From Nitrospinaceae bacterium (lineage in GTDB: Bacteria; Nitrospinota; Nitrospinia; Nitrospinales; Nitrospinaceae): a DNA stretch of 64,000 bases. Below the pieces are notes generated by a model, which saw nothing but the letters and a program-made list of their open reading frames with translations, was not told the origin of the DNA and did no database searches. Positions 1 to 64,000 of the stretch are shown piece after piece (positions within the stretch are counted from its first letter, which is position 1; every line of letters begins with the position of its first letter). A program made the position numbers and the translations under genes. The stretch covers positions 2,976,001-3,040,000 of the forward strand of contig OZ250172.1 of assembly GCA_965237905.1 (NCBI GenBank). Direction: 5' to 3'.

Positions 1-9
1 GAGGCAAGA

Positions 10-252
10 ATGAAAAACCCAACAAAAAAGAAACGGACTCTGTTCACGCAGAAAATCTGCCGTTTTTGTTCCGAGAAAATCCCGTTCATTGATTTTTTGG
101 ATACCAAACTTTTGAAACCCTTGATTTCTGAACGGGGGAAGATTGTACCGTCGCGTATTTCAGGTAACTGCGCACGTCACCAGCGGCAAATGACAGAGGC
201 CATCAAAAGAGCCCGTAGCATCGCCTTGCTGCCTTTTTCTGAAGAACACTAA
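10..252 (+). CDS. rpsR: 30S ribosomal protein S18
   Basis: CRFC...[46 protein letters not shown] is the S18 signature (Zn-binding Cys/His type); lies upstream of rplI. Confidence 0.97.
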
Positions 253-253
253 T

Positions 254-1240
254 GTGGTCGACCGGTTTCAAGCAAGAGACGTTTTAATACCTTACGGGAT
301 ATTTCTGGTCATCATCCTGGTGGCCTTTGTGGCTCCCTCGTTGGGGATGCTCGTTGGGATGTTTACCCCGGTTCCTCTGATTTTGGTTTATCTGCAAAGA
401 GGCAAGATCACCGGGTTGATTACGATTACGGGGGTCGGCCTGGCTTTGCTGGTTCTGACCGGGCCTCAGTTGGCGATCGCATTTATAACGGCCTATGGAA
501 TTATGGCCGCCGCCATGGCCGAGACGACCCGTTTGTCGTTTTCTTTTGAAAAGATCATAGGGATCAGCACACTGGTTCCGGCAGTTTTGACTCTGCTGAT
601 ATTGTTTGCAGGACTGGCCGGGGAGGGAGAGTCTTCCATGAAGGCTTTGGAGGACACTCTCAAGGATGCGTCAGAAAGTTACATTCAGATTCTTGAAAAA
701 TCGGGTGAGACTCCGGAAACTTTAAAAGAAGTCCGGAAAGCCGTGGAGGACGCAGTACCCACAGCGGCGAGAGTTTTTCCGTCGTTCGTTTTAATCAGTA
801 CCCTGGTGGGAGCCGTCATTAATTTTCTTGCAGTGCGGTATTTGTGGCTCCGATTTTATTCCAGGGAATACTTCGAGGGAATGGACGTGAGTCGGTGGAT
901 GCTTCCGGATGCCATTGTCTGGGCGTTGATCGCCTCCATTGGGTCCCTGTTTTTTGGGCCGGGGATCAGCCAAGTGGCGGGAATGAATCTGACGATCATT
1001 CTTGTGTTTTTGTATTTTTTACAGGGTCTGTCGGTCGTGACCCATATTTTAAAAACGAAGGCAGCTCCCAAGTGGGTCTGGATTATTGTGTTCATCCTGA
1101 TCCCGCTGAATTCTATGTTCCTCGGATTGGCTCCCATGTTCTTGGGGTTGGTTATGGGGATAGGGATATTCGATATTTGGGTGGATTTTAGAAAAATTCG
1201 AGTGACGCCGCCACCGGATTCCATGAATTCGATGGAATAA
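254..1240 (+). CDS. YybS/DUF2232 family membrane protein
   Basis: Multi-TM protein with FLQGLSV and GIGIFDIWVDFRK motifs; typical position between rpsR and rplI. Confidence 0.85.
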   Translation: MVDRFQARDVLIPYGIFLVIILVAFVAPSLGMLVGMFTPVPLILVYLQRGKITGLITITGVGLALLVLTGPQLAIAFITAYGIMAAAMAETTRLSFSFEKIIGISTLVPAVLTLLILFAGLAGEGESSMKALEDTLKDASESYIQILEKSGETPETLKEVRKAVEDAVPTAARVFPSFVLISTLVGAVINFLAVRYLWLRFYSREYFEGMDVSRWMLPDAIVWALIASIGSLFFGPGISQVAGMNLTIILVFLYFLQGLSVVTHILKTKAAPKWVWIIVFILIPLNSMFLGLAPMFLGLVMGIGIFDIWVDFRKIRVTPPPDSMNSME

Positions 1241-1287
1241 TCCGGTTGCGACGCGATTGTTATCGAGGAAGGAGAAGTGGTATCGCA

Positions 1288-1848
1288 ATGAAAGTTTTAT
1301 TGAAAGAAGATGTCAATAAGCTGGGGTCGGTAGGCGACGAGGTGGAAGTGAAGGACGGCTACGGCCGTAATTTTCTGATTCCCACGGGTAAGGCCCTGCT
1401 GGCAACCCCGAAAAACCTGAAGCAGTTTCGTCATCAGAAAAGTATCGTCGACCATAAAGTTAAAAAGTTCAAAGGAGCGGCCCAAACGATAGCGGACCAG
1501 TTGGCCAAGCTATCTCTTTCCGTGAAGAAAAATGTAGGAGAACAGGGCAAACTGTTTGGTTCTGTCACTTCTCAGGAGATTGCCGATCTGGTCTTCGCTA
1601 AAGGGGTAGAAATCGACCGCCGCAAAATCCAGTTGAGCGAACCTATCAAATCCCTGGGCGAATTCAAGATTCCGATAAAGCTGCACCCGCAAGTTACCGC
1701 CGAAATTACATTGACTGTATCCGCTGAAAAGTCGGTCGAGACTCCGGAAGCCACGAAAGTTCCCGAAGGTGATTCCAAAACCAAAACGCCTGTGGAAGAA
1801 TCTGTGGAAAACCCGGAAGAACCTGTGGAAAACTCAAAAGAAGGTTAA
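1288..1848 (+). CDS. rplI: 50S ribosomal protein L9 with acidic C-terminal tail
   Basis: MKVLLKEDV..LG..GD.VEVKDGYGRNFLIP; KLFGSVT; start moved to ATG 1288 after a GGAG RBS. Confidence 0.97.
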   Translation: MKVLLKEDVNKLGSVGDEVEVKDGYGRNFLIPTGKALLATPKNLKQFRHQKSIVDHKVKKFKGAAQTIADQLAKLSLSVKKNVGEQGKLFGSVTSQEIADLVFAKGVEIDRRKIQLSEPIKSLGEFKIPIKLHPQVTAEITLTVSAEKSVETPEATKVPEGDSKTKTPVEESVENPEEPVENSKEG

Positions 1849-1910
1849 TTCGGCGGGTGTGTGCCTTATTTAAAGATTGAGCAAAGAGTATGCCTCTGAT
1901 ATAAAAAGGC

Positions 1911-3284
1911 ATGCCGGACGTCGCCGACATCTCCCTGAGAAAACTTCCCCCCTACAATGAAGAGGCGGAGCAATATGTGCTGGCTGCCTGTTTCGGATCC
2001 GGCGATGCTTTTGCCCGCGCTCTTGAAATCATCGAGCTGGATGATTTCTATAAAACCAGCCACCGGAAAATTTTTTCCGGTATGCAGTTTCTATTTGAAG
2101 CTAACCAGCCGATCGATATTCTCACTGTTGCGGATCGTCTCCGAAAAAGTAGCGAGCTGGATGATGCTGGAGGGATGGATTATCTGGACTTCCTGGAAGG
2201 TCTGGTTCCCACGTCCGCCGCTATTTCCCATCATTCAAAAATCATCCGAGAGAAAAAAGTCTTGCGGGACTTGATTGAGACCGCCACGGAAATTGTGGCG
2301 AGCAGTTACGAAGATTCGGATGATGCGGATGAAATTCTGGATAAGGCCGAGCGGTCCATCTTTGAAATTTCCGAAAAGCGGACCAAACGATCTTTCTACA
2401 GTATCAAAGAGATTATCAAAAGCAGTTTTGATTCCATCGAAAAACTGTTTGAAAAACCTGGAATGGTGACGGGAGTGGAAACCGGGTTCCGCGAGTTGGA
2501 TCAAATCACCTCCGGCCTGCAACCGTCTGATCTGGTGATCATCGCCGGGCGCCCCAGCATGGGCAAAACCAGCTTCGCACTGGATATCGCCCGGTTTGCC
2601 GCCTGCAAACGCAAGGTGCCGACAGCGATTTTCAGCCTGGAAATGTCCAAAGAACAACTCGGCCTGCGCATGTTGTGCGCCGAAGCACGGGTCAGCTCCG
2701 TCAAGTTGAGGACGGGATTTCTCGCGACTTCCGACTGGCCGAATTTGACCGCCGCCGCCGGGCGAATCTCCGAGGCCCCGATATTTATCGACGATAGTCC
2801 GCAATTGGCCACGCTGGATATTCGCGCCCGGTCCCGCCGGTTAAAGGCGGAGCATTCGCTGGGACTGGTTATCGTCGACTATCTCCAGCTCATGCATGGA
2901 TCCAGGAAAATAGAAAGCCGCCAATTGGAAATCTCCGAAATCTCGCGCGGCTTGAAAGGGCTGGCCAAAGAACTGAACGTACCTATTATCGCCCTGTCCC
3001 AGTTGAGTCGTGCGGTAGAGAGCCGGACGGATAAACGTCCGTTGTTGTCCGATTTGCGTGAGTCGGGTTCCATTGAGCAGGATGCCGATGTGGTGGCATT
3101 CATTTACAGGGAGGAGGTATACGATTCTGAGACGACCAAGGCTGGAATCGCTGAGATATTGATTCGCAAGCAGAGAAACGGTCCTATTGGAGATGTCGAA
3201 CTCGCCTTCCTGAAAGAGTATACACGGTTCGAAAATCTGGCTCATCACGATGCCGAACTCGAACCCGCCCCGATGGAACTTTGA
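1911..3284 (+). CDS. dnaB: Replicative DNA helicase
   Basis: PPYNEEAEQ, Walker A AGRPSMGKT, IVDYLQLM, SQLSR, DLRESGSIEQDAD, KQRNGP; no intein. Confidence 0.98.
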   Translation: MPDVADISLRKLPPYNEEAEQYVLAACFGSGDAFARALEIIELDDFYKTSHRKIFSGMQFLFEANQPIDILTVADRLRKSSELDDAGGMDYLDFLEGLVPTSAAISHHSKIIREKKVLRDLIETATEIVASSYEDSDDADEILDKAERSIFEISEKRTKRSFYSIKEIIKSSFDSIEKLFEKPGMVTGVETGFRELDQITSGLQPSDLVIIAGRPSMGKTSFALDIARFAACKRKVPTAIFSLEMSKEQLGLRMLCAEARVSSVKLRTGFLATSDWPNLTAAAGRISEAPIFIDDSPQLATLDIRARSRRLKAEHSLGLVIVDYLQLMHGSRKIESRQLEISEISRGLKGLAKELNVPIIALSQLSRAVESRTDKRPLLSDLRESGSIEQDADVVAFIYREEVYDSETTKAGIAEILIRKQRNGPIGDVELAFLKEYTRFENLAHHDAELEPAPMEL

Positions 3285-4219
3285 GCCGGAAGTTGACGGT
3301 GAAAAAAAACTGCGCACGTTCATTGTATTTTGCCATTGGTCTGACCCTTATAATGTTCTTTGGAATACTTCCACCCACCTGGGCTCAATCGCCGGAACAT
3401 TCGCAAAGTTTCAATATTTCTCCCCTGCAAAAAGGGGAGGTTTTCTTGTTCGCCAAAAAACCCGCGGAAGCACTGAAGGTTTTCCAGGATCTGTGGCAAC
3501 GGGAACCGCAGAACAGTTATGCCGTCCGGGGAATCGTCCGTTCTTACCAGGCCCTGGAGCAATTGCCGGAGGCTGTTTCCTTGCTGAATCTATATCTTGA
3601 AAAACATTCTCAATCTTCTTCCGCCAAATACGGTTTGGGTTATGCTTTTTATTTGCAGGGGCGGTTTGAAGAATCCAGAAGGGTTTTGGATGAGGCATTA
3701 AGTTTTGATCGAGAAAATGCTCTAGCGCTCAATAATCTGGCCGCAGTGTTGGCGGAGTTGAAAGAGTATGCGGGCGCGTTGAAGCGGGTGAAAGAGGCGA
3801 TCAATAGGGCTCCCGATGAATTGATATTTTATCGAAACCTTCAAATGATTTATGTCAGCTCCGGAAATCCTGATAAATTTGAAGAAGAATACCGACATTC
3901 ACTTGTGGAAGATCCCCCGACAAAAGCGAAGGGTTATGGTCTTGTTCTGGCGCAACAATTACGGCAGAAAAGTTTCAAATTGTATAGTGACGGGAAAATG
4001 GAGGAGACTATTAAAACGATTGGCGACATGTTGAGTCTCTATCGTGAGATAAATCATAAGCCGGGTATTGTTGCGGGTTTGTTCAGTTTGGCGGTGCTGT
4101 ATGAGGAGCAGGGAAAGGTCGAACTCGCTTTGGAAAAATATCGAGAAGTCTTGAAAATCAACCCCCAACATATTCAGGCGCGCGAAAAATTACGTTCATT
4201 GGACACGAAAAAAGAGTAA
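3281..4219 (+). CDS. Exported tetratricopeptide-repeat protein
   Basis: Signal-peptide-like N-terminus; TPR motifs (AKYGLGYAFYLQG, ALNNLAAVL, LFSLAVLYEEQG). Confidence 0.8.
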   Translation: MSRKLTVKKNCARSLYFAIGLTLIMFFGILPPTWAQSPEHSQSFNISPLQKGEVFLFAKKPAEALKVFQDLWQREPQNSYAVRGIVRSYQALEQLPEAVSLLNLYLEKHSQSSSAKYGLGYAFYLQGRFEESRRVLDEALSFDRENALALNNLAAVLAELKEYAGALKRVKEAINRAPDELIFYRNLQMIYVSSGNPDKFEEEYRHSLVEDPPTKAKGYGLVLAQQLRQKSFKLYSDGKMEETIKTIGDMLSLYREINHKPGIVAGLFSLAVLYEEQGKVELALEKYREVLKINPQHIQAREKLRSLDTKKE

Positions 4220-4417
4220 CAGTAAGTGTTAAAAAAGATTAACAGTGGGTGTTTATGAAACCGTGCCAAATTCAAGGATTTAGCACGGATTCCCCCTCTG
4301 TGGGGTAGTTATCAAAATGAAATAACGTTTGACAAAAGAGCGGGTTAGCCATTAATCTGAGTTCATAGTCAGGAATACAGGGGGCTTTAAGGGCTCCCGA
4401 CAAATCCATAAGGAGGA

Positions 4418-5350
4418 TTGGTGCAAAAAGACGCTTATACTATCGTTGTGTTTCCCGGTTCAACCGGCTCACCCAAGAGGATTCAACTTTCCAAGAATTC
4501 CGCGAAGGTTGCTCTTATTTCTCTCGTGGTTTTGTCCCTTTGTTTTGGCGGAGCAGGTATCTACTCCATCAACCAGTATTTTAATTACCAGAATGGTCAG
4601 GTTGAGCTGGCTTCGTTGAAGAGACAAGAGAAAATCCAAAAAACACAAATTGATAAATTCGGTAAGCAGGTCCGGTCTTTCGAAACAGAAATGGCCCGCT
4701 TGGAAAGTTTCGAGAAGAAACTGCGGATCATTACCTCTTTTGAGAATTCTCCAAAAGGAAATCAGGGGCACCTGGGTGTCGGTGGTCCTTACGGATTGTC
4801 CTCGCACAGTTTTACTACCTCCTTGGAAAAAGAAACCCAATCCATGCTGGACCGCTTGTCCGGCGATTTGGGTATACTGACTAGCCAAATCAAGATGCGC
4901 CAGTTCAGTTTTCAGGAACTGGATGACTATTTGAAAAATCAAAAATCCCTGCTGGCTTCCACCCCTTCCATCTGGCCGACACGGGGTTGGGTGACTTCCG
5001 GTTTTGGTTACCGTAAATCGCCCTTTACCGGTCTCCCGGAAAAGCATGAAGGTCTGGATATCGCTGCACGGCTGGGATCCGAGGTTCGTGCGACTGCCGA
5101 TGGGAAAGTTATCCTGGCGGGGCGTGAGAACGGCTATGGAAATATGATCGAAGTCGATCACGGTTATGGGGTGCTGACCCGTTATGGTCATAATTCCAAA
5201 AATCTGGTGAAGGTCGGAGACAAGATAAAGCGTGGGCAAGTGATTGCATTGATCGGGAGTACCGGTCGAAGCACCGGCCCCCATGTTCATTACGAAGTCC
5301 TCGTTAATGGGATTCCGGTCAGCCCGAGAAATTATATTCTGGAAGACTGA
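4418..5350 (+). CDS. M23 family metallopeptidase (peptidoglycan DD-endopeptidase)
   Basis: N-terminal TM and coiled coil; HEGLDIA, YGH and STGPHVHYEV M23 motifs; AGGAGG RBS. Confidence 0.93.
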   Translation: MVQKDAYTIVVFPGSTGSPKRIQLSKNSAKVALISLVVLSLCFGGAGIYSINQYFNYQNGQVELASLKRQEKIQKTQIDKFGKQVRSFETEMARLESFEKKLRIITSFENSPKGNQGHLGVGGPYGLSSHSFTTSLEKETQSMLDRLSGDLGILTSQIKMRQFSFQELDDYLKNQKSLLASTPSIWPTRGWVTSGFGYRKSPFTGLPEKHEGLDIAARLGSEVRATADGKVILAGRENGYGNMIEVDHGYGVLTRYGHNSKNLVKVGDKIKRGQVIALIGSTGRSTGPHVHYEVLVNGIPVSPRNYILED

Positions 5351-5372
5351 TTCCAACTCGGTTAACCACTTG

Positions 5373-5401
5373 GGACGCTTTATCAAGCGTCCTATTTTTT
5401 T
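5373..5401 (+). terminator. Probable intrinsic terminator after the M23 gene
   Basis: GGACGCTT-tatc-AAGCGTCC stem followed by a T-run. Confidence 0.6.
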
Positions 5402-5652
5402 GTCTTTTTCAGAAACGGGTTTATCCCCAAACGTATTCTCCCGCCTTTGATATTCCTCCAAAACATACCCCGGAGGACGGGATTTTTGGTATACTTGTTG
5501 TCTTAGGGGCATTTGAGCTCCCGTCACTCCGATTAAACTATGGTTTTCCTTTAAACCCTCGTGTTGAAAAATCGCCACAAAAAATTAATTTTTATTCACC
5601 CATGAATGCTCAGGGATATCTAAACTCCCGGATGAACTATTAAAGGACTTGT

Positions 5653-8220
<2,568 letters not shown>

Positions 8221-8229
8221 GAGGAGAGG

Positions 8230-8994
8230 TCAGCGGACTTCCAGATTCTCCTGGCATTCGATGCAAAGTGCTGTCAAGGGCAGGATCTCCAGGCGCTTGA
8301 GGGTGATGTATTTGGAACAGTTATCACAGACCCCGTAGGTATCCCCCTTAATCTTAAAAAGAGCTTCCTCAACCATTCTCAACTCATTTCTCTCCCGGCT
8401 GGAAAGTTGAAAAGCCATTTCCCGTCCTTCCAAGCTGGATGCCAGGTCTATTTCATTGCTGAAGGTAATGTCGTTAATGGTTCGCTCCACTTCCTTGGAA
8501 GAACGAAGCATCCCCATCAATCTTTTTCTGTCCTGATTCAACCGTTCCTGAATCTTTAAAATCCTCGGATCATCTTTTTTGAAAGGGGATCTCACAAACG
8601 GTTTGATTATTTCCTCTGGCGGTTCGACTACTTTTTTTGGAGCCGCTTTTTTAGGGACCGTTTTTTTGGGAACTACTTTTGCCACTGCTTTTTTGGCCGG
8701 GGCTTTTTTGGCGCTTGCCTTCGGTTTCTTTTGGGCCTTGGCTTTTTTTACCGTTTTTTTGGCCGGGGCTTTTTTGGCGCTTGCCTTCGGTTTCTTTTGA
8801 GCCTTGGTTTTTTTCTTCGCCGTTTTTTTCGCAGTGCTTTTAGATTTCTTTTTCACGGTCGCTTTCTTTTTCTTGCTTTTACCCGCTTTTTTGGCATGGG
8901 TCCGCTTTTTGGCGGCAGAGGATTTCTTTTTCGTTGAAGTAGTTTTGGACTTCTTCACTTTTTTCTTAACTGCTTTTTTCTTTTTAACCGCCAC
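8230..8994 (-). CDS. DksA/TraR C4 zinc-finger protein with long Lys/Ala-rich (histone H1-like) N-terminus
   Basis: C-terminal YGVCDNC...RLEILP..ALCIECQE finger; coiled-coil tip NEIDLA; about 120-aa basic low-complexity N-terminus. Confidence 0.85.
   Translation of the reverse strand: MAVKKKKAVKKKVKKSKTTSTKKKSSAAKKRTHAKKAGKSKKKKATVKKKSKSTAKKTAKKKTKAQKKPKASAKKAPAKKTVKKAKAQKKPKASAKKAPAKKAVAKVVPKKTVPKKAAPKKVVEPPEEIIKPFVRSPFKKDDPRILKIQERLNQDRKRLMGMLRSSKEVERTINDITFSNEIDLASSLEGREMAFQLSSRERNELRMVEEALFKIKGDTYGVCDNCSKYITLKRLEILPLTALCIECQENLEVR
8691..8799. repeat. Intragenic 43-bp direct repeat with 66-bp period (QKKPKASAKKAPAKK twice)
   Basis: ttttggccggggcttttttggcgcttgccttcggtttcttttg at 8691-8733 and 8757-8799. 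Confidence 0.85.
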
Positions 8995-9245
8995 TGTGGT
9001 GTCTCCAGATCAAGTTTTTTGATAGAAGATTAGATAGGAGTTCTAAATCAAATTGTGGTGATAATCGGGGGAATCCTGGCCGGAAATCACCTTCAATAGT
9101 CAAATAACCCCAATGAAATCAGTAATATAGGCTTGCTTGGGCCTAAAAACTGCCCTAAAGAGTATCATAGAAATTAAAAAGTACAAGAAATTATATGCAC
9201 GAGGATATTTTGCGGCCGCCGCTTCCGAGCCAATGGCAAATTCCA

Positions 9246-9536
9246 TTAAACTAACTCATAATCCACCACCACGGTTTCGAAACAAAGGGATCGCGCCAAC
9301 TGAATGACCGGCTGATGGACCTTATGCCCGGCATACGTCTCCAATCCCTGGCGGTTCTCAAAGTGAGTGGTCAGTACCAGGTCGAACGACCGGTCGGAGC
9401 CCTTGAAATCCTCCCCAACTTCAAGAAACTTCAGGGTTTCAATCTGGCCTTTCATTCCGTTCAGGGCGGATATCAGGGTTTTCAGATGGTTGGGGGATTT
9501 TTCCTTCAGTTTGAACATGACGATGTGTTTGATCAT
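9246..9536 (-). CDS. Dabb family (stress-responsive A/B barrel) protein
   Basis: MIKHIVMFKLK...FDLVL...Y..H..HQ...VVDY. Confidence 0.9.
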   Translation of the reverse strand: MIKHIVMFKLKEKSPNHLKTLISALNGMKGQIETLKFLEVGEDFKGSDRSFDLVLTTHFENRQGLETYAGHKVHQPVIQLARSLCFETVVVDYELV

Positions 9537-9692
9537 GGTGCCGCTCCTGTTTCAGGTGTCGCCGAGGGGATTGATTCGGGATGAGTTTATCCTCCCAGCC
9601 CACAATCGTGGCTGGGTTTTTTGAGAAATTCCCAGTATTATATAGGCTTTTGAGAAGCAAATTGTGAATTTATATTCAGAGGGTGGGCAGAC

Positions 9693-10415
9693 ATGTCCTG
9701 GTTACTTGGTGCTGGATTCGGATTTCTTCGTGGTGGGCCTCTTGGGGCCCTGGTGGGGGGAGCTGTCCAGTATGTGATGACAAAAAAAGTCCGGAAACTC
9801 ATTCGTCGGGGACTGCCGGGGGTAGTGGACGAAACGACGTTCGTTACCTGTATTATTGTGGTGATGACCAAGCTGGCCATGGTCAAAGGCCATATGACCC
9901 CGAGAGAAGTGGAGACGATTTACCGGTTTTTTGTGAAAAATTTGAATTACTCGGAGAGCGATCTCGAATCCATTAACCAGGTTATCCGTGAGACCTGCCG
10001 GGTCAATCCTGATCTGAATCCGGTCATCCAGAAATACAAGTCTTCGGCCCAGTCCATGTACCGGAGTCTTCTGCTGGTGTTGTCCTACCAGATCGCCCTG
10101 ATCGAAGATTCACTCACACATGAGGTGCAGAAAGGTATCAACGAATTGGCCGGCCTGCTGGACATATCCTTTGAGGAGCATGACCAAATCCGCCACAAGT
10201 ATTCTCTGGATGTTTTGGTGACGCCCTATACGGTTCTGGGTGTTGCTTCGACGGCCACCAACGATGAAATTAAAAAGGCCTACTGGCGGTTGGCCTCCCA
10301 ATGTCATCCCGATAAAGTGGTGCATTTGGGAGAAGATCAGGTGGAAGAGGCGCACCTCAAGTTTCTTGAAATTCAGGAAGCGTATCAGAAGCTGGGAAAA
10401 ACGCGGAGTCTTTGA
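9693..10415 (+). CDS. DjlA-like co-chaperone (TerB-like domain plus C-terminal J domain)
   Basis: N-terminal GAGFGFLRGGPLGALVG anchor; J domain PYTVLGV...IKKAY..L...HPDK. Confidence 0.85.
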   Translation: MSWLLGAGFGFLRGGPLGALVGGAVQYVMTKKVRKLIRRGLPGVVDETTFVTCIIVVMTKLAMVKGHMTPREVETIYRFFVKNLNYSESDLESINQVIRETCRVNPDLNPVIQKYKSSAQSMYRSLLLVLSYQIALIEDSLTHEVQKGINELAGLLDISFEEHDQIRHKYSLDVLVTPYTVLGVASTATNDEIKKAYWRLASQCHPDKVVHLGEDQVEEAHLKFLEIQEAYQKLGKTRSL

Positions 10416-10418
10416 TTC

Positions 10419-11774
10419 TTACTTGGACGGAGATTCAACTGCTTTAGGTTTGGGTTCTGTGGGCTCGTCGTTCGCGGGGTCTGTATCCGCCGCTTCAGTG
10501 GGAGTTTGATGAGATGGCTTCGGCGGGTATTCGGATGCAATCTTCCGCACAATGATGGAATTGATTTTCCTTTTACTGGCTTCCTTGACGGTTAACCGGA
10601 AACCGTTGATGACAACCTGATCGCCTGCCGCCGGAATTTTTTCCAGATTCTCTATCATGAGTCCGGCCATGGTTTCATAATCCCCTTCCGGGAGATCCAG
10701 TTTCAATTCTTCATTAACAGACCCTATTTCCTTATCGCCATCAATAAGATAGCCATCCTTATCATAGATTTCATACTTCTTGAGGGGCTCGTCGTATTCA
10801 TCTTCAATTTCTCCGACGATTTCCTCGACAATGTCCTCGATGGTGACAATACCGATACATCCGCCATATTCATCCACGACAATGGCGAGATGCAAACCTC
10901 GTTGCTGAAGTTCCTTCAATAGATCATCCAGCTTTTTGTTGGGCGGCACGTAGTAGGCCGGGCGGATCATTTCGGTGATGGGGGAATCGTCCTCCGGTAC
11001 GGTCAGCAAGTCGAAGGTATTCAAAATACCGATCAGATTAAATATCCGTTCGTGAAACACAGGGAGACGAGAAAACCCGGTTTCGTTGGAGATTTGATTG
11101 GCCTCACGCACCGTGGCTCCGTCGCTGATGGCGTAGGTCTGGATGAGGGGAACCATAACCTGATCGACGCGGAGTTCTCCGAAGTTAAAGATTCGGTGAA
11201 TCATTTTCTTTTCATCAATATCCAACTCCGAGGACAGGGAATCGGGGTGAGAGATATAGCGAATCTGCTCCCGGCTGACCGGCGTTAAATTCACCTTATG
11301 GGCTCCCCTTAGAATCATACGCAGGAGGAAATTATAGATAGTGCTGAATAAGGTAATGATCGGCGACAAGATCCGGCAAAAGAAATTGAGTGGGTGGATA
11401 AAGAATTGCATGATGCTATCCGCCCGGTTTTGGAAAATAACTTTTGGGATGATTTCCCCGCCGAATAAAATAACGGGTGAAATGATCAGCATGGAAACAA
11501 AGTCTCCCCATTGCTCGAAGCGGGTGATCATGAACCCTGTAAAAACGGCAGAAGCAGAGACCACGGCTATGTTGGTGCCCAGAGAAGTGGTGGCAAATAG
11601 CCTTTCCGGTTTGCCGATCAGATCGAGAATCATTTTTGCGGAAGCACTGCCTTCCTCAGACCGCTGTTCCATTTTGAAGCGGTTGATGGAGATCATCCCG
11701 ATTTCACATCCCGAAAAGAACGCTTCGATCAGGATGCAGACGAGGACAATGATTAGTGTGGTGCCTAGTTCCAT
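10419..11774 (-). CDS. CNNM/hemolysin family (DUF21-CBS-CorC) protein
   Basis: [50 protein letters not shown]. Confidence 0.92.
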
Positions 11775-13072
11775 TAGATTTTGGGCGCCTCCTTCGTCTC
11801 GGAAACTTTTGAGGGTTTAGGGCTGGATAGTGTCAAGTGAAGACTCATGATGCGTGCCCCCTTCATTTTTTCCACGCGAAATTTAAAACGGTCATACTTG
11901 ATGCTTTCGCCGGAGCGGGGTACCCGACCAAACAAACCAAAAACGAATCCACCGATTGTGGTGATATCGCCATTAGGCAGTTGGCAGTTGAACGCTTCAT
12001 TGAATTCAGAAATACTGCCGGTGGCGGTCAGGCGAAACCGTTTTTCGGTAATCTTGACGATCGGAATTTCCTCCTGCCTCATTTCGCTGTCGATTTCGCC
12101 CACCAGTTCTTCCAGGATATCTTCGAGGGTGACGAGGCCCGTAACGCTTCCAAATTCGTCCAGCACAATGGCCATATGACGTTTCATTTTTTTGAAATCC
12201 TGAAGCATGTCCTTGATTTTGCGGTTTTCCGGAACCGAAATGACAGGCTGAAGAATGCCTTTGAGGTTGAATTTGTCCTTTAACTGCTGGCGATGGCGGT
12301 TCAATGCTTTGGTGAGCAGAATTCCCAGAACCGCTTCCTCATTTTCGTCATATACCGGAACGCGCGCATAGAAGTTCTCTAGAATTTTCGGGAGGATTTC
12401 CTCCATCGTATCGTTTGCGTTCAACGTGAACATATCGATTTTTGGGGTCATCACATCGCCGACCGTTTTTTCGCCGAACTCCATGACATTGTGAATCAGC
12501 TCGCTTTCTTCCGGATCGATCACTCCCTCGTTTTTTCCCAGTTTGACCATGCTGGTGAACTCTTCATCCGATATGCGGTCCTTCTTATTTTTGGGAAGAA
12601 TACCGACCCAGGACATGATGGTTTCAGCCAGCCGGGTAAACAGTTTTTGGATGGGGAGGACCAGACGGTAAAACAGATTGAGCGGACGGGCCGCGAACAA
12701 GGCGAACTTTTCAGCGAAATTCAGTGACAGGGATTTGGGTACGATTTCCCCAAACAGGAGAATCAGGAAGGTGCCCACACCGATGGCGATGGCGATACCC
12801 GCGTCCTCGAACAACTTGAGGGCGATCGAAGTGGCCAATGCGGATATGGCAATATTGACCAACTCATTCCCAATGTAGATGGTGATGAGTAGTTCCCGTG
12901 GTTTTTCGAGGAGAAGACTGATGAGTTGTCCACCCCGGCCTCGGGTTTCCTTCATGGAGGCCAGTTGGGCCTGGTTCAGGGAAAAGAATGCGGCCTCACA
13001 AGCTGCGAAAAAGGCCGAAAACCCCAAAAGGATACTGAGCAGAATGGACCGGGGTAATATTATGTCGTCCAA
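11774..13072 (-). CDS. CNNM/hemolysin family (DUF21-CBS-CorC) protein
   Basis: AFFAACEAAFFSL, LFGEIVPKS, MAIVLDEFGSVTGLVTLEDILEELVGEI; tandem paralogue of the adjacent gene. Confidence 0.92.
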   Translation of the reverse strand: MDDIILPRSILLSILLGFSAFFAACEAAFFSLNQAQLASMKETRGRGGQLISLLLEKPRELLITIYIGNELVNIAISALATSIALKLFEDAGIAIAIGVGTFLILLFGEIVPKSLSLNFAEKFALFAARPLNLFYRLVLPIQKLFTRLAETIMSWVGILPKNKKDRISDEEFTSMVKLGKNEGVIDPEESELIHNVMEFGEKTVGDVMTPKIDMFTLNANDTMEEILPKILENFYARVPVYDENEEAVLGILLTKALNRHRQQLKDKFNLKGILQPVISVPENRKIKDMLQDFKKMKRHMAIVLDEFGSVTGLVTLEDILEELVGEIDSEMRQEEIPIVKITEKRFRLTATGSISEFNEAFNCQLPNGDITTIGGFVFGLFGRVPRSGESIKYDRFKFRVEKMKGARIMSLHLTLSSPKPSKVSETKEAPKI

Positions 13073-13158
13073 AAGATGTATTTAGTTCCTAAATGAGCCG
13101 AAACCTGCGGCCTGCAACATGGAGCAACCTAGGCGGAAAAAGGAAACATATTGATATT

Positions 13159-14187
13159 TCAGCTTTCCCTTTTAAAGTGGTTGAACCCCATCGGCCTTTG
13201 GAGAACTTTACTACGACCGGTTTTCGATATCAGGCGAATGCCTTTCCTGACCGTAATCACTCCAATTTGAGTCACAGGTTGGTCGACTTTAGTAATGGAC
13301 TCTATATCTAAATTATTAACATCTTCAGGGGCCAATGTAAATAATAATTCATAGTCTTCCCCTCCCCCCAGAGCCAATTCGAGGGCGGGTAAATCATTGA
13401 TAAGGCTATACTTTGCAAGGGGTTTGGAGATCGGAACTTTGTCCTCCCAGAGCTCTGCGCCCGCATGATTTGCCTTCAGGATATGCCCCAGATCCTGAGT
13501 CAATCCATCGCTGATATCGATCATCGATGTCACCTTATATTTGGATCGGGCCAGCCAGGCAGCCTCTTTCACACGGGGTTCCGGTTTGAGGTGCCGCTGG
13601 ACACATTTTTTTTTATGGGCTTCCGAACCTTTCCACTTTTTCTTGGGAGACTCCAGAATTTTAAGACCCAGGGCGGAATCTCCCAGGGTTCCCGTCACGA
13701 AAATCCTGTCTCCCGGCCGGGCTCCCGAGCGGGTAAAAACTTTCTTTTTCAGGGTCTCTCCCAGCAGAGCCAGATTGATGAACAGGTGCTTGGGGGAAGC
13801 CACCGTATCTCCGCCCACCAGAGCCACTTTATATTTCAGGGATGCCTGGTTGAGGCCTTTATAAAAACGATCCAGGAAATCGACCGGAATCGAATTTGGA
13901 ATGCCCACCGATATGACGGCAAATTTGGGTTGGCCTCCCATGGCGGCGATGTCGCTGATATTGACTGCCAGCGTTTTCCATCCTAATTGTTCCGGAGTGT
14001 GGGTTTTTAAATTAAAATGGACAGTTTCCACCAAAGCATCGGTCGTCAGAACTTGATAGTTGCCGTTGTTAAGGGACAGCACTGCGCAGTCATCGCCGAT
14101 ACCCTGGATGACTTGGGGAGAACGGTATTTAAGACGGGATTGAAACCGGGAAATTAGGCCAAATTCTCCTAATTTTGAAAGATCCAT
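13159..14187 (-). CDS. thiL: Thiamine-monophosphate kinase
   Basis: GEFGLI, GIGDDCAV, VNISDIAAMGG, GGDT, TGTLGDS, IDISDGL, GGGEDYELLFT. Confidence 0.97.
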   Translation of the reverse strand: MDLSKLGEFGLISRFQSRLKYRSPQVIQGIGDDCAVLSLNNGNYQVLTTDALVETVHFNLKTHTPEQLGWKTLAVNISDIAAMGGQPKFAVISVGIPNSIPVDFLDRFYKGLNQASLKYKVALVGGDTVASPKHLFINLALLGETLKKKVFTRSGARPGDRIFVTGTLGDSALGLKILESPKKKWKGSEAHKKKCVQRHLKPEPRVKEAAWLARSKYKVTSMIDISDGLTQDLGHILKANHAGAELWEDKVPISKPLAKYSLINDLPALELALGGGEDYELLFTLAPEDVNNLDIESITKVDQPVTQIGVITVRKGIRLISKTGRSKVLQRPMGFNHFKRES

Positions 14188-14198
14188 GACAGGGTTTT

Positions 14199-14432
14199 TT
14201 AAATACCTTTTTTGAAAAAATCCCGGGCCATGGCATCGATATCCAATTTTTTATCGATTTTGATCGAAAGTTTGTCACCGACCTCAAACTGATACTTTTG
14301 GAATTCCTCCAGGCTGAAAGTCACTTCAATTTCATTTTCAGTCTGCTGGACCCATATGGTGACATCTCTTTCTACCTCTGCTTTATTGGGCGGGACGGAA
14401 GTTTGGGTAATTTCACCTTCCAATTGAATCAT
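14199..14432 (-). CDS. Small hypothetical protein
   Basis: 77-aa ORF with upstream AAGGA, co-oriented with thiL; no recognised family. Confidence 0.6.
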   Translation of the reverse strand: MIQLEGEITQTSVPPNKAEVERDVTIWVQQTENEIEVTFSLEEFQKYQFEVGDKLSIKIDKKLDIDAMARDFFKKGI

Positions 14433-14540
14433 CTTAGGATTTCCTTATTAGTTTAAATAGATTGGCTTCTTAATGATTTTCCTTCATTTGGCTGCATATT
14501 GCTATTGAATTGTCGCGGAAGTCGGCTGGAAGTTAAACAA

Positions 14541-14573
14541 AAATTCCCCCCTGAACTTGCCAGGGGGGAATTT
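14541..14573 (-). terminator. Hairpin/terminator downstream of the CBS gene
   Basis: 13-bp inverted repeat aaattcccccctg/caggggggaattt; T-rich tail on the minus strand. Confidence 0.6.
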
Positions 14574-14611
14574 ATAAAGGTGAAGAATGGGTTTTAGCTG
14601 ATAATCAAATC

Positions 14612-15010
14612 TTATTCCTGCATGCGAAAGTCCTTGGAGTAATAAGCAACCAGATCTTTGACCGATAGGACTCCTACGATTTTGTCATCATCCGTTATTG
14701 CCAAATGGCGGATTTTGTTTTTGTGCATGTATTGGTTGGCCTCTTCAATGGGCATATAACGATCCATAGATTCGATGGAGCCCATAATATCAGAAACCTT
14801 CATCTCTTCCGGATTCGCCCCTTTGGCCAGCACTTTTTGGCTGAGTTCCCTTTCCGTGATGATACCGATGTCATCTCCATGTTCTTCAACGATGAGGCTT
14901 CCCACATGACTCTTTTCCATCAAAATCGCCGCATCCTGTACGGAAGATTCCGAATCAACTCTCAATACCGGGGAGGACATGTATTCCCCCACTTCATCCA
15001 TCGTATCCAT
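14612..15010 (-). CDS. CBS domain-pair protein
   Basis: VGEYMSSPV, GIITERE, IRHLAI, VGVLSVKDL; start placed at MDTMDEV after an AGGGGG RBS. Confidence 0.88.
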   Translation of the reverse strand: MDTMDEVGEYMSSPVLRVDSESSVQDAAILMEKSHVGSLIVEEHGDDIGIITERELSQKVLAKGANPEEMKVSDIMGSIESMDRYMPIEEANQYMHKNKIRHLAITDDDKIVGVLSVKDLVAYYSKDFRMQE

Positions 15011-15201
15011 ACTGCCCCCTTGGTTTATATGTAAGAATATTGAACCCAATAAGGTAGATTTTGTGTCTTCAGTAATATGGGATGATAATAGATGAGGTGC
15101 CATGGATTCAACAAAAATCGAAATCCCCGGGTCCGGGTCGACGGGGGACAGGCAAAATAAGATCAAACTTTTCAAGGGTTAAGGATCAGAGGGTAGGGGG
15201 G

Positions 15202-15840
15202 TTACTTGACTTCTTTTACCAACCAGGCGTGATATTTTTCTGCGGTGACGTGATGCCAGAAAACAGCCCCGATATTGAAATGAACCAGCCAAGCACCCTG
15301 GTCCCCCTGTTGACAGAGTTTTTTCTGATACCGGTCCGTTATGACGGATACTTCTTCACAAGTGGTGGTGCTCCAGTAATAATGACCGCGCCCGTCATCG
15401 AAAAGAGGATGTACCCAAGACTTCTGGCCGCTCACATTTTTCACCCGTTGTTTGTACATCAGGGTTTTGAGTTCCGGAAGGGTGGGGAGTCGCCAGCCGG
15501 GTGTGCCGTCGATATCGGCTCCGATGGCATAATCCTTTGCCATTTTAAGTGAATATTTATTCAGGTGGCCCTTCTTCGCCCATTTCAGTTTGTTGACCGT
15601 ATCCGTGATAGTTCCGTTCTTATTGTCGACAAACTTGGGAGTGGGCAAATTTTCCAGTTGTTTATCGGATACCTTTTTACATTCGGCGAGTAACGGGGCG
15701 GATCTGGGACATTGATTGAGAATATCAAAATGCCCCATGGTTTTTATCATAGTGCAGACCTTTGCCTTGGAGCATCTTGCCCAGGAGGAGGTGGGCCAAG
15801 CCACCAGGACTACTAGAATTAAGAAAAGAACCCGCATCAA
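15202..15840 (-). CDS. Exported DUF1566 (Lcl C-terminal domain) protein
   Basis: Signal peptide; FVDNKNGTITD...L.W, GWRLPTLPEL, YWSTT motifs. Confidence 0.85.
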   Translation of the reverse strand: MMRVLFLILVVLVAWPTSSWARCSKAKVCTMIKTMGHFDILNQCPRSAPLLAECKKVSDKQLENLPTPKFVDNKNGTITDTVNKLKWAKKGHLNKYSLKMAKDYAIGADIDGTPGWRLPTLPELKTLMYKQRVKNVSGQKSWVHPLFDDGRGHYYWSTTTCEEVSVITDRYQKKLCQQGDQGAWLVHFNIGAVFWHHVTAEKYHAWLVKEVK

Positions 15841-15967
15841 CCATCTCCTATTTATAAGGAATTTGGAAATCCAAACCGTGAAATTTAAGGGGATACGTAA
15901 AAATCCTGGTCAGAATACAATATTTTTCAGGGAATATAAACGAATATTTAAACGGGTTTAGCACAGT

Positions 15968-16795
15968 TTAAAGGGCTTGAAGAACCGCGTCCAGCCGCTC
16001 GAAAGCTTCTTTTCCTTTGAGGGGTAAAAGGTACTTCGTGCCGACAATGGAGTTGGCGGAAGGGTCCAGATTGATGTTGATCGCCGGTGCGCCCTGCCTC
16101 ATGAACTCAAGGGCAAGATAATCGTTGGTGGGAACGGCGCCCGAACTTCCAACCAGAATCACCAAATCGACCGGCTCTCTCGCGAATGAATGAAAATTCT
16201 TTTCCTGCTCCGGGTGGCCGGTGTATTCCCCATCGCCAAACATCAGAATGTGCGGACGGGCGACGCCGCGGCAACGGGGGCACTTGGGATACTTCGAGGC
16301 TTTCATGGTGTCGTGATCGAGATCGCACAGGGGAACCGAATCCTCCTGCCAGTAGGCATAAGAACAGACATTCAGGCACTGGAGCCGCCACATGGACCCG
16401 TGAACCTCTTTCACCTTGTCGGCGGGGCACCCCGACCGCAAATGATAGCCATCGGTATTGGTGGTGTGAATGAACGCGTCATCGAAATGTTCCTCGATCC
16501 ATTTGTTGATAATGGTGTATCCAGCATGAGGCTGGTTTTCGTCGGCATTACGACGTCGCCATTCGTAAAACGCCCAGGCATGGGGAAGTTCGTTGCGGAA
16601 AGCCCAGGGGCTGGCCAAATCCTGCGCCTCCAACCCTTTTTCTTTGAAGGGTGGAAAATTACTCCAGTAACCCTCCTTGTCGCGGAAGGTGGGGATATTG
16701 GAATCGGCGCTCATGCCGGCGCTGGTGAGAAACACGACGCGCCGGGCGTCGTGGATCAGTTGGGCGCATTGTTTAATAAGTTGGTCAGTATCCAT
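15968..16795 (-). CDS. Sir2/CobB-type NAD-dependent deacylase
   Basis: TSAGMSADSNIPTFRD, TTNTDGYH, EVHGS, CxxxC/CxxC zinc ligands, RPHILMFGD, VGSSGAV; start may be 16795 or 16831. Confidence 0.9.
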   Translation of the reverse strand: MDTDQLIKQCAQLIHDARRVVFLTSAGMSADSNIPTFRDKEGYWSNFPPFKEKGLEAQDLASPWAFRNELPHAWAFYEWRRRNADENQPHAGYTIINKWIEEHFDDAFIHTTNTDGYHLRSGCPADKVKEVHGSMWRLQCLNVCSYAYWQEDSVPLCDLDHDTMKASKYPKCPRCRGVARPHILMFGDGEYTGHPEQEKNFHSFAREPVDLVILVGSSGAVPTNDYLALEFMRQGAPAININLDPSANSIVGTKYLLPLKGKEAFERLDAVLQAL

Positions 16796-16972
16796 ATCCG
16801 AGTTCAAAGTTCGCCATTCCTTTTCCCGCAAAAGGTCCGCAAATTGTCGGTTAATATATTATTTGGCGGCTTACGATCTGTATGATCGAACGTCTGCTTT
16901 TGCACCATAGGTGTTATCACGCAGAAACAGCTCAGAGATCAAAAACTCTGAAAAAGAATTGACGGAATAGAT

Positions 16973-17386
16973 TCATTTTTTTTCAAACAGGGCATCCAGA
17001 ATCGGGCATTCGGGTATTACACCGCCTTCACACTGCGAAGAAATTTTAGCCAGTATTTTTTCCAGCTTTTTTAAATCCACAATCTTCCGGCGAATATCTC
17101 CAAGATGATGAAGTGTGATCTTTTGCACTTGAACGCAGGTGTTTTCGCCACCATCAACCAACCTCAAGAGAGCCCGAATTTCTTCAAGTGAAAAACCCAG
17201 GCCCCTGCCACGGCGTATGAAAACCAGCCGCTTCAGGTGATTTTCACTATAAATCCGATGTCCACCTTCAGTTCGAGGTGGTTTTGGGAATATCGCAATC
17301 TTTTCGTAATAGCGGATTGTCTCAATCTTGCAGTGAGTGAGATCGGACAAAACTCCAATAGTTAATCTTTTTTCTCTATTTTGCAT
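16973..17386 (-). CDS. MerR-family heavy-metal-responsive regulator (Cys84, Cys119, Cys127)
   Basis: TIG.LS..T.C.IETIRYYE, RTEGGHRIY, LGFSLEEIRALL, C-terminal CEGGVIPECPIL; true start ATG 17386 with AGGAG RBS. Confidence 0.93.
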   Translation of the reverse strand: MQNREKRLTIGVLSDLTHCKIETIRYYEKIAIFPKPPRTEGGHRIYSENHLKRLVFIRRGRGLGFSLEEIRALLRLVDGGENTCVQVQKITLHHLGDIRRKIVDLKKLEKILAKISSQCEGGVIPECPILDALFEKK

Positions 17387-17394
17387 AAAACTCC

Positions 17395-17425
17395 TTGAAC
17401 CTGTAGTTACTACAGGTTTTATATT
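17395..17425 (+). promoter_or_regulatory. MerR-type promoter/operator: -35 TTGAAC, 19-bp spacer, -10 TATATT, perfect 10-bp inverted repeat
   Basis: AACCTGTAGT-T-ACTACAGGTT at 17398-17418, spanning the long spacer characteristic of MerR-activated promoters. Confidence 0.9.
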
Positions 17426-17476
17426 ATAAGCGAAAAAATGATTTTTGGGAAATGACTTTAAAACCGGGAGAGGATC

Positions 17477-18187
17477 ATGGACAAAACACAGATCAATCAA
17501 GAAATCGTATCGGCTTTTAAGCTTGGCATCCCTCCAGTAGCAATGGCCTTCGTTGATGGACAACCGGACGGCGTGAGCACTATTGAGGGTGAATACCCCT
17601 CGTTTTGTACCTTTTGGCGCATGGCTGAGGAAAAAGTATTCTATGCACCGGCGGATAAACATTACAACTGTCCGATTGGAGCCATGATATTGGGGATCGA
17701 GATGCCCAAAGAGGTGCAGGAAGAACTGGGTGGCTTGGTTGAAAAAATGTGTGAATGTTCTTACCTGTCCGAGGATGAACCGGCAAATATTCCCACCCTT
17801 TCCAAGAAAATGAGCGGCGTGGTATATGGTCCATTGAAAGGCTTTCCGGTGGAACCTGAACTGGTCATGATGTGGTTGAAACCTTCACAGGCGATGATCT
17901 ACAACGAGGTTTTAGGTTGCTGTAAATGGTCGGAAAGCATGCAATCTATGGCGTTAGGAAGACCGGCTTGCGCGGTGATTCCAACAACCCTGGACAAGTC
18001 TCCGTTTGGGATGTCGCTAGGTTGTACCGGAATGCGTACCTTCACCGAAATCAGTGATGAACATATTCTGGCCACACTCAACTTTAGAGAGATAGATTCG
18101 TTCCTGACCAATCTTAAATCTACGGTATCGGCCAATAAAGAGATGGAAGAAATTTATATAAGCAAGAAAAACCAATTCGCCAATTAA
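17477..18187 (+). CDS. DUF169 family Cys-rich protein
   Basis: PPVAMAF, FCTF, NCPIGAMILG, VVYGPL, PELV, PACA, SLGCTGMR pattern; GAGG RBS; first gene after the MerR promoter. Confidence 0.75.
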   Translation: MDKTQINQEIVSAFKLGIPPVAMAFVDGQPDGVSTIEGEYPSFCTFWRMAEEKVFYAPADKHYNCPIGAMILGIEMPKEVQEELGGLVEKMCECSYLSEDEPANIPTLSKKMSGVVYGPLKGFPVEPELVMMWLKPSQAMIYNEVLGCCKWSESMQSMALGRPACAVIPTTLDKSPFGMSLGCTGMRTFTEISDEHILATLNFREIDSFLTNLKSTVSANKEMEEIYISKKNQFAN

Positions 18188-18262
18188 TAATTATCCTTTT
18201 ATAAAAGCAAGCCGGTTCCTTGGTTTGTTTAAATGAAGTTGTTCCACACGTAGGTTGAGACC

Positions 18263-18895
18263 ATGTCGTTTGTTTATATGAAAATCCTTGAATCCCGTCC
18301 CGAACGATACGATATAGGAATGGGTCTGTTGACTTTGGGATCGTTGACAAAAATTAAACGGCAAATCGCAGATCATGTTAATCCCGGAAATCGAGTCCTC
18401 GATTTGGGCTGCGGGACCGGAACATTGGCACAAATGTGCATTGAACGAGGGGCGCAGGTGGCTGGGGTAGATGCCAACAGCGGTATGCTTGAAGTGGCAA
18501 AGAGAAATTCGCCTTCTGCAAATTTTCTTAACATCAGCCTTAGCAATCTGGATGAGCATTTAGAGGATGAATCATTCGATATTATTTTAAGCACTCTTGC
18601 ATTCAGCGAATTGACCCGCGCAGAGAGACTTCATGTATTGAAACAAATCAAAAGAATCTTGAAAAAAGAAGGAAAGGTTCTTATCGGTGACGAAATAATT
18701 CCGGAAAATTTATCCGCCAAATGTTTTTACTATGCTTTCAGATTACCCATGCGGCTTCTTACCTGGATCGTGACCCAAAACACCACTAACGCTATTTCTA
18801 ATTTCGATGATGATGTGCAGCAGGCGGGCATGGAAATAGTCAGCCGCAAGCCGTTTATGTTGGGCATGTTCATCCTTTTGGAAATTAAAAAATGA
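18263..18895 (+). CDS. Class I SAM-dependent methyltransferase (resembles corrinoid-protein-associated CpaM type)
   Basis: VLDLGCGTG motif I, GVDAN..ML, FDIILSTLAFSEL; N-terminal YMKILES.P.RYD.G..LLTLG; overlaps the next gene by ATGA. Confidence 0.85.
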   Translation: MSFVYMKILESRPERYDIGMGLLTLGSLTKIKRQIADHVNPGNRVLDLGCGTGTLAQMCIERGAQVAGVDANSGMLEVAKRNSPSANFLNISLSNLDEHLEDESFDIILSTLAFSELTRAERLHVLKQIKRILKKEGKVLIGDEIIPENLSAKCFYYAFRLPMRLLTWIVTQNTTNAISNFDDDVQQAGMEIVSRKPFMLGMFILLEIKK

Positions 18896-19761
18896 TCGGT
18901 TGGATTAAAGACATCTATCAAACGCTATTTCGGTTTGCCCGGTTTCCGTGCGAACCTGAAACCATTGCTATCGGGAATCCTGCAAAATACTCGCCGGTTC
19001 TTGTCACCTGCAATTTTGATTATACGGTCAGACATTTAAAGAATTATTTGGAAGAAGAGCATATAGATTGCTTTCTTCTGGTGGTCAATACCAAAGGCAC
19101 CAACGTCTGGTGCGCGGCGGCTGAAGGTATTTTTACAACCGAAACGGTTCTTGCCCATTTAAAGGTTTATAATGTAAGAGAGCTTGTTAATCACACCAAC
19201 TTGATACTTCCGCAATTGTCTGTGGCTGGAGTAAAAAGAAAAGCTCTCAAAGAACATGGCTGGGAAGGAATTTATGGTCCGGTTTACTTTGCCGACTTAA
19301 AGGAATTTTTGGATAACGACTTTCGCAAGACCAAGGACATGCAGGCTCTAGAATATGGATACTGGGAGCGTTTTAAAATGGGTCTCAGCCATGCGGTTTT
19401 CTGCACATTAGTTTGCATACTTCCAATTTTTCTTTTTGCTTCCGAGTTGTGGCTTCAAGCCATCGTTTTAGTCTGGTACTTCGCTTTCAGTATGCAATTA
19501 ATTGAACATTTTATTCCCTTCGATAGATTGCTATACAAAGGTCTAGCGCTTTCCTTGCCAATTCTGGTACTGGTGCTGTTTTTCTCAATAGATACTGTTT
19601 TGCAAATCCAGGTAATAATCGGGATTATTGCCTTAGGTGCTTTTATTGGATTCGATGCCCAAGGTCATTCCCATCTCGGGCAAAATCAGAATTCGGGAAA
19701 ACTTACTGCTGGGATTTTTGCATTTTTGGCTTTATCTTATGGAGGTTTATTATTGCTATGA
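18892..19761 (+). CDS. HgcA-like membrane-anchored corrinoid protein (CdhD/AcsC-family cobalamin domain plus about 5 TM helices)
   Basis: IGNP...SPVLVTCNFDYT, LLVVNTKGTNVWCAAAEG.F, LILPQLS..GV, YGPVY..DL; hydrophobic C-terminal domain. Confidence 0.9.
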   Translation: MIGWIKDIYQTLFRFARFPCEPETIAIGNPAKYSPVLVTCNFDYTVRHLKNYLEEEHIDCFLLVVNTKGTNVWCAAAEGIFTTETVLAHLKVYNVRELVNHTNLILPQLSVAGVKRKALKEHGWEGIYGPVYFADLKEFLDNDFRKTKDMQALEYGYWERFKMGLSHAVFCTLVCILPIFLFASELWLQAIVLVWYFAFSMQLIEHFIPFDRLLYKGLALSLPILVLVLFFSIDTVLQIQVIIGIIALGAFIGFDAQGHSHLGQNQNSGKLTAGIFAFLALSYGGLLLL

Positions 19762-19946
19762 AAAAATTTGTGGATTGGGACAAGATAGAAGAGGAAACGG
19801 GTTCTGCCGAGGAAGCCTGTGAATGCACTAGAAGCAAATTACAATCACTGATTGATTTCGTGGTGGAATTATTTCCCAAGAAAAAGGATTCATCTTGTTG
19901 TCCCGAAATGAATGAAAAAGAAAATGGCCAATGCAATGACAACTGA
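19758..19946 (+). CDS. Small Cys-rich protein (CxC, CC)
   Basis: 62 aa; GGAGG RBS and ATGA overlap with the hgcA-like stop; ACEC and SSCCP motifs. Confidence 0.55.
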   Translation: MKKFVDWDKIEEETGSAEEACECTRSKLQSLIDFVVELFPKKKDSSCCPEMNEKENGQCNDN

Positions 19947-20364
19947 TACCTCAAGCTCGGCGAAAACGGTAGAAACTTCTATTTGTCCTACCTGTGGTTG
20001 TTCTTTAATAAGGTTGGGCATCGGTTCGGATCGATGGGCAAAAACTACTTACGCAGGCAAGGAGTATTTCTTTTGTTGCCAGGGTTGCGCTGATCTGTTC
20101 AATCAACAACCTCAAAAATACCTTGAGGAAACCAAGGATTTAGTCGTTTGTCCGACTTGTTTGGCAGAAAAACCGGTGCAGTGGGCTGTGCGCATGGAAA
20201 TTGCCGGATGGGAAGTGTTTTTTTGTCGATGTCCATATTGTCCGGACGTATTCCGAAAGGACCCGGACCACTACGTCAAACGTTTACAAGGTGAGATCGC
20301 TTATGATGGTGTGTTCGGTCAGGCCGGATGTTGTTCCACGGACACACAGGGGAACGCTGAGTGA
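19924..20364 (+). CDS. Tandem YHS/TRASH-like metal-binding protein
   Basis: CPTCGC...YAGKEYFFCCQGC...F...P.KY, then CPTC...FFCRCPYC...F.KDP..Y; ends GCCS; start 19912, 19924 or 19936. Confidence 0.8.
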   Translation: MANAMTTDTSSSAKTVETSICPTCGCSLIRLGIGSDRWAKTTYAGKEYFFCCQGCADLFNQQPQKYLEETKDLVVCPTCLAEKPVQWAVRMEIAGWEVFFCRCPYCPDVFRKDPDHYVKRLQGEIAYDGVFGQAGCCSTDTQGNAE

Positions 20365-20445
20365 ATGTTTTTCGAAGCGCGGCTTCATAAAGCGTAGATA
20401 AGATTTGGTGTGGAGTTTTGTGCTATGCGCTGATATTGGCGGATA

Positions 20446-21090
20446 TCAAAGTTCGCCGTTCCATTCCTTGAAGAAATGATCGAGGTACTGTTCCATGAAA
20501 CGGTGCCGCTGTTCGGCCATTTTTTTTGCGGTGCCGGTATTCATCCGGTCTTTGAGCAATAATAGTTTTTCATAAAAATGATTGGTGGAAGGACCCTTGT
20601 TCTTCTTGTATGCCTCAAAGCTGTCGTGCATTTGCGGAGGCTGGTCCGGATGATGAATCAGCCGTCCCCGATTCCCGCCATACGCAAACGTCCGCGCGAT
20701 TCCCACCGCTCCCAGTGCGTCCAGCCGGTCGGCATCCTGCACGACTTGGCCCTCCAAGGTATCCGTGGGAGTATCGACGCCGGCGCCTTTGAAGGATACC
20801 TTCGAGATGATATCGCAGATGCGGTCAATAGTCTCCGAGGGCAATTCTCCCTCGAGCAATTCACGGATGGTGTTCAATCCCTGGGACTCATCCTCATTCA
20901 ATTTCCAGTCGGCGACATCGTGCAGGAGCGCGGCGATCTCGACAATCGTGCGGTCGGCGCCTTCGGCGTCCGCCAGGTGTTTCGCCGTGTTCCATACCCG
21001 GTGAACGTGCCACCAATCGTGACCGGACCCGTCGCCGGCGAAATGGCTTTCCGCGAAATGCCTGACCTTTTCAATGATTGCTTGGCTCAT
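20446..21090 (-). CDS. HD-domain phosphohydrolase
   Basis: GHDWWHVHRV, ALLHDVAD, VQDADRLDALGAVGIARTFAYGG, HFYEKLL; start MSQAII. Confidence 0.92.
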   Translation of the reverse strand: MSQAIIEKVRHFAESHFAGDGSGHDWWHVHRVWNTAKHLADAEGADRTIVEIAALLHDVADWKLNEDESQGLNTIRELLEGELPSETIDRICDIISKVSFKGAGVDTPTDTLEGQVVQDADRLDALGAVGIARTFAYGGNRGRLIHHPDQPPQMHDSFEAYKKNKGPSTNHFYEKLLLLKDRMNTGTAKKMAEQRHRFMEQYLDHFFKEWNGEL

Positions 21091-21126
21091 GAATATTCTA
21101 TGTTTTTTGGTGATTGCAAAGGCAGA

Positions 21127-21330
21127 AGGAAGAATCCCCCCGGCCCCCTTTACAAGGGGGAGCCAAAGCAAAAATCTCCTCTCCCCTCATGGGGAGCACC
21201 CACGGGGTGACGGATTAAGGTGTGCCAGCGTAACGCTGGACTTAATATATCCTCCCCTTACCAAGGGGAGGACTGAGGAGGGGTTATGATAACCTCCCCT
21301 GTATCCCCTCCTTAGTTAGTAAGGAGGGGA
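21127..21330. repeat. Cluster of GC-rich palindromic REP-like repeats
   Basis: cccccttt-ac-aaggggg, ctcccc-tcat-ggggag, ccagcgt-a-acgctgg, cctcccctt-acc-aaggggagg and cccctcctta...taaggagggg; units recur at 26392-26427 and 62396-62630. Confidence 0.75.
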
Positions 21331-21462
21331 GTCATTATAGCGGCATCTTTCTTTTATGCTTACGCAAAGGCCCCCTGTTGAACGCGGTGACCGAAAGCAT
21401 TATTATGTCTCTACTATGAAATATCAACGGTCAAATCAGATGAGGAAGGGAAGGGTGGACTC

Positions 21463-22206
21463 ATGACACCCAAGACCCGTCTTTCGCAGATGATTCTCGA
21501 GGGACGCTACCAGCCGGGTGCGTCCCTTCTGCACCGGATGAGGCCGTCTCTTAAGCTCATTATAGTGCTCACACTTTTTCTTCTCGCTTCGTGGGGCCAT
21601 TTAGAAGTTCTGTGCGGATTGATGCTGGTTTGCCTGTTGGCGATGGCGTTGGCGCAGGTTCCGTTCAAAACGGTCGGGATGATGGTTTATGCGTTTCGCT
21701 GGTTGTTCCTGATCCTCGGGCTGTTTCCCTTGTTCACCACACCCGGCGCATCGGTTGAGGGGTTGGCGTTTCTGCCGTTTACCATTTCCTGGGAAGGGTG
21801 TCAGGCGGGATTGGAGTCGTTCCTGAAACTACTGGAAATGTTTTTCCTGTCGCTGATCCTGGTCCGCACCACCTCTCCCCAGGCGTTGATGAATACTTTG
21901 CAAAAAGCGGTCATCATCAAAAATCAAAGATGGAAAAAAACCGTTCAGGAATTTTTCATGACCGGGTTGTGGGCCGTGCAACTAATCCCGATGCTCTGCG
22001 TGGAAGCGGAAACATTTGTATTAAGTCGACTCGAGGAAGAAAATAAAAGTAAAAAATCCGGACTCAAAAAAGCCTGGCGCGCCGCCTCCCAATTGGGTCC
22101 GCTCATGGCGCACCTGTTCAAGCAGATGGACGAGTGGGAACCGGAGTTAACCGGCAACCAAAACTGGAACGACTGGCAACCGGGGGTAACGGATGTTGCT
22201 CAATGA
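21463..22206 (+). CDS. ECF transporter T component (EcfT/CbiQ family)
   Basis: GRYQPGASLLHRMRPSLKL, TM helices, LVRTTSP; no A or S components adjacent. Confidence 0.8.
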   Translation: MTPKTRLSQMILEGRYQPGASLLHRMRPSLKLIIVLTLFLLASWGHLEVLCGLMLVCLLAMALAQVPFKTVGMMVYAFRWLFLILGLFPLFTTPGASVEGLAFLPFTISWEGCQAGLESFLKLLEMFFLSLILVRTTSPQALMNTLQKAVIIKNQRWKKTVQEFFMTGLWAVQLIPMLCVEAETFVLSRLEEENKSKKSGLKKAWRAASQLGPLMAHLFKQMDEWEPELTGNQNWNDWQPGVTDVAQ

Positions 22207-22315
22207 TTACTTGATTTGCGGATCACTTCTGCTTGCCGATATTGTCGATATATGGTAGGTTTGGGCCAAAATCACTCCATGTATTTAAAGCCGTGCCAAC
22301 AGGTATGAGCTAACT

Positions 22316-22786
22316 ATGGGAGGGCTCATGACAACCAATAAATTTCTCGGGGCGGGGTTTGCCTCCCTCGGCATTCTTGTGGGAAGTGTATCCGGCCTCA
22401 GTAGCGCCAAACTCACGACGACTTTACTGGGCTTGCTATTTGCATTGATCGGCGGATCAGTCATCGCTTTCATTCAGAAGCTCGATGATTCTTCCCGCCG
22501 CGCTGCCGGTGTGTCTTTGCTGGCATTTTCACTGGCCGCCACGGTGGGTATTTATATCGGCCTGACGGTTCGGATCAATGACATGTTGCGAATAGGTCAA
22601 CCAGTTGTCGTCGCGTCTCAACTCGGTCAGGCTGATAAACCGGCTGTCGTTCCGTCCCGGCCCAGTCAGGACGACTATCTGAAAGGTTTGCGTACCGATA
22701 AGACCGCGTTTCTACAGGCACAGATCATCAGGGGTGAGATGCAACTGCGAGACGCCTGCAACGCTTTGGCTCAAAAACCGGAGTAA
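22316..22786 (+). CDS. Hypothetical membrane protein (about 3 TM)
   Basis: Three hydrophobic segments; 4 nt upstream of the protease gene. Confidence 0.6.
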   Translation: MGGLMTTNKFLGAGFASLGILVGSVSGLSSAKLTTTLLGLLFALIGGSVIAFIQKLDDSSRRAAGVSLLAFSLAATVGIYIGLTVRINDMLRIGQPVVVASQLGQADKPAVVPSRPSQDDYLKGLRTDKTAFLQAQIIRGEMQLRDACNALAQKPE

Positions 22787-22790
22787 CTTT

Positions 22791-24722
22791 ATGAAACTGT
22801 ATAGCCGCTGGCTGTCCACCGGCTTGCTGTTGGCCAGCTTGATTCTCGCACAAGGGAACCTACAGGCGGCCCCGCCACTTAAAGAACAGGCTATCGTACG
22901 CATTGCCGCCACCCTCCACGACGGCACAGTCGAACAGGGCACAGGATTCATAGCATCCCAAGACGGGCTTGTGGCAACGGCTTATCACGTGATACATGGG
23001 GCGAGGAAGATTGATATCTTCGCAGGCGGCAAGCCTCACGAAAATGTCACCGTTGTCGCGGTGCGCCCGCTGACCGATCTGGCCCTGCTCAGAATTCCGG
23101 TGCAGACCGCCGGCACATATTATCCGCTCGCTGCTTCACCTTCCATGGGAACACCCGGCGACGAACTCTATGTGCAAGGAATGGCACTCGGATTTCCACA
23201 CCAAACCCTGATCGGGCATCGTACGCAGAAAGGCTATCTCGTTTCACAGTTATGGACTCTAGGCTCAAAAGACAGCATTTTCTTGAGCACGAATCTTAGA
23301 CTCTTACCCATTGATATCACCGCCGAACCGGGACTGAGCGGAGGCCCTGTGGTCGACCATTCCGGTAATGTCGTGGCTGTGTTCTCAGGCAGCTTGCGCC
23401 GTGGGCGCGGTTATTCCTGGGCGATACCCGTGGATTATCTGTCTTTAAAAGATATGACACTGCTAAATAGCCGGGCTGGACAAATAACCTGGGGACAATT
23501 TCGCTTCATCCGGGCAGGGCTGAATTTCCTCCGGGCACTCGCAGTTCCCGGAACCCAACAACTCTGGCAGAGATGCCGGATGCAGGCCAACAAGCTCTCC
23601 TCTAACTGGGAAGAGTTTTATACAACCATGGTTCAACTTAACGTGCCCTTAATGCTCTACAAACCGGTGTTTGAATCGACACGGCGCAACCTCACACGGA
23701 AGAACGCCAAGCAACATAAACTACGTTTGAAGACAGCGTTCAATACAATTTTAGAGAGTCTGGTGAAGACAGAGCCCCCAAACCAGGCGTTTCAGAAGTC
23801 GCTAAGCGGGATGCCGGCGATTTGTTTTGGCGAAGCCATGCTGCGTAGTCTCCCCGCAGGAACGACGCCGGCAACCTATCGGAACCTCCTAACCTCCATG
23901 CGTTTCGGTAGACGCGTTGATGAGATCAACACCCATTTCACAGCAGTCGAAAGCGAATATCAGGTGTTGGAACGCAGGTTGACACCCATCATGGAAAAAT
24001 TGCTCGATCATAGTGCCAGGCTTGACCAAAACCTCAGCGACTACAACCTGGTACTCGAACTCATTGAATTCAGGAATACAATCGAAGACGTGGCCAAGCA
24101 GGCAACCTCCATCGAACAGTTACGCATAATTGGACATCTCGTCAACAGCGGGCTGGAGAGTGCAGAATTTCTACAGCGTGTGGCAATACAAACCTGGGAG
24201 GGTAAACATCTTAAATACGACCAAATGGAGAGAGGTTTCCAGGCAACCCTCACAGACGGCTGGCTGCCCTTCGATACAACCCTGCGCCAAGCTGTTATAC
24301 GCCCCGGTGCGTCAATGCCGCAAAGCGTAGATGCCATCTACTTCGGCACCATCGACGACCATCTGCCACGTGCCATAGCTAAATTAAGTAATAAACACAC
24401 CAACTCCACGCCATCGACCAACGCGAGCGCCTCGCAACTTGTCCCTTACTGGCAGGAGCTGGATCGTCAGATGAACGCCTATGCCCTCCGGGAGAGACTG
24501 CTTCTACGGGACAGAAAAAAAACCCGAGCCAAGTTGCACGGGGATCTGGTGCTGGAGATTACCGCAGCCAGCCAAGTAAAAGGCAAGAACATCACCGTTT
24601 ACGTGGGACAGCGGTTTCACAATCGAAAGGTGGCGCAAATTTCTTGCTCAGTACTCCGCACGAACCTCGACAATCACAAACTTTGCTGGAAACTGATCGA
24701 AAATATTAAATTCCTGAATTAA
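22791..24722 (+). CDS. Exported trypsin-like (S1) serine protease with long unassigned C-terminal region
   Basis: Signal peptide; GTGF, ATAYHV (His), TDLALL (Asp), PGLSGGP (Ser). Confidence 0.8.
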   Translation: MKLYSRWLSTGLLLASLILAQGNLQAAPPLKEQAIVRIAATLHDGTVEQGTGFIASQDGLVATAYHVIHGARKIDIFAGGKPHENVTVVAVRPLTDLALLRIPVQTAGTYYPLAASPSMGTPGDELYVQGMALGFPHQTLIGHRTQKGYLVSQLWTLGSKDSIFLSTNLRLLPIDITAEPGLSGGPVVDHSGNVVAVFSGSLRRGRGYSWAIPVDYLSLKDMTLLNSRAGQITWGQFRFIRAGLNFLRALAVPGTQQLWQRCRMQANKLSSNWEEFYTTMVQLNVPLMLYKPVFESTRRNLTRKNAKQHKLRLKTAFNTILESLVKTEPPNQAFQKSLSGMPAICFGEAMLRSLPAGTTPATYRNLLTSMRFGRRVDEINTHFTAVESEYQVLERRLTPIMEKLLDHSARLDQNLSDYNLVLELIEFRNTIEDVAKQATSIEQLRIIGHLVNSGLESAEFLQRVAIQTWEGKHLKYDQMERGFQATLTDGWLPFDTTLRQAVIRPGASMPQSVDAIYFGTIDDHLPRAIAKLSNKHTNSTPSTNASASQLVPYWQELDRQMNAYALRERLLLRDRKKTRAKLHGDLVLEITAASQVKGKNITVYVGQRFHNRKVAQISCSVLRTNLDNHKLCWKLIENIKFLN

Positions 24723-24754
24723 ACGTACAAGGAGACTTTGGGAATACTGACTCG

Positions 24755-24843
24755 TCACGCTGGGCGGTGGAGGCCGCACTCTTTGTGGTCGGGGTTTCCC
24801 CACCACCAGCGTCCAGTCGGCTATCAGGTTGACCTTTATCAAG
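24755..24843 (-). pseudogene. Remnant duplicate of the cysH 3' end with internal deletion
   Basis: Reads LIKVNLIADWT / RWWWGNPDHKECGLHRPA* and matches cysH at about 25865-25900 and 25690-25736, joined at a CCAGCG microhomology. Confidence 0.85.
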
Positions 24844-24856
24844 TAGGTCAGTTAGG

Positions 24857-25654
24857 CTAAGGAAGTTGATGGGTCAATACTTTTTGTGCCGGATCTTGTC
24901 GATAGAAATCCTGTAAAACCTGATAAAGTTTTGGATGATGGTGTTTCATGTTTTCGGGATTACTAAAGAAATTTTCAGTCACCACCGCGAAAAACTCAGC
25001 TTCATTGGTTGCCGCATAACTGTCAAAAAAAGTTGGCTGACCGTCTTCCACCTTGTCGCATAGCTCAAAATACTCTTGGGAACATACTTCACTCCACTGC
25101 TGATATTCCTCAGGAGTTGCTAGTGGCGGGGTGCCGTCTGCACTGCCATCGAGCATGTCCAGTTTATGAGCGAATTCGTGATAGACAACATTATGACCGT
25201 GTTCCGGATGCCGGGTTTCTCTTTTTACCGCATCCCAGACGAGTATCACCGGGCCACCACGATGGTGGGCTTCGCCGAGAATGGGCATCGGGCCCCGCGC
25301 TGGGGCAGTGCTAACGTCAAAAAAACCGAGTGGTCTCTCAGGAGACAAGACGGTTGAAGGATACACATAAATGGATTCCACATTGTGGTAATAATCGTTT
25401 GGCAACGCGAGTATCAGCAGGCACGCATGGGCGGCGATCATGACGCGAATTTCATCCGTCAATTCGAGGCCATCGCACCCCAACCAGTGCTTTTCGGCAA
25501 TAAAGATTTGGATAAGGTCCTGCAAACGCTTTTTTTCTTCATTGTTGAGGTGTTGGTAATATGGAATGTTATTTTGGATGTGCCTCTCCCACTCGCTTGG
25601 GAAAGGAACGGCCAGTATTTTTTTTCGCCGCCTCTCACGAAACCAATTCCACAT
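24857..25654 (-). CDS. Zinc-dependent peptidase M90 (MtfA-like)
   Basis: NVVYHEFAHKLDMLDG..DGTPPL, YAATNEAEFFAVVTENFF; start MWNWF. Confidence 0.9.
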   Translation of the reverse strand: MWNWFRERRRKKILAVPFPSEWERHIQNNIPYYQHLNNEEKKRLQDLIQIFIAEKHWLGCDGLELTDEIRVMIAAHACLLILALPNDYYHNVESIYVYPSTVLSPERPLGFFDVSTAPARGPMPILGEAHHRGGPVILVWDAVKRETRHPEHGHNVVYHEFAHKLDMLDGSADGTPPLATPEEYQQWSEVCSQEYFELCDKVEDGQPTFFDSYAATNEAEFFAVVTENFFSNPENMKHHHPKLYQVLQDFYRQDPAQKVLTHQLP

Positions 25655-25679
25655 AAAATTTAACCTCTTTTGAGCTGAT

Positions 25680-26369
25680 TCAGGGGGCCTGGTGAAGGCC
25701 GCATTCTTTGTGGTCGGGGTTTTCCCACCACCAGCGGCCGGCGCGAATATCCTCTCCCGCTTCGATGGGTCGTGTGCAGGGGGCGCAGCCGATACTCGGA
25801 TAGTTTTGTTTGTGGAGCGGGTTGACGGGAACCTTGTTCTTTTCGACATAGTCCTGAACCTGTTCCAGCGTCCAGTCGGCAATCGGGTTGATCTTGATCA
25901 GGGGAGGGCGGTCAGCATCCTCACTCACCTTGGGAATGTCCGTGCGCGTGACGTTCTGATCCCTGCGGATACCGGTAATCCATGCGTCCAGATTGGACAG
26001 CGCCCGCGTTAACGGTTCCACCTTGCGGATGGCGCAACATTCCTTCCGGTTCTCCAGGCTTTCCTTGAACGAGTGAAATCCCTTTTCGCGTTCCAGTCGT
26101 TCGACGTCTTCACTTTTAGGGAAATAGGATTGGATGGCAATGCCGTAGTGGCTTCGTGTCCGGTCCACGGTGAGGTAGGTTTCCTCGTGGAGCCGCCCGG
26201 TATCCAGGGTGAACACCGTAAACTGTTTGGTGATTTTGGACGCCATATCGATCAGCACCATATCCTCCAGGCCAAAACTCGACGCTATTCCTACGCGGGT
26301 TCCAAACTGCTCAAAGGCCCACTCCAGGATTTCCTGGGGGGATTTCGATTCAAAACGGCTGTAATCCAT
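25680..26369 (-). CDS. cysH: Adenylyl-sulfate / PAPS reductase ([4Fe-4S]-type)
   Basis: LDTGRLH, ECCAIRKVEPL, WITGIRRDQ, YPSIGCAPCT, RAGRWWWE, KECGLH. Confidence 0.95.
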   Translation of the reverse strand: MDYSRFESKSPQEILEWAFEQFGTRVGIASSFGLEDMVLIDMASKITKQFTVFTLDTGRLHEETYLTVDRTRSHYGIAIQSYFPKSEDVERLEREKGFHSFKESLENRKECCAIRKVEPLTRALSNLDAWITGIRRDQNVTRTDIPKVSEDADRPPLIKINPIADWTLEQVQDYVEKNKVPVNPLHKQNYPSIGCAPCTRPIEAGEDIRAGRWWWENPDHKECGLHQAP

Positions 26370-26391
26370 CAAAATGCTCCTGTAAAAACAG

Positions 26392-26427
26392 AGGAAGAAT
26401 CCCCCCGGCCCCCTTTACAAGGGGGAG
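26392..26427. repeat. 36-bp REP-like unit identical to 21127-21162
   Basis: aggaagaatccccccggccccctttacaagggggag at both sites. Confidence 0.85.
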
Positions 26428-26886
26428 ATTATAACCTTCTCTTCCCAAAATACGCATATTTGGAGGACTTTCATCCAAACTACAAGTATTACACAACCCC
26501 GACCGGGGTCCAAGCGGCAGGAGCTTGTTTATCAACAAATAACCCCATTTGCAACCCGGATTTTTAGGTTGACAGGGGAGGGCTTTACGATATATAAGGT
26601 GGCTCCATGAGCCTTAAAAGGTGATTTTTAAGGGATTTTGGAAGGATCGATTGAATTCTATTTATTTGAAATAATGGGTTCTTTTTGAATTTTAATATTT
26701 CCGGTGAGGCCGATGAGGATTGCCGGTTAGATGTTGGTATTTTTTGGTTTTGCCCGGTGGAATCCAAGTGCTGGAGCCGTTGTTTCGGGGATGGGAGGAT
26801 TCTTGGAGGCACCTTGATGAATAAGCGTGTTTTCAGTGACGGATTGACTTACAATGCAGGCCAGAATCCTTTATAGAACCTCGATT

Positions 26887-28257
26887 ATGAATAACCGCTT
26901 GTTCTCAAAGTTTGTTTCAGCTTGGGTCTTCTGTTTATGCCTGGTGTTTGCATCCGGTATGAATGCAGGCCATTCGGCAAAGGGGCTAAAACTTCTCGAA
27001 GAAGTAGAGGAAGGTTTTGTCGGCCTGGCAGAACACACCTTGCCTTCGGTCGTTAATATTTCCCCTTACGTTCCGCCATCGCCATCCGTACGTCGCCAAA
27101 GTGATCCTAATCGTTCCCGACCTACCAATGCCGGCGCAGGCGTCATCATTGACGGGGTGAATGGTTATATCGTGACCAACAGTCATGTGGTACGTCAGTC
27201 TCAAAAAGTGCAGATTCTTTTTTATAGTGGCGAGGAACGGGTCGGGCAGGTTTTGGGTGTCGACGAAGAGACAGACCTGGCGGTCATTAAGGTGGAATCA
27301 TCCAAGCCATTACCCTCGGTTTCGCTAGGCGATTCCTCCAAGTTGAAAGTCGGACAGTTTGTTGTGGCGATAGGGAATCCCTATGGCTTGCATGATACAT
27401 TCAGTTTTGGAGTGATCAGCGGGCTGAACCGGGAAAATGTCAATATTTCCCGGTATGAGGACTTTATCCAGACGGATGCCTCCATCAACCCCGGAAATAG
27501 TGGTGGACCCCTCCTGAATATTCGAGGGGAGGTTGTTGGGATCAATACCGCGATCATCAATTATGCCCAAAGCATTGGGTTCGCGATCCCGGCCAATATT
27601 GTTAAGAACGTCGCTCAACAGATCATTGAAAACGGATCGGTCAATCGAGGCTGGCTGGGTGTGGGTATCGAGTATCTCCCTGAAGATGTCGCTAAGAATG
27701 CCAACATCGGAAAAGGGGATGGGGTTTTGGTGAACTCGGTGTTTGAGAAACAACCTGCGCATCAGGCGGGAATCAAGGTCGGGGACATCATCCTGAAGAT
27801 TGGCGGCGCCACGGTGAACTCTCCAAATTCCATGATTCGGCTTATTGGCAATGTTTCCCCCGGGCAGTTTATCAATCTGGATGTTCTCAGAAATGGCGAA
27901 CATAAGACTTTTGCTGTCCGGCTGGCCCGGAAGGAAGAACCCAGACAGCAACTTGCCGCTTTGGGAAAAAAGGAGTCGCCTCAATTGGGTTTGATTTGGG
28001 AGGATTTGAATGAAGCGGCTTCCCAAGCCCAGGAATCTGACCTTAAACAAGGGGTGCGGGTGATCCAGGTCCTTCCACACAGCGAAGCTGAAAAGGAAGG
28101 CATCCGGCAAGGGGACGTGATTACCGCGGTCAATGGGAAACAGATAGTCAGTAAAAAGGAGTTTGAGGATTTTCTCCAGAAGAGTTCCCATGAGAGAACT
28201 CTTTCCCTTTTGGTTGACCGGGACAACGTATCGATCCTATTTAATTTGAATAAATAA
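26887..28257 (+). CDS. DegP/HtrA serine protease with two PDZ domains
   Basis: VTNSHVV, TDLAVIK, IQTDASINPGNSGGPL, RGWLGV; two PDZ domains. Confidence 0.95.
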   Translation: MNNRLFSKFVSAWVFCLCLVFASGMNAGHSAKGLKLLEEVEEGFVGLAEHTLPSVVNISPYVPPSPSVRRQSDPNRSRPTNAGAGVIIDGVNGYIVTNSHVVRQSQKVQILFYSGEERVGQVLGVDEETDLAVIKVESSKPLPSVSLGDSSKLKVGQFVVAIGNPYGLHDTFSFGVISGLNRENVNISRYEDFIQTDASINPGNSGGPLLNIRGEVVGINTAIINYAQSIGFAIPANIVKNVAQQIIENGSVNRGWLGVGIEYLPEDVAKNANIGKGDGVLVNSVFEKQPAHQAGIKVGDIILKIGGATVNSPNSMIRLIGNVSPGQFINLDVLRNGEHKTFAVRLARKEEPRQQLAALGKKESPQLGLIWEDLNEAASQAQESDLKQGVRVIQVLPHSEAEKEGIRQGDVITAVNGKQIVSKKEFEDFLQKSSHERTLSLLVDRDNVSILFNLNK

Positions 28258-28386
28258 AGTTAGTAATTAATCGAATTAATTTTGAAGAAACTTGGTTTTA
28301 ACTTATTAAGGATGGAAAACGGTTTGGCAATGGCGGTTTTCCAATATCCGATCATTTTTTTACTAGAAAATTTCTAGGGAGGTTTT

Positions 28387-31300
28387 ATGGCTACAAGCAG
28401 AAATCACATTTTGCAGGTGTTGATCTTAATGGCGCTGACCGTTGTGTTGGGCCTGGGCACTGCATTCGCTTCTTCGAGTCACGAGGGCCATCACGGCTCT
28501 CCGGTAGACCGTCCGGTGTGGTTGGATAAACTGGAAAACCAGATCGACTACGAAGAGATGATGGAAGGCAAACAAGGCGATCAGGAACGCCTGAACAAGA
28601 CCTACAGGGGTCTGATGGACCGCCTGAAGGGGAAATTGATGGAACATGCCAGCCCGGCTTCCACCGGTGGCGGGTTTCATAATTCCTGGGCCGCCCATCA
28701 GCTTCAACAGGGTTATCTGCTTGGGCCAACGGAAGTCGCCGATCAGGTGTTCCGAGGCGCCCATTGTCCCGCCGGCGTTCCCACCAAAATCTATGATATC
28801 TCCGCGATCAATGTTGAGATCACGCTCAACCAGTGGGGCGATTATTTTCCGGGCTACATGTACGTTCTGACCAAGAATATCCCAAAGGTCAGAGACGAAG
28901 AGAAACGCAATGCCAAAGCCCGTGCAGACGCGCTGGACCCCGGAGCTGTTACCAATGGATTGCAGGGCGATGCCATTCAACCATTTGTGATCCGCGCTAA
29001 CCAGGGCGAATGTGTTCGCATTAAATTTCATAACGCATTGGAAGATGAAGACGCCGGTTTTCAGATCAACGGTTCCGCCATGATCATCAGCAAAACCGGT
29101 GCTCCCAACACCGCGGCTTCCAAAGGCTCCATTGTTCCCAGCGAAGAGTCCCAGGAATTTGAATGGTACATTCCGGTGGACGAGCAGGAAGGCGGTCACG
29201 TCATCGTCAGTCATGCCGGCCGCGATCCGCAGGCGTTGGGTCTGGTCGGTGTGTTTATTGTGGAACCGCGTGGTTCGAAGTATCTCGATCCGTGGACGGG
29301 TCAGGGTTTGGAAAGCGGCTGGATGGTCATGATCGCCAACGATGACCAGAAGGATTTCCGTGAATTTGTCATAATCTATCATGAAGTGGGCGACGAATCC
29401 TTCCGTCCCTTGAACCGTCACGGCGAAATGATTCCCCAGCGCGATCCGCAGACCGATGCCTACCGGCCTTCGGCCCGGGCGATAAACTTCCGCAGTGAGC
29501 CGTTCGGGATCAACAACCTGGCGGTGCAGGAGAAGATGTATCATTTCGAAGACGAGTCGCTGGCGTACAGTTCTTATACGTTCGGTGATGCGCCCACCAC
29601 GATCCCCCGTTCCTACATGGGCGATCCGGCAAAGTTCCGCCTGATTCACGGCGGCGGCGAGGTGTTCCATTCGCACCATCCGCATGGCGGAACCATTCGC
29701 TGGACGCGTTCTCCGAAACGGGAGCCGGGAATTGAAAACTTGATCACGGCGGCCTACGACGGTCCGGTGAAGTATCCGGTGGTTCGAACGACCACCGACC
29801 GCGTAGACGTGCAAGTTATCGGTCCGGCTGAAGCGATTGACCTCGAAACGGAATGCGGTTCCGGTCTGTGTCAGAAGCTGGCAGGTGATTTCCTATTCCA
29901 TTGTCATGTCGCGCATCACTATGTCGCCGGCATGTGGGGCTACTGGCGCGTGTACAACACCATCCAAAATGGCAACTATCCGCACGGCAGTACCGACATC
30001 ATGCGGCCTTTGAAGGAGCTTCCGGACCGGAAAGGATATATTCCAAAAGGTGTCAGCTCCGACAAGCTGGTCGGCAAAACCATGAACTGGTACGGCAAGA
30101 AGTTCAAGATTGTCGACAAAGGCAATAGTAAATGGAACCGGGATAATCCTATAGTTCACATCAAATCCTGGGTGAAGTATATGTTGCCGCCGAAAGGTCA
30201 GCCGGGTCACACGTCCGACGAGAAGAAGCAGATTCTTTCGTACGACGGCACGGTTTGGGATTACGCCTGGAAAGGTAACAGGGCGATGTCCGAACGGGAA
30301 ATCAGCTTCCCGATGGCGAAGTTCAAAGCGCCGCATCCGGGCAAGCGTCATCCCCTCCAGTTCCACCCGACCAATGGCAAGCTGGCATGGCCTCACATGA
30401 CGCCGCATTTTGGCAAACGGGTTCCGTTTGCGCGTCATCATGGTGGTGCTCCCTGGCTGGAGCCGTTTCACTTGCTGCCGGATCCTGGAATCATTACGAA
30501 GACCGAGTCCGGCAGTGGGCGTTCCAATGCCCGCATGGAGAATTCCTCTCCCGCCAAACCCGGTGCGCATGGTCGTTGGAGTTTATGTCCAGCAGGTGCG
30601 GGTCGGAAGCAGTACAACCTGCATTTCATCAACACACCGATTCAATTGTCGGGGGCTTATGGCAAGACCAAGCCGGTTATAGACAAGTACGGTCTGATTT
30701 ACGTGATCGACGAGGATATGAAGGCGGTCAAGAAGGACCCAAAAAAGGCCTTGCCTCTGGTCATTCGCGCCAATGTCTATGACTGTGTCGATGTGTTGTT
30801 GACGAGTGAATGGAATGACGATGATTTCACGAACTTCCAGATGTCGAAGATCAATATTCATCCTCATTTTTTCCAGTTCGATAACCAATCGTCGGATGGC
30901 GTCATCACTGGTTTCTCTTATGACCAGTCGATGCGTTCCTACCGGCAGTTCGATAAAAAGATGAAGAAGGGCCATCATGTAGGCATGCCGGTTCCGATGA
31001 ACGCGAAAGTGTTGAGCAACACCAAGCGTGGGTCGAAAACGGTCAAGCTCAAGATGGCTCATCATGCAACGCCGTTCCATGTAGGTGCCGATATCATAGT
31101 TGGTATTGAGCGGCCCAATGGTAAGGATGCGCGTTGGGTCAAGTCGATGAAACCGGCTCCCGGCAAAGCGAAGGACGGGGTGTACACGATCACCTTTACC
31201 GAGGGCATGACCCATGCTCATAAGAAGGGCGAAATCGTGAGCGCTGAGTTCGTTCGTTATCGCTGGTGGGTGGATGCGGATGTCGGGCTGGTGTTCTGGC

Positions 31301-33285
31301 ACGATCATGCATTCGGCGCGACCACCTGGCCGCACGGCGGTATCGGTTCGACTATCGTTGAGCCCTGGGGATCGACTTATCATGATCCCAAAACCGGCAA
31401 GTTGATTCGCAGTGGCCCGGTAGCGGATATTCATGGCACCGAGCCGGTCGCTTATGCGCGCAACGGCAGTTTCCGCGAACTCGTGGTGCAACTGCACGAT
31501 ACGGTACCACATAACGCCCAGCTGGTGACAGCGGGGAATCCTCCCGGTCTGTCGCGTGAGAACGCGATTGCCGCGGGTCAGTCGATTTCCTTTCAGATGC
31601 CGACAACCCTGCAGGATGTTGCTTTCCCGCATTTGAATGGCGGCACGCACACCACCGGCGGCGGTTTTAACTTCCGTTCCGCTTCCCTGGCGGCCCGGTT
31701 GGCGGCTAATCCGGATGCTTCGATGCTGTTCAGCAGTAAGGCGCATCGCGATCCTGATACCCCCATGTTAAGGGCTTATCTGGGGGATAACGTCGTGTTC
31801 CGTCTCCTGCACGGGATGCAGAACGAAACTCATACCTTCGTCGTTTCCGGTCACGGTTATCGGCCGGAACGGTATGACAGGGATTCCCGCGTGACCAACA
31901 CGATTCACATAGGAATCGCGGAACGATACGACTTGGCCACCACGGCAGGGGGTTATCAGCAGAGAGCGGGTGATTACCTGATCTATAACGGCCGTACGTC
32001 GCATTTTTCGGAAGGCAGTTGGACTATTTTCCGTGTGTACGACAAGCCGAACAAGAATCTGAGGCCTCTGGAAGGTACCCGCGGCATTCTACCCAACAAG
32101 CCGGTTTGTTCTGCTGGCGCGCCGGTGAAAAACTTCAGCGTGGTAGCGATTGACAAAGCGCTGAAGTTCAATCCGAACACTGAAGATTTCATCGAGGTGG
32201 ATTTTGAGCGCAAGCTCATGCTCCACAATCCGAATGGCAAGGTGTTCGTACTGGAAAACGAGGTCAGTAAAGTAGCGGATGATAAGGTTATGCCGCATCC
32301 GTTGACCTTGCATGTGAACATCGGCGACTGTGTCAAAGTAAAATTGACCAACCGTCTGAAGAAAGGCAAAACGTCCCTGCATGTGAACAACATGGCGTTT
32401 GATCCCAGGGATTCCCAGGGGATCAATGTTGGGTACAACAAGGGCGATCAGACGGTTAAACCAGGTGCGTCGAAAACCTATACGTTCTTCGCGCATCCGG
32501 GATTCAAGATCAACGGTGGTTTGATCTGGGATTTCGGTGATCTGGTGACCAACGTCCGCGATGGATTGTACGGCGGTATCATCATCGGTCCACGTGGTTC
32601 GGTGTATCGCGATCCGGAGACCGGGAAAGACGTCTCCCTGGGCAACTCCTGGAAAGCGGATGTTATAGTTGACAAGTCTTATCCTGAAAATGCGAACCTC
32701 GAGAACTATCGTGACTTCGCATTGTACTTCCAGGATGAGGATAATATTCTGGGAACGTCGTTCATGCCTTACCTGCAGAATGTGGCAGGTCTGACGGGCG
32801 TGAACTATCGTCTGGAGCCGTGGACTTACCGCGAAGATGAGGGTTGTGAGCTGGGAAATATGTTCATGCCTTGTGTCGCGGCCGGATCGGACCCTGCAAC
32901 GCCGGTATTGAAGGCCCATGCCGGTGACAAGGTGATGATCAACGTGTTCGGGGCTCACAACGAGCAGAACCATATGTTCAACCTGGACGGCCACCAATGG
33001 CGGCGTCATATGGACCAGAATGGTTCCGATATGATCGACGTTCAGCAGTTTGGTGCGGGTGAATATCTCCAGGCGTTTCTCAGAAGCGGTGCGGGCGGGA
33101 CGTATCACAATCCCGGCACGTACCTGTGGCTGAACGCCCGGACGCCTTATCAGCAGGCTGGCCAGTGGGGTTATTTCAAGGTCCTGCCAGCGGGCGACCG
33201 GTCCATTCTACCCTTGGGCGGTGCGACTCCGGGCAACCTGAAGTCGGCCTCCAAGCCACAGGATGAACGGCTGTCGATGAAATAA
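28387..33285 (+). CDS. Large exported multicopper oxidase (MnxG-like, multi-cupredoxin domain)
   Basis: Signal peptide; HSHHPHG and FHCHVAHHYVAGM, followed by NIHPHF and FWHDH; repeated P.VIRAN/LRAYLGD/LKAHAGD domain starts; GGAGG RBS. Confidence 0.88.
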   Translation: MATSRNHILQVLILMALTVVLGLGTAFASSSHEGHHGSPVDRPVWLDKLENQIDYEEMMEGKQGDQERLNKTYRGLMDRLKGKLMEHASPASTGGGFHNSWAAHQLQQGYLLGPTEVADQVFRGAHCPAGVPTKIYDISAINVEITLNQWGDYFPGYMYVLTKNIPKVRDEEKRNAKARADALDPGAVTNGLQGDAIQPFVIRANQGECVRIKFHNALEDEDAGFQINGSAMIISKTGAPNTAASKGSIVPSEESQEFEWYIPVDEQEGGHVIVSHAGRDPQALGLVGVFIVEPRGSKYLDPWTGQGLESGWMVMIANDDQKDFREFVIIYHEVGDESFRPLNRHGEMIPQRDPQTDAYRPSARAINFRSEPFGINNLAVQEKMYHFEDESLAYSSYTFGDAPTTIPRSYMGDPAKFRLIHGGGEVFHSHHPHGGTIRWTRSPKREPGIENLITAAYDGPVKYPVVRTTTDRVDVQVIGPAEAIDLETECGSGLCQKLAGDFLFHCHVAHHYVAGMWGYWRVYNTIQNGNYPHGSTDIMRPLKELPDRKGYIPKGVSSDKLVGKTMNWYGKKFKIVDKGNSKWNRDNPIVHIKSWVKYMLPPKGQPGHTSDEKKQILSYDGTVWDYAWKGNRAMSEREISFPMAKFKAPHPGKRHPLQFHPTNGKLAWPHMTPHFGKRVPFARHHGGAPWLEPFHLLPDPGIITKTESGSGRSNARMENSSPAKPGAHGRWSLCPAGAGRKQYNLHFINTPIQLSGAYGKTKPVIDKYGLIYVIDEDMKAVKKDPKKALPLVIRANVYDCVDVLLTSEWNDDDFTNFQMSKINIHPHFFQFDNQSSDGVITGFSYDQSMRSYRQFDKKMKKGHHVGMPVPMNAKVLSNTKRGSKTVKLKMAHHATPFHVGADIIVGIERPNGKDARWVKSMKPAPGKAKDGVYTITFTEGMTHAHKKGEIVSAEFVRYRWWVDADVGLVFWHDHAFGATTWPHGGIGSTIVEPWGSTYHDPKTGKLIRSGPVADIHGTEPVAYARNGSFRELVVQLHDTVPHNAQLVTAGNPPGLSRENAIAAGQSISFQMPTTLQDVAFPHLNGGTHTTGGGFNFRSASLAARLAANPDASMLFSSKAHRDPDTPMLRAYLGDNVVFRLLHGMQNETHTFVVSGHGYRPERYDRDSRVTNTIHIGIAERYDLATTAGGYQQRAGDYLIYNGRTSHFSEGSWTIFRVYDKPNKNLRPLEGTRGILPNKPVCSAGAPVKNFSVVAIDKALKFNPNTEDFIEVDFERKLMLHNPNGKVFVLENEVSKVADDKVMPHPLTLHVNIGDCVKVKLTNRLKKGKTSLHVNNMAFDPRDSQGINVGYNKGDQTVKPGASKTYTFFAHPGFKINGGLIWDFGDLVTNVRDGLYGGIIIGPRGSVYRDPETGKDVSLGNSWKADVIVDKSYPENANLENYRDFALYFQDEDNILGTSFMPYLQNVAGLTGVNYRLEPWTYREDEGCELGNMFMPCVAAGSDPATPVLKAHAGDKVMINVFGAHNEQNHMFNLDGHQWRRHMDQNGSDMIDVQQFGAGEYLQAFLRSGAGGTYHNPGTYLWLNARTPYQQAGQWGYFKVLPAGDRSILPLGGATPGNLKSASKPQDERLSMK

Positions 33286-33325
33286 TTGAAAATAATTGTT
33301 GATCGGCAGGACTAAAATGTTTTAT

Positions 33326-33358
33326 AAGGGGCCTCTATTATAGGGGCCCCTTTGTTTT
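33326..33358 (+). terminator. Intrinsic terminator after the multicopper oxidase
   Basis: aaggggcctc...ggggcccctt stem plus T-rich tail. Confidence 0.65.
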
Positions 33359-33458
33359 CATTTTGGACCTTTTTGTGCTAAACTCCGGGGCTTCAAATTC
33401 AAAAAAGCGCTTGCTCTCAATCAGTTGAGTTGATTTATTTAATTTTTGTTATAAGGAG

Positions 33459-34283
33459 ATGACAGGAATGATTAGAAAAACCTTAATTGGATTATTGGTA
33501 ATCAGTGTGGCCTTGGCTTTTGGCACGGCGGCTTTCGCCAAAAAGTACAAGTATGAAGAAGGCGCCGTCAACGGTGGCGGTTCTATCAGCGGTTCGGTTT
33601 CCCTGAAGGGGAATCCTCCCCCTCCCATCATGGAAGACCTCAACAAAGGTAAAAACGTTGAGTTTTGTGTGACCCATCCGGATACCCAGAAGGGCGGAAT
33701 GCGTCCCCGTACCAAGGTTGTTGCCAAAGGCGGCAAGCTGAGCGGCGCGGTGGTATTCATCGAGAATCTCACCAAGGGCAAAGCCTGGAATTGGAAAAAC
33801 ACGAACTTCGATTTCAAAACCTGCGACATTTTCCCGAAAGTGGCTGTGGTTAAAAAGGCTTCCAAAGCGGAGAAAAAAGCCGGTGGCGTTGCGACTATCA
33901 CCAACAACGACCCGGATATTCTGCATAACCCGCATGGCTATTCCGTGGTGGGCGCCAGCCGCAAAACCCTGTTCAACAAGCCTCTGCCCAGCAAAGGCGA
34001 TGTTGCGGAAGTGAGCAAAAACCTGGCGCGGTTCAAAAAGAAGAAAGACAAACATTTCTTCCTGCAGTGCGACCAGCATAACTTCATGGAAGCCGATGCC
34101 CGCATCGTATGGAATCCTTACTTTGCCGTAACCGGCGCAGACGGATCCTTCAAAATTGCAGATATTCCTGCCGGTAAATACAAAGTCACCGCGTGGCATC
34201 CCTATGTCGGTGAAGTGACTTCGGAAGTGACTGTAGGTGGCGGCGCAGATGCGAAACAGAATTTCACGCTGACCGCCAAGTAG
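33459..34283 (+). CDS. Exported cupredoxin-like / carboxypeptidase-regulatory-like domain protein
   Basis: Signal peptide; NNDPDILHNPH...CDQHNFMEA; NPYFAVT..DGSF.I..IP.GKY.V.AWHP. Confidence 0.8.
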   Translation: MTGMIRKTLIGLLVISVALAFGTAAFAKKYKYEEGAVNGGGSISGSVSLKGNPPPPIMEDLNKGKNVEFCVTHPDTQKGGMRPRTKVVAKGGKLSGAVVFIENLTKGKAWNWKNTNFDFKTCDIFPKVAVVKKASKAEKKAGGVATITNNDPDILHNPHGYSVVGASRKTLFNKPLPSKGDVAEVSKNLARFKKKKDKHFFLQCDQHNFMEADARIVWNPYFAVTGADGSFKIADIPAGKYKVTAWHPYVGEVTSEVTVGGGADAKQNFTLTAK

Positions 34284-34314
34284 TTTTTTAAAGTAAATTA
34301 AGAAGGAAGTTATT

Positions 34315-34346
34315 AAAACGCCGGGACTTTGGTTCCGGCGTTTTTT
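34315..34346 (+). terminator. Intrinsic (likely bidirectional) terminator
   Basis: aaaacgccggga-ctttggt-tccggcgtttttt. Confidence 0.75.
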
Positions 34347-34358
34347 ATTGTCCGGAGG

Positions 34359-34507
34359 TTACTTTTGGAGTTTGTTTTTGATCGCGATGACTTCTTTGAT
34401 GTGATCTCTTTCCGCCTTTTCTAATAGGAGGAGAGCGGTTTTGGCTTCGAGGTTGTCGCAGAAATCACCCAGCAGGGAATAAAACTCCGCCGAGACCATT
34501 TCCGCTT
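34359..34507 (-). pseudogene. Truncated 3' fragment of a ferritin/rubrerythrin-like gene
   Basis: EAEMVSAEFYSLL...LEKAERDH..KNKLQK* has the E..A.FY and ExxH pattern; 5' part absent and abuts the oxidase remnant. Confidence 0.5.
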
Positions 34508-34865
34508 CAAGGTGATGATCAACGTGTTCGGGGCTCACAACGAGCAGAACCAGATGTTCAACCTGGACGGCCACCAATGGCGGCGGCATCTGAACCAGGA
34601 AGGTTCGGATATGATTGACGTCGAGGAATTTGGTAGTGGTGAATGAATCCAGGCGTTTCTCAGAAGCGGTGCGGGCGGGACGTATCACAATCCCGGCACG
34701 TACCTGTGGCTGAACGCCCGGACGCCTTATCAGCAGGCAGGCCAGTGGGGTTATTTCAAGGTCATGCCGCAAGGCGACCGGTCCATTCTACCCTTGGGCG
34801 GTGCGACTCCGGGCAATTTGAAGTCCGCTTCCAAGCCGCAGGATGAACGGCTGTCGATGAAATAA
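34508..34865 (+). pseudogene. Diverged duplicate of the last 358 bp of the multicopper oxidase gene
   Basis: Aligns gap-free to 32928-33285 with about 29 mismatches (manual count); in-frame TGA at 34644 replaces TAT; no start. Confidence 0.92.
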
Positions 34866-34897
34866 AAACTATTTCATCACTTCATCTTGAATTAAGG

Positions 34898-34931
34898 GCA
34901 AGGGAACCTTCGGGTTCCCTTGCTTTTTTTT
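34898..34931 (+). terminator. Strong intrinsic terminator behind the oxidase remnant
   Basis: gcaagggaacc-ttcg-ggttcccttgc plus T8. Confidence 0.85.
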
Positions 34932-35073
34932 GAATGACCGTTTTATCCTTGGAAGGAATTGGGGATTTCTCCAGGTATTCTGTTGATGCAACTTCAACCA
35001 TTTTAAGTTATTCTTTTCCTATAAAGTCGAGCTGTTTTCCCTCCTGTAGATCATCTTGGAAATTTCAAAAGCC

Positions 35074-36303
35074 ATGCGGAGAGCATTAGTAAATTTATTA
35101 ATTTTCTTAGTATTGTCCTGGTTCTGGGTAGTCGCTGGGGTTGACGCTTCCTCGCAGAATGAGAATATAAGCCCCCTGGCCAGTCAGGGGCGGCCCTTGT
35201 TCCTGCATTACTGTGCCGCCTGCCATGGGGTATCCGGGGATGGAGATGGATACAATGCGGAGCAGTTGGAGAAGGAACCGGCGGAGCTCTCCAATAAAAA
35301 ATTCATTGCCAAGAAGAAGGACAGCCAAATTTACCGGGTGATTAAATTCGGAGGCGAGGGGGTTAAGAAGTCACATTTAATGCCTGTATTCGGCCACACA
35401 TTGTCTGAGGAGGAGATATGGTCCTTGGTTGCGTATGTCCGGCATCTGGCCGGGGATGAGGATCACCCGGTTACCCTTCCCGATAATACTTCCAAAACCC
35501 GACCCGCAAACACACCTATATCACATGCTTCTTTGCAGGTTTTCAGGAACTGGTTTTCAAAGAAGGGCAAGGATCCATCCCTGATTGATCAGGGAGAAAA
35601 GCTATTCCGAAAAAAGAAGAGCTGTTTTGCCTGCCATCAACTGGAGGACGAAGGCGGGCTTGTGGGGCCGGATCTTTCCCGCGCGGGTTTTTCATATACC
35701 CCTGAATGGATTTTTACCTGGATCGGCAATCCACAGAGCGTCAAACCGGAATCCAAAATGCCCAACCTCGGATTGGATGATGAAGAGTGTCGGGCGATCA
35801 CGGCTTTTCTGGCCAGTCTCAAAGGCGCGGGAATCAAGAAAAAATGGGATGCTTATCTGACCCCTTCCGGTGATCCCGCCAAGGGGAAAAAACTGTTTTT
35901 CGATTCAGAAGGAAAGGCCAACTGTGGGAAATGCCATACGGTGAGTGGTCAGGGAGGCAAGGTCGGCCCTCACTTAAGCTTTGTAGGGACCAGCCGGATG
36001 AAGGCCTTTTTGTTGGAATCCATTTTGAATCCCAAGGCGGTGATCACCTCGGGATATTCTTCCATATTGATCCTGACCAAAAAGGGGAAGTTTGTTACGG
36101 GCGTGAAGATGAATGAAGATGATTCCTCGATTGACCTGATGGATAAGGAAGGAAACGCACTGCATATTTCCAAGGATGAGATTAAGAAATATAAAACTCA
36201 AAAAATTTCAATCATGCCTGGGAATTTCAAAGATATCCTCACCCAAGATGAAGTCCGCCACCTGCTGGCTTACCTGGGCACCCTCAAAATCTCCAACGAC
36301 TGA
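35074..36303 (+). CDS. Triheme cytochrome c
   Basis: Signal peptide; CAACH, CFACH and CGKCH, each with a distal MP motif (LMPVF, KMPNL, IMPGN). Confidence 0.9.
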   Translation: MRRALVNLLIFLVLSWFWVVAGVDASSQNENISPLASQGRPLFLHYCAACHGVSGDGDGYNAEQLEKEPAELSNKKFIAKKKDSQIYRVIKFGGEGVKKSHLMPVFGHTLSEEEIWSLVAYVRHLAGDEDHPVTLPDNTSKTRPANTPISHASLQVFRNWFSKKGKDPSLIDQGEKLFRKKKSCFACHQLEDEGGLVGPDLSRAGFSYTPEWIFTWIGNPQSVKPESKMPNLGLDDEECRAITAFLASLKGAGIKKKWDAYLTPSGDPAKGKKLFFDSEGKANCGKCHTVSGQGGKVGPHLSFVGTSRMKAFLLESILNPKAVITSGYSSILILTKKGKFVTGVKMNEDDSSIDLMDKEGNALHISKDEIKKYKTQKISIMPGNFKDILTQDEVRHLLAYLGTLKISND

Positions 36304-36324
36304 ACCCAGCCTCAAACAGTTATC

Positions 36325-38277
36325 TTATTCCAGTGTCATTTGGACCCAGGTTGAAATGGATTTTTGGGTTCCGGTCTCTTTTACATTTCCGTCCCAGGCA
36401 TTGATCGCGATGGGGATCGTTGCGCCAGCCTCAAACTGAACATCATTACTTTTATCAGAGGTGGTCAATTTCCGCTTCATGACCAACTGGTATTGTCCAT
36501 ACCTGAAAATAACTTTGGATTGTACAAGTTGGCTGGCAGGCCGATGTTCACCCTGATGCTGGAGACCTTGAGCATACATTTCGGTGGTTTTGTTGGGACC
36601 GCTGAGCCATTGCCATAAATTGACCGGGTGGTCTTTATCTCCATTCAGGAAGTAGGGCAATGAACCATCGTCCGATTTGCCAGCTGGAAATTGAATGGCG
36701 ATGGAGTCGGGATACTTCTGCGGCTTTGGAGCCTCAACGGGATATTTGGCTTCCTCGTCACCCAGCTCCGACTGGAATTCGGGGGGCAACGGCGGCGGCG
36801 GTGATTCCTGGACTTCTGCGATCGTTTTTAAAATGGGGTCGAAGGTGGGATCATCCCACCGCAGTTTGAACGCAATTTTATCTCCGTTGTAAATCGCTTG
36901 TACCCAGACGCTGTCTACGGTTGGGTAAAAATTTTTTTCCGCCGATAAAATTTGACCTCCCAGGGGAATATAGAAAGAAGGGACACCTTTCCAGGCGACA
37001 TCCTCCGGATTCAGAGGCAATGGGGTCTCTATCCTGGTGGCTTTTATTTCTCTGGCCATCCTGGGTTTTTTTGAATTGGACAAAGTGGTGACGTAGTAGG
37101 CTATATCCCAAATGTCCCTGTCTTTATAAATGCGTTTGGAATGTTGCGGCATCGCCGTCGTAGACAGCCCCGTCCGGATGGTGAGAAAGAGATCTTTGAG
37201 CGTACTGCCTCTCCGGAACGCCCAGAATTTGGTCAGGTTTCTAGGACGAATCGCGTCCGATTCAATATCAACATTCCGGTTAGTCGATTCTCCATCGCTT
37301 CGACCCTTTAGGCCATGACAGCCTGAGCAGGTTGCGTCAAAAAACGTTTTTCCACGGTCGAGACTTTGTTGATTAAATGACGGGGGAGGTTCGACCCTTG
37401 TCAGCTTATGAGTCTTCCCCTTTTTTTTAAATTTGGCAAACTTTTTGGAAAGCGTTTTCAAATATAACACGAGGCTTTTTAAGTCGACCTCAGGGAAATG
37501 TTTCCAGGAAGGCATGGTGGTACCGGGCATGCCTCGAACCAGCATTTGATACAAATCGTCATCGGTCGGAATTTTCCCAAAGGGAGTGGTTCGGAATTTA
37601 TACTGGCCCTTGATAAAATTTCGCGGGCGCGGGCTGGAGTAAAACGCTGAAACGCCTTTGCCGCTCCCATCCTCCGCATGGCAGAAGACGCATTTTTCCA
37701 TATAAACGAGTTTGCCCCGTTCTACCGAGGCCTCGGCAGGAGGGTTGGGAACCGTGGAGTGCTTCATGTTTTCGAAGATAAATAAGATGACTTGCCACGC
37801 CTCGTCAGCAGAAAGGGTTTTCTCCCACGCAGGCATGGCGGATTCCCAGGGATGGAACTGCTTGGGCAAACCTCTGCCCCCCTTCATGATTCTCCAGAAA
37901 AAATAGTTCTCTGATTTTCCCTGAGCAATGGCTTTATGAAAATCGGCGGGCGGCGGAGCAAAACGATCTCCAAATAAGCCTTGACCATTCATCAAATCTC
38001 CATGACATAAAAAGCAGTGTTTAAAGTAAGTTTCACCACCACTCTTAATGTGTTTCTTTATGTTTTTTGAATCCTGACGGAGGGGATTGATGAGATTTTT
38101 AAGCGGGACTTCCTGGCTTTTAATGTTGATGGCATCCGGCAGGTCGGAAGCCTTGGGTGGATTAAATGCAAGAGGGGAGGATAGAGGCAACGCACCCCAA
38201 ACCAAGCCCGCGATGAGGCCGGTCTGAATCGTTTTTCGGATGAGTTTCCCTGTGATGAATTTTTCTATGATCCGCAC
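36325..38277 (-). CDS. Triheme cytochrome c fused to an ethylbenzene-dehydrogenase-gamma-like (DOMON-type) domain
   Basis: CFLCH, CVFCH, CSGCH; C-terminal LRWDD, D.IAIQFP, VNLWQW, KRKL, AINAWDG, KSIS.W. Confidence 0.85.
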   Translation of the reverse strand: MRIIEKFITGKLIRKTIQTGLIAGLVWGALPLSSPLAFNPPKASDLPDAINIKSQEVPLKNLINPLRQDSKNIKKHIKSGGETYFKHCFLCHGDLMNGQGLFGDRFAPPPADFHKAIAQGKSENYFFWRIMKGGRGLPKQFHPWESAMPAWEKTLSADEAWQVILFIFENMKHSTVPNPPAEASVERGKLVYMEKCVFCHAEDGSGKGVSAFYSSPRPRNFIKGQYKFRTTPFGKIPTDDDLYQMLVRGMPGTTMPSWKHFPEVDLKSLVLYLKTLSKKFAKFKKKGKTHKLTRVEPPPSFNQQSLDRGKTFFDATCSGCHGLKGRSDGESTNRNVDIESDAIRPRNLTKFWAFRRGSTLKDLFLTIRTGLSTTAMPQHSKRIYKDRDIWDIAYYVTTLSNSKKPRMAREIKATRIETPLPLNPEDVAWKGVPSFYIPLGGQILSAEKNFYPTVDSVWVQAIYNGDKIAFKLRWDDPTFDPILKTIAEVQESPPPPLPPEFQSELGDEEAKYPVEAPKPQKYPDSIAIQFPAGKSDDGSLPYFLNGDKDHPVNLWQWLSGPNKTTEMYAQGLQHQGEHRPASQLVQSKVIFRYGQYQLVMKRKLTTSDKSNDVQFEAGATIPIAINAWDGNVKETGTQKSISTWVQMTLE

Positions 38278-38292
38278 GAGGACAAATTATGA

Positions 38293-39132
38293 TTAATGGA
38301 TACTTCCCGGAACCCGGGCATCCTTTTTGATCCGTCCGGATTTGATAGTTTCATAAAAGGGGCGGATGACTTTATCTCCATCGAACTCAAAGTCCAGATT
38401 AATCGTTTCGCCTTCGGAAACTTTGATTTTTTTGGATTGCTTTTTCATCAGATAATGCCAGGCGTTGACTTTGTATTCTCCGGGAGGGATATTGTCGATT
38501 TTATAATTGCCGTCGACCTGGGTTTGATAGTAATAAGGATTTTGGACCCGGTAGCCCCAGGTTTGCATAAACTCGTGCATTCCGCAGATCATCTGAAAAA
38601 CTTTATAGTGTTTTTGGAACTTTACTTTGCCATCGGATATCTCTTCGGCGGGGATGGGGATGTTCAGGATGATTTTGCCCCGCTCACTTTGGTAAACCTG
38701 GCTGTTGTGCATGACCGCATCCTGGTTGTCTACAAAGAACGTTCCTCCCTGCGGGATGACGTTGACTTCCGGCAGGAATTTGCAATTTTCGGAGAGAATA
38801 TTGATCGGCTTATTAGGGAAGGACTTACCGGCATCCACGTGTTGCAGGGTAATCACGACGTCTTTCATGCCTCGTTGCTCATCCGTGATGAAATCAAAGA
38901 GGAGACGGTTCATTTCGTCGTCCGTATCCACTTCGGCGCACATGTCGAGGTTGGGGTACAAAACGAGATGAAACACCCGAGGCGGTGGAGTTTTCCCCTT
39001 CATAGTAGCTTTTCCCTGCAGGGTTCCCCCATTTTTAACTTCAATCTCCTGATAGGCCCAAACCTGTGTGCTTAGGATGCACGCGGATAAGAAAGTCAGG
39101 GCTAATTGGATAAACAGTTTGGGCTTTTTCAT
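38293..39132 (-). CDS. Exported cupredoxin-like / carboxypeptidase-regulatory-like domain protein
   Basis: Signal peptide; NQDAVMHNSQ...CGMHEFMQ; NPYY..T..DGNY.IDNIPPGEY.V.AWH. Confidence 0.8.
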   Translation of the reverse strand: MKKPKLFIQLALTFLSACILSTQVWAYQEIEVKNGGTLQGKATMKGKTPPPRVFHLVLYPNLDMCAEVDTDDEMNRLLFDFITDEQRGMKDVVITLQHVDAGKSFPNKPINILSENCKFLPEVNVIPQGGTFFVDNQDAVMHNSQVYQSERGKIILNIPIPAEEISDGKVKFQKHYKVFQMICGMHEFMQTWGYRVQNPYYYQTQVDGNYKIDNIPPGEYKVNAWHYLMKKQSKKIKVSEGETINLDFEFDGDKVIRPFYETIKSGRIKKDARVPGSIH

Positions 39133-39187
39133 GTTATTTGCTCCCTAATCTATAAAACTCTGTCACCTTTAAGAGTGGTACGTCTAT

Positions 39188-39919
39188 CTATTTTTGAGAT
39201 ACCTGAGTCGCCAGTTCTGTGAAATTGAAATTTACCTGCGTCACGTTTTTCCCGATCTCTATTTTCCGCGATTCCTCACCCAGCGACTCGTGCCATACTT
39301 TTAGTATGTATTTCCCCGGTGGCACGTCTTTGATCTCGAAGGCGCCGTCGCTTTGGGTCATTGCGAAATAGGAATGGGGCGTAACCACAATGTAGGCCTC
39401 CATCCAGCCATGAAGATCGCAGGAAACTTTGACGACCTCGGGCTCCTCCATCTCCTGAGTATAATCCTGATTCGGTAAAAACATGATATTAATTGGATCG
39501 TTGTCAAAGGAGTAGGTGTGAATATTGTGGTTGATCGGATCACTGGTCAAAATTTTCAGTTCAGAGCCCTGGGGCATGGCCAGAATATGAGGAGAATAAG
39601 CACATTTCTTCTGGTCGATCGTATAGCTTCCCGGCTTACTTTTTAATTTTTTAGCTTGTTTTCCTTCCAGCCAAACCACCACATTCTTAACTTTTTGATT
39701 TTCAAGGATTAACGACTCTGCCAGAATTTCAGGCCCACACACCTTTTGATATTTTCCCGTTTTGTGTGTGACTGGGGCCGGAACTTTTCCCGAGTATTGG
39801 ATCTCCCCCTTGATGGTCCCCGCATGGATCGGAGAGGCCACAAGCAGAAGCGAAAATGTAGCAAAAATTAGTTTAAACATCTTAAGAATTGAAAGGTTTA
39901 GAGATTTCAGCGGAATCAT
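39188..39919 (-). CDS. Exported cupredoxin-like / carboxypeptidase-regulatory-like domain protein
   Basis: DQKKCAYSPH, SDPINHNIH...CDLHGWMEA; DVPPGKY.LKVWHE; start uncertain (39919 or 39880). Confidence 0.8.
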   Translation of the reverse strand: MIPLKSLNLSILKMFKLIFATFSLLLVASPIHAGTIKGEIQYSGKVPAPVTHKTGKYQKVCGPEILAESLILENQKVKNVVVWLEGKQAKKLKSKPGSYTIDQKKCAYSPHILAMPQGSELKILTSDPINHNIHTYSFDNDPINIMFLPNQDYTQEMEEPEVVKVSCDLHGWMEAYIVVTPHSYFAMTQSDGAFEIKDVPPGKYILKVWHESLGEESRKIEIGKNVTQVNFNFTELATQVSQK

Positions 39920-40185
39920 ATATCAAACCGGTTCCAAGTTCAAGTGAGACTTAAGCTGTTAAAATACCCTCTTCAACCTGTGATCTCTACCCTTATTAAA
40001 CAGGTTTAAATAACTTTATAGTAGCCCTCCCTGGTGAATTCCCGATTAACGGGACATGAAAAAAGGTTAATCAATCGATCGGCATATTTAGCTTTCCAAA
40101 CCTATCCGCCTATTTTAAAATAAGCGAGACTTACCATCTTGTAGACCTCAAAAATTGAGGTTTTATTCCCCAAAAGAGGCCCAGA

Positions 40186-40671
40186 ATGAAAAAAATCATC
40201 CCTATTCTCCTGATCGCTATTTTTTTGACTCACCCAGCTTGGGCCGCCGGCCCGAAGGCGGGAGATTCCGCCCCTGATTTCTCTTTAAATGCCATCACCG
40301 GGGGACAACATACCTTGAGCGATTTAAAGGGCAAAGTGATTCTGGTGGGCATGTTTCATATTTGCGTGCCTTGTATGAATCAGGCCATGGAATTCGAAAA
40401 AGTCCGAAAGGCGTTGAACACTGATAAACTGGTTATCCTGGGAATCAATACCAGTGGTGATTCTAAAAAAGCGGTACAGGATTACCTTGCGGGATTTCCC
40501 AAGCCGGTGCATTTCCCATACTTGCTGGATCCCAGCCAGACCGTTCACAAGGCTTATACCCAAAGGGATATGCCCACTGTTTTGATTATCGATTCTAAAG
40601 GGGTCCTCAGGGCCCGAAGTCCTTCGGTCGGAGCCGATCAGCTGGTTCCCTATCTCCAAAAATTACTCTAG
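40186..40671 (+). CDS. Exported TlpA/redoxin-like thiol-disulfide oxidoreductase
   Basis: Signal peptide; GDSAPDFSL, LSDLKGKV, CVPC, MPT.LIID..G. Confidence 0.88.
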   Translation: MKKIIPILLIAIFLTHPAWAAGPKAGDSAPDFSLNAITGGQHTLSDLKGKVILVGMFHICVPCMNQAMEFEKVRKALNTDKLVILGINTSGDSKKAVQDYLAGFPKPVHFPYLLDPSQTVHKAYTQRDMPTVLIIDSKGVLRARSPSVGADQLVPYLQKLL

Positions 40672-40764
40672 GCATCATCCCCAAGCCGTTAAAGAAGTAC
40701 AGGGAACGCGGTTTAGAATGCCGTATTCCCTTTTGTCCTTGCCAAAGTTTTTCTTCGGGAATCC

Positions 40765-41937
40765 ATGAAAGTTTTTTATCTCGCCAGGATCAATACGGCC
40801 ACCGAAGACGCCAGCACCCGTCACGTTTTTGAATTTTGCCGGCAATTCGCGCGACTGGGACACGAGGTGGTTCTGTTCGTTCCCAATTTGGGCGAGAGAC
40901 GGGAACTCCCGGGTGTCCGGTTCGTCCATGTGCCGGTGATCTTTAAAAACTCCGGAGTGACCTTCTTCTCCTTTTATCTGAGCCTGTTTTTTATTCTTTC
41001 ATTACATTGTTTGAAATCCCGGCCGGATGTTCTTTATACCCGTCTCCAGACCATGGAATGGATGGCCACTCTACTGAAGTGTGTGTTCCGGTTCAAATAT
41101 GTCGTTGAGGTCAACGGATTGGCCCCCGTGGAAATGAAAATCAATACCGTGTCACAGGGGTGGATTGCCTTTGTCACTTTTATGGAGCGGATCATTTACA
41201 AGCTGTCGGATCAAGTGGTGGTGCCCTCGGCATTGATTCGTGATTATTTGTGCCGGAATTACGGTGTGAAGGAAGACTCCGTATTGGTGGTGAGCAACGG
41301 TGCCAATCCGGAGTTCTCCCGGCCCATGGATAAGACCGAATGCCGGAACCAATTGGGATTGCCGCCGGATGGAAATTATCTGGTGTTCGTGGGTTCCTTA
41401 AAGCAGTGGCATGGGATCGACCGGCTGGTTCCTTTAATGCCTGCTCTGGTTGAAGAGTGTCCCGGCCTTCATCTATTGATCGTCGGTGACGGCGAAAAAA
41501 AGGATGATCTGAAGCAGTGGATTGACGAAAAACAAATGAGCCGGAATATTATTCTGGCAGGGCGGGTTCCTTTTGAGCAAGTTCCCGTCTATATCAATGC
41601 CGGGGATATTTGTCTGGCTCCTTACTTTGAAGAGGGACTGAACGAGACCGGCATTTCTCCTCTCAAGATATTTGAGTACATGGCTTGCGGGCGGCCCATC
41701 ATTACGAACCCCGTGGGTGGACTGGATGCTCTGTTTCACGAGCATGAAATTGGGATGATGATCCATTCCATGAATCCGAGTGATTGGGAAAAGCCTATCA
41801 AGGATTTGCTCGGTGATCCCGAAAAAATGAAAACCCTGGGGGACAACGGTTACCGGGCGGTACAAACGCATTATAGCTGGGAGGCTATTTGCAAAAAAAT
41901 CGAGACCGCTCTCGAACGATTAGTTTCCTCAAGATGA
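40765..41937 (+). CDS. Glycosyltransferase family 4
   Basis: VVSNGAN, FVGSL..WHG, IVGDG, SPLKIFEYMACGRPII. Confidence 0.92.
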   Translation: MKVFYLARINTATEDASTRHVFEFCRQFARLGHEVVLFVPNLGERRELPGVRFVHVPVIFKNSGVTFFSFYLSLFFILSLHCLKSRPDVLYTRLQTMEWMATLLKCVFRFKYVVEVNGLAPVEMKINTVSQGWIAFVTFMERIIYKLSDQVVVPSALIRDYLCRNYGVKEDSVLVVSNGANPEFSRPMDKTECRNQLGLPPDGNYLVFVGSLKQWHGIDRLVPLMPALVEECPGLHLLIVGDGEKKDDLKQWIDEKQMSRNIILAGRVPFEQVPVYINAGDICLAPYFEEGLNETGISPLKIFEYMACGRPIITNPVGGLDALFHEHEIGMMIHSMNPSDWEKPIKDLLGDPEKMKTLGDNGYRAVQTHYSWEAICKKIETALERLVSSR

Positions 41938-43067
41938 AAACGTTCCTCTATCTTTTCAGCTTTTTGCTGGTATGGATGCCGGCTCAGCTATGGGCCTTCA
42001 ACTGGCATTACGAAGGACGCTTCCGCGCCAGTTCGCAGATATTGTTCGACCCTCCTCCTGCTGACCTCTCCCGTTTCGATCATGAAATCGAGTTGAGAAA
42101 CGGTTTGGTCGGTAACTTGTTTGAAAAAGACGGTCACATTTTTGATTATGAAGTGGTCGGCGATCTGCTTTATACCGGAGGCATTCGCGAAGAAATTGGC
42201 GTGGTGGAAGAATACGATGCTGAGTTGTTTCGTGGCTGGATTCGATATGAGAAGGGCAATTTTAAAATCCGGGGCGGCCGCCAACAGATTCTTTTCGGGG
42301 CGAGCACATTGTTTCGTCCCCTCGGTTTCTTTGACACCCGAGTCATTTCCGGAATTATCCCTCTCACGCGGGGGGTCGACGGATTGCGGTCGACTTATTT
42401 CCTGAGCAGTACCTCTTCGGTTCAGGGTTGGGCTATAGCTGCGAAGACCGGAAACCGGGTTATTACTGGATTACGGGGTGAGGCGAACTTTGGCCCGATC
42501 GAAGCCGGCGTTGCCTTACAATACCATCCTAAAACCGATCTTCCCTTTCTAGCCGACTTTAATCTTGAAATGGTTCAGATGGGATATCACCTCAAGGGCG
42601 AGTATGTTGTGGGTTACTGGAACGAAAGCCGGTTGGATATTCAGCAGGACCAGCCTGGCGACCCTTTAAGGTTTGATACGGTCTTCGGTGTCGATTACAC
42701 TTTTGATGTGGGGCAGGGTCTTCATGTCCTTCTGGAATATTTTTTCAGGACGCAGGAGCCGGGTTTTACCAATATCGATTTAAAGCAGGATCGGACCCTC
42801 CAGGTCATGGGCTTGCAACTGGACCAGCCGGTTGGGATTGATGTCGTCTGGCGGGCGTTTTTCTTTTTTGACTTGAGTGACCAGAGCTTTCAATTCGCCC
42901 CGCAAATCGAGTACAACCTATGGGATCAGGTGTATTTGTATGCTCAAGTCCAGGTTGGAGGCAGTATCGACGGGAATAATCGGACTGGCCGTTTGTTCCG
43001 TGAATCCCCAGTAGTTGTTACAGGAACCGAGTCACGTGCCGGCCTGTCGTTAATCGCGTTTTTCTGA
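41934..43067 (+). CDS. Putative outer-membrane beta-barrel protein
   Basis: Signal peptide, alternating beta-strand pattern, GRQQILFG..F.P...F, C-terminal Phe. Confidence 0.65.
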   Translation: MKTFLYLFSFLLVWMPAQLWAFNWHYEGRFRASSQILFDPPPADLSRFDHEIELRNGLVGNLFEKDGHIFDYEVVGDLLYTGGIREEIGVVEEYDAELFRGWIRYEKGNFKIRGGRQQILFGASTLFRPLGFFDTRVISGIIPLTRGVDGLRSTYFLSSTSSVQGWAIAAKTGNRVITGLRGEANFGPIEAGVALQYHPKTDLPFLADFNLEMVQMGYHLKGEYVVGYWNESRLDIQQDQPGDPLRFDTVFGVDYTFDVGQGLHVLLEYFFRTQEPGFTNIDLKQDRTLQVMGLQLDQPVGIDVVWRAFFFFDLSDQSFQFAPQIEYNLWDQVYLYAQVQVGGSIDGNNRTGRLFRESPVVVTGTESRAGLSLIAFF

Positions 43068-43774
43068 TGAGCAATATGGTAACGATCGATCATGTATCCA
43101 AAGTGTACCGGGTGGGCGGCCAGGATTTCACCGCACTCCATGACATCAGCCTCGAAATCTATGAAGGCGCGTTCATGTCGTTTGTCGGTCCGTCGGGATC
43201 TGGAAAAACGACCCTATTGAATTTGATGGGAGGGTTGGATCAACCCACTTCCGGCAAAATTCTCTTCAAAGACCGGCCTTTGAACCAAATGGACCGCGAT
43301 GAATTGGCCGCCTTCCGGAGAGAGAATGTCGGTTTTATTTTTCAATCCTACAATCTGCTTCCGGTCTATACGGTTTACGAAAATGTATTGTTCCCGCTGT
43401 TACTGAACGATGCCAAAGAATCAGCCGTCCGGGAGAAAGTCAAATCCCTGGTCGATCTGGTCGGCCTGACTCCTGAAATCAATAAGCGGCCGACCGAGCT
43501 TTCCGGCGGCCAGTGTCAGCGTGTGGCTATTGCCCGCGCTTTGATCAAAGATCCTGCGCTAGTTCTGGCGGACGAACCCACCGCTAACCTCGATGCCGAG
43601 AACTCTTACCATATCTTGGAACTGATGTTGAAACTCAACCGCGATTTCAAGGCCGCTTTTGTGTTTTGCACGCATGACGAAAAGGTAACCAAATACGTTC
43701 GGCGGGAGGTGCGTTTGGATGACGGTTTTGTGCAATGGGATAAAACCAAGCAACCCGATGGCGAATTGAAATGA
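43067..43774 (+). CDS. ABC transporter ATP-binding protein (LolD/MacB-like)
   Basis: GPSGSGKT, GFIFQSYNL, LSGGQCQRVAIARAL, LADEPTANLD, THD. Confidence 0.95.
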   Translation: MSNMVTIDHVSKVYRVGGQDFTALHDISLEIYEGAFMSFVGPSGSGKTTLLNLMGGLDQPTSGKILFKDRPLNQMDRDELAAFRRENVGFIFQSYNLLPVYTVYENVLFPLLLNDAKESAVREKVKSLVDLVGLTPEINKRPTELSGGQCQRVAIARALIKDPALVLADEPTANLDAENSYHILELMLKLNRDFKAAFVFCTHDEKVTKYVRREVRLDDGFVQWDKTKQPDGELK

Positions 43775-44940
43775 TTTTTCAAATTGCACTTAAAAATTTT
43801 CTGAGACAGGGGATGCGGTCCTTTTTGAACGTGCTGGTTACCGCTCTTGCCATGGTGGCGGTGGTCTTCAATCTTTCGTTGTACAACGGATTCCAGGAGC
43901 AGGCGGTACGCAACATGGTGTCTACCGATGTCGCGGGAGGCCATTACCGGACGCCCGATTTCGATATTCTCGCTCCCATGGAATGGGAAGACCAGACCTT
44001 CCAAACTCGCGATGCCCTTTCTGGCCTGCCGTCATCCGATAAGGCCGAGGTGTTGGTTCTGCAGGGACAGATTTTTCCCAACCGCCGTTTGTTTCCGGTG
44101 CAACTGCGCGGTATGGACATGCAACAAACGCTACTGGACCTTCCTTTAAACAAGCTGGAGCAATGGCAAGCACCGGTGGACGATGTCATTCCCATTATTA
44201 TTGGAAAGCAAATGGCCGGAAAATCTCATCTTCACATTGGAGACGGTGTGGTCCTGAGATGGCGGGACCGTTTCGGGGCGGTAGATGCGCTGGATGCCAA
44301 GGTGGTGGATGTGGTGCCTCTGATCAATCCCCGTATTGACGAAGGCGTGGTGTGGATGCGCCTCGATCATCTGCGCCAGATCACCCAGCGCGAAGGTGAA
44401 GTCACCTGGGTGGCGGTGAAAGAATTTCAGGGAACCATCGCCAGTACGGAGTTTCAAGAGCCGGAGATACTTCTCAAAGATATTCTCGAACTCATCCGGC
44501 AGGACCGGAAGTATGCGGTCATCATCTGGGCCATTCTGATTTTCCTCGCGGGCATCAGCGTCTTCAACACGCAATTCCTGAATATCTTCAAGCGCCAGCG
44601 GGAAATCGGCACGCTGATGGCCTTCGGCATGCCACCCAATCGTGTGGTCCGGTTGTTTACTGTGGAAGGAAGCCTGGCGGCATTTTCGGCAGTGATAGTG
44701 GCTTTAGTTCTGGGAACGATCATCTTCGCCTGGTTCCAGAGTGTGGGGCTGGATGTTTCGCATCTCGCGGAATCCCAAATCCCCATTCGTGAAAATATTT
44801 TTTTAAAAATTGAACCGGTTGAAGTGATCATCTCCATGCTGGTCATTGTCGTCATCATGATCCTGGTCGCCTGGGCCCCTGTCCGGAAAATCTCGAGAGT
44901 GAACCCCACCCAGGCGCTAAGAGGGAGGGCGATCACATGA
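43771..44940 (+). CDS. FtsX/LolE-like ABC permease
   Basis: FQIALKNFLR..RS, large periplasmic loop, KRQREIGTLMAFG, P.QALR. Confidence 0.9.
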   Translation: MIFQIALKNFLRQGMRSFLNVLVTALAMVAVVFNLSLYNGFQEQAVRNMVSTDVAGGHYRTPDFDILAPMEWEDQTFQTRDALSGLPSSDKAEVLVLQGQIFPNRRLFPVQLRGMDMQQTLLDLPLNKLEQWQAPVDDVIPIIIGKQMAGKSHLHIGDGVVLRWRDRFGAVDALDAKVVDVVPLINPRIDEGVVWMRLDHLRQITQREGEVTWVAVKEFQGTIASTEFQEPEILLKDILELIRQDRKYAVIIWAILIFLAGISVFNTQFLNIFKRQREIGTLMAFGMPPNRVVRLFTVEGSLAAFSAVIVALVLGTIIFAWFQSVGLDVSHLAESQIPIRENIFLKIEPVEVIISMLVIVVIMILVAWAPVRKISRVNPTQALRGRAIT

Positions 44941-46238
44941 TCCGATGGCTCTTGAAAGGAATATGGCGTGACAAAACACGGTCTCTATTTCCTTTTCTGG
45001 TAATCACCGTGGGAGTGACCCTGTTGATTTATTTGCTGGGATTCATGGAGGGTGTCTTTGCCGGAATGATTGATATATCCGCTCATCTGGATACCGGCCA
45101 CCTGCGATTTGTCAACAAACCGTTTTACGATGAGGAGCACCTGGTTCCCCTCGACCGGGCGCTGGCCGGACAAAAGGAGACTCTGCAATGGTTGCAGCAA
45201 AATGGCGACCCGCGGATTGAGTGGTCGCCTCGAATCCGATGGGGGGCCATCATGGATGTTCCCGATGAAAAGGGAGAAACGAAATCACAAACCCCCGTGG
45301 TGGGTATGGCCATTGATCTGTTGGACAAGAATTCTCCCGAGCGAGAACGGTTAGATTTGGAAAAATCCGTGATCGAAGGAGTGACCCCCTCCCGTGCCAA
45401 GGAAATGTTGGTGGGCTACAAACTGGCCGAGGCTTTAGGATTGAGTTTGGGAGACACGGTTACTTTACTAGGACAAAATTTTGATGGCGGGATGGCGACG
45501 GACAATTACCAGGTGGTCGGTTTTGTGCGGTTTGGTCTGGCGGCGATGGACAAGAAAATGGCTTTGATTGATCTGGCCGATGCCCAGCAAACGTTTTATA
45601 TGGAGGATATGGTCACTGATTTCCTGGGGTTTTTGCCAATGAATGTTGGATATAAAAAATATGATCGGCTTAAACAGAATATAATGGATCATCTTCCAGC
45701 ATTGAAGCAAAACCCGCCCAGGGAGTGGGCTTCGGATGATGAACCCCTGATCCTATCTGTCCTTGATCAAAGAAACCTGCGGGAGCTGTCCGTAAAATTT
45801 GAGTTGGTCGATGATGTCGTGATTGGAGTGTTCACCTTTTTGATGGTCCTGGTGCTCTGGAATGCGGGTCTTCTCAACGGGGTGCACCGCTACGGTGAAA
45901 TGGGGTTACTGCTTGCTCTGGGAGAAACCCATAAAAAATTAATAGCGCTCATGACGCTGGAAGCCTTGATGATCGGTTTATTGGGTTCTGCCGCCGGTTG
46001 TCTTATTGGTGGGGGTCTGGTGTACTACCTGCAGGAAGTGGGCATCAGCACGCACGGGATTTTCGAGACATCGGGACTCATGATGAGTGACATCATTCGC
46101 GCCCGGGTCAGCCTGGATGCCTTCGTATTTGCGGTGATCCCAGGAGTTACCGCCAGCGTGTTGGGCAACCTGATCGCCAACCTCGCCATTTTTCAACGCT
46201 CGGAAGCCAACCTGTTCCGCGAACTGGAGGCCGGATGA
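44937..46238 (+). CDS. FtsX/LolC-like ABC permease
   Basis: WRDKTRS, RYGEMGLLLALGE, 4-TM MacB-type topology. Confidence 0.9.
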   Translation: MIRWLLKGIWRDKTRSLFPFLVITVGVTLLIYLLGFMEGVFAGMIDISAHLDTGHLRFVNKPFYDEEHLVPLDRALAGQKETLQWLQQNGDPRIEWSPRIRWGAIMDVPDEKGETKSQTPVVGMAIDLLDKNSPERERLDLEKSVIEGVTPSRAKEMLVGYKLAEALGLSLGDTVTLLGQNFDGGMATDNYQVVGFVRFGLAAMDKKMALIDLADAQQTFYMEDMVTDFLGFLPMNVGYKKYDRLKQNIMDHLPALKQNPPREWASDDEPLILSVLDQRNLRELSVKFELVDDVVIGVFTFLMVLVLWNAGLLNGVHRYGEMGLLLALGETHKKLIALMTLEALMIGLLGSAAGCLIGGGLVYYLQEVGISTHGIFETSGLMMSDIIRARVSLDAFVFAVIPGVTASVLGNLIANLAIFQRSEANLFRELEAG

Positions 46239-47008
46239 CAAAATTTTATTTTAACAGGATGATAGGCGGCTTACTATTCTTCGCCTCAGTCTGGAGTTTA
46301 TTGTTGCCCGTCACGGGCCGGACGGAAGACGATCGGGCGCATCGACTATTGGTGGAAGTGGATAAAAACATATGGGCCACCACCAAGTATATCGACGGAC
46401 GGTTGATCATCGACAACGGCAGACGCGTCAGAACGCTTTCGATGGAAAGCTGGATGGAAGGCGTGGTCAAGTCCTACAGTTATTACAAGGCGCCTGCGCG
46501 AGAGCGTGGAACCAAAATGCTGAAACTGGAAAAAAAGTTATGGATGTACACGCCTCATACCGATCGCAAAATCTTGATTGCCGGGCACCTGTTACGGCAA
46601 TCGATGATGGGGAGTGATCTTTCCTATGAAGATATGATGGAGGATGAAAAAATCAGCGAAGCCTATGTCGGAACCATTGACGGTATGGAAGAGATGGAGG
46701 GTGTGAAAACATTGATGATGACGCTCAAGGCCAAACGAAAAACCAAAACTTACCAGACCCTTAAGGTCTGGATCGATCCGGTTAAGAATATCGTGCTCAA
46801 GGAAGAGGCGTATGCCAAAAGCGGGAAACTGCTCAAGCTCATTTACTTCAAGGAATACCGGAGTATCGGCAAACGCCTGTTTCCCCGGAAGATGATCTTT
46901 CGCGATATGCTCAAAGAAAACACCCAAACCACCTACATGTTCGATAAAATTCAGTTCGACATCGACATCCCCGCCAAATACTTTTCCCAGCGCGTTCTGA
47001 AGCGCTGA
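46235..47008 (+). CDS. Outer-membrane lipoprotein-sorting (LolA-like) protein
   Basis: Signal peptide; PARERGTKML, LWMYTP, SMMGSDLSYED. Confidence 0.85.
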   Translation: MTKFYFNRMIGGLLFFASVWSLLLPVTGRTEDDRAHRLLVEVDKNIWATTKYIDGRLIIDNGRRVRTLSMESWMEGVVKSYSYYKAPARERGTKMLKLEKKLWMYTPHTDRKILIAGHLLRQSMMGSDLSYEDMMEDEKISEAYVGTIDGMEEMEGVKTLMMTLKAKRKTKTYQTLKVWIDPVKNIVLKEEAYAKSGKLLKLIYFKEYRSIGKRLFPRKMIFRDMLKENTQTTYMFDKIQFDIDIPAKYFSQRVLKR

Positions 47009-47106
47009 AGCCCCGGTTTTTAATGTGATAAATTTCTTCCAGGTATTTTTTTTGCCTTTATACTGAATGAAGGAATCAATCACTCATTTCAGTGGTAAGG
47101 AGGCGC

Positions 47107-47520
47107 ATGATGTTGAGAGCGTTTCAGTCAGTCAATAATGAGCAAGGTAAAACCGCGGTCATTTTTTTTGTGAGTATGGCCGTTCTCGCGTTTTTACTCC
47201 ATCCCAAGACCAGTCCGTTTGCGGAGCATTATTACAATTTCAAAGCAGAGACCCAGTTAAAACAATTGTACGACAGCTGCAAACTGGTGTGGGCCGCTGG
47301 AGGAGAGGGCAACACATCGGCGGCGAATAAAGGCAAAAAAGGCTCTGCGACGGAATGCGATCTGGCAACGGCGGCTCTATCTCCTTATGATTTTCTGCAT
47401 GACAAAAATGTTGTGATTGAAATCAAGGACGGTACCGAAGGCGGATTCTCCGCCACCGCAAAACATAAAGAGGGAACCCAGGCGGTGGAAATCAACGCGG
47501 AGGGCAAACAAGTCTCCTGA
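47107..47520 (+). CDS. Atypical type IV pilin-like protein
   Basis: NNEQG|KTAV, hydrophobic helix, P, A...L..LY..C...W, second Cys, F.ATA.H, IN..G. Confidence 0.65.
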   Translation: MMLRAFQSVNNEQGKTAVIFFVSMAVLAFLLHPKTSPFAEHYYNFKAETQLKQLYDSCKLVWAAGGEGNTSAANKGKKGSATECDLATAALSPYDFLHDKNVVIEIKDGTEGGFSATAKHKEGTQAVEINAEGKQVS

Positions 47521-47552
47521 TGAACTCAATTAATTTACGTTAAGGGGTATTT

Positions 47553-47963
47553 ATGAAGATACGGATGAAATCTTTAGAAAATGAAAGCGGAAAAACCGCA
47601 GTGGTGATTATTATTATCGTGGTTGTGATCGCTTACCTGGCTTATCCGGGAACCAGCCCGTTTAAGGCGGATTATTACAATCTCAAGGCCGAAGGAAATT
47701 TGAAGGACTTGCACAGGGCGTGCAACCGTTATTGGGCCGATGGGTACGCGCAAAGACTGGTTTCCAAGGCGACCGGTATACAAAGAGTAGCCGGACCCTG
47801 CGAACTCGATGTGATTCGAAAAGATCCCTATAATTTTAAGATGTTAGAGGGGATGAAAATTGAGATTGTCGATGGCACTAAAACCGGTTTTCAAGCCACC
47901 GGCGAACACGCCGAAGGGGACAAGGAACTCAAGGTCAATGCCGAGGGCAAGATTAAATCCTGA
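47553..47963 (+). CDS. Atypical type IV pilin-like protein (paralogue of the preceding gene)
   Basis: ENESG|KTAVVIIIIVVVIAYLAYP; AEGNLKDLHRACNRYWAD; shared SPF...YYN.KAE motif. Confidence 0.65.
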   Translation: MKIRMKSLENESGKTAVVIIIIVVVIAYLAYPGTSPFKADYYNLKAEGNLKDLHRACNRYWADGYAQRLVSKATGIQRVAGPCELDVIRKDPYNFKMLEGMKIEIVDGTKTGFQATGEHAEGDKELKVNAEGKIKS

Positions 47964-48009
47964 AAACGGTATCATCCAATTTAAGTAATAACTTTTACCA
48001 TAGACATCG

Positions 48010-48984
48010 TTATTTCTGGTTTTCGTACCCGACCTTGGCGAGGTATTTCAGAATGTGTTCCAGGTCGGCTTCGGTATTGCCGGAGGGGGTTTGCATCTCG
48101 ATAGTTTTCAAACTCACCTCGTCTCCCCGCCGAATCAGATGATACGCCAGCGAAGCTGTTTCTGTCACCCGGTTTTCGAGTGTTTCCGGTCCGACCATGA
48201 CATTGGTTTGGGGATCGATGATGTTGAGGAACAGCGTGTAGTTGTGAAGCCCGCCTTTGGAGAATTCCTTAACCCGCAAGGTTCCCGTTTTGGCGCTGGA
48301 TTTCCAGTGAACCGCCGCCATGGGGTCGCCGGGCTGATATTCCCGGATCGAATACAAATCGTCCCCGGCAAGGCCTATGGTGCCTTCTCCCTCTTCGGAA
48401 TATTCTGTTGGAGAGGGCAGGGCCACGTTTTTGATAACCGGAAAGATCAGGGTTCCCACGTCTATTTGCAGTGTTTTGGTTTTAACGAAAAAACCAAAAG
48501 GAAAACTGGTTTTCAACTGAACGGTTTTCAAAAGCACCGGCCCCCGCTTGAGACCCACAAACATCAGGCTCTTGTCCTCGGAAGACAGGGGAGGGACCTG
48601 ATACGCATAAGCTGTTTGCTCGATGCGGTAACGTCCCATCGGGTCCAGTGGGAATTCCACATACAGGGAATAGGAGGGAATGGTTTTTTTGGAATTGGAA
48701 ATCTTCAGGTACAACGGATAAGAATCATCCGGGTACACCGTTTTGGGCAGAGATACCTGAACGGATATCCCTTTCAGGGTCTGCTCGGACAATATTCCCG
48801 ACACGACAATAAAACTGCAGCACATGGCGAGAACCAGATACAGCAAGTTGTTGCCGGTGTTGATGGCGCCAATGCCCACCGCGAACAACAGAAATATAAA
48901 TCCACCCCCCTCGCGAGTGACCTGCAAAGTGCGATTGAAATAGGAGAGGGTGAAGATAGGTTTGTAATTGAGTTTCTTTTTCAA
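48010..48984 (-). CDS. DUF58 domain protein
   Basis: AINTGNNLLYL, FPFGFF, IREYQPGDP...VHWKSSAK.G.L.VKEF. Confidence 0.92.
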   Translation of the reverse strand: MKKKLNYKPIFTLSYFNRTLQVTREGGGFIFLLFAVGIGAINTGNNLLYLVLAMCCSFIVVSGILSEQTLKGISVQVSLPKTVYPDDSYPLYLKISNSKKTIPSYSLYVEFPLDPMGRYRIEQTAYAYQVPPLSSEDKSLMFVGLKRGPVLLKTVQLKTSFPFGFFVKTKTLQIDVGTLIFPVIKNVALPSPTEYSEEGEGTIGLAGDDLYSIREYQPGDPMAAVHWKSSAKTGTLRVKEFSKGGLHNYTLFLNIIDPQTNVMVGPETLENRVTETASLAYHLIRRGDEVSLKTIEMQTPSGNTEADLEHILKYLAKVGYENQK

Positions 48985-49019
48985 GGCGCCCCGGCCGGGT
49001 GAAGGTTGAAAAATTAAAA

Positions 49020-49964
49020 CTAAACGGGGATTTCCATGCGCTCGACAATGTCATTGATAATGGCGGAGGTGTCGGATACGGCTCGCTTGTGAGTGCCGTG
49101 GCGCGATTCCGGGATGACGCGGTGACACAACACGGGCACGGCCAGTTGTTTGATGTCATCTGGGATACAGTAATCGCGGCCGTAGACCAGTGCGCGCGCC
49201 CGCGCCGCCTGTTGCAAAATGATGCCTCCCCGCGGGCTGACGCCCAACGCCAGATGCGATGATTCCCGGGTAGCGGTAACCATGTTCAAAATATAATCGG
49301 TTAGGACGGGTTCGATGGTGACGGCCTCGGCTTTGCGCTGGAGTTCCAGAATATCGTTTTTGTCCAGTACTGCCTTAATGTCTCGAATGTTTTGAATGGG
49401 AGAAGCCTGAGTCAGTAATTTACGCTCATCGTCGGGTTGGGGATAACCCATGGAGATGTACATCATGAAACGGTCGAGTTGCGATTCCGGTAGCGGATGC
49501 GCCCCGTGACTTTCAATCGGGTTCTGTGTGGCGATCACCATAAAGGGATCTTCCAGTTGATAGGTCTGGTTATCCACCGTCACCTGCTTTTCATTCATGG
49601 CTTCCAGCAGGGCGCTCTGGGTGCGTGGCGAGGAACGGTTGATTTCGTCTGCCAGTACCAGATGAGCGAAGATAGGTCCCTTGTTGAAATGGAAGGTGCC
49701 TTCTTTCTGATTGTAAATCGATACCCCGACAATATCCGAAGGCAGGATGTCGTTGGTGAACTGGATGCGCCGGAAATCGAGATTGACGGAATGCGCCAGG
49801 CAATAAGCCAATGAACTTTTACCGACACCCGGAACATCCTCAATAAGCAGATGGCCTTTCGCAATCAAAGCAATAATGGCCTGCTCGATGACCTCCGGTT
49901 TGCCGACGATGGCGGAGCCAATATTGTTTTTAAGCCGCTGGATGGCGTCTTGAGCTTGAGTCAT
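49020..49964 (-). CDS. MoxR family AAA+ ATPase
   Basis: HLLIEDVPGVGKS, RRIQFT.D.LPSD, LADEINR..PRTQSALLEAM, ATQNPIE, LPESQLDRF. Confidence 0.96.
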   Translation of the reverse strand: MTQAQDAIQRLKNNIGSAIVGKPEVIEQAIIALIAKGHLLIEDVPGVGKSSLAYCLAHSVNLDFRRIQFTNDILPSDIVGVSIYNQKEGTFHFNKGPIFAHLVLADEINRSSPRTQSALLEAMNEKQVTVDNQTYQLEDPFMVIATQNPIESHGAHPLPESQLDRFMMYISMGYPQPDDERKLLTQASPIQNIRDIKAVLDKNDILELQRKAEAVTIEPVLTDYILNMVTATRESSHLALGVSPRGGIILQQAARARALVYGRDYCIPDDIKQLAVPVLCHRVIPESRHGTHKRAVSDTSAIINDIVERMEIPV

Positions 49965-50740
49965 GCTTTCAGGACCGCCAGGACTTTTTGCATATCATCG
50001 TACACCGCTTGCCGGTTTTCCTTGGTGTAGGCGCGGAGAAGGTAGGCCGGGTGATAAGTAAGCATCAGCTTCATTCCCTCGAACTCATGCCAGGTGCCGC
50101 GCTCCTTGGTGATGGGAACGGTCCGGCCCAGCAGGGTGCTGGCGGCGGGCTTGCCCAGGGCGACAATCACTTTGGGACGAATGGCTTTCAGTTGTTTGAT
50201 GAGAAACGGTTTGCAGGCCTCCACTTCATCTTTTTCGGGGTCGCGGTTGCCCGGAGGGCGGCACTTAACGATATTGCAAATATAAGCATCCTTTTCCCGG
50301 TCGAGCAACATTCCCTTTTCGATGATTTCCGTCAGTTTCTTGCCGGCACGACCGACAAAGGGAAGTCCCTGTGCATCCTCGTCGGCTCCGGGGCCTTCAC
50401 CGACAAATACCAGGTCGGCATTGGGATTGCCCGATCCGAATACGATGGTCTGCCGGGTCTCACATAATTTGCAACGCTGGCAGTCGCCCAATTCTTCGCG
50501 AACGGCGGCCAGCCGGGAGGAAGATTCGCCGTTACCCTGCGGTTCTGCGAGAGGTGATTTTGGGGTCATTTCGGATTCCAAAGGTTGGCTGTTGGGAAAA
50601 GTCCCGGAGGGGATGGCCATTACCGGCAATTCACTCAACTCGCTGTTCAGGGGAATATGGGTGTGTCCCGATTCCCGAAGAAACATCAGGTAGTTTTTCA
50701 ACTGCTGCAGTAGAAGTGCGCGTTCTGTATCAGGTACCAT
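49961..50740 (-). CDS. Uracil-DNA glycosylase family 4
   Basis: [47 protein letters not shown]. Confidence 0.95.
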
Positions 50741-51002
50741 GCCACCTAGAATAACAGATGATGTTGTTCCGTCAATCCCTTATAACTATTTGAAAATAAA
50801 GGATAAAATGTCAAACTATCCCGTATTCGGAGCATGGCTCCACAGTTGCTCTTAAAAGGGTTCAACGGACCCCAAGTATACCAATCCCGCGTGGAAACGG
50901 AAATGGGGAATTCCGTGGCGGTAAACGGGGAAGCCGTCATATTTTGATTTGTTTGGGTTTAGCGGTTCGTTTATAATCACTTCAAACAAATGGAGAAATA
51001 AG

Positions 51003-51317
51003 ATGTCCGGTTTGAAAAGCGCTTGGGAAATCAGTATGGAAAAATCCGACAAACTGGTTCCTGAGGTGAAAAAACAAAAAAAACTGACCACCAAGCAGAA
51101 AGAACACATCGCCGAGATTCGCAAGGAATTCAAAGCCAAAATCGCGGATAAGGACGTCACCCTTCAGCACACGCTGAACCGCCTTGCCGAACGGACCCGG
51201 CCCGAGGATTTAGAAATAGAATCGGAAAAACTGAAGCAGGAATTTTCGGAAGAAAAAGAGCAGTTGGAAAAAGAGATGGAAACTCAAGTCGAGGCCATCC
51301 GCAAACCATCCCAATAA
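51003..51317 (+). CDS. Hypothetical coiled-coil protein
   Basis: MSGLKSAWEISMEK start with GGAG RBS; highly charged helical sequence. Confidence 0.7.
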   Translation: MSGLKSAWEISMEKSDKLVPEVKKQKKLTTKQKEHIAEIRKEFKAKIADKDVTLQHTLNRLAERTRPEDLEIESEKLKQEFSEEKEQLEKEMETQVEAIRKPSQ

Positions 51318-51411
51318 TCCTTTCTTTTCATTTCTCTATTCTCAGCCCCCCACTTGGTTTAAATTTTTTTATAAATACAGATATTGATCTTTTGGATAAT
51401 TGATTAGACCC

Positions 51412-53076
51412 ATGAAGGAAACTGTTAAAAACCAAATCGCCAACGCGTTGACCCGGGCAAAAGAAAGCGGCGACCTGAGTTTGCCGGAGATGCCTGAAAT
51501 CATCATCGAAGAGCCCAAGGATGAAAAGCTGGGGGATTTTGCGACGACTTTGGCGATGCAGTTGGCGCGTTCGGAAAAGAAGAACCCGAAGGCGATCGCC
51601 GAGACGATATGCCGTTTCCTGAAGGATGGGGCGGATTCCATCGAATCGGCCGAGGTGGCGGGGCCGGGTTTTATCAATATAAAGATGTCAGTAGACTTTT
51701 TCCAAAGCCGTTTGAAGGAGGCGATTCTTCAAGGCCGCGAGTTCGGCCAATCAGACGTCGGCCAAAAGAAAAAAGTTCTGCTGGAATTTGTCAGCGCCAA
51801 TCCTACTGGTCCGCTCCATGTTGGGCATGGCCGTGGTGCCGCGGTTGGGCATGCGCTGTCCTGCCTCATGAAAAAGGCAGGCTTCGATGTTTCGACCGAG
51901 TATTACGTCAACGACGTCGGCAATCAGATGAACACGCTGGGCCGTTCGACCTGGCTGCGGTATCAGGAATTATTGAAGAAGAAAGTGGAATTTCCCGAAG
52001 ACGGGTATCAAGGGGAGTACATCAAGGAGATTGCTCAGGCAGTGATTGATAACGACGGTTCCAGTCATTTCGATAAACAGGATGAAGACGCGCTGACCTT
52101 TTTCCGAAAATTTTCCAAGGACTCCATTCTTGAAGGCATACGCAACGATCTCAAAGAATTCCGGGTGGAATTTGACCGCTGGTTCAACGAATCGAGTTTG
52201 GATGACGACGATTCGGTCAACAAGGCGATCGATTGGCTGCGGGAAAAGGGCTTCGTCTATGAAAAAGACGGCGCCACCTGGGTCAAGACCTCCCAGTTCA
52301 AAGACGACGCCGACCGGGTGATTATCAAGCAGGGCGGCGAGAGAACTTATTTTTGCTCGGACATCGCGTATCACAAGAACAAGGTCGACCGGGGATATGA
52401 TCTCATTCTGGATTTGTGGGGGGCGGATCATCACGGTTATGTGCCGCGCATGCAGTCGGTGCTCCAGGCCATGAATTACGACCAGGAAGTTTTCAAGGTT
52501 CTGCTGGTACAGTTTGTGTCCTTGAAACGCGGAGGCCAGAAGGTTTCGATGTCTACCCGGTCAGGTGAGTTTGAAACGCTGGCCAACGTGGTGGCGGAAG
52601 TGGGGGTCGATGCCACCCGGTTCTTTTTCCTGATGCGCAGTTCGGACAGTCATCTCGATTTCGATCTGGATTTGGCCAAGAAGGAGTCGCCGGAAAACCC
52701 CGTGTACTATATCCAGTACGCCCATGCCCGGATATGCAGTGTGTTCCGTACCGCCGGGGAGCAGGAGGTTCCCACGCCGGATTTGGCCTTCACTGACCTT
52801 TCCTTGCTGAAAGAAGAGGAAGAGTTTGCGCTGATCAAGAAGATTCTGGCCTACCCGGCCTGCATTGAAAAAAGCGCCCTGTCGCTGGAGATACACCGTA
52901 TCGCCTTTTATCTGCAGGAACTGGTCTCCATTTTTCACAGCTATTACAAACAGCACCGCGTCGTGACCGAGAATCGGGAGCTGACAATGGCCCGTCTGTT
53001 GCTTTTGGATTGCCTGAGAAATGTGATCGCCAGCGGCCTGGGTATCCTTGGTGTCTCCTCTCCTGAGAAAATGTAA
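51412..53076 (+). CDS. argS: Arginine--tRNA ligase
   Basis: AGPGFIN, EFVSANPTGPLHVGHGR, WGADHHGY, MSTRSG, YYIQYAHARI. Confidence 0.98.
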   Translation: MKETVKNQIANALTRAKESGDLSLPEMPEIIIEEPKDEKLGDFATTLAMQLARSEKKNPKAIAETICRFLKDGADSIESAEVAGPGFINIKMSVDFFQSRLKEAILQGREFGQSDVGQKKKVLLEFVSANPTGPLHVGHGRGAAVGHALSCLMKKAGFDVSTEYYVNDVGNQMNTLGRSTWLRYQELLKKKVEFPEDGYQGEYIKEIAQAVIDNDGSSHFDKQDEDALTFFRKFSKDSILEGIRNDLKEFRVEFDRWFNESSLDDDDSVNKAIDWLREKGFVYEKDGATWVKTSQFKDDADRVIIKQGGERTYFCSDIAYHKNKVDRGYDLILDLWGADHHGYVPRMQSVLQAMNYDQEVFKVLLVQFVSLKRGGQKVSMSTRSGEFETLANVVAEVGVDATRFFFLMRSSDSHLDFDLDLAKKESPENPVYYIQYAHARICSVFRTAGEQEVPTPDLAFTDLSLLKEEEEFALIKKILAYPACIEKSALSLEIHRIAFYLQELVSIFHSYYKQHRVVTENRELTMARLLLLDCLRNVIASGLGILGVSSPEKM

Positions 53077-53226
53077 GGCATATCCGCCCTTTACCGGATT
53101 TTCCCGGCCCTCTTGACCCCTCAAAAAAAATCTTATAAACTATTGAAAAATTGTGTATAATTTCATTATCAATTTTTCTCTCTGTTGTTTCGAGAGGTCA
53201 CATTTGATTTCAAGTCGGGTGAAGCC

Positions 53227-54030
53227 ATGGGATTTCTGAAAAAAGTATTTTTATTGAGTCTGTTAAGTTTAGCAGGGTGGGGCCTCTATTCTGCCGGTCA
53301 GAACAACCTGTTCTCGTTTCTGAGCAGTGAGTCCGGGGAGCAGGTCCAGGTGGCCAAGAAGGACCGCGCGGTTAAACCCAAATCTTTTTTCAAAAAAGTG
53401 AAAGACGTGATGCCCGCTCCGGTTAAGAAATACGACTACACTTTTTTTGAAACCCTGGAAGACGTGGATCTGGAACGGTATGTCGATCTGGATGGCAAGG
53501 TCAAAGTCATGAAGAAAACCGTTCACTCCTGGGTGGATGAAGTGGGGAAAGTCATCCATGAGCCACGCATACTCCTGGCTTCATACAAGGAGCCGGATGA
53601 GGGGACAGAGGAACCCTCTTCTTCCTACGAGGATATCATCAATAAACTGGACGACCTGATGAAGGAGAAACCGAAGAAAAAAACGGCGTCTCCAACAGCT
53701 CCATCGAGTTCGGTCAAACGTGTGACTCCCCCCATCGCCCCGGCCGGTTCAGCCAAGCGGGCGGTCGCCCCGTCCAGGGTTTCAAGCAAACCCTACCTGG
53801 TTCAAGTCAGTTCTTTCCGCAAATTAAGCCATGCCCGCGCTTTAGAATCCAAACTTCAACAGCAAGGGTATTCCGCTTTTGTAATGAGCGTGGAAGTCTC
53901 TAAAACCAAAGGGGTCTGGTACCGGGTATTTCTCGGAAAATATCAGACCGAAGCGAACGCCCGCGCCGTCGCTCAAAAGGCGCAACAACTCCACAACCTG
54001 AAGGCCATCGTTCTGAAATCTTCCAAGTAA
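53227..54030 (+). CDS. SPOR domain protein (FtsN-like)
   Basis: N-terminal TM, YTFFETL, C-terminal YLVQVSSF...WYRVFLG; downstream of argS. Confidence 0.88.
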   Translation: MGFLKKVFLLSLLSLAGWGLYSAGQNNLFSFLSSESGEQVQVAKKDRAVKPKSFFKKVKDVMPAPVKKYDYTFFETLEDVDLERYVDLDGKVKVMKKTVHSWVDEVGKVIHEPRILLASYKEPDEGTEEPSSSYEDIINKLDDLMKEKPKKKTASPTAPSSSVKRVTPPIAPAGSAKRAVAPSRVSSKPYLVQVSSFRKLSHARALESKLQQQGYSAFVMSVEVSKTKGVWYRVFLGKYQTEANARAVAQKAQQLHNLKAIVLKSSK

Positions 54031-54074
54031 CCTGTTTAAATTATAAAGAGAGTTATTCGATCGTAAGGGAAGGG

Positions 54075-55469
54075 TCAGAAGGGCTTCAAATCCCCGATGT
54101 AGCGTTCTGAATTATCGAAGTGTTGTAGAACTTCCACCGGATCGTCGATCCGGGGCCCGCCGTAAAAATTTTCGTTGCTGTCATACCAGGTGTTGAACCG
54201 GTACCCCTCGGTGTCGTCGTGGTAGAGTTTCCGCCGCGCGTCCTCCCCCTTGAAGGTAAAATCCAACTGCGCAGTTTTTCCGGCTTCAATGGTGACGGTC
54301 CCTGTTTGTATGGGTACGAAAGGGTGCCAGGCAGTCACTTCGTAGGTGCCGGGCGGGATGTTTTCGATATTGAAGTTTCCTTCGGCGTCGCTGATCACAA
54401 AGTAGGGGTTGTCGACGATATAGCCCCGGGTCTGGAGGAAAGGATGCAGGTTGCATTTCAGAATGAACTCTGGCGCGCCGGGTTTGATGAAAGCGGAACG
54501 GACCTGCGAATTGACCGGTAATACGCTTTTGTTGCTGGTCTGGTTCCGGTGCGCTCCGTAGATTTCATAGGTGGCGATTTCGTGTTTGATGGGATCCGTA
54601 TTTTCAATCAGGATATCCTCCCCGTTCTTGATGCCGATCACGTATTTGTTCACGTGACACAGTTTGAGATGCAGGGTTTGCATTTTGCGCGGGAAGGGTT
54701 TTCCTTTTTCGATCCCCTGGATGGCAATGATTGCGTCCTGGAGTCCGCCTTTCTTAGAGACGGTAAAATCGTACAAAATCCGGTGGCCCTTGCCGTCCGA
54801 CATGCGCGAGCAGAATTCGATATTGGGTGCGTGGATTAAATGGAACGCTCGCGCCTTGGGCACCAGGCCAGCCAGATTGACGCGACCCGCCAGTGTTCCT
54901 CCCTGATCGACCGATGTGATTTTGTAATCGAGCGGAATCTGGTCATGGAGTTGCTTTGCCAGCTTGTAATTTCTCTTGTACAGTTTATCGACCTGTTTCC
55001 GCGCCTTTTCGTCCCGGCCCAACTGATGGTAAATCAGTCCCAGATCGTAATCCGCATGGACCATGCGTGAATCTTTTTGGAGAGCCATTTCGATTTCCTG
55101 AGCGGCGTCTTCCAGAAAGTTGAGTTTGGCGAGAGACAGGCCGCGGAAATACCGGAAGTTGGCATTGTCATAACCCATCTCCAGCGCTTTCTGGAAGGCG
55201 AGGAGGGCCTCCTTGTGGCGGTTGACCCGGCTGAGGGCCACTCCCAGATTGGCCTGCGCTATGGAATTGTCGGGTTTTTCCTGCAAGGCCTTTTCGAATT
55301 CGAGAATGGCTCCATTCCAATCTCCCTTTTGGCTTAAAACTTTGGCCTTGTGGAGAGCCTCTTCGGATGTCCCGGCCAAGGAGAGTGCAGTGGCGCTTAT
55401 CGCAAACCATACAGCCCAAAAAACAAGGGCCAAGGTACCGCATTGGGTTTTCCTATAAGAAATGCGCAT
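54075..55469 (-). CDS. TPR plus cupredoxin-like/carboxypeptidase-regulatory-like domain protein
   Basis: Signal peptide, about 4 TPRs, then NTDPIKHEI...CNLHPFLQ; NPYF...D.EGNF.IENIPPGTY.V.AWHP; paralogue of 38293-39132. Confidence 0.8.
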   Translation of the reverse strand: MRISYRKTQCGTLALVFWAVWFAISATALSLAGTSEEALHKAKVLSQKGDWNGAILEFEKALQEKPDNSIAQANLGVALSRVNRHKEALLAFQKALEMGYDNANFRYFRGLSLAKLNFLEDAAQEIEMALQKDSRMVHADYDLGLIYHQLGRDEKARKQVDKLYKRNYKLAKQLHDQIPLDYKITSVDQGGTLAGRVNLAGLVPKARAFHLIHAPNIEFCSRMSDGKGHRILYDFTVSKKGGLQDAIIAIQGIEKGKPFPRKMQTLHLKLCHVNKYVIGIKNGEDILIENTDPIKHEIATYEIYGAHRNQTSNKSVLPVNSQVRSAFIKPGAPEFILKCNLHPFLQTRGYIVDNPYFVISDAEGNFNIENIPPGTYEVTAWHPFVPIQTGTVTIEAGKTAQLDFTFKGEDARRKLYHDDTEGYRFNTWYDSNENFYGGPRIDDPVEVLQHFDNSERYIGDLKPF

Positions 55470-55707
55470 ACAATTTAAATTCCCTGTTGAACGATGAGGT
55501 CAATCTATCAAGTAGGACCAGACCCGTCAAGGACCTTTAAAATACTGACGAGCAACCCTTTTTATTACCCAATGACCCAAAAATTCGAGTAACCTATAAT
55601 ACATCGAATCACTCTCTCTATAGATACGCTGGATGGACTATTTATTTCAATCCCTGGCGTTTTAAGCTTCATTCTTTAAACCCTAAGGCGGGGTTAGCCT
55701 CGACCGA

Positions 55708-56697
55708 ATGGGAGTTCTTATGGCTGGTTTCGACTATAATTTTGATCCCCATCCCTGGGCTCGCGGACCGATTGCGCAGACCATTACCGGTTCCCAGTTC
55801 ACGGGCAATCCCCAACTTCCACACAGGGTCCAGCATCGGATTCGGCTGGACGAAAAGAATTTGCTGTTGATGTATGAATTAAAAGCGGCAGAGGAATCCG
55901 CTCCCGTCGTGCTCATCGGTCATGGCATGGGCGGGTGCAGTGAATCCGGTTATATGCGTCGAATCGCCGCCAAGCTCTTCCAGGAAGGTTTTAGCGTTTT
56001 TATGATGAATCAACGGGGCAGTGGCCACGGCATCGGGTTGTGCGACCGGCTCTGGAACGGCGGCTCGAGTGAGGATTTGGCGCGGATGATTCAATTTATT
56101 GTGGATATGTATTCCGACCGGAAACTTCTTTTGATAGGGTTTTCCCTGACCGGCAATATTCTTCTGAAATACCTGGGCGAGGGCAGGCAAATCCCCTCTA
56201 ATGTCCATTCCGCTCTGGCGGTGAACCCTCCCATCGATCTTAAAGTAGCCAGCGAGAAAATATCGGAAGGGCCTTGGTCCAACGCCTTCAACAAATATTA
56301 CCTCTCCTTGATGAACCGGCAGGTGGAGGCCATGGTGGAATGCCATCCGGATGCTTTTCGGCCCGCTGTTGCGCCCAAAACGATCTGGGAGTTTGATGTG
56401 GAGTATACCGCCCCCGCTTTCGATTATCCCCGAGTGGGAGCCTATTATGAGGAATGCAGTTCAAAACAATTTTTGGAGCACATTACTATCCCCACCACGA
56501 TTCTCTGTTCTCAGGATGATCCCTTTGTACCCTCGGAAATCTTTCAGAGTGCGCGGATGAGCCAGCAGATAGATTTCATGAATCCGGAGTTCGGCGGTCA
56601 TATGGGCTATATCTCCCGTTCCCGGAACGATTTGGGAGATCGTCGCTGGATGGATTTTATTTGTGTCCAATGGGCGAAAACCCTTTATCCTAAATAG
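55708..56697 (+). CDS. YheT-family alpha/beta hydrolase
   Basis: HGMGGCSESGY, NQRG, GFSLTG nucleophile elbow, DDPFV, GGHMG. Confidence 0.9.
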   Translation: MGVLMAGFDYNFDPHPWARGPIAQTITGSQFTGNPQLPHRVQHRIRLDEKNLLLMYELKAAEESAPVVLIGHGMGGCSESGYMRRIAAKLFQEGFSVFMMNQRGSGHGIGLCDRLWNGGSSEDLARMIQFIVDMYSDRKLLLIGFSLTGNILLKYLGEGRQIPSNVHSALAVNPPIDLKVASEKISEGPWSNAFNKYYLSLMNRQVEAMVECHPDAFRPAVAPKTIWEFDVEYTAPAFDYPRVGAYYEECSSKQFLEHITIPTTILCSQDDPFVPSEIFQSARMSQQIDFMNPEFGGHMGYISRSRNDLGDRRWMDFICVQWAKTLYPK

Positions 56698-56747
56698 ATA
56701 GTCTTAAAGCCCCAAATACCTGTCCACTATTCTTGAGAGTCAATTCT

Positions 56748-58439
56748 ATGTTGGCAATGACCGACACCTACAAGCTTTTCCGGGTCCGATGGTTGTTTTT
56801 GAAAAATCATTTTGTTCATCCCGCCACTGACAAGTGGAGCCGATGGGTATTGATCGGAATCCTCGGGAGTCTTTTCTTCGCTGCCAATTATGCTTTCTTT
56901 TACCGGATGATCCGGTATCTGGATGAACTGCCCTTTAGGGTCGGAGAGGAACTGATCTTTCAACTGCTGAACGTGATATTTCTCACTCTGTTCGTAATGG
57001 TTTTGTTCTCCGCCATCATCGCTTCGTTGTCCATTTACTATATTTCTTCAGATCTGGATTTCCTGCACTCACAGCCGGTAAGCAAAGATTCTATTGTTCG
57101 CGTGCGTTTCGTTCAAACCCTCATCAACGCGTCCTGGGTGGTGCTGATTTTTGCCTTCCCCATTTTTCTGGCCTATGGATATTACTTTGATGTGAATTTG
57201 GGATACTACTTTTATCTTCTGGCAAGCCTGCCGCCTTTTGTGGTGATCCCCACTCTGTTAGGCATTATCGGAATTATGGTATTGATGTGGTTTTTCCCTA
57301 CGGACAAAGCCTATCAGATCTTGTCCTTCATGGGATTGTTCTTTCTGGCATGGATGATTATCTTTTTCCGTTTTTTATCGCCGGAAAAGTTTTTTGACAA
57401 GAAAGTTTCCGACGAAGCGATCATTGCTTTTGTGGAAAGCCTCAAAATGCCGGAATTCGGGTTTCACCCCAGCAGTTGGATGACGATTGGAGTGTCCAGC
57501 TGGTCCGAGCAACAAACGGGCACCGCTTTGTGGCAATTGTTCTACCTGTATGCGGCCGCTGTGGTTTTGAGTGGAGTTTTCTGGTGGATCAGCCGGAAAA
57601 TCTATTTTGCAAGTTGGCGCTCCTATCAAGAGGTCAAAAGCGCTCCACGAGATAAAGTCCAAAAGGGAGGGCCCAAAAAATCATTTTGGTTGAGTGTTTT
57701 GCCTTTCTCGTCCGGACAAAAGGGATTACTCCAAAAAGATCTCATTGTCTTCTCGCGGGATCCATCCTATTGGTCACAGTTGTTTATTCTGGCGGCGTTG
57801 GTGGCGGTTTATATTTTGAATATCGTCAACCTGCCACTGGAAAATATCGTTTTGAAAAATGTGGTTTCCATTTTGAATGTGGGGATGATTGGTTTTGTTC
57901 TTTCGGCCCTTGCGTCCCGGTTTGTATTCTCCACCACCAGCCTGGAAGGGAATAAGATGTGGACCGTCTACACCTCGCCGTTAAAAATGGAAAGCTTTCT
58001 GATCGGTAAATTTTTAATGTACTTTCCCCCACTCTTGCTCATTGGAGAATTTCTGGTGATTGTTTCCAACATTCTGCTTCAGGTCGATGCCTATGTCATG
58101 CGGATTTCCATCCTGGGGATTCTGTTTATAACCGTCGGTGTGGTGGGAATGGCAGTCGGTATGGGAGCCATGTATCCCAAATTTGATTATGAAAACATTT
58201 CGGAAATATCCGGCGGAACCGGCGCCATTCTGTTCGTTATCTCCAGCCTGATTTATGTGGGAGTGGTCATTGTTTTAGGGGCCCGTCCCATGTACGTCCA
58301 CTTTAAGCAGATCTATGTGGGCGGAGTGGCCGATTTCGAGGTCATCGGTTTTTATATCCTCATCATTGCGCTTTCATTTTATGTAGCGATTGTGCCCATG
58401 CGCCGGGGAATCCACGCTCTTAAGGTAAGGGATTTTTAG
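56748..58439 (+). CDS. Putative ABC-2-type permease
   Basis: About 12-14 TM; SSDLDFL.S.PV, KDL..F.RD..YWSQL, RFVF...SLEG. Confidence 0.8.
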   Translation: MLAMTDTYKLFRVRWLFLKNHFVHPATDKWSRWVLIGILGSLFFAANYAFFYRMIRYLDELPFRVGEELIFQLLNVIFLTLFVMVLFSAIIASLSIYYISSDLDFLHSQPVSKDSIVRVRFVQTLINASWVVLIFAFPIFLAYGYYFDVNLGYYFYLLASLPPFVVIPTLLGIIGIMVLMWFFPTDKAYQILSFMGLFFLAWMIIFFRFLSPEKFFDKKVSDEAIIAFVESLKMPEFGFHPSSWMTIGVSSWSEQQTGTALWQLFYLYAAAVVLSGVFWWISRKIYFASWRSYQEVKSAPRDKVQKGGPKKSFWLSVLPFSSGQKGLLQKDLIVFSRDPSYWSQLFILAALVAVYILNIVNLPLENIVLKNVVSILNVGMIGFVLSALASRFVFSTTSLEGNKMWTVYTSPLKMESFLIGKFLMYFPPLLLIGEFLVIVSNILLQVDAYVMRISILGILFITVGVVGMAVGMGAMYPKFDYENISEISGGTGAILFVISSLIYVGVVIVLGARPMYVHFKQIYVGGVADFEVIGFYILIIALSFYVAIVPMRRGIHALKVRDF

Positions 58440-58479
58440 AAGTCTTGGGAATTTCGCCATTCTTTGATATAAAAAAGAG

Positions 58480-59775
58480 ATGATGGAGTTATTCCCGGAA
58501 TATGAAAAACCAACCGATGGGCCCCCGCCTCCCCTGGCCGACCGCATGCGGCCTGAATCCTGGGAAGACCTGCTCGGCCATGAACACCTGATTGGCGAAA
58601 AAAGCCCGCTCCGCCGGTTGATCGAAAAGGATGCCGGACTGTCTTTTATTTTATGGGGACCGCCGGGAGCCGGCAAAACCACCATCGCCCGCATCGTGGC
58701 CCGCATCACCCAAAGCGAGTTTCATGAAATCAGTGCCGTGAATGCCGGTGTCGCGGACATCCGGAAAATCATCGAACGTGCCAAAGGCAGTTGGGCGCAA
58801 TCCAAACGCCGCACGGTTCTGTTCATCGACGAAATTCACCGCTTCAACAAGTCCCAGCAGGACGCCGTTCTGCCTTATGTCGAGAACGGAACCATCCGCC
58901 TGATCGGTTCCACCACCGAAAATCCTTCGTTTGAAGTCATCCCCGCATTGCGTTCCCGGTGCCAGGTGTTCCGTTTGGGATACCTCACCGCCGATCAAAT
59001 TCGCCACATCATTGAACGGGCTTTACAGGACGAAGTTCGCGGCTTGGGGGGTATCCCGGTTACTTTTGATGAGGCGGCGGTGGATTTGATCATCAGCCAT
59101 GCCAATGGCGATGCGCGCCGTGCGTTGAATGTGTTGGAAGCCGCGGTGATGTATCAGAAGGAACGCAATGCAGAACTACCCCCGCCGGTGTCGGCGGCGC
59201 CGGTGGGACAGTCGGTGATTGAGGGCATCATCCAACGGACGGCCGTTTTGTACGACAAGGATGGGACCGAGCATTACGATCACGCGTCCGCTTTTCAGAA
59301 AAGTATGCGGGGGTCGGATGCCGACGCCGCCGTTTACTGGCTGGCCAAGATGATCGCCGGCGGCGAAGACCCAAGATTCATCGCCCGCCGCCTGGTCGTC
59401 ACGGCGGCAGAGGATGTGGGGCTGGCCGATCCCATGGCACTGGTGCTCGCCAATGCGGCCTTCGATGTGGTGGAACGTATCGGCTTGCCCGAAGCGAGAA
59501 TCCCACTGGCGCAGGCGGTCATCTATGTCGCGCGGGCGCCGAAAGACAATACCGCCATCAAAGCCATCGACTCGGCTTTGAGCGACGTTGAGAAAAAAGG
59601 CCAGTCGTTTCCCGTCCCTAACCACCTCAGGGATGCCCATTATAAAGACGCCAAAAAATACGGCTACGGCACCGACTACAAATATCCCCATAATTATCCC
59701 GGTCACACAGTGGAACAGGAATACCTTCCCGCCGAACTGAAAGGCAAAAAATATGTGCCCCGTGACGATAAATAA
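58480..59775 (+). CDS. rarA: Replication-associated recombination protein A (MgsA)
   Basis: PLADRMRP, WGPPGAGKTT, FIDEIHRFNKSQQD, TTENPSFE, SAFQKSMRGSD, EDVGLADP. Confidence 0.97.
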   Translation: MMELFPEYEKPTDGPPPPLADRMRPESWEDLLGHEHLIGEKSPLRRLIEKDAGLSFILWGPPGAGKTTIARIVARITQSEFHEISAVNAGVADIRKIIERAKGSWAQSKRRTVLFIDEIHRFNKSQQDAVLPYVENGTIRLIGSTTENPSFEVIPALRSRCQVFRLGYLTADQIRHIIERALQDEVRGLGGIPVTFDEAAVDLIISHANGDARRALNVLEAAVMYQKERNAELPPPVSAAPVGQSVIEGIIQRTAVLYDKDGTEHYDHASAFQKSMRGSDADAAVYWLAKMIAGGEDPRFIARRLVVTAAEDVGLADPMALVLANAAFDVVERIGLPEARIPLAQAVIYVARAPKDNTAIKAIDSALSDVEKKGQSFPVPNHLRDAHYKDAKKYGYGTDYKYPHNYPGHTVEQEYLPAELKGKKYVPRDDK

Positions 59776-59819
59776 TTGATAGTGACCGGAAACGCCTTTT
59801 GCCAGTCGCACCTCGGAGC

Positions 59820-60365
59820 TTAACCATCTGATTTGAGCTGATCATTCGCAAGCCTCCGAGCTGAATCAATCTGCTCTTCTGTCATGTGGGCTTCGAGTCT
59901 TGGGATAGCGCCAGCAGCCTGCAAAAAGCCCTGAGCATTCGCAAGGACAAGCCACATATACGCCTCAACAATCCTACTCTCTTGTTCTTCCAACGGGCGG
60001 TTATCTTGACCAGCCATGAAGTCACCCGCCAGAATAGCGCAGAGAGCATATCGAGCTTGATCTATTCCCTGCTCTGCGGCCTTTCTATACCATTCTTCTG
60101 CGGCTTGATCGTCTGGTGCTACCAAACCGCTACCTGTCTCGTAACATACCCCGAGATTATATTGTGCAACCGCGTTGCCGCGCTTTGCTGCCTCACTAAA
60201 AATCTTAAGTGCGGTGGAAAGGTTTCCATCGTCAAAGGCAACAAATGCTTCTTCCAATCCGTGTTCCTCTATCAGATTATTTCTTACCACATGGTATGGA
60301 TTCGTGAGCGAGCCAAATATTTGGGCCAGCCAGTAGGTAAATTTTCTGCGGAGTTTTAGAAACAT
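59820..60365 (-). CDS. Sel1-like repeat protein
   Basis: AQYNLGVCYETG.G, A.EWYRKAAEQG, EAYMWL..A.AQG; start uncertain. Confidence 0.85.
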   Translation of the reverse strand: MFLKLRRKFTYWLAQIFGSLTNPYHVVRNNLIEEHGLEEAFVAFDDGNLSTALKIFSEAAKRGNAVAQYNLGVCYETGSGLVAPDDQAAEEWYRKAAEQGIDQARYALCAILAGDFMAGQDNRPLEEQESRIVEAYMWLVLANAQGFLQAAGAIPRLEAHMTEEQIDSARRLANDQLKSDG

Positions 60366-60610
60366 AGATTTCTGCCTTAAAAAATAAAGGGCTGATTTAT
60401 CTTTTTTCGTAACATCACGAGATAAAATATAAATGGTTAGCCTAAACCATACCAAAGAATTGACATTTTCGGCAAGCTGAAATAGAGTGAGTCTATCCAA
60501 ATATCCATAATAGGAGGGCTTACCGTGAAAAGGTTAATCCGTGTTCTTGCTGTTCCGCTTTTGCGCAAGCAACATTATCAACAGATTGATAAAGTGAAGG
60601 GAGAAAGCAA

Positions 60611-60928
60611 ATGGCTGATGACCAGATACTAAGCCAAGAAATAATTGTAAAATCAAATTTGGGTCAGGTACTGAAGATTTGGTGGTGGTTGACTTGGAGA
60701 CTGTTTTTAACTTTATTGGCTATTGTGTTTGTAATGTCATTTATTGGAACGACGTTGTTTCGTTTGTACCAACTTGATTACCAAAATGCCATCAGCACTT
60801 ATGGTGGAGGTTTGTTGTTTCACCTAAGTGCCTTCTATTTTGTAAGGCAATTATTTACTCGTGGAAAGTTTAAAGATTTCTCAATTGTATTGGTAGCGAC
60901 CAAGCGCAAGCCTGAAGAATTGATCTAG
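60611..60928 (+). CDS. Small hypothetical membrane protein
   Basis: GGAG RBS; LKIWWWLTWR plus two TM segments; AT-rich. Confidence 0.65.
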   Translation: MADDQILSQEIIVKSNLGQVLKIWWWLTWRLFLTLLAIVFVMSFIGTTLFRLYQLDYQNAISTYGGGLLFHLSAFYFVRQLFTRGKFKDFSIVLVATKRKPEELI

Positions 60929-61104
60929 AATGTTTATAGAGTCTTCAAGACCATGAATTATGACCCTTTTCATTCCCCTACAGATGCTTAAAATGCTTCT
61001 GGAACATGACGCTGATTCAGCTGCAACTTAAGTCCCACCGTAAATAAAAGTATTACTCCAAAAGATGGAAGATAATTGATACAATTCCCCGTTTCGGAAC
61101 CTTC

Positions 61105-61196
61105 CAAGTTAAAGAAAATTGAAAATGGCGCAGAGAACACAATTTACGGACGTTGAATCCATTTTTGAGGGCCGCCTGCGGGAAACCCAGCATTGA
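61105..61196 (+). pseudogene. Duplicate of the 5' end of the LRR gene (76-bp direct repeat with 61886-61961)
   Basis: 61105-61180 vs 61886-61961 has 4 mismatches; encodes MAQRTQFTDVESIFEGRLR then ETQH*. Confidence 0.9.
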
Positions 61197-61221
61197 CAAG
61201 TGACAATTTACGCTTTACAAC
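61193..61221 (+). promoter_or_regulatory. Sigma70-type promoter of higBA, probably leaderless
   Basis: TTGACA-17 bp-TACAAC, with the ATG 7 nt downstream and no RBS. Confidence 0.6.
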
Positions 61222-61227
61222 TGAAGA

Positions 61228-61506
61228 ATGATAACGGGTTTTAAGGATCGAAGGCTTAAACGTTTCTACGAAACAGGAGCGCGGGGGAAAATACAGCCCA
61301 AGCTTCTCGACCGCGTAGAATTTATCCTTTCTCTTTTAGATGTAGCAGAAACTCTGGAGGATATAAATGTTCATAGCCTTCATTTGCACCCGCTCAAAGG
61401 AGATAAAAAAGGAATTTGGAGCGTAACAGTCAGAGCCAATTGGCGGATACTATTCCGCTTTGAAAATGGAAAAGCTTCTGACGTTGAAATGACCGACTAT
61501 CATTAA
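61228..61506 (+). CDS. higB: Type II toxin HigB (RelE/ParE superfamily)
   Basis: MI.GFKDRRLKRFY, LHPLKGD..G.WSVTVRANWRI.FRF, DYH end. Confidence 0.93.
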   Translation: MITGFKDRRLKRFYETGARGKIQPKLLDRVEFILSLLDVAETLEDINVHSLHLHPLKGDKKGIWSVTVRANWRILFRFENGKASDVEMTDYH

Positions 61507-61532
61507 GAGGAATTAAGTAAGGAGTTATTACA

Positions 61533-61838
61533 ATGCCTATGAAAAAACCACAGCACCCAGGAAAAGCAATCCGCATTTCTTGTTTGGAGCCAAATAATCT
61601 AACGGTTACAGAAGGGGCTAAGATTTTGGGCGTGACCCGCCAGAACTTGAATAATATCGTCAACGGGAAAAGTGCTGTTTCTCCAGAAATGGCCATTCGG
61701 GTTGCGAAGGCTTTTGGCGGAACCCCAGACGCATGGTACAGAATGCAATCCGCTTATGCCATTGCCCAGGCCAAGAAAAAAGCTGGAAAAATAAAAGTTA
61801 AAACCTATAAATCCGAAAATATGCAGGTTGGAGTTTGA
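61533..61838 (+). CDS. higA: Antitoxin HigA (HTH)
   Basis: P.HPG..I, VTE.AK.LGVTRQ.L..IVNGK..VSPEMAIR..KAFG.TP..W..MQ..Y. Confidence 0.93.
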   Translation: MPMKKPQHPGKAIRISCLEPNNLTVTEGAKILGVTRQNLNNIVNGKSAVSPEMAIRVAKAFGGTPDAWYRMQSAYAIAQAKKKAGKIKVKTYKSENMQVGV

Positions 61839-61905
61839 AAGTTATTGACTTGACGGTATATGTTCGCTCTATCCGCACACCCATTCAAGTTAAAGAAAAT
61901 TGAAC

Positions 61906-62394
61906 ATGGCGCAGAGAACACAATTCACGGACGTTGAATCTATTTTTGAGGGCCGTCTGCGCGGCAATCAGGCCATGTTGAGCGGCCTCGGGCTGACTCC
62001 GGAAGAAGCCCGGCTCCTGTGGCAGGCTCCGCGACTACAAGAGGTGAGCTGGCTGGATCTGGATGACAATTGTCTGGGCGATGCGGGACTCGGGGAATTG
62101 ACGGAGTGCGAACATCTGGAGAATATTCAATATCTCAACCTCAATAAAAATGGAGTGACCGATGCGGGCCTCCAAAAACTCGCGCAGTCGAAGTGCCTGC
62201 CCAAACTGAAACGCCTGCACCTGAAACACAACCCCATCGAAGGACCCGGCGTTATCGCTTTGTTCGAATCGCAAACGCTGGACGGTCTCACCACGTTTCA
62301 GGTCAACGAGGGATGGACCTGCAAAAAGCGCGAGGGTTGGCGTTACAATCCCCAGCTCCGCTCCGCGAGGTCCGATTATGGACGGGGCGAATAA
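61906..62394 (+). CDS. Leucine-rich-repeat protein
   Basis: Three LxLxxNxL/IxxxG repeats (LDLDDNCLGDAG, LNLNKNGVTDAG, LHLKHNPIEGPG). Confidence 0.85.
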   Translation: MAQRTQFTDVESIFEGRLRGNQAMLSGLGLTPEEARLLWQAPRLQEVSWLDLDDNCLGDAGLGELTECEHLENIQYLNLNKNGVTDAGLQKLAQSKCLPKLKRLHLKHNPIEGPGVIALFESQTLDGLTTFQVNEGWTCKKREGWRYNPQLRSARSDYGRGE

Positions 62395-62395
62395 A

Positions 62396-62630
62396 GCCCC
62401 CTCTTTTTAAAGAGGGCGGGGGGTGATTTAGCTCCCCTTACAGAGGGGAGGACCAGCGTGACGCTGGACCCAAACTGGGCAAGGCCCGGATCTAATTTTC
62501 TCCTCTCCCCTCACAGGAAGCACCTACGGGGTGACGGGCAGGGTGAGGGGCGGTTTTGAATAGGGTCTACAAATGAAGTATTTTATAATTCCCCCTCACC
62601 TTAATCCTCTCCCCCTGGGGAGAGGAGATA
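62396..62630. repeat. Second cluster of palindromic REP-like repeats
   Basis: ccctcttt-t-taaagaggg, ctcccct..aggggag, ccagcgt-g-acgctgg, tctcctctcccctca...cacctacggggtgacgg and an inverted ccctcaccttaatcctctcccc..ggggagaggaga copy. Confidence 0.75.
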
Positions 62631-62704
62631 TCAAGCGCGTCATCCTGATGCTTGAATCGCTGACTTATGCAAAGCTCTCCTTGGTAAGAAGGAACTCCTG
62701 ATTT

Positions 62705-63931
62705 ATGACTTCTCCTCAATCCACCGAACAAATCCATATTCATATTTCCGGCTCGGACCGGCCCGGTATCCTCGCTGAAGCCCTGGAAGCGATTGTGCGC
62801 CACGAATGCCTGGTGGTCGATATCAAGCAGTTCGTTTTTAATGGGATGCTGAACCTGTCCATTTTGCTGGAGAGTAAAAACTCGCAGGCTTTGGCGGATC
62901 TCCGGGGTTCCCTGAATACTTATGGGGCGCAGACTGGCATGAAAGTCGTTGCGCATCCCTGGGATTCCGAGCATCGTCCCGAAGCGCCTTACAAACACCG
63001 TTTGGTCGTCACCATCCTGGGGCAAACGCTCGGTCCCGTTCTATTGCAGGAACTCACCCGCACCCTGGCGGACCTGGATATCAATATTGTGCGCATCGAG
63101 CAGTTGGATTACGGGGATCATCACGTGCTGGAAATTGTGATCGGAGCCCGGCAGGTGATGACCAATGTCGATATTCTGACCGCCCTCCTGCACTTCAAGG
63201 AGCATTTCGATGTGGATATTGCCGTACAGGAGGACACGTTGTTCCGCCGCAACAAGCGGTTGATCGTGTTGGACGCCGATATGACCTTCCTGCAATGCGA
63301 AGTGATCGATGAGATGGGCAAACTGGCGGGGGTGGGGGAGCAGTTGGCGGGCATTACTGAAAAGGTCGTGCATGGCGACATCGACTTCACCATCGCTCTC
63401 AAACAACGGGTAGCACTGTTGAAGGGGCTGGCGGTTTCTCAACTCGAACAACTTTACGAGAACCTGCCGCTGACTCCTGGCGCGGAGGAGTTGGTTCGCA
63501 TTCTGCAACACCTGAATTACAAAATCGCCATCGTCAGCGGCGGGTTTGAGTTCTTCATTTCTAAGCTTGTGGAAAAGTACCAGCTGGATTACGGTTTTGC
63601 CAACCAGTTGCAGATTCAGGAGGGCAAAGTCACCGGTGAGGTGGAAGGAGAAATCATCGACGCGCAGTCCAAGGAAAAGATTCTTGTCTCCCTGGCCGAA
63701 CGGGAAGGGTTTTCCCTGCAACAGGTCGTGGCCGTGGGGGATGGCGCCAACGACATCCACATGCTGGCCAGGGCCGGACTGGGGATCGCCTTCAACGCCA
63801 AACCCATTGTCCAGCAACACGCCCAGGCTTCTATCAGTATCTACAATCTCGAATTAATTCTTTATTTTTTAGGTATTTCAGGTAAAGAACTTAATGAGTT
63901 ACGTAAGGCTATGGAGAAGCCGGGCTCGTAA
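62705..63931 (+). CDS. serB: Phosphoserine phosphatase with two ACT domains
   Basis: G.DRPGI ACT start; LDADMTFLQCEVIDE, VSGGF, AVGDGANDI.ML..AGLGIAFNAKP. Confidence 0.96.
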   Translation: MTSPQSTEQIHIHISGSDRPGILAEALEAIVRHECLVVDIKQFVFNGMLNLSILLESKNSQALADLRGSLNTYGAQTGMKVVAHPWDSEHRPEAPYKHRLVVTILGQTLGPVLLQELTRTLADLDINIVRIEQLDYGDHHVLEIVIGARQVMTNVDILTALLHFKEHFDVDIAVQEDTLFRRNKRLIVLDADMTFLQCEVIDEMGKLAGVGEQLAGITEKVVHGDIDFTIALKQRVALLKGLAVSQLEQLYENLPLTPGAEELVRILQHLNYKIAIVSGGFEFFISKLVEKYQLDYGFANQLQIQEGKVTGEVEGEIIDAQSKEKILVSLAEREGFSLQQVVAVGDGANDIHMLARAGLGIAFNAKPIVQQHAQASISIYNLELILYFLGISGKELNELRKAMEKPGS

Positions 63932-64000
63932 CAGTTTCCCGTTTCAGCTCCCATCCCCAGCGGCAATTTTCTCGTCAAATACCTCATTACATGCGATCAT

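Follow-up and report, generated by a model that had tools for sequence, protein, structure and literature searches.

In the canonical HgcAB system SAM is the methyl source and the corrinoid protein holds a Cys-ligated methylcobalamin, two electrons being needed per turn (PMC11588087). Canonical HgcA is recognised by a motif of the cap helix, N(V/I)WC(A/S)(A/G/S)GK, of which the GK is present in every confirmed methylator; strict hgcA survey criteria leave out the NVWCAAAE-type motif, and the two 'fused HgcAB' strains that were tested formed no MeHg (10.1101/2022.03.14.484253). Nitrospina-like hgcA sequences are reported to dominate among the hgcA homologues of many marine waters, with an activity that is stated as unconfirmed (PMC10083202), and in one ocean survey MeHg was tracked by their abundance (PMC7347909); we found no experimental report of Hg(II) methylation by a Nitrospina-type protein in the literature. 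The gene context is not new, nor is the idea of Hg induction: 'Cluster 3' in Fig. 1 of Villar et al. (10.1101/648329, 2019) comprises merR1, DUF169, ubiE, hgcA and YHS in Nitrospina, and Hg-induced control was already proposed there. The locus described here has the same neighbours, and its corrinoid protein shares 81% and 80% identity with those of SCGC AAA288-L16 and LS_NOB, two genomes named in that study. As far as its accessible part goes, the study gives no operator, no family link between methyltransferase and corrinoid protein and no name for the 62-aa gene, and shows neither the variants that contain merT, merP or merB nor the Nitrospirota case. Added here are: the match of operator and MerR to those of merT-merA operons, an operator core shared with a mer operon in one Nitrospirota genome, merT/merP-like genes inside the operon of relatives, and the identity of the methyltransferase as CpaM.

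The locus lies in a window of 64,000 nt (the whole stretch of DNA that was analysed) of a Nitrospinaceae genome that consists of a single contig, is 96% complete and was searched genome-wide with profiles. All six genes of the sequence-only reading, a merR divergent from a run of five, were located where it had placed them (Table 1); its ATGA overlaps at 18892-18895 and 19758-19761 proved exact, and the overlapping of the last genes extends to the peptide and YHS genes (35 bp with start 19912, 11 bp with start 19936). The cluster is more than a chance arrangement, because purifying selection acts on each of the six genes (dN/dS 0.04-0.18, three pairwise comparisons) and the gene order is retained in relatives, as a synteny survey of the proposed co-conservation showed. 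Its GC content is 43%, versus 50.5% for the genome.

Table 1. Features of the merR-cpaM-corrinoid protein cluster (positions in the window).
Feature	Position	Strand	Details
merR	16973-17386	-	137 aa
Predicted MerR-activated promoter/operator	17395-17425	+	from sequence
Possible merR promoter, overlapping the operator	17423-17451	-	TTCCCA-17-TATAAT; weak
DUF169 gene	17477-18187	+	236 aa, 8 Cys; PF02596, E 2.6e-22
Gap between DUF169 and cpaM	18188-18262	+	75 bp
cpaM, class I SAM methyltransferase gene	18263-18895	+	210 aa; NF043040
HgcA-like, CdhD-family corrinoid protein gene	18892-19761	+	289 aa; NVWCAAAEG
Cys-containing peptide gene	19758-19946	+	62 aa
Tandem YHS/TRASH gene	19912-20364	+	13 Cys; PF04945; alternative starts 19912, 19924, 19936

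No match to merA, merB, merT, merP or merF was found within the window. In the whole genome MerA, MerB and HgcB gave none over the cut-off and merT and merF no match, and the five best MerA paralogues, all below the cut-off, lack the C-terminal CC. Of the absences that had been read from the sequence, that of merT and merP applies to this genome; several relatives do carry merT/merP-like genes. CobS and CbiC had no match in the genome search either, so B12 must be scavenged.

The corrinoid protein shares with canonical HgcA a CdhD-family corrinoid domain, a conserved cysteine, five hydrophobic segments that are predicted membrane helices, and SAM as the likely donor. Its Cys74, in NVWCAAAEG, is invariant in 40/40 aligned homologues and is the equivalent of the canonical cobalt-ligating Cys93, the Cys ligand of methylcobalamin thus being retained. 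In the structure model (pLDDT 86.7, with a low-confidence cap region at residues 71-80) superposition of the N-domain on the large subunit of CFeSP gives 1.8-2.3 A; a canonical-type N-terminal corrinoid fold followed by about five membrane helices is accordingly predicted. Unlike canonical HgcA, the protein has NVWCAAAE where that has NVWCAAGK and so deviates from the cap-helix motif, and a GK was found in 0/53 motif-bearing members of its clade (54 members listed). A quick IQ-TREE run on 93 rows gave this clade an SH-aLRT of 100 and placed canonical HgcA in a separate one (99), the deeper branches being unresolved. The score to NF040863 (HgcA) is 135.7 bits, below the cut-off of 275, and that to NF043039 (HgcAB-like fusion protein) is better, 228.7 bits against a cut-off of 285, over profile positions 1-240 of 350. 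The window contains no hgcB (the best match genome-wide scores 30.7 bits, cut-off 99), and there is no fused ferredoxin domain: the protein contains no CxxCxxCxxxC and no close longer form was found. With the 'fused HgcAB' clade (PMC10083202) it has the N-terminus and the directly upstream CpaM in common; it differs in having neither the C-terminal 2x[4Fe-4S] domain nor an adjacent ferredoxin, in a fifth predicted helix at its end, followed by the CECTRS peptide, and in MerR control. Judged by profiles and tree, the protein, described in the sequence-only reading as HgcA-like, is not canonical HgcA but a ferredoxin-less relative of the 'fused HgcAB' sister family, outside NF043039 itself. Copies of its gene were found neither on plasmids nor in viruses.

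A dedicated methyltransferase is a further difference from canonical HgcAB. It is CpaM, the corrinoid protein-associated methyltransferase (NF043040, 254.6 bits, cut-off 180), the only copy over the cut-off in the genome, and lies directly upstream of the HgcAB-like gene with a 4-bp overlap. CpaM occurs over the cut-off on the same chain in 12/24 N-extended homologues scanned, versus 0/6 canonical HgcAs, and 13 of 14 longer homologues have a methyltransferase domain. These natural single-chain fusions argue for the proposed functional coupling of methyltransferase and corrinoid protein, and CpaM probably loads the corrinoid with a methyl group. The DUF169 gene is present in most close relatives and was not detected in the distant loci L017 and L018, nor were plasmid copies found. 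The slot equivalent to the 75-bp gap holds a thioredoxin-like gene in five relatives (L001, L005, L008, L009, L085) and a merT-like gene in three (L016, L120, L191), and a merP-like HMA gene lies inside the operon in L016, L019 and L191.

The peptide had been described as Cys-rich. An alignment of 16 copies shows that its W7 and CECTRS are invariant; its CC pair was rejected as a functional site, being missing in 5/16 copies. With a dN/dS of 0.045-0.18, and with its gene following the corrinoid gene in 96 of 98 (partly redundant) loci with the corrinoid clade, the peptide is a candidate for a thiol partner to the corrinoid protein. That it might be left over from a Cys-rich tail such as fused HgcAB proteins have was also considered and rejected (hhalign probability 0.2%). 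The YHS protein has ten invariant cysteines and a near-invariant C-terminal CC. Homologues occur directly after merB on plasmid pMR68 and, in L163, where merA ends. Of 27 loci from metagenomes that have just the YHS gene, many of them short, 25 had no mer match. Fold searches with the YHS protein stayed without a match at E <= 0.001; the best was VIA with a Z of 5.0, which leaves a generic YHS/TRASH resemblance. The ESM Atlas returned nothing beyond DUF169 clusters and the unnamed cluster of the peptide itself.

Hg-responsive MerR proteins act on a dyad operator within the 19-20-bp spacer between -35 and -10 of a divergent promoter. Such an arrangement, resembling the sites of mer operons, is present here: TTGAAC as -35, a 19-bp spacer with the dyad CTGTAG-TTA-CTACAG, and TATATT, 51 bp upstream of the DUF169 start. 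A sigma-70 consensus scan, blind to a 19-bp spacer, gave 5 sites against 6.9 expected by chance, and the possible merR promoter is the best-scoring match of this chance-level scan. The operator is intact in 18/18 divergent-merR loci examined (the window counted), and its 15-bp core is identical to the site ahead of the mer operon on pMR68 (L022); in the Nitrospirota genome G120 the 16-bp core CTGTACTTAGGTACAG is found upstream of both cpaM and the adjacent merR-merT-merP-like-merA run. The regulator itself (dN/dS ~0.12; the single match in the genome to either of two MerR queries) has cysteines 84, 119 and 127, which align with those of MerRs from merA operons, as expected for trigonal three-Cys binding, and a fourth, Cys19. 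Its HMM scores fail to tell an Hg sensor from one for Cu or Cd, the best NCBIfam model, TIGR02051, giving 116.6 bits (cut-off 150.85), CueR 113 and CadR 112. It is 53-54% identical, with equal Cys spacing, to plasmid MerRs beside mer operons, and all five plasmid relatives examined of 30 matches listed are divergent from merT-merP-(merF)-merA. Four of these five carry no annotation beyond that of a helix-turn-helix protein. In length the last Cys loop equals that of mer-operon MerRs, and it is one residue shorter than in a second, co-directional MerR type with its own operator, which replaces the regulator in 5/20 GTDB loci. The operator of this second type is similar to the one ahead of merR-merT-merP-merA in G113 and G119, and its best plasmid match lies outside any mer operon. 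In three of the four genomes of one genus (g4), MerR and operator of the type seen at the present locus drive a MerC-like gene, the corrinoid gene being absent. Since MerR and operator match those of mercury-resistance operons, Hg(II) is the likely inducer of the operon; the proposed MerR control is thus supported by the operator, which points to mercury rather than to soft metals in general. The locus resembles mer operons (e.g. that of Pseudomonas sp. K-62 pMR68) in MerR subfamily, divergent layout, 19-bp-spacer operator and YHS accessory gene, and, in relatives, in merT/merP-like genes; it differs from them in the absence of merA and merB from this genome and in the methyltransferase and corrinoid protein behind the operator. 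For the canonical hgcAB of ND132 an ArsR-like regulator has been described instead.

The corrinoid gene was found in 15/120 genomes of the phylum. The cluster is absent from 10/10 congeners, deleted in G071 and damaged in L009, L014 and L019. No MerA match was found in 14 of the 15 cluster genomes and no MerB match in any; a general replacement of merA by the cluster was not supported, MerA being rare in the phylum (3/120 genomes) and co-occurring with the cluster in G086, G120 and G121. In G108 a separate branch of the family is flanked by a merB-like gene on one side and by a ferredoxin plus merTP on the other; in G110 it follows the same merB-like gene. The stretches read around two CpaM fusions (G138, G530) and the Methyloglobulus copy (L018) contained neither a mer gene nor a match to MerR. 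Family surveys gave 3 matches in 351 genomes (phylum of G122) and 2 in 301 (phylum of G120), too few for contexts, and in two of these five genomes (G246, G200) no cpaM match lay beside the family gene. Of the regulated pathway that had been postulated, co-conservation, MerR control and methyltransferase-corrinoid coupling are retained; a canonical HgcA and a ferredoxin partner are not.

We tentatively favour, at somewhat below an even chance, an Hg-induced operon in which mercury is methylated by the corrinoid protein with a methyl group supplied by CpaM, letting the cell shed mercury. Hg(II) would act on MerR and turn the operon on, CpaM would transfer the methyl group of SAM to the B12 cofactor predicted on the membrane-bound HgcA-like protein, and the methylcorrinoid protein would then methylate mercury as the presumed acceptor. 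The CECTRS peptide and the YHS protein might supply the thiols that the HgcB cysteines supply in canonical HgcAB, electrons might be drawn from thiol proteins and the general ferredoxins of the cell, and the methylated product might be exported or volatilised. The link to Hg is favoured by the mer-type operators, the merT/merP-like genes in the operon and the merB-like/merTP neighbours in G108; against Hg methylation stand the NVWCAAAE without GK, the position outside the canonical clade, the MeHg-negative fused-HgcAB strains and the missing ferredoxin domain or hgcB, though canonical HgcA needs electrons, and the non-mer contexts (G138, G530, L018) speak against Hg specificity of the family. 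Methylation as a detoxification has an analogy in ArsM, which volatilises arsenic. A full MerA-independent Hg resistance by methylation, induced by Hg(II) or methylmercury and possibly going up to volatile dimethylmercury, would be decidedly unlikely; canonical methylators are reportedly not protected by methylation.

The evidence for a mer regulon fits equally well with an Hg-induced breakdown, in which reduced cobalamin would demethylate methylmercury or reduce Hg(II) to Hg(0) as a surrogate for MerA and MerB. Hg removal is a benefit more easily explained than MeHg production, a YHS homologue directly follows merB on pMR68, and some of the cluster genomes, although without MerA or MerB, have merT-like importers, which imply a downstream Hg sink. 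CpaM would then only bring oxidised cofactor back into action, the part that SAM has in methionine synthase; its fixed presence and frequent fusion fit a catalytic donor, cob(I)alamin would have to be supplied with no ferredoxin at hand, and the activity would be redundant beside the merB-like lyase (G108, G110) and merA (G120), so that we regard breakdown as unlikely. Somewhat unlikely, too, is an Hg-induced methylation of another acceptor (another metal(loid), a thiol, a membrane-associated metabolite) or a repair of B12 or thiol damage caused by Hg, the module belonging to the mer regulon as an accessory set of genes. Passenger genes do occur in mer regulons (on pMR68, hisI and a lyase), the family also occurs in non-mer contexts, the tested fused-HgcAB strains did not methylate Hg, metH adjoins the cluster in G010 and G011, and canonical HgcAB has been reported, in the accessible part of the source, to dehalogenate halomethanes (10.64898/2026.04.26.720869). 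However, Hg-type control survived at least one regulator swap and is also found in a second phylum, the separate branch sits between merB-like and merTP genes, and an Hg-induced protein with a Cys-ligated methylcobalamin would encounter Hg(II). That the sensor responds to another metal (Cu, Ag, Au, Cd, Zn), or that the regulation is left over from a mobile mer island without present Hg function, seems quite improbable: the MerR, CueR and CadR models lie within 5 bits, all below cut-off, and the shorter Cys loop, low GC content and patchy, partly damaged occurrence fit such an origin, but the nearest annotated MerR relatives regulate merA operons with the same loop length and operator, and both merR and operator are conserved.

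The operator, the company of mer genes and the CpaM fusions indicate which genes to co-express and which inducer to add. Methylmercury in the ocean might come in part from this cluster. Hg methylation on induction would make it a methylase responsive to mercury, which canonical hgcAB is not; if its reaction is instead demethylation or Hg reduction, surveys in which the corrinoid gene counts as a methylator would have the sign wrong; and either outcome would provide a first function for the CpaM/HgcAB-like family. Should resistance by methylation be true, nitrite oxidisers living in oxygenated mid-water would make methylated mercury inducibly and by a dedicated system.

The window contains all six genes in the arrangement that the sequence-only reading had described, with both of its ATGA overlaps exact, and no mer transport or enzyme genes within its 64 kb, as that reading had also held (see table). 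The operon is real and under selection; dN/dS was 0.04-0.18 for each of the six genes, the 62-aa peptide included (window versus three relatives). Because its GC content is 43% in a genome of 50.5%, the cluster was likely gained from outside. A CbiQ-family gene lies close by; none was detected adjoining the cluster in relatives, and its nearness is probably chance.

Coordinates and gene order in the window and at related loci
Feature	Location	Strand	Description
merR	window 16973-17386	minus	137 aa
Predicted operator, between merR and DUF169	window 17395-17425		TTGAAC, 19-bp spacer with dyad CTGTAG-TTA-CTACAG, TATATT
DUF169			1st after merR
Class I SAM methyltransferase			2nd after merR
CdhD-family membrane protein			3rd after merR
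Peptide			4th after merR; 62 aa
Tandem YHS protein			5th after merR
CbiQ-family gene (ECF transporter T component)	window 21463-22206		1.1 kb beyond cluster
Small membrane protein, then 662-aa protein	window 22316-24722		662-aa protein: trypsin-like domain, long C-terminal part without assignment
MerA-like flavoprotein	G000:C1:948384-950528		714 aa; N-terminal membrane extension, no C-terminal CC
Deletion site, G071	L183:14465-14662		clean deletion from merR into YHS gene; YHS fragment at same site
Retained cluster, G073	L182:11591-15256		
merB-like gene, G108	L077:4570-5273		CALD kept
merB-like gene, G110	L078:1291-1920		CALD kept
Methyloglobulus locus	L018:2833-7034		peroxiredoxin, linalool dehydratase/isomerase-like gene, then cpaM, corrinoid gene, peptide
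metH-like genes (G010, G011)	L015:7687-8145; L080:7088-10732		directly behind cluster; B12-dependent methionine synthase, from translation

The operon is one more copy of an already published cluster of putative function. In the available part of Villar et al. (10.1101/648329), merR1, ubiE, DUF169 and YHS genes flank Nitrospina hgcA-like genes and merR is proposed to confer Hg-induced regulation; the window corrinoid protein shares 81% and 80% identity with proteins of two genomes named there. The accessible sections of Lin et al. (PMC10083202) treat the Nitrospina-like sequences alongside the fused-HgcAB clade, as lacking hgcB and of unconfirmed function. Our literature search, with supplements and some key papers outside its coverage, returned no experimental test, operator analysis or link to CpaM (corrinoid protein-associated SAM methyltransferase).

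The HMM assignment of the regulator is ambiguous (MerR 116.6, CueR 113.2, CadR 112.4; all below cut-off) and its genomic context is clearer. MerR queries gave one match in the whole genome, and the five plasmid relatives examined, among 30 matches listed, are all divergent from merT...merA and share the Cys84/119/127 spacing with the window MerR. MerR promoters follow a 19-20-bp spacer rule. The core of the window operator is identical to the site before the mer operon on pMR68 (Pseudomonas sp. K-62) and only slightly different from the other four plasmid sites. The operator is predicted in all 18 divergent-merR loci, which are related and partly redundant (14 by pattern, 4 by inspection with one change), and a relaxed form of the pattern has 8 occurrences genome-wide. 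At a Nitrospirota locus (L017) the core CTGTACTTAGGTACAG precedes cpaM and, on the other strand, the same core precedes merR-merT-merP-like-merA; the end of this contig shares a 91-bp overlap with one bearing a MerA over cut-off. The 20 GTDB loci carry this merR (10), another MerR, co-directional and with an operator of its own (5), a third MerR (L017) or none (L018, from Methyloglobulus), and three are cut short upstream. For the second MerR type, the best plasmid match has P-type ATPases rather than mer genes around it, which counts against mercury control. For the window operon we consider induction by Hg quite probable.

In three of the four genus g4 genomes, the MerR type and operator of the window cluster drive a MerC-like gene, without a corrinoid gene. 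At these loci (L200, L201, L202) a DF-family thioredoxin domain is fused to the MerC-like membrane domain; in L200 and L202, genes for a thioredoxin-like and a DsrE-like protein come next. Their genomes have no MerA over cut-off, and the loci form a merA-less mer-like regulon. One genome, G016, apparently holds the cluster ends in two copies (G016:C16 and G016:C62/C52; L043, L205, L081), and its second merR adjoins an ars-like run (ArsR, ArsC-like, Acr3-like, by translation).

The window genome is a single contig, 96% complete. Genome-wide, nothing exceeded the cut-off for MerA (no terminal CC in its five best paralogues) or HgcB, and there was no match to merT, merF or MerB, although the MerB search family did turn up in other genomes. 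MerA-like flavoproteins without a C-terminal CC, one of which is tabulated, could be miscounted as merA. The ferredoxin-less clade of the window corrinoid protein occurs in 15 of the 120 genomes of the phylum (window genome counted), each with the YHS gene, and in none of 10 congeners; about 3.5 kb is lost in G071 where G073 retains the cluster, and L009, L014 and L019 hold damaged copies. MerA exceeded the cut-off in 3/120 genomes of the phylum, including the cluster genome G086, and in G120 and G121 outside it; the cluster is thus often without merA yet compatible with it. The merA operon of G086 (L079, G086:C3) stands on a separate contig of 36.7% GC that may be foreign to this MAG.

The 75-bp gap 3' of DUF169 is a variable slot that holds a thioredoxin-like gene in many loci, a merT-like gene in L016, L120 and L191, and a merP-like HMA gene in L016, L019 and L191; in three loci that probably represent one population (L126, L127, L129), merR-merT-merP lies directly behind the cluster. 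The only two MerB matches in the 120 genomes (G108, G110) are immediately upstream of cpaM and an HgcAB-like gene of more distant relationship; in G108 a ferredoxin and a merTP fusion come next, and the regulator is of ArsR type. Comparison with pMR68 MerB places the first catalytic Cys and the Asp in CALD; both genes have a TGA in frame close to the position of the second Cys, then an open frame ending CCS, and likely encode a selenocysteine MerB/SaoL-like lyase. The single plasmid match of the YHS protein directly follows merB on pMR68, and its homologue in L163 is the last gene of a merRTPFA operon. Of 80 metagenome YHS loci, 53 are in the cluster; among the other 27, a mer operon is present only at L163, a weak HMA match at one locus, and no mer match at 25, many of which are short. 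The 62-aa peptide keeps W7 and CECTRS in 16/16 copies and follows the corrinoid gene in 96/98 loci with this clade, the two exceptions being truncated. The Methyloglobulus locus lacks MerR and YHS matches in its vicinity and may represent use of the clade for something other than Hg.

The cluster methyltransferase is CpaM (NF043040, 254.6 bits; cut-off 180). On the HgcAB-like fusion model the membrane protein reaches 228.7 (cut-off 285), across the portion preceding the ferredoxin, and on the HgcA model 135.7 (cut-off 275). The Cys of its NVWCAAAEG motif is invariant in 40/40 aligned homologues; GK, which according to the available part of 10.1101/2022.03.14.484253 defines confirmed methylators, is absent across the clade. 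A quick tree built from 93 corrinoid domains, without resolution of the deeper branching order, separates the clade (support 100) from the GK clade (99). The predicted structure combines an N-domain resembling CFeSP (rmsd 1.8-2.3 A across ~125 residues) with five C-terminal helices; the best match of this model is 9a0b, itself a computed HgcAB model. Judged from their sequences, CpaM and this corrinoid family are one unit, since CpaM exceeds the cut-off on the same chain in 12 of 24 N-extended homologues picked among 150 matches listed (weaker or partial in 5 more), versus 0/6 canonical HgcAs. Among 14 proteins retrieved as longer forms, 13 include a methyltransferase domain; none exceeds 42% identity, so no fused form of the clade itself was seen among them. 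Six HgcAB-like proteins (P0357, P0427, P0447, P0453, P0468, P0485) have N-terminal extensions of 140-190 residues without a Pfam match.

The operon differs from both canonical hgcAB and the classical mer operon. In the canonical system, as given in the available text of PMC11588087, the SAM methyl passes to cob(I)alamin, is held there with a Cys ligand and goes to thiol-bound Hg, HgcB supplying two electrons per turn; methylation of MeHg by this system is given there as an unknown. A relay of this type would here have CpaM as dedicated donor to the corrinoid protein, metal handling by the cysteines of the peptide and YHS protein, and another source of electrons; the absent ferredoxin is its main gap. 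B12 is likely scavenged, because the window genome has a near full-length match to metH, below cut-off, but none to CobS or CbiC. Methylation-based detoxification would have an analogy in ArsM.

Hg methylation is our tentative choice for the reaction, at slightly below an even chance; against it weighs the lack of MeHg production by either of the two fused-HgcAB strains that had been tested, according to the accessible parts of 10.1101/648329 and 10.1101/2022.03.14.484253. The correlation of hgcA abundance with MeHg in the available part of the PMC7347909 survey (rho 0.85, n = 11) fits a producer or a responder alike. Demethylation or reduction is unlikely; SAM is used in methionine synthase for reactivation. 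A non-Hg acceptor or a repair role, under Hg control, is unlikely as well, by a slightly smaller margin. Another metal, or a relic, is very unlikely.

No mer genes matched near two CpaM fusions of other phyla (G138, G530). The CpaM/corrinoid family looks like a portable methyl-transfer module, of which the clade studied here would be the branch tied to the mer regulon, and the regulon evidence makes the question of its part in marine mercury cycling directly testable.
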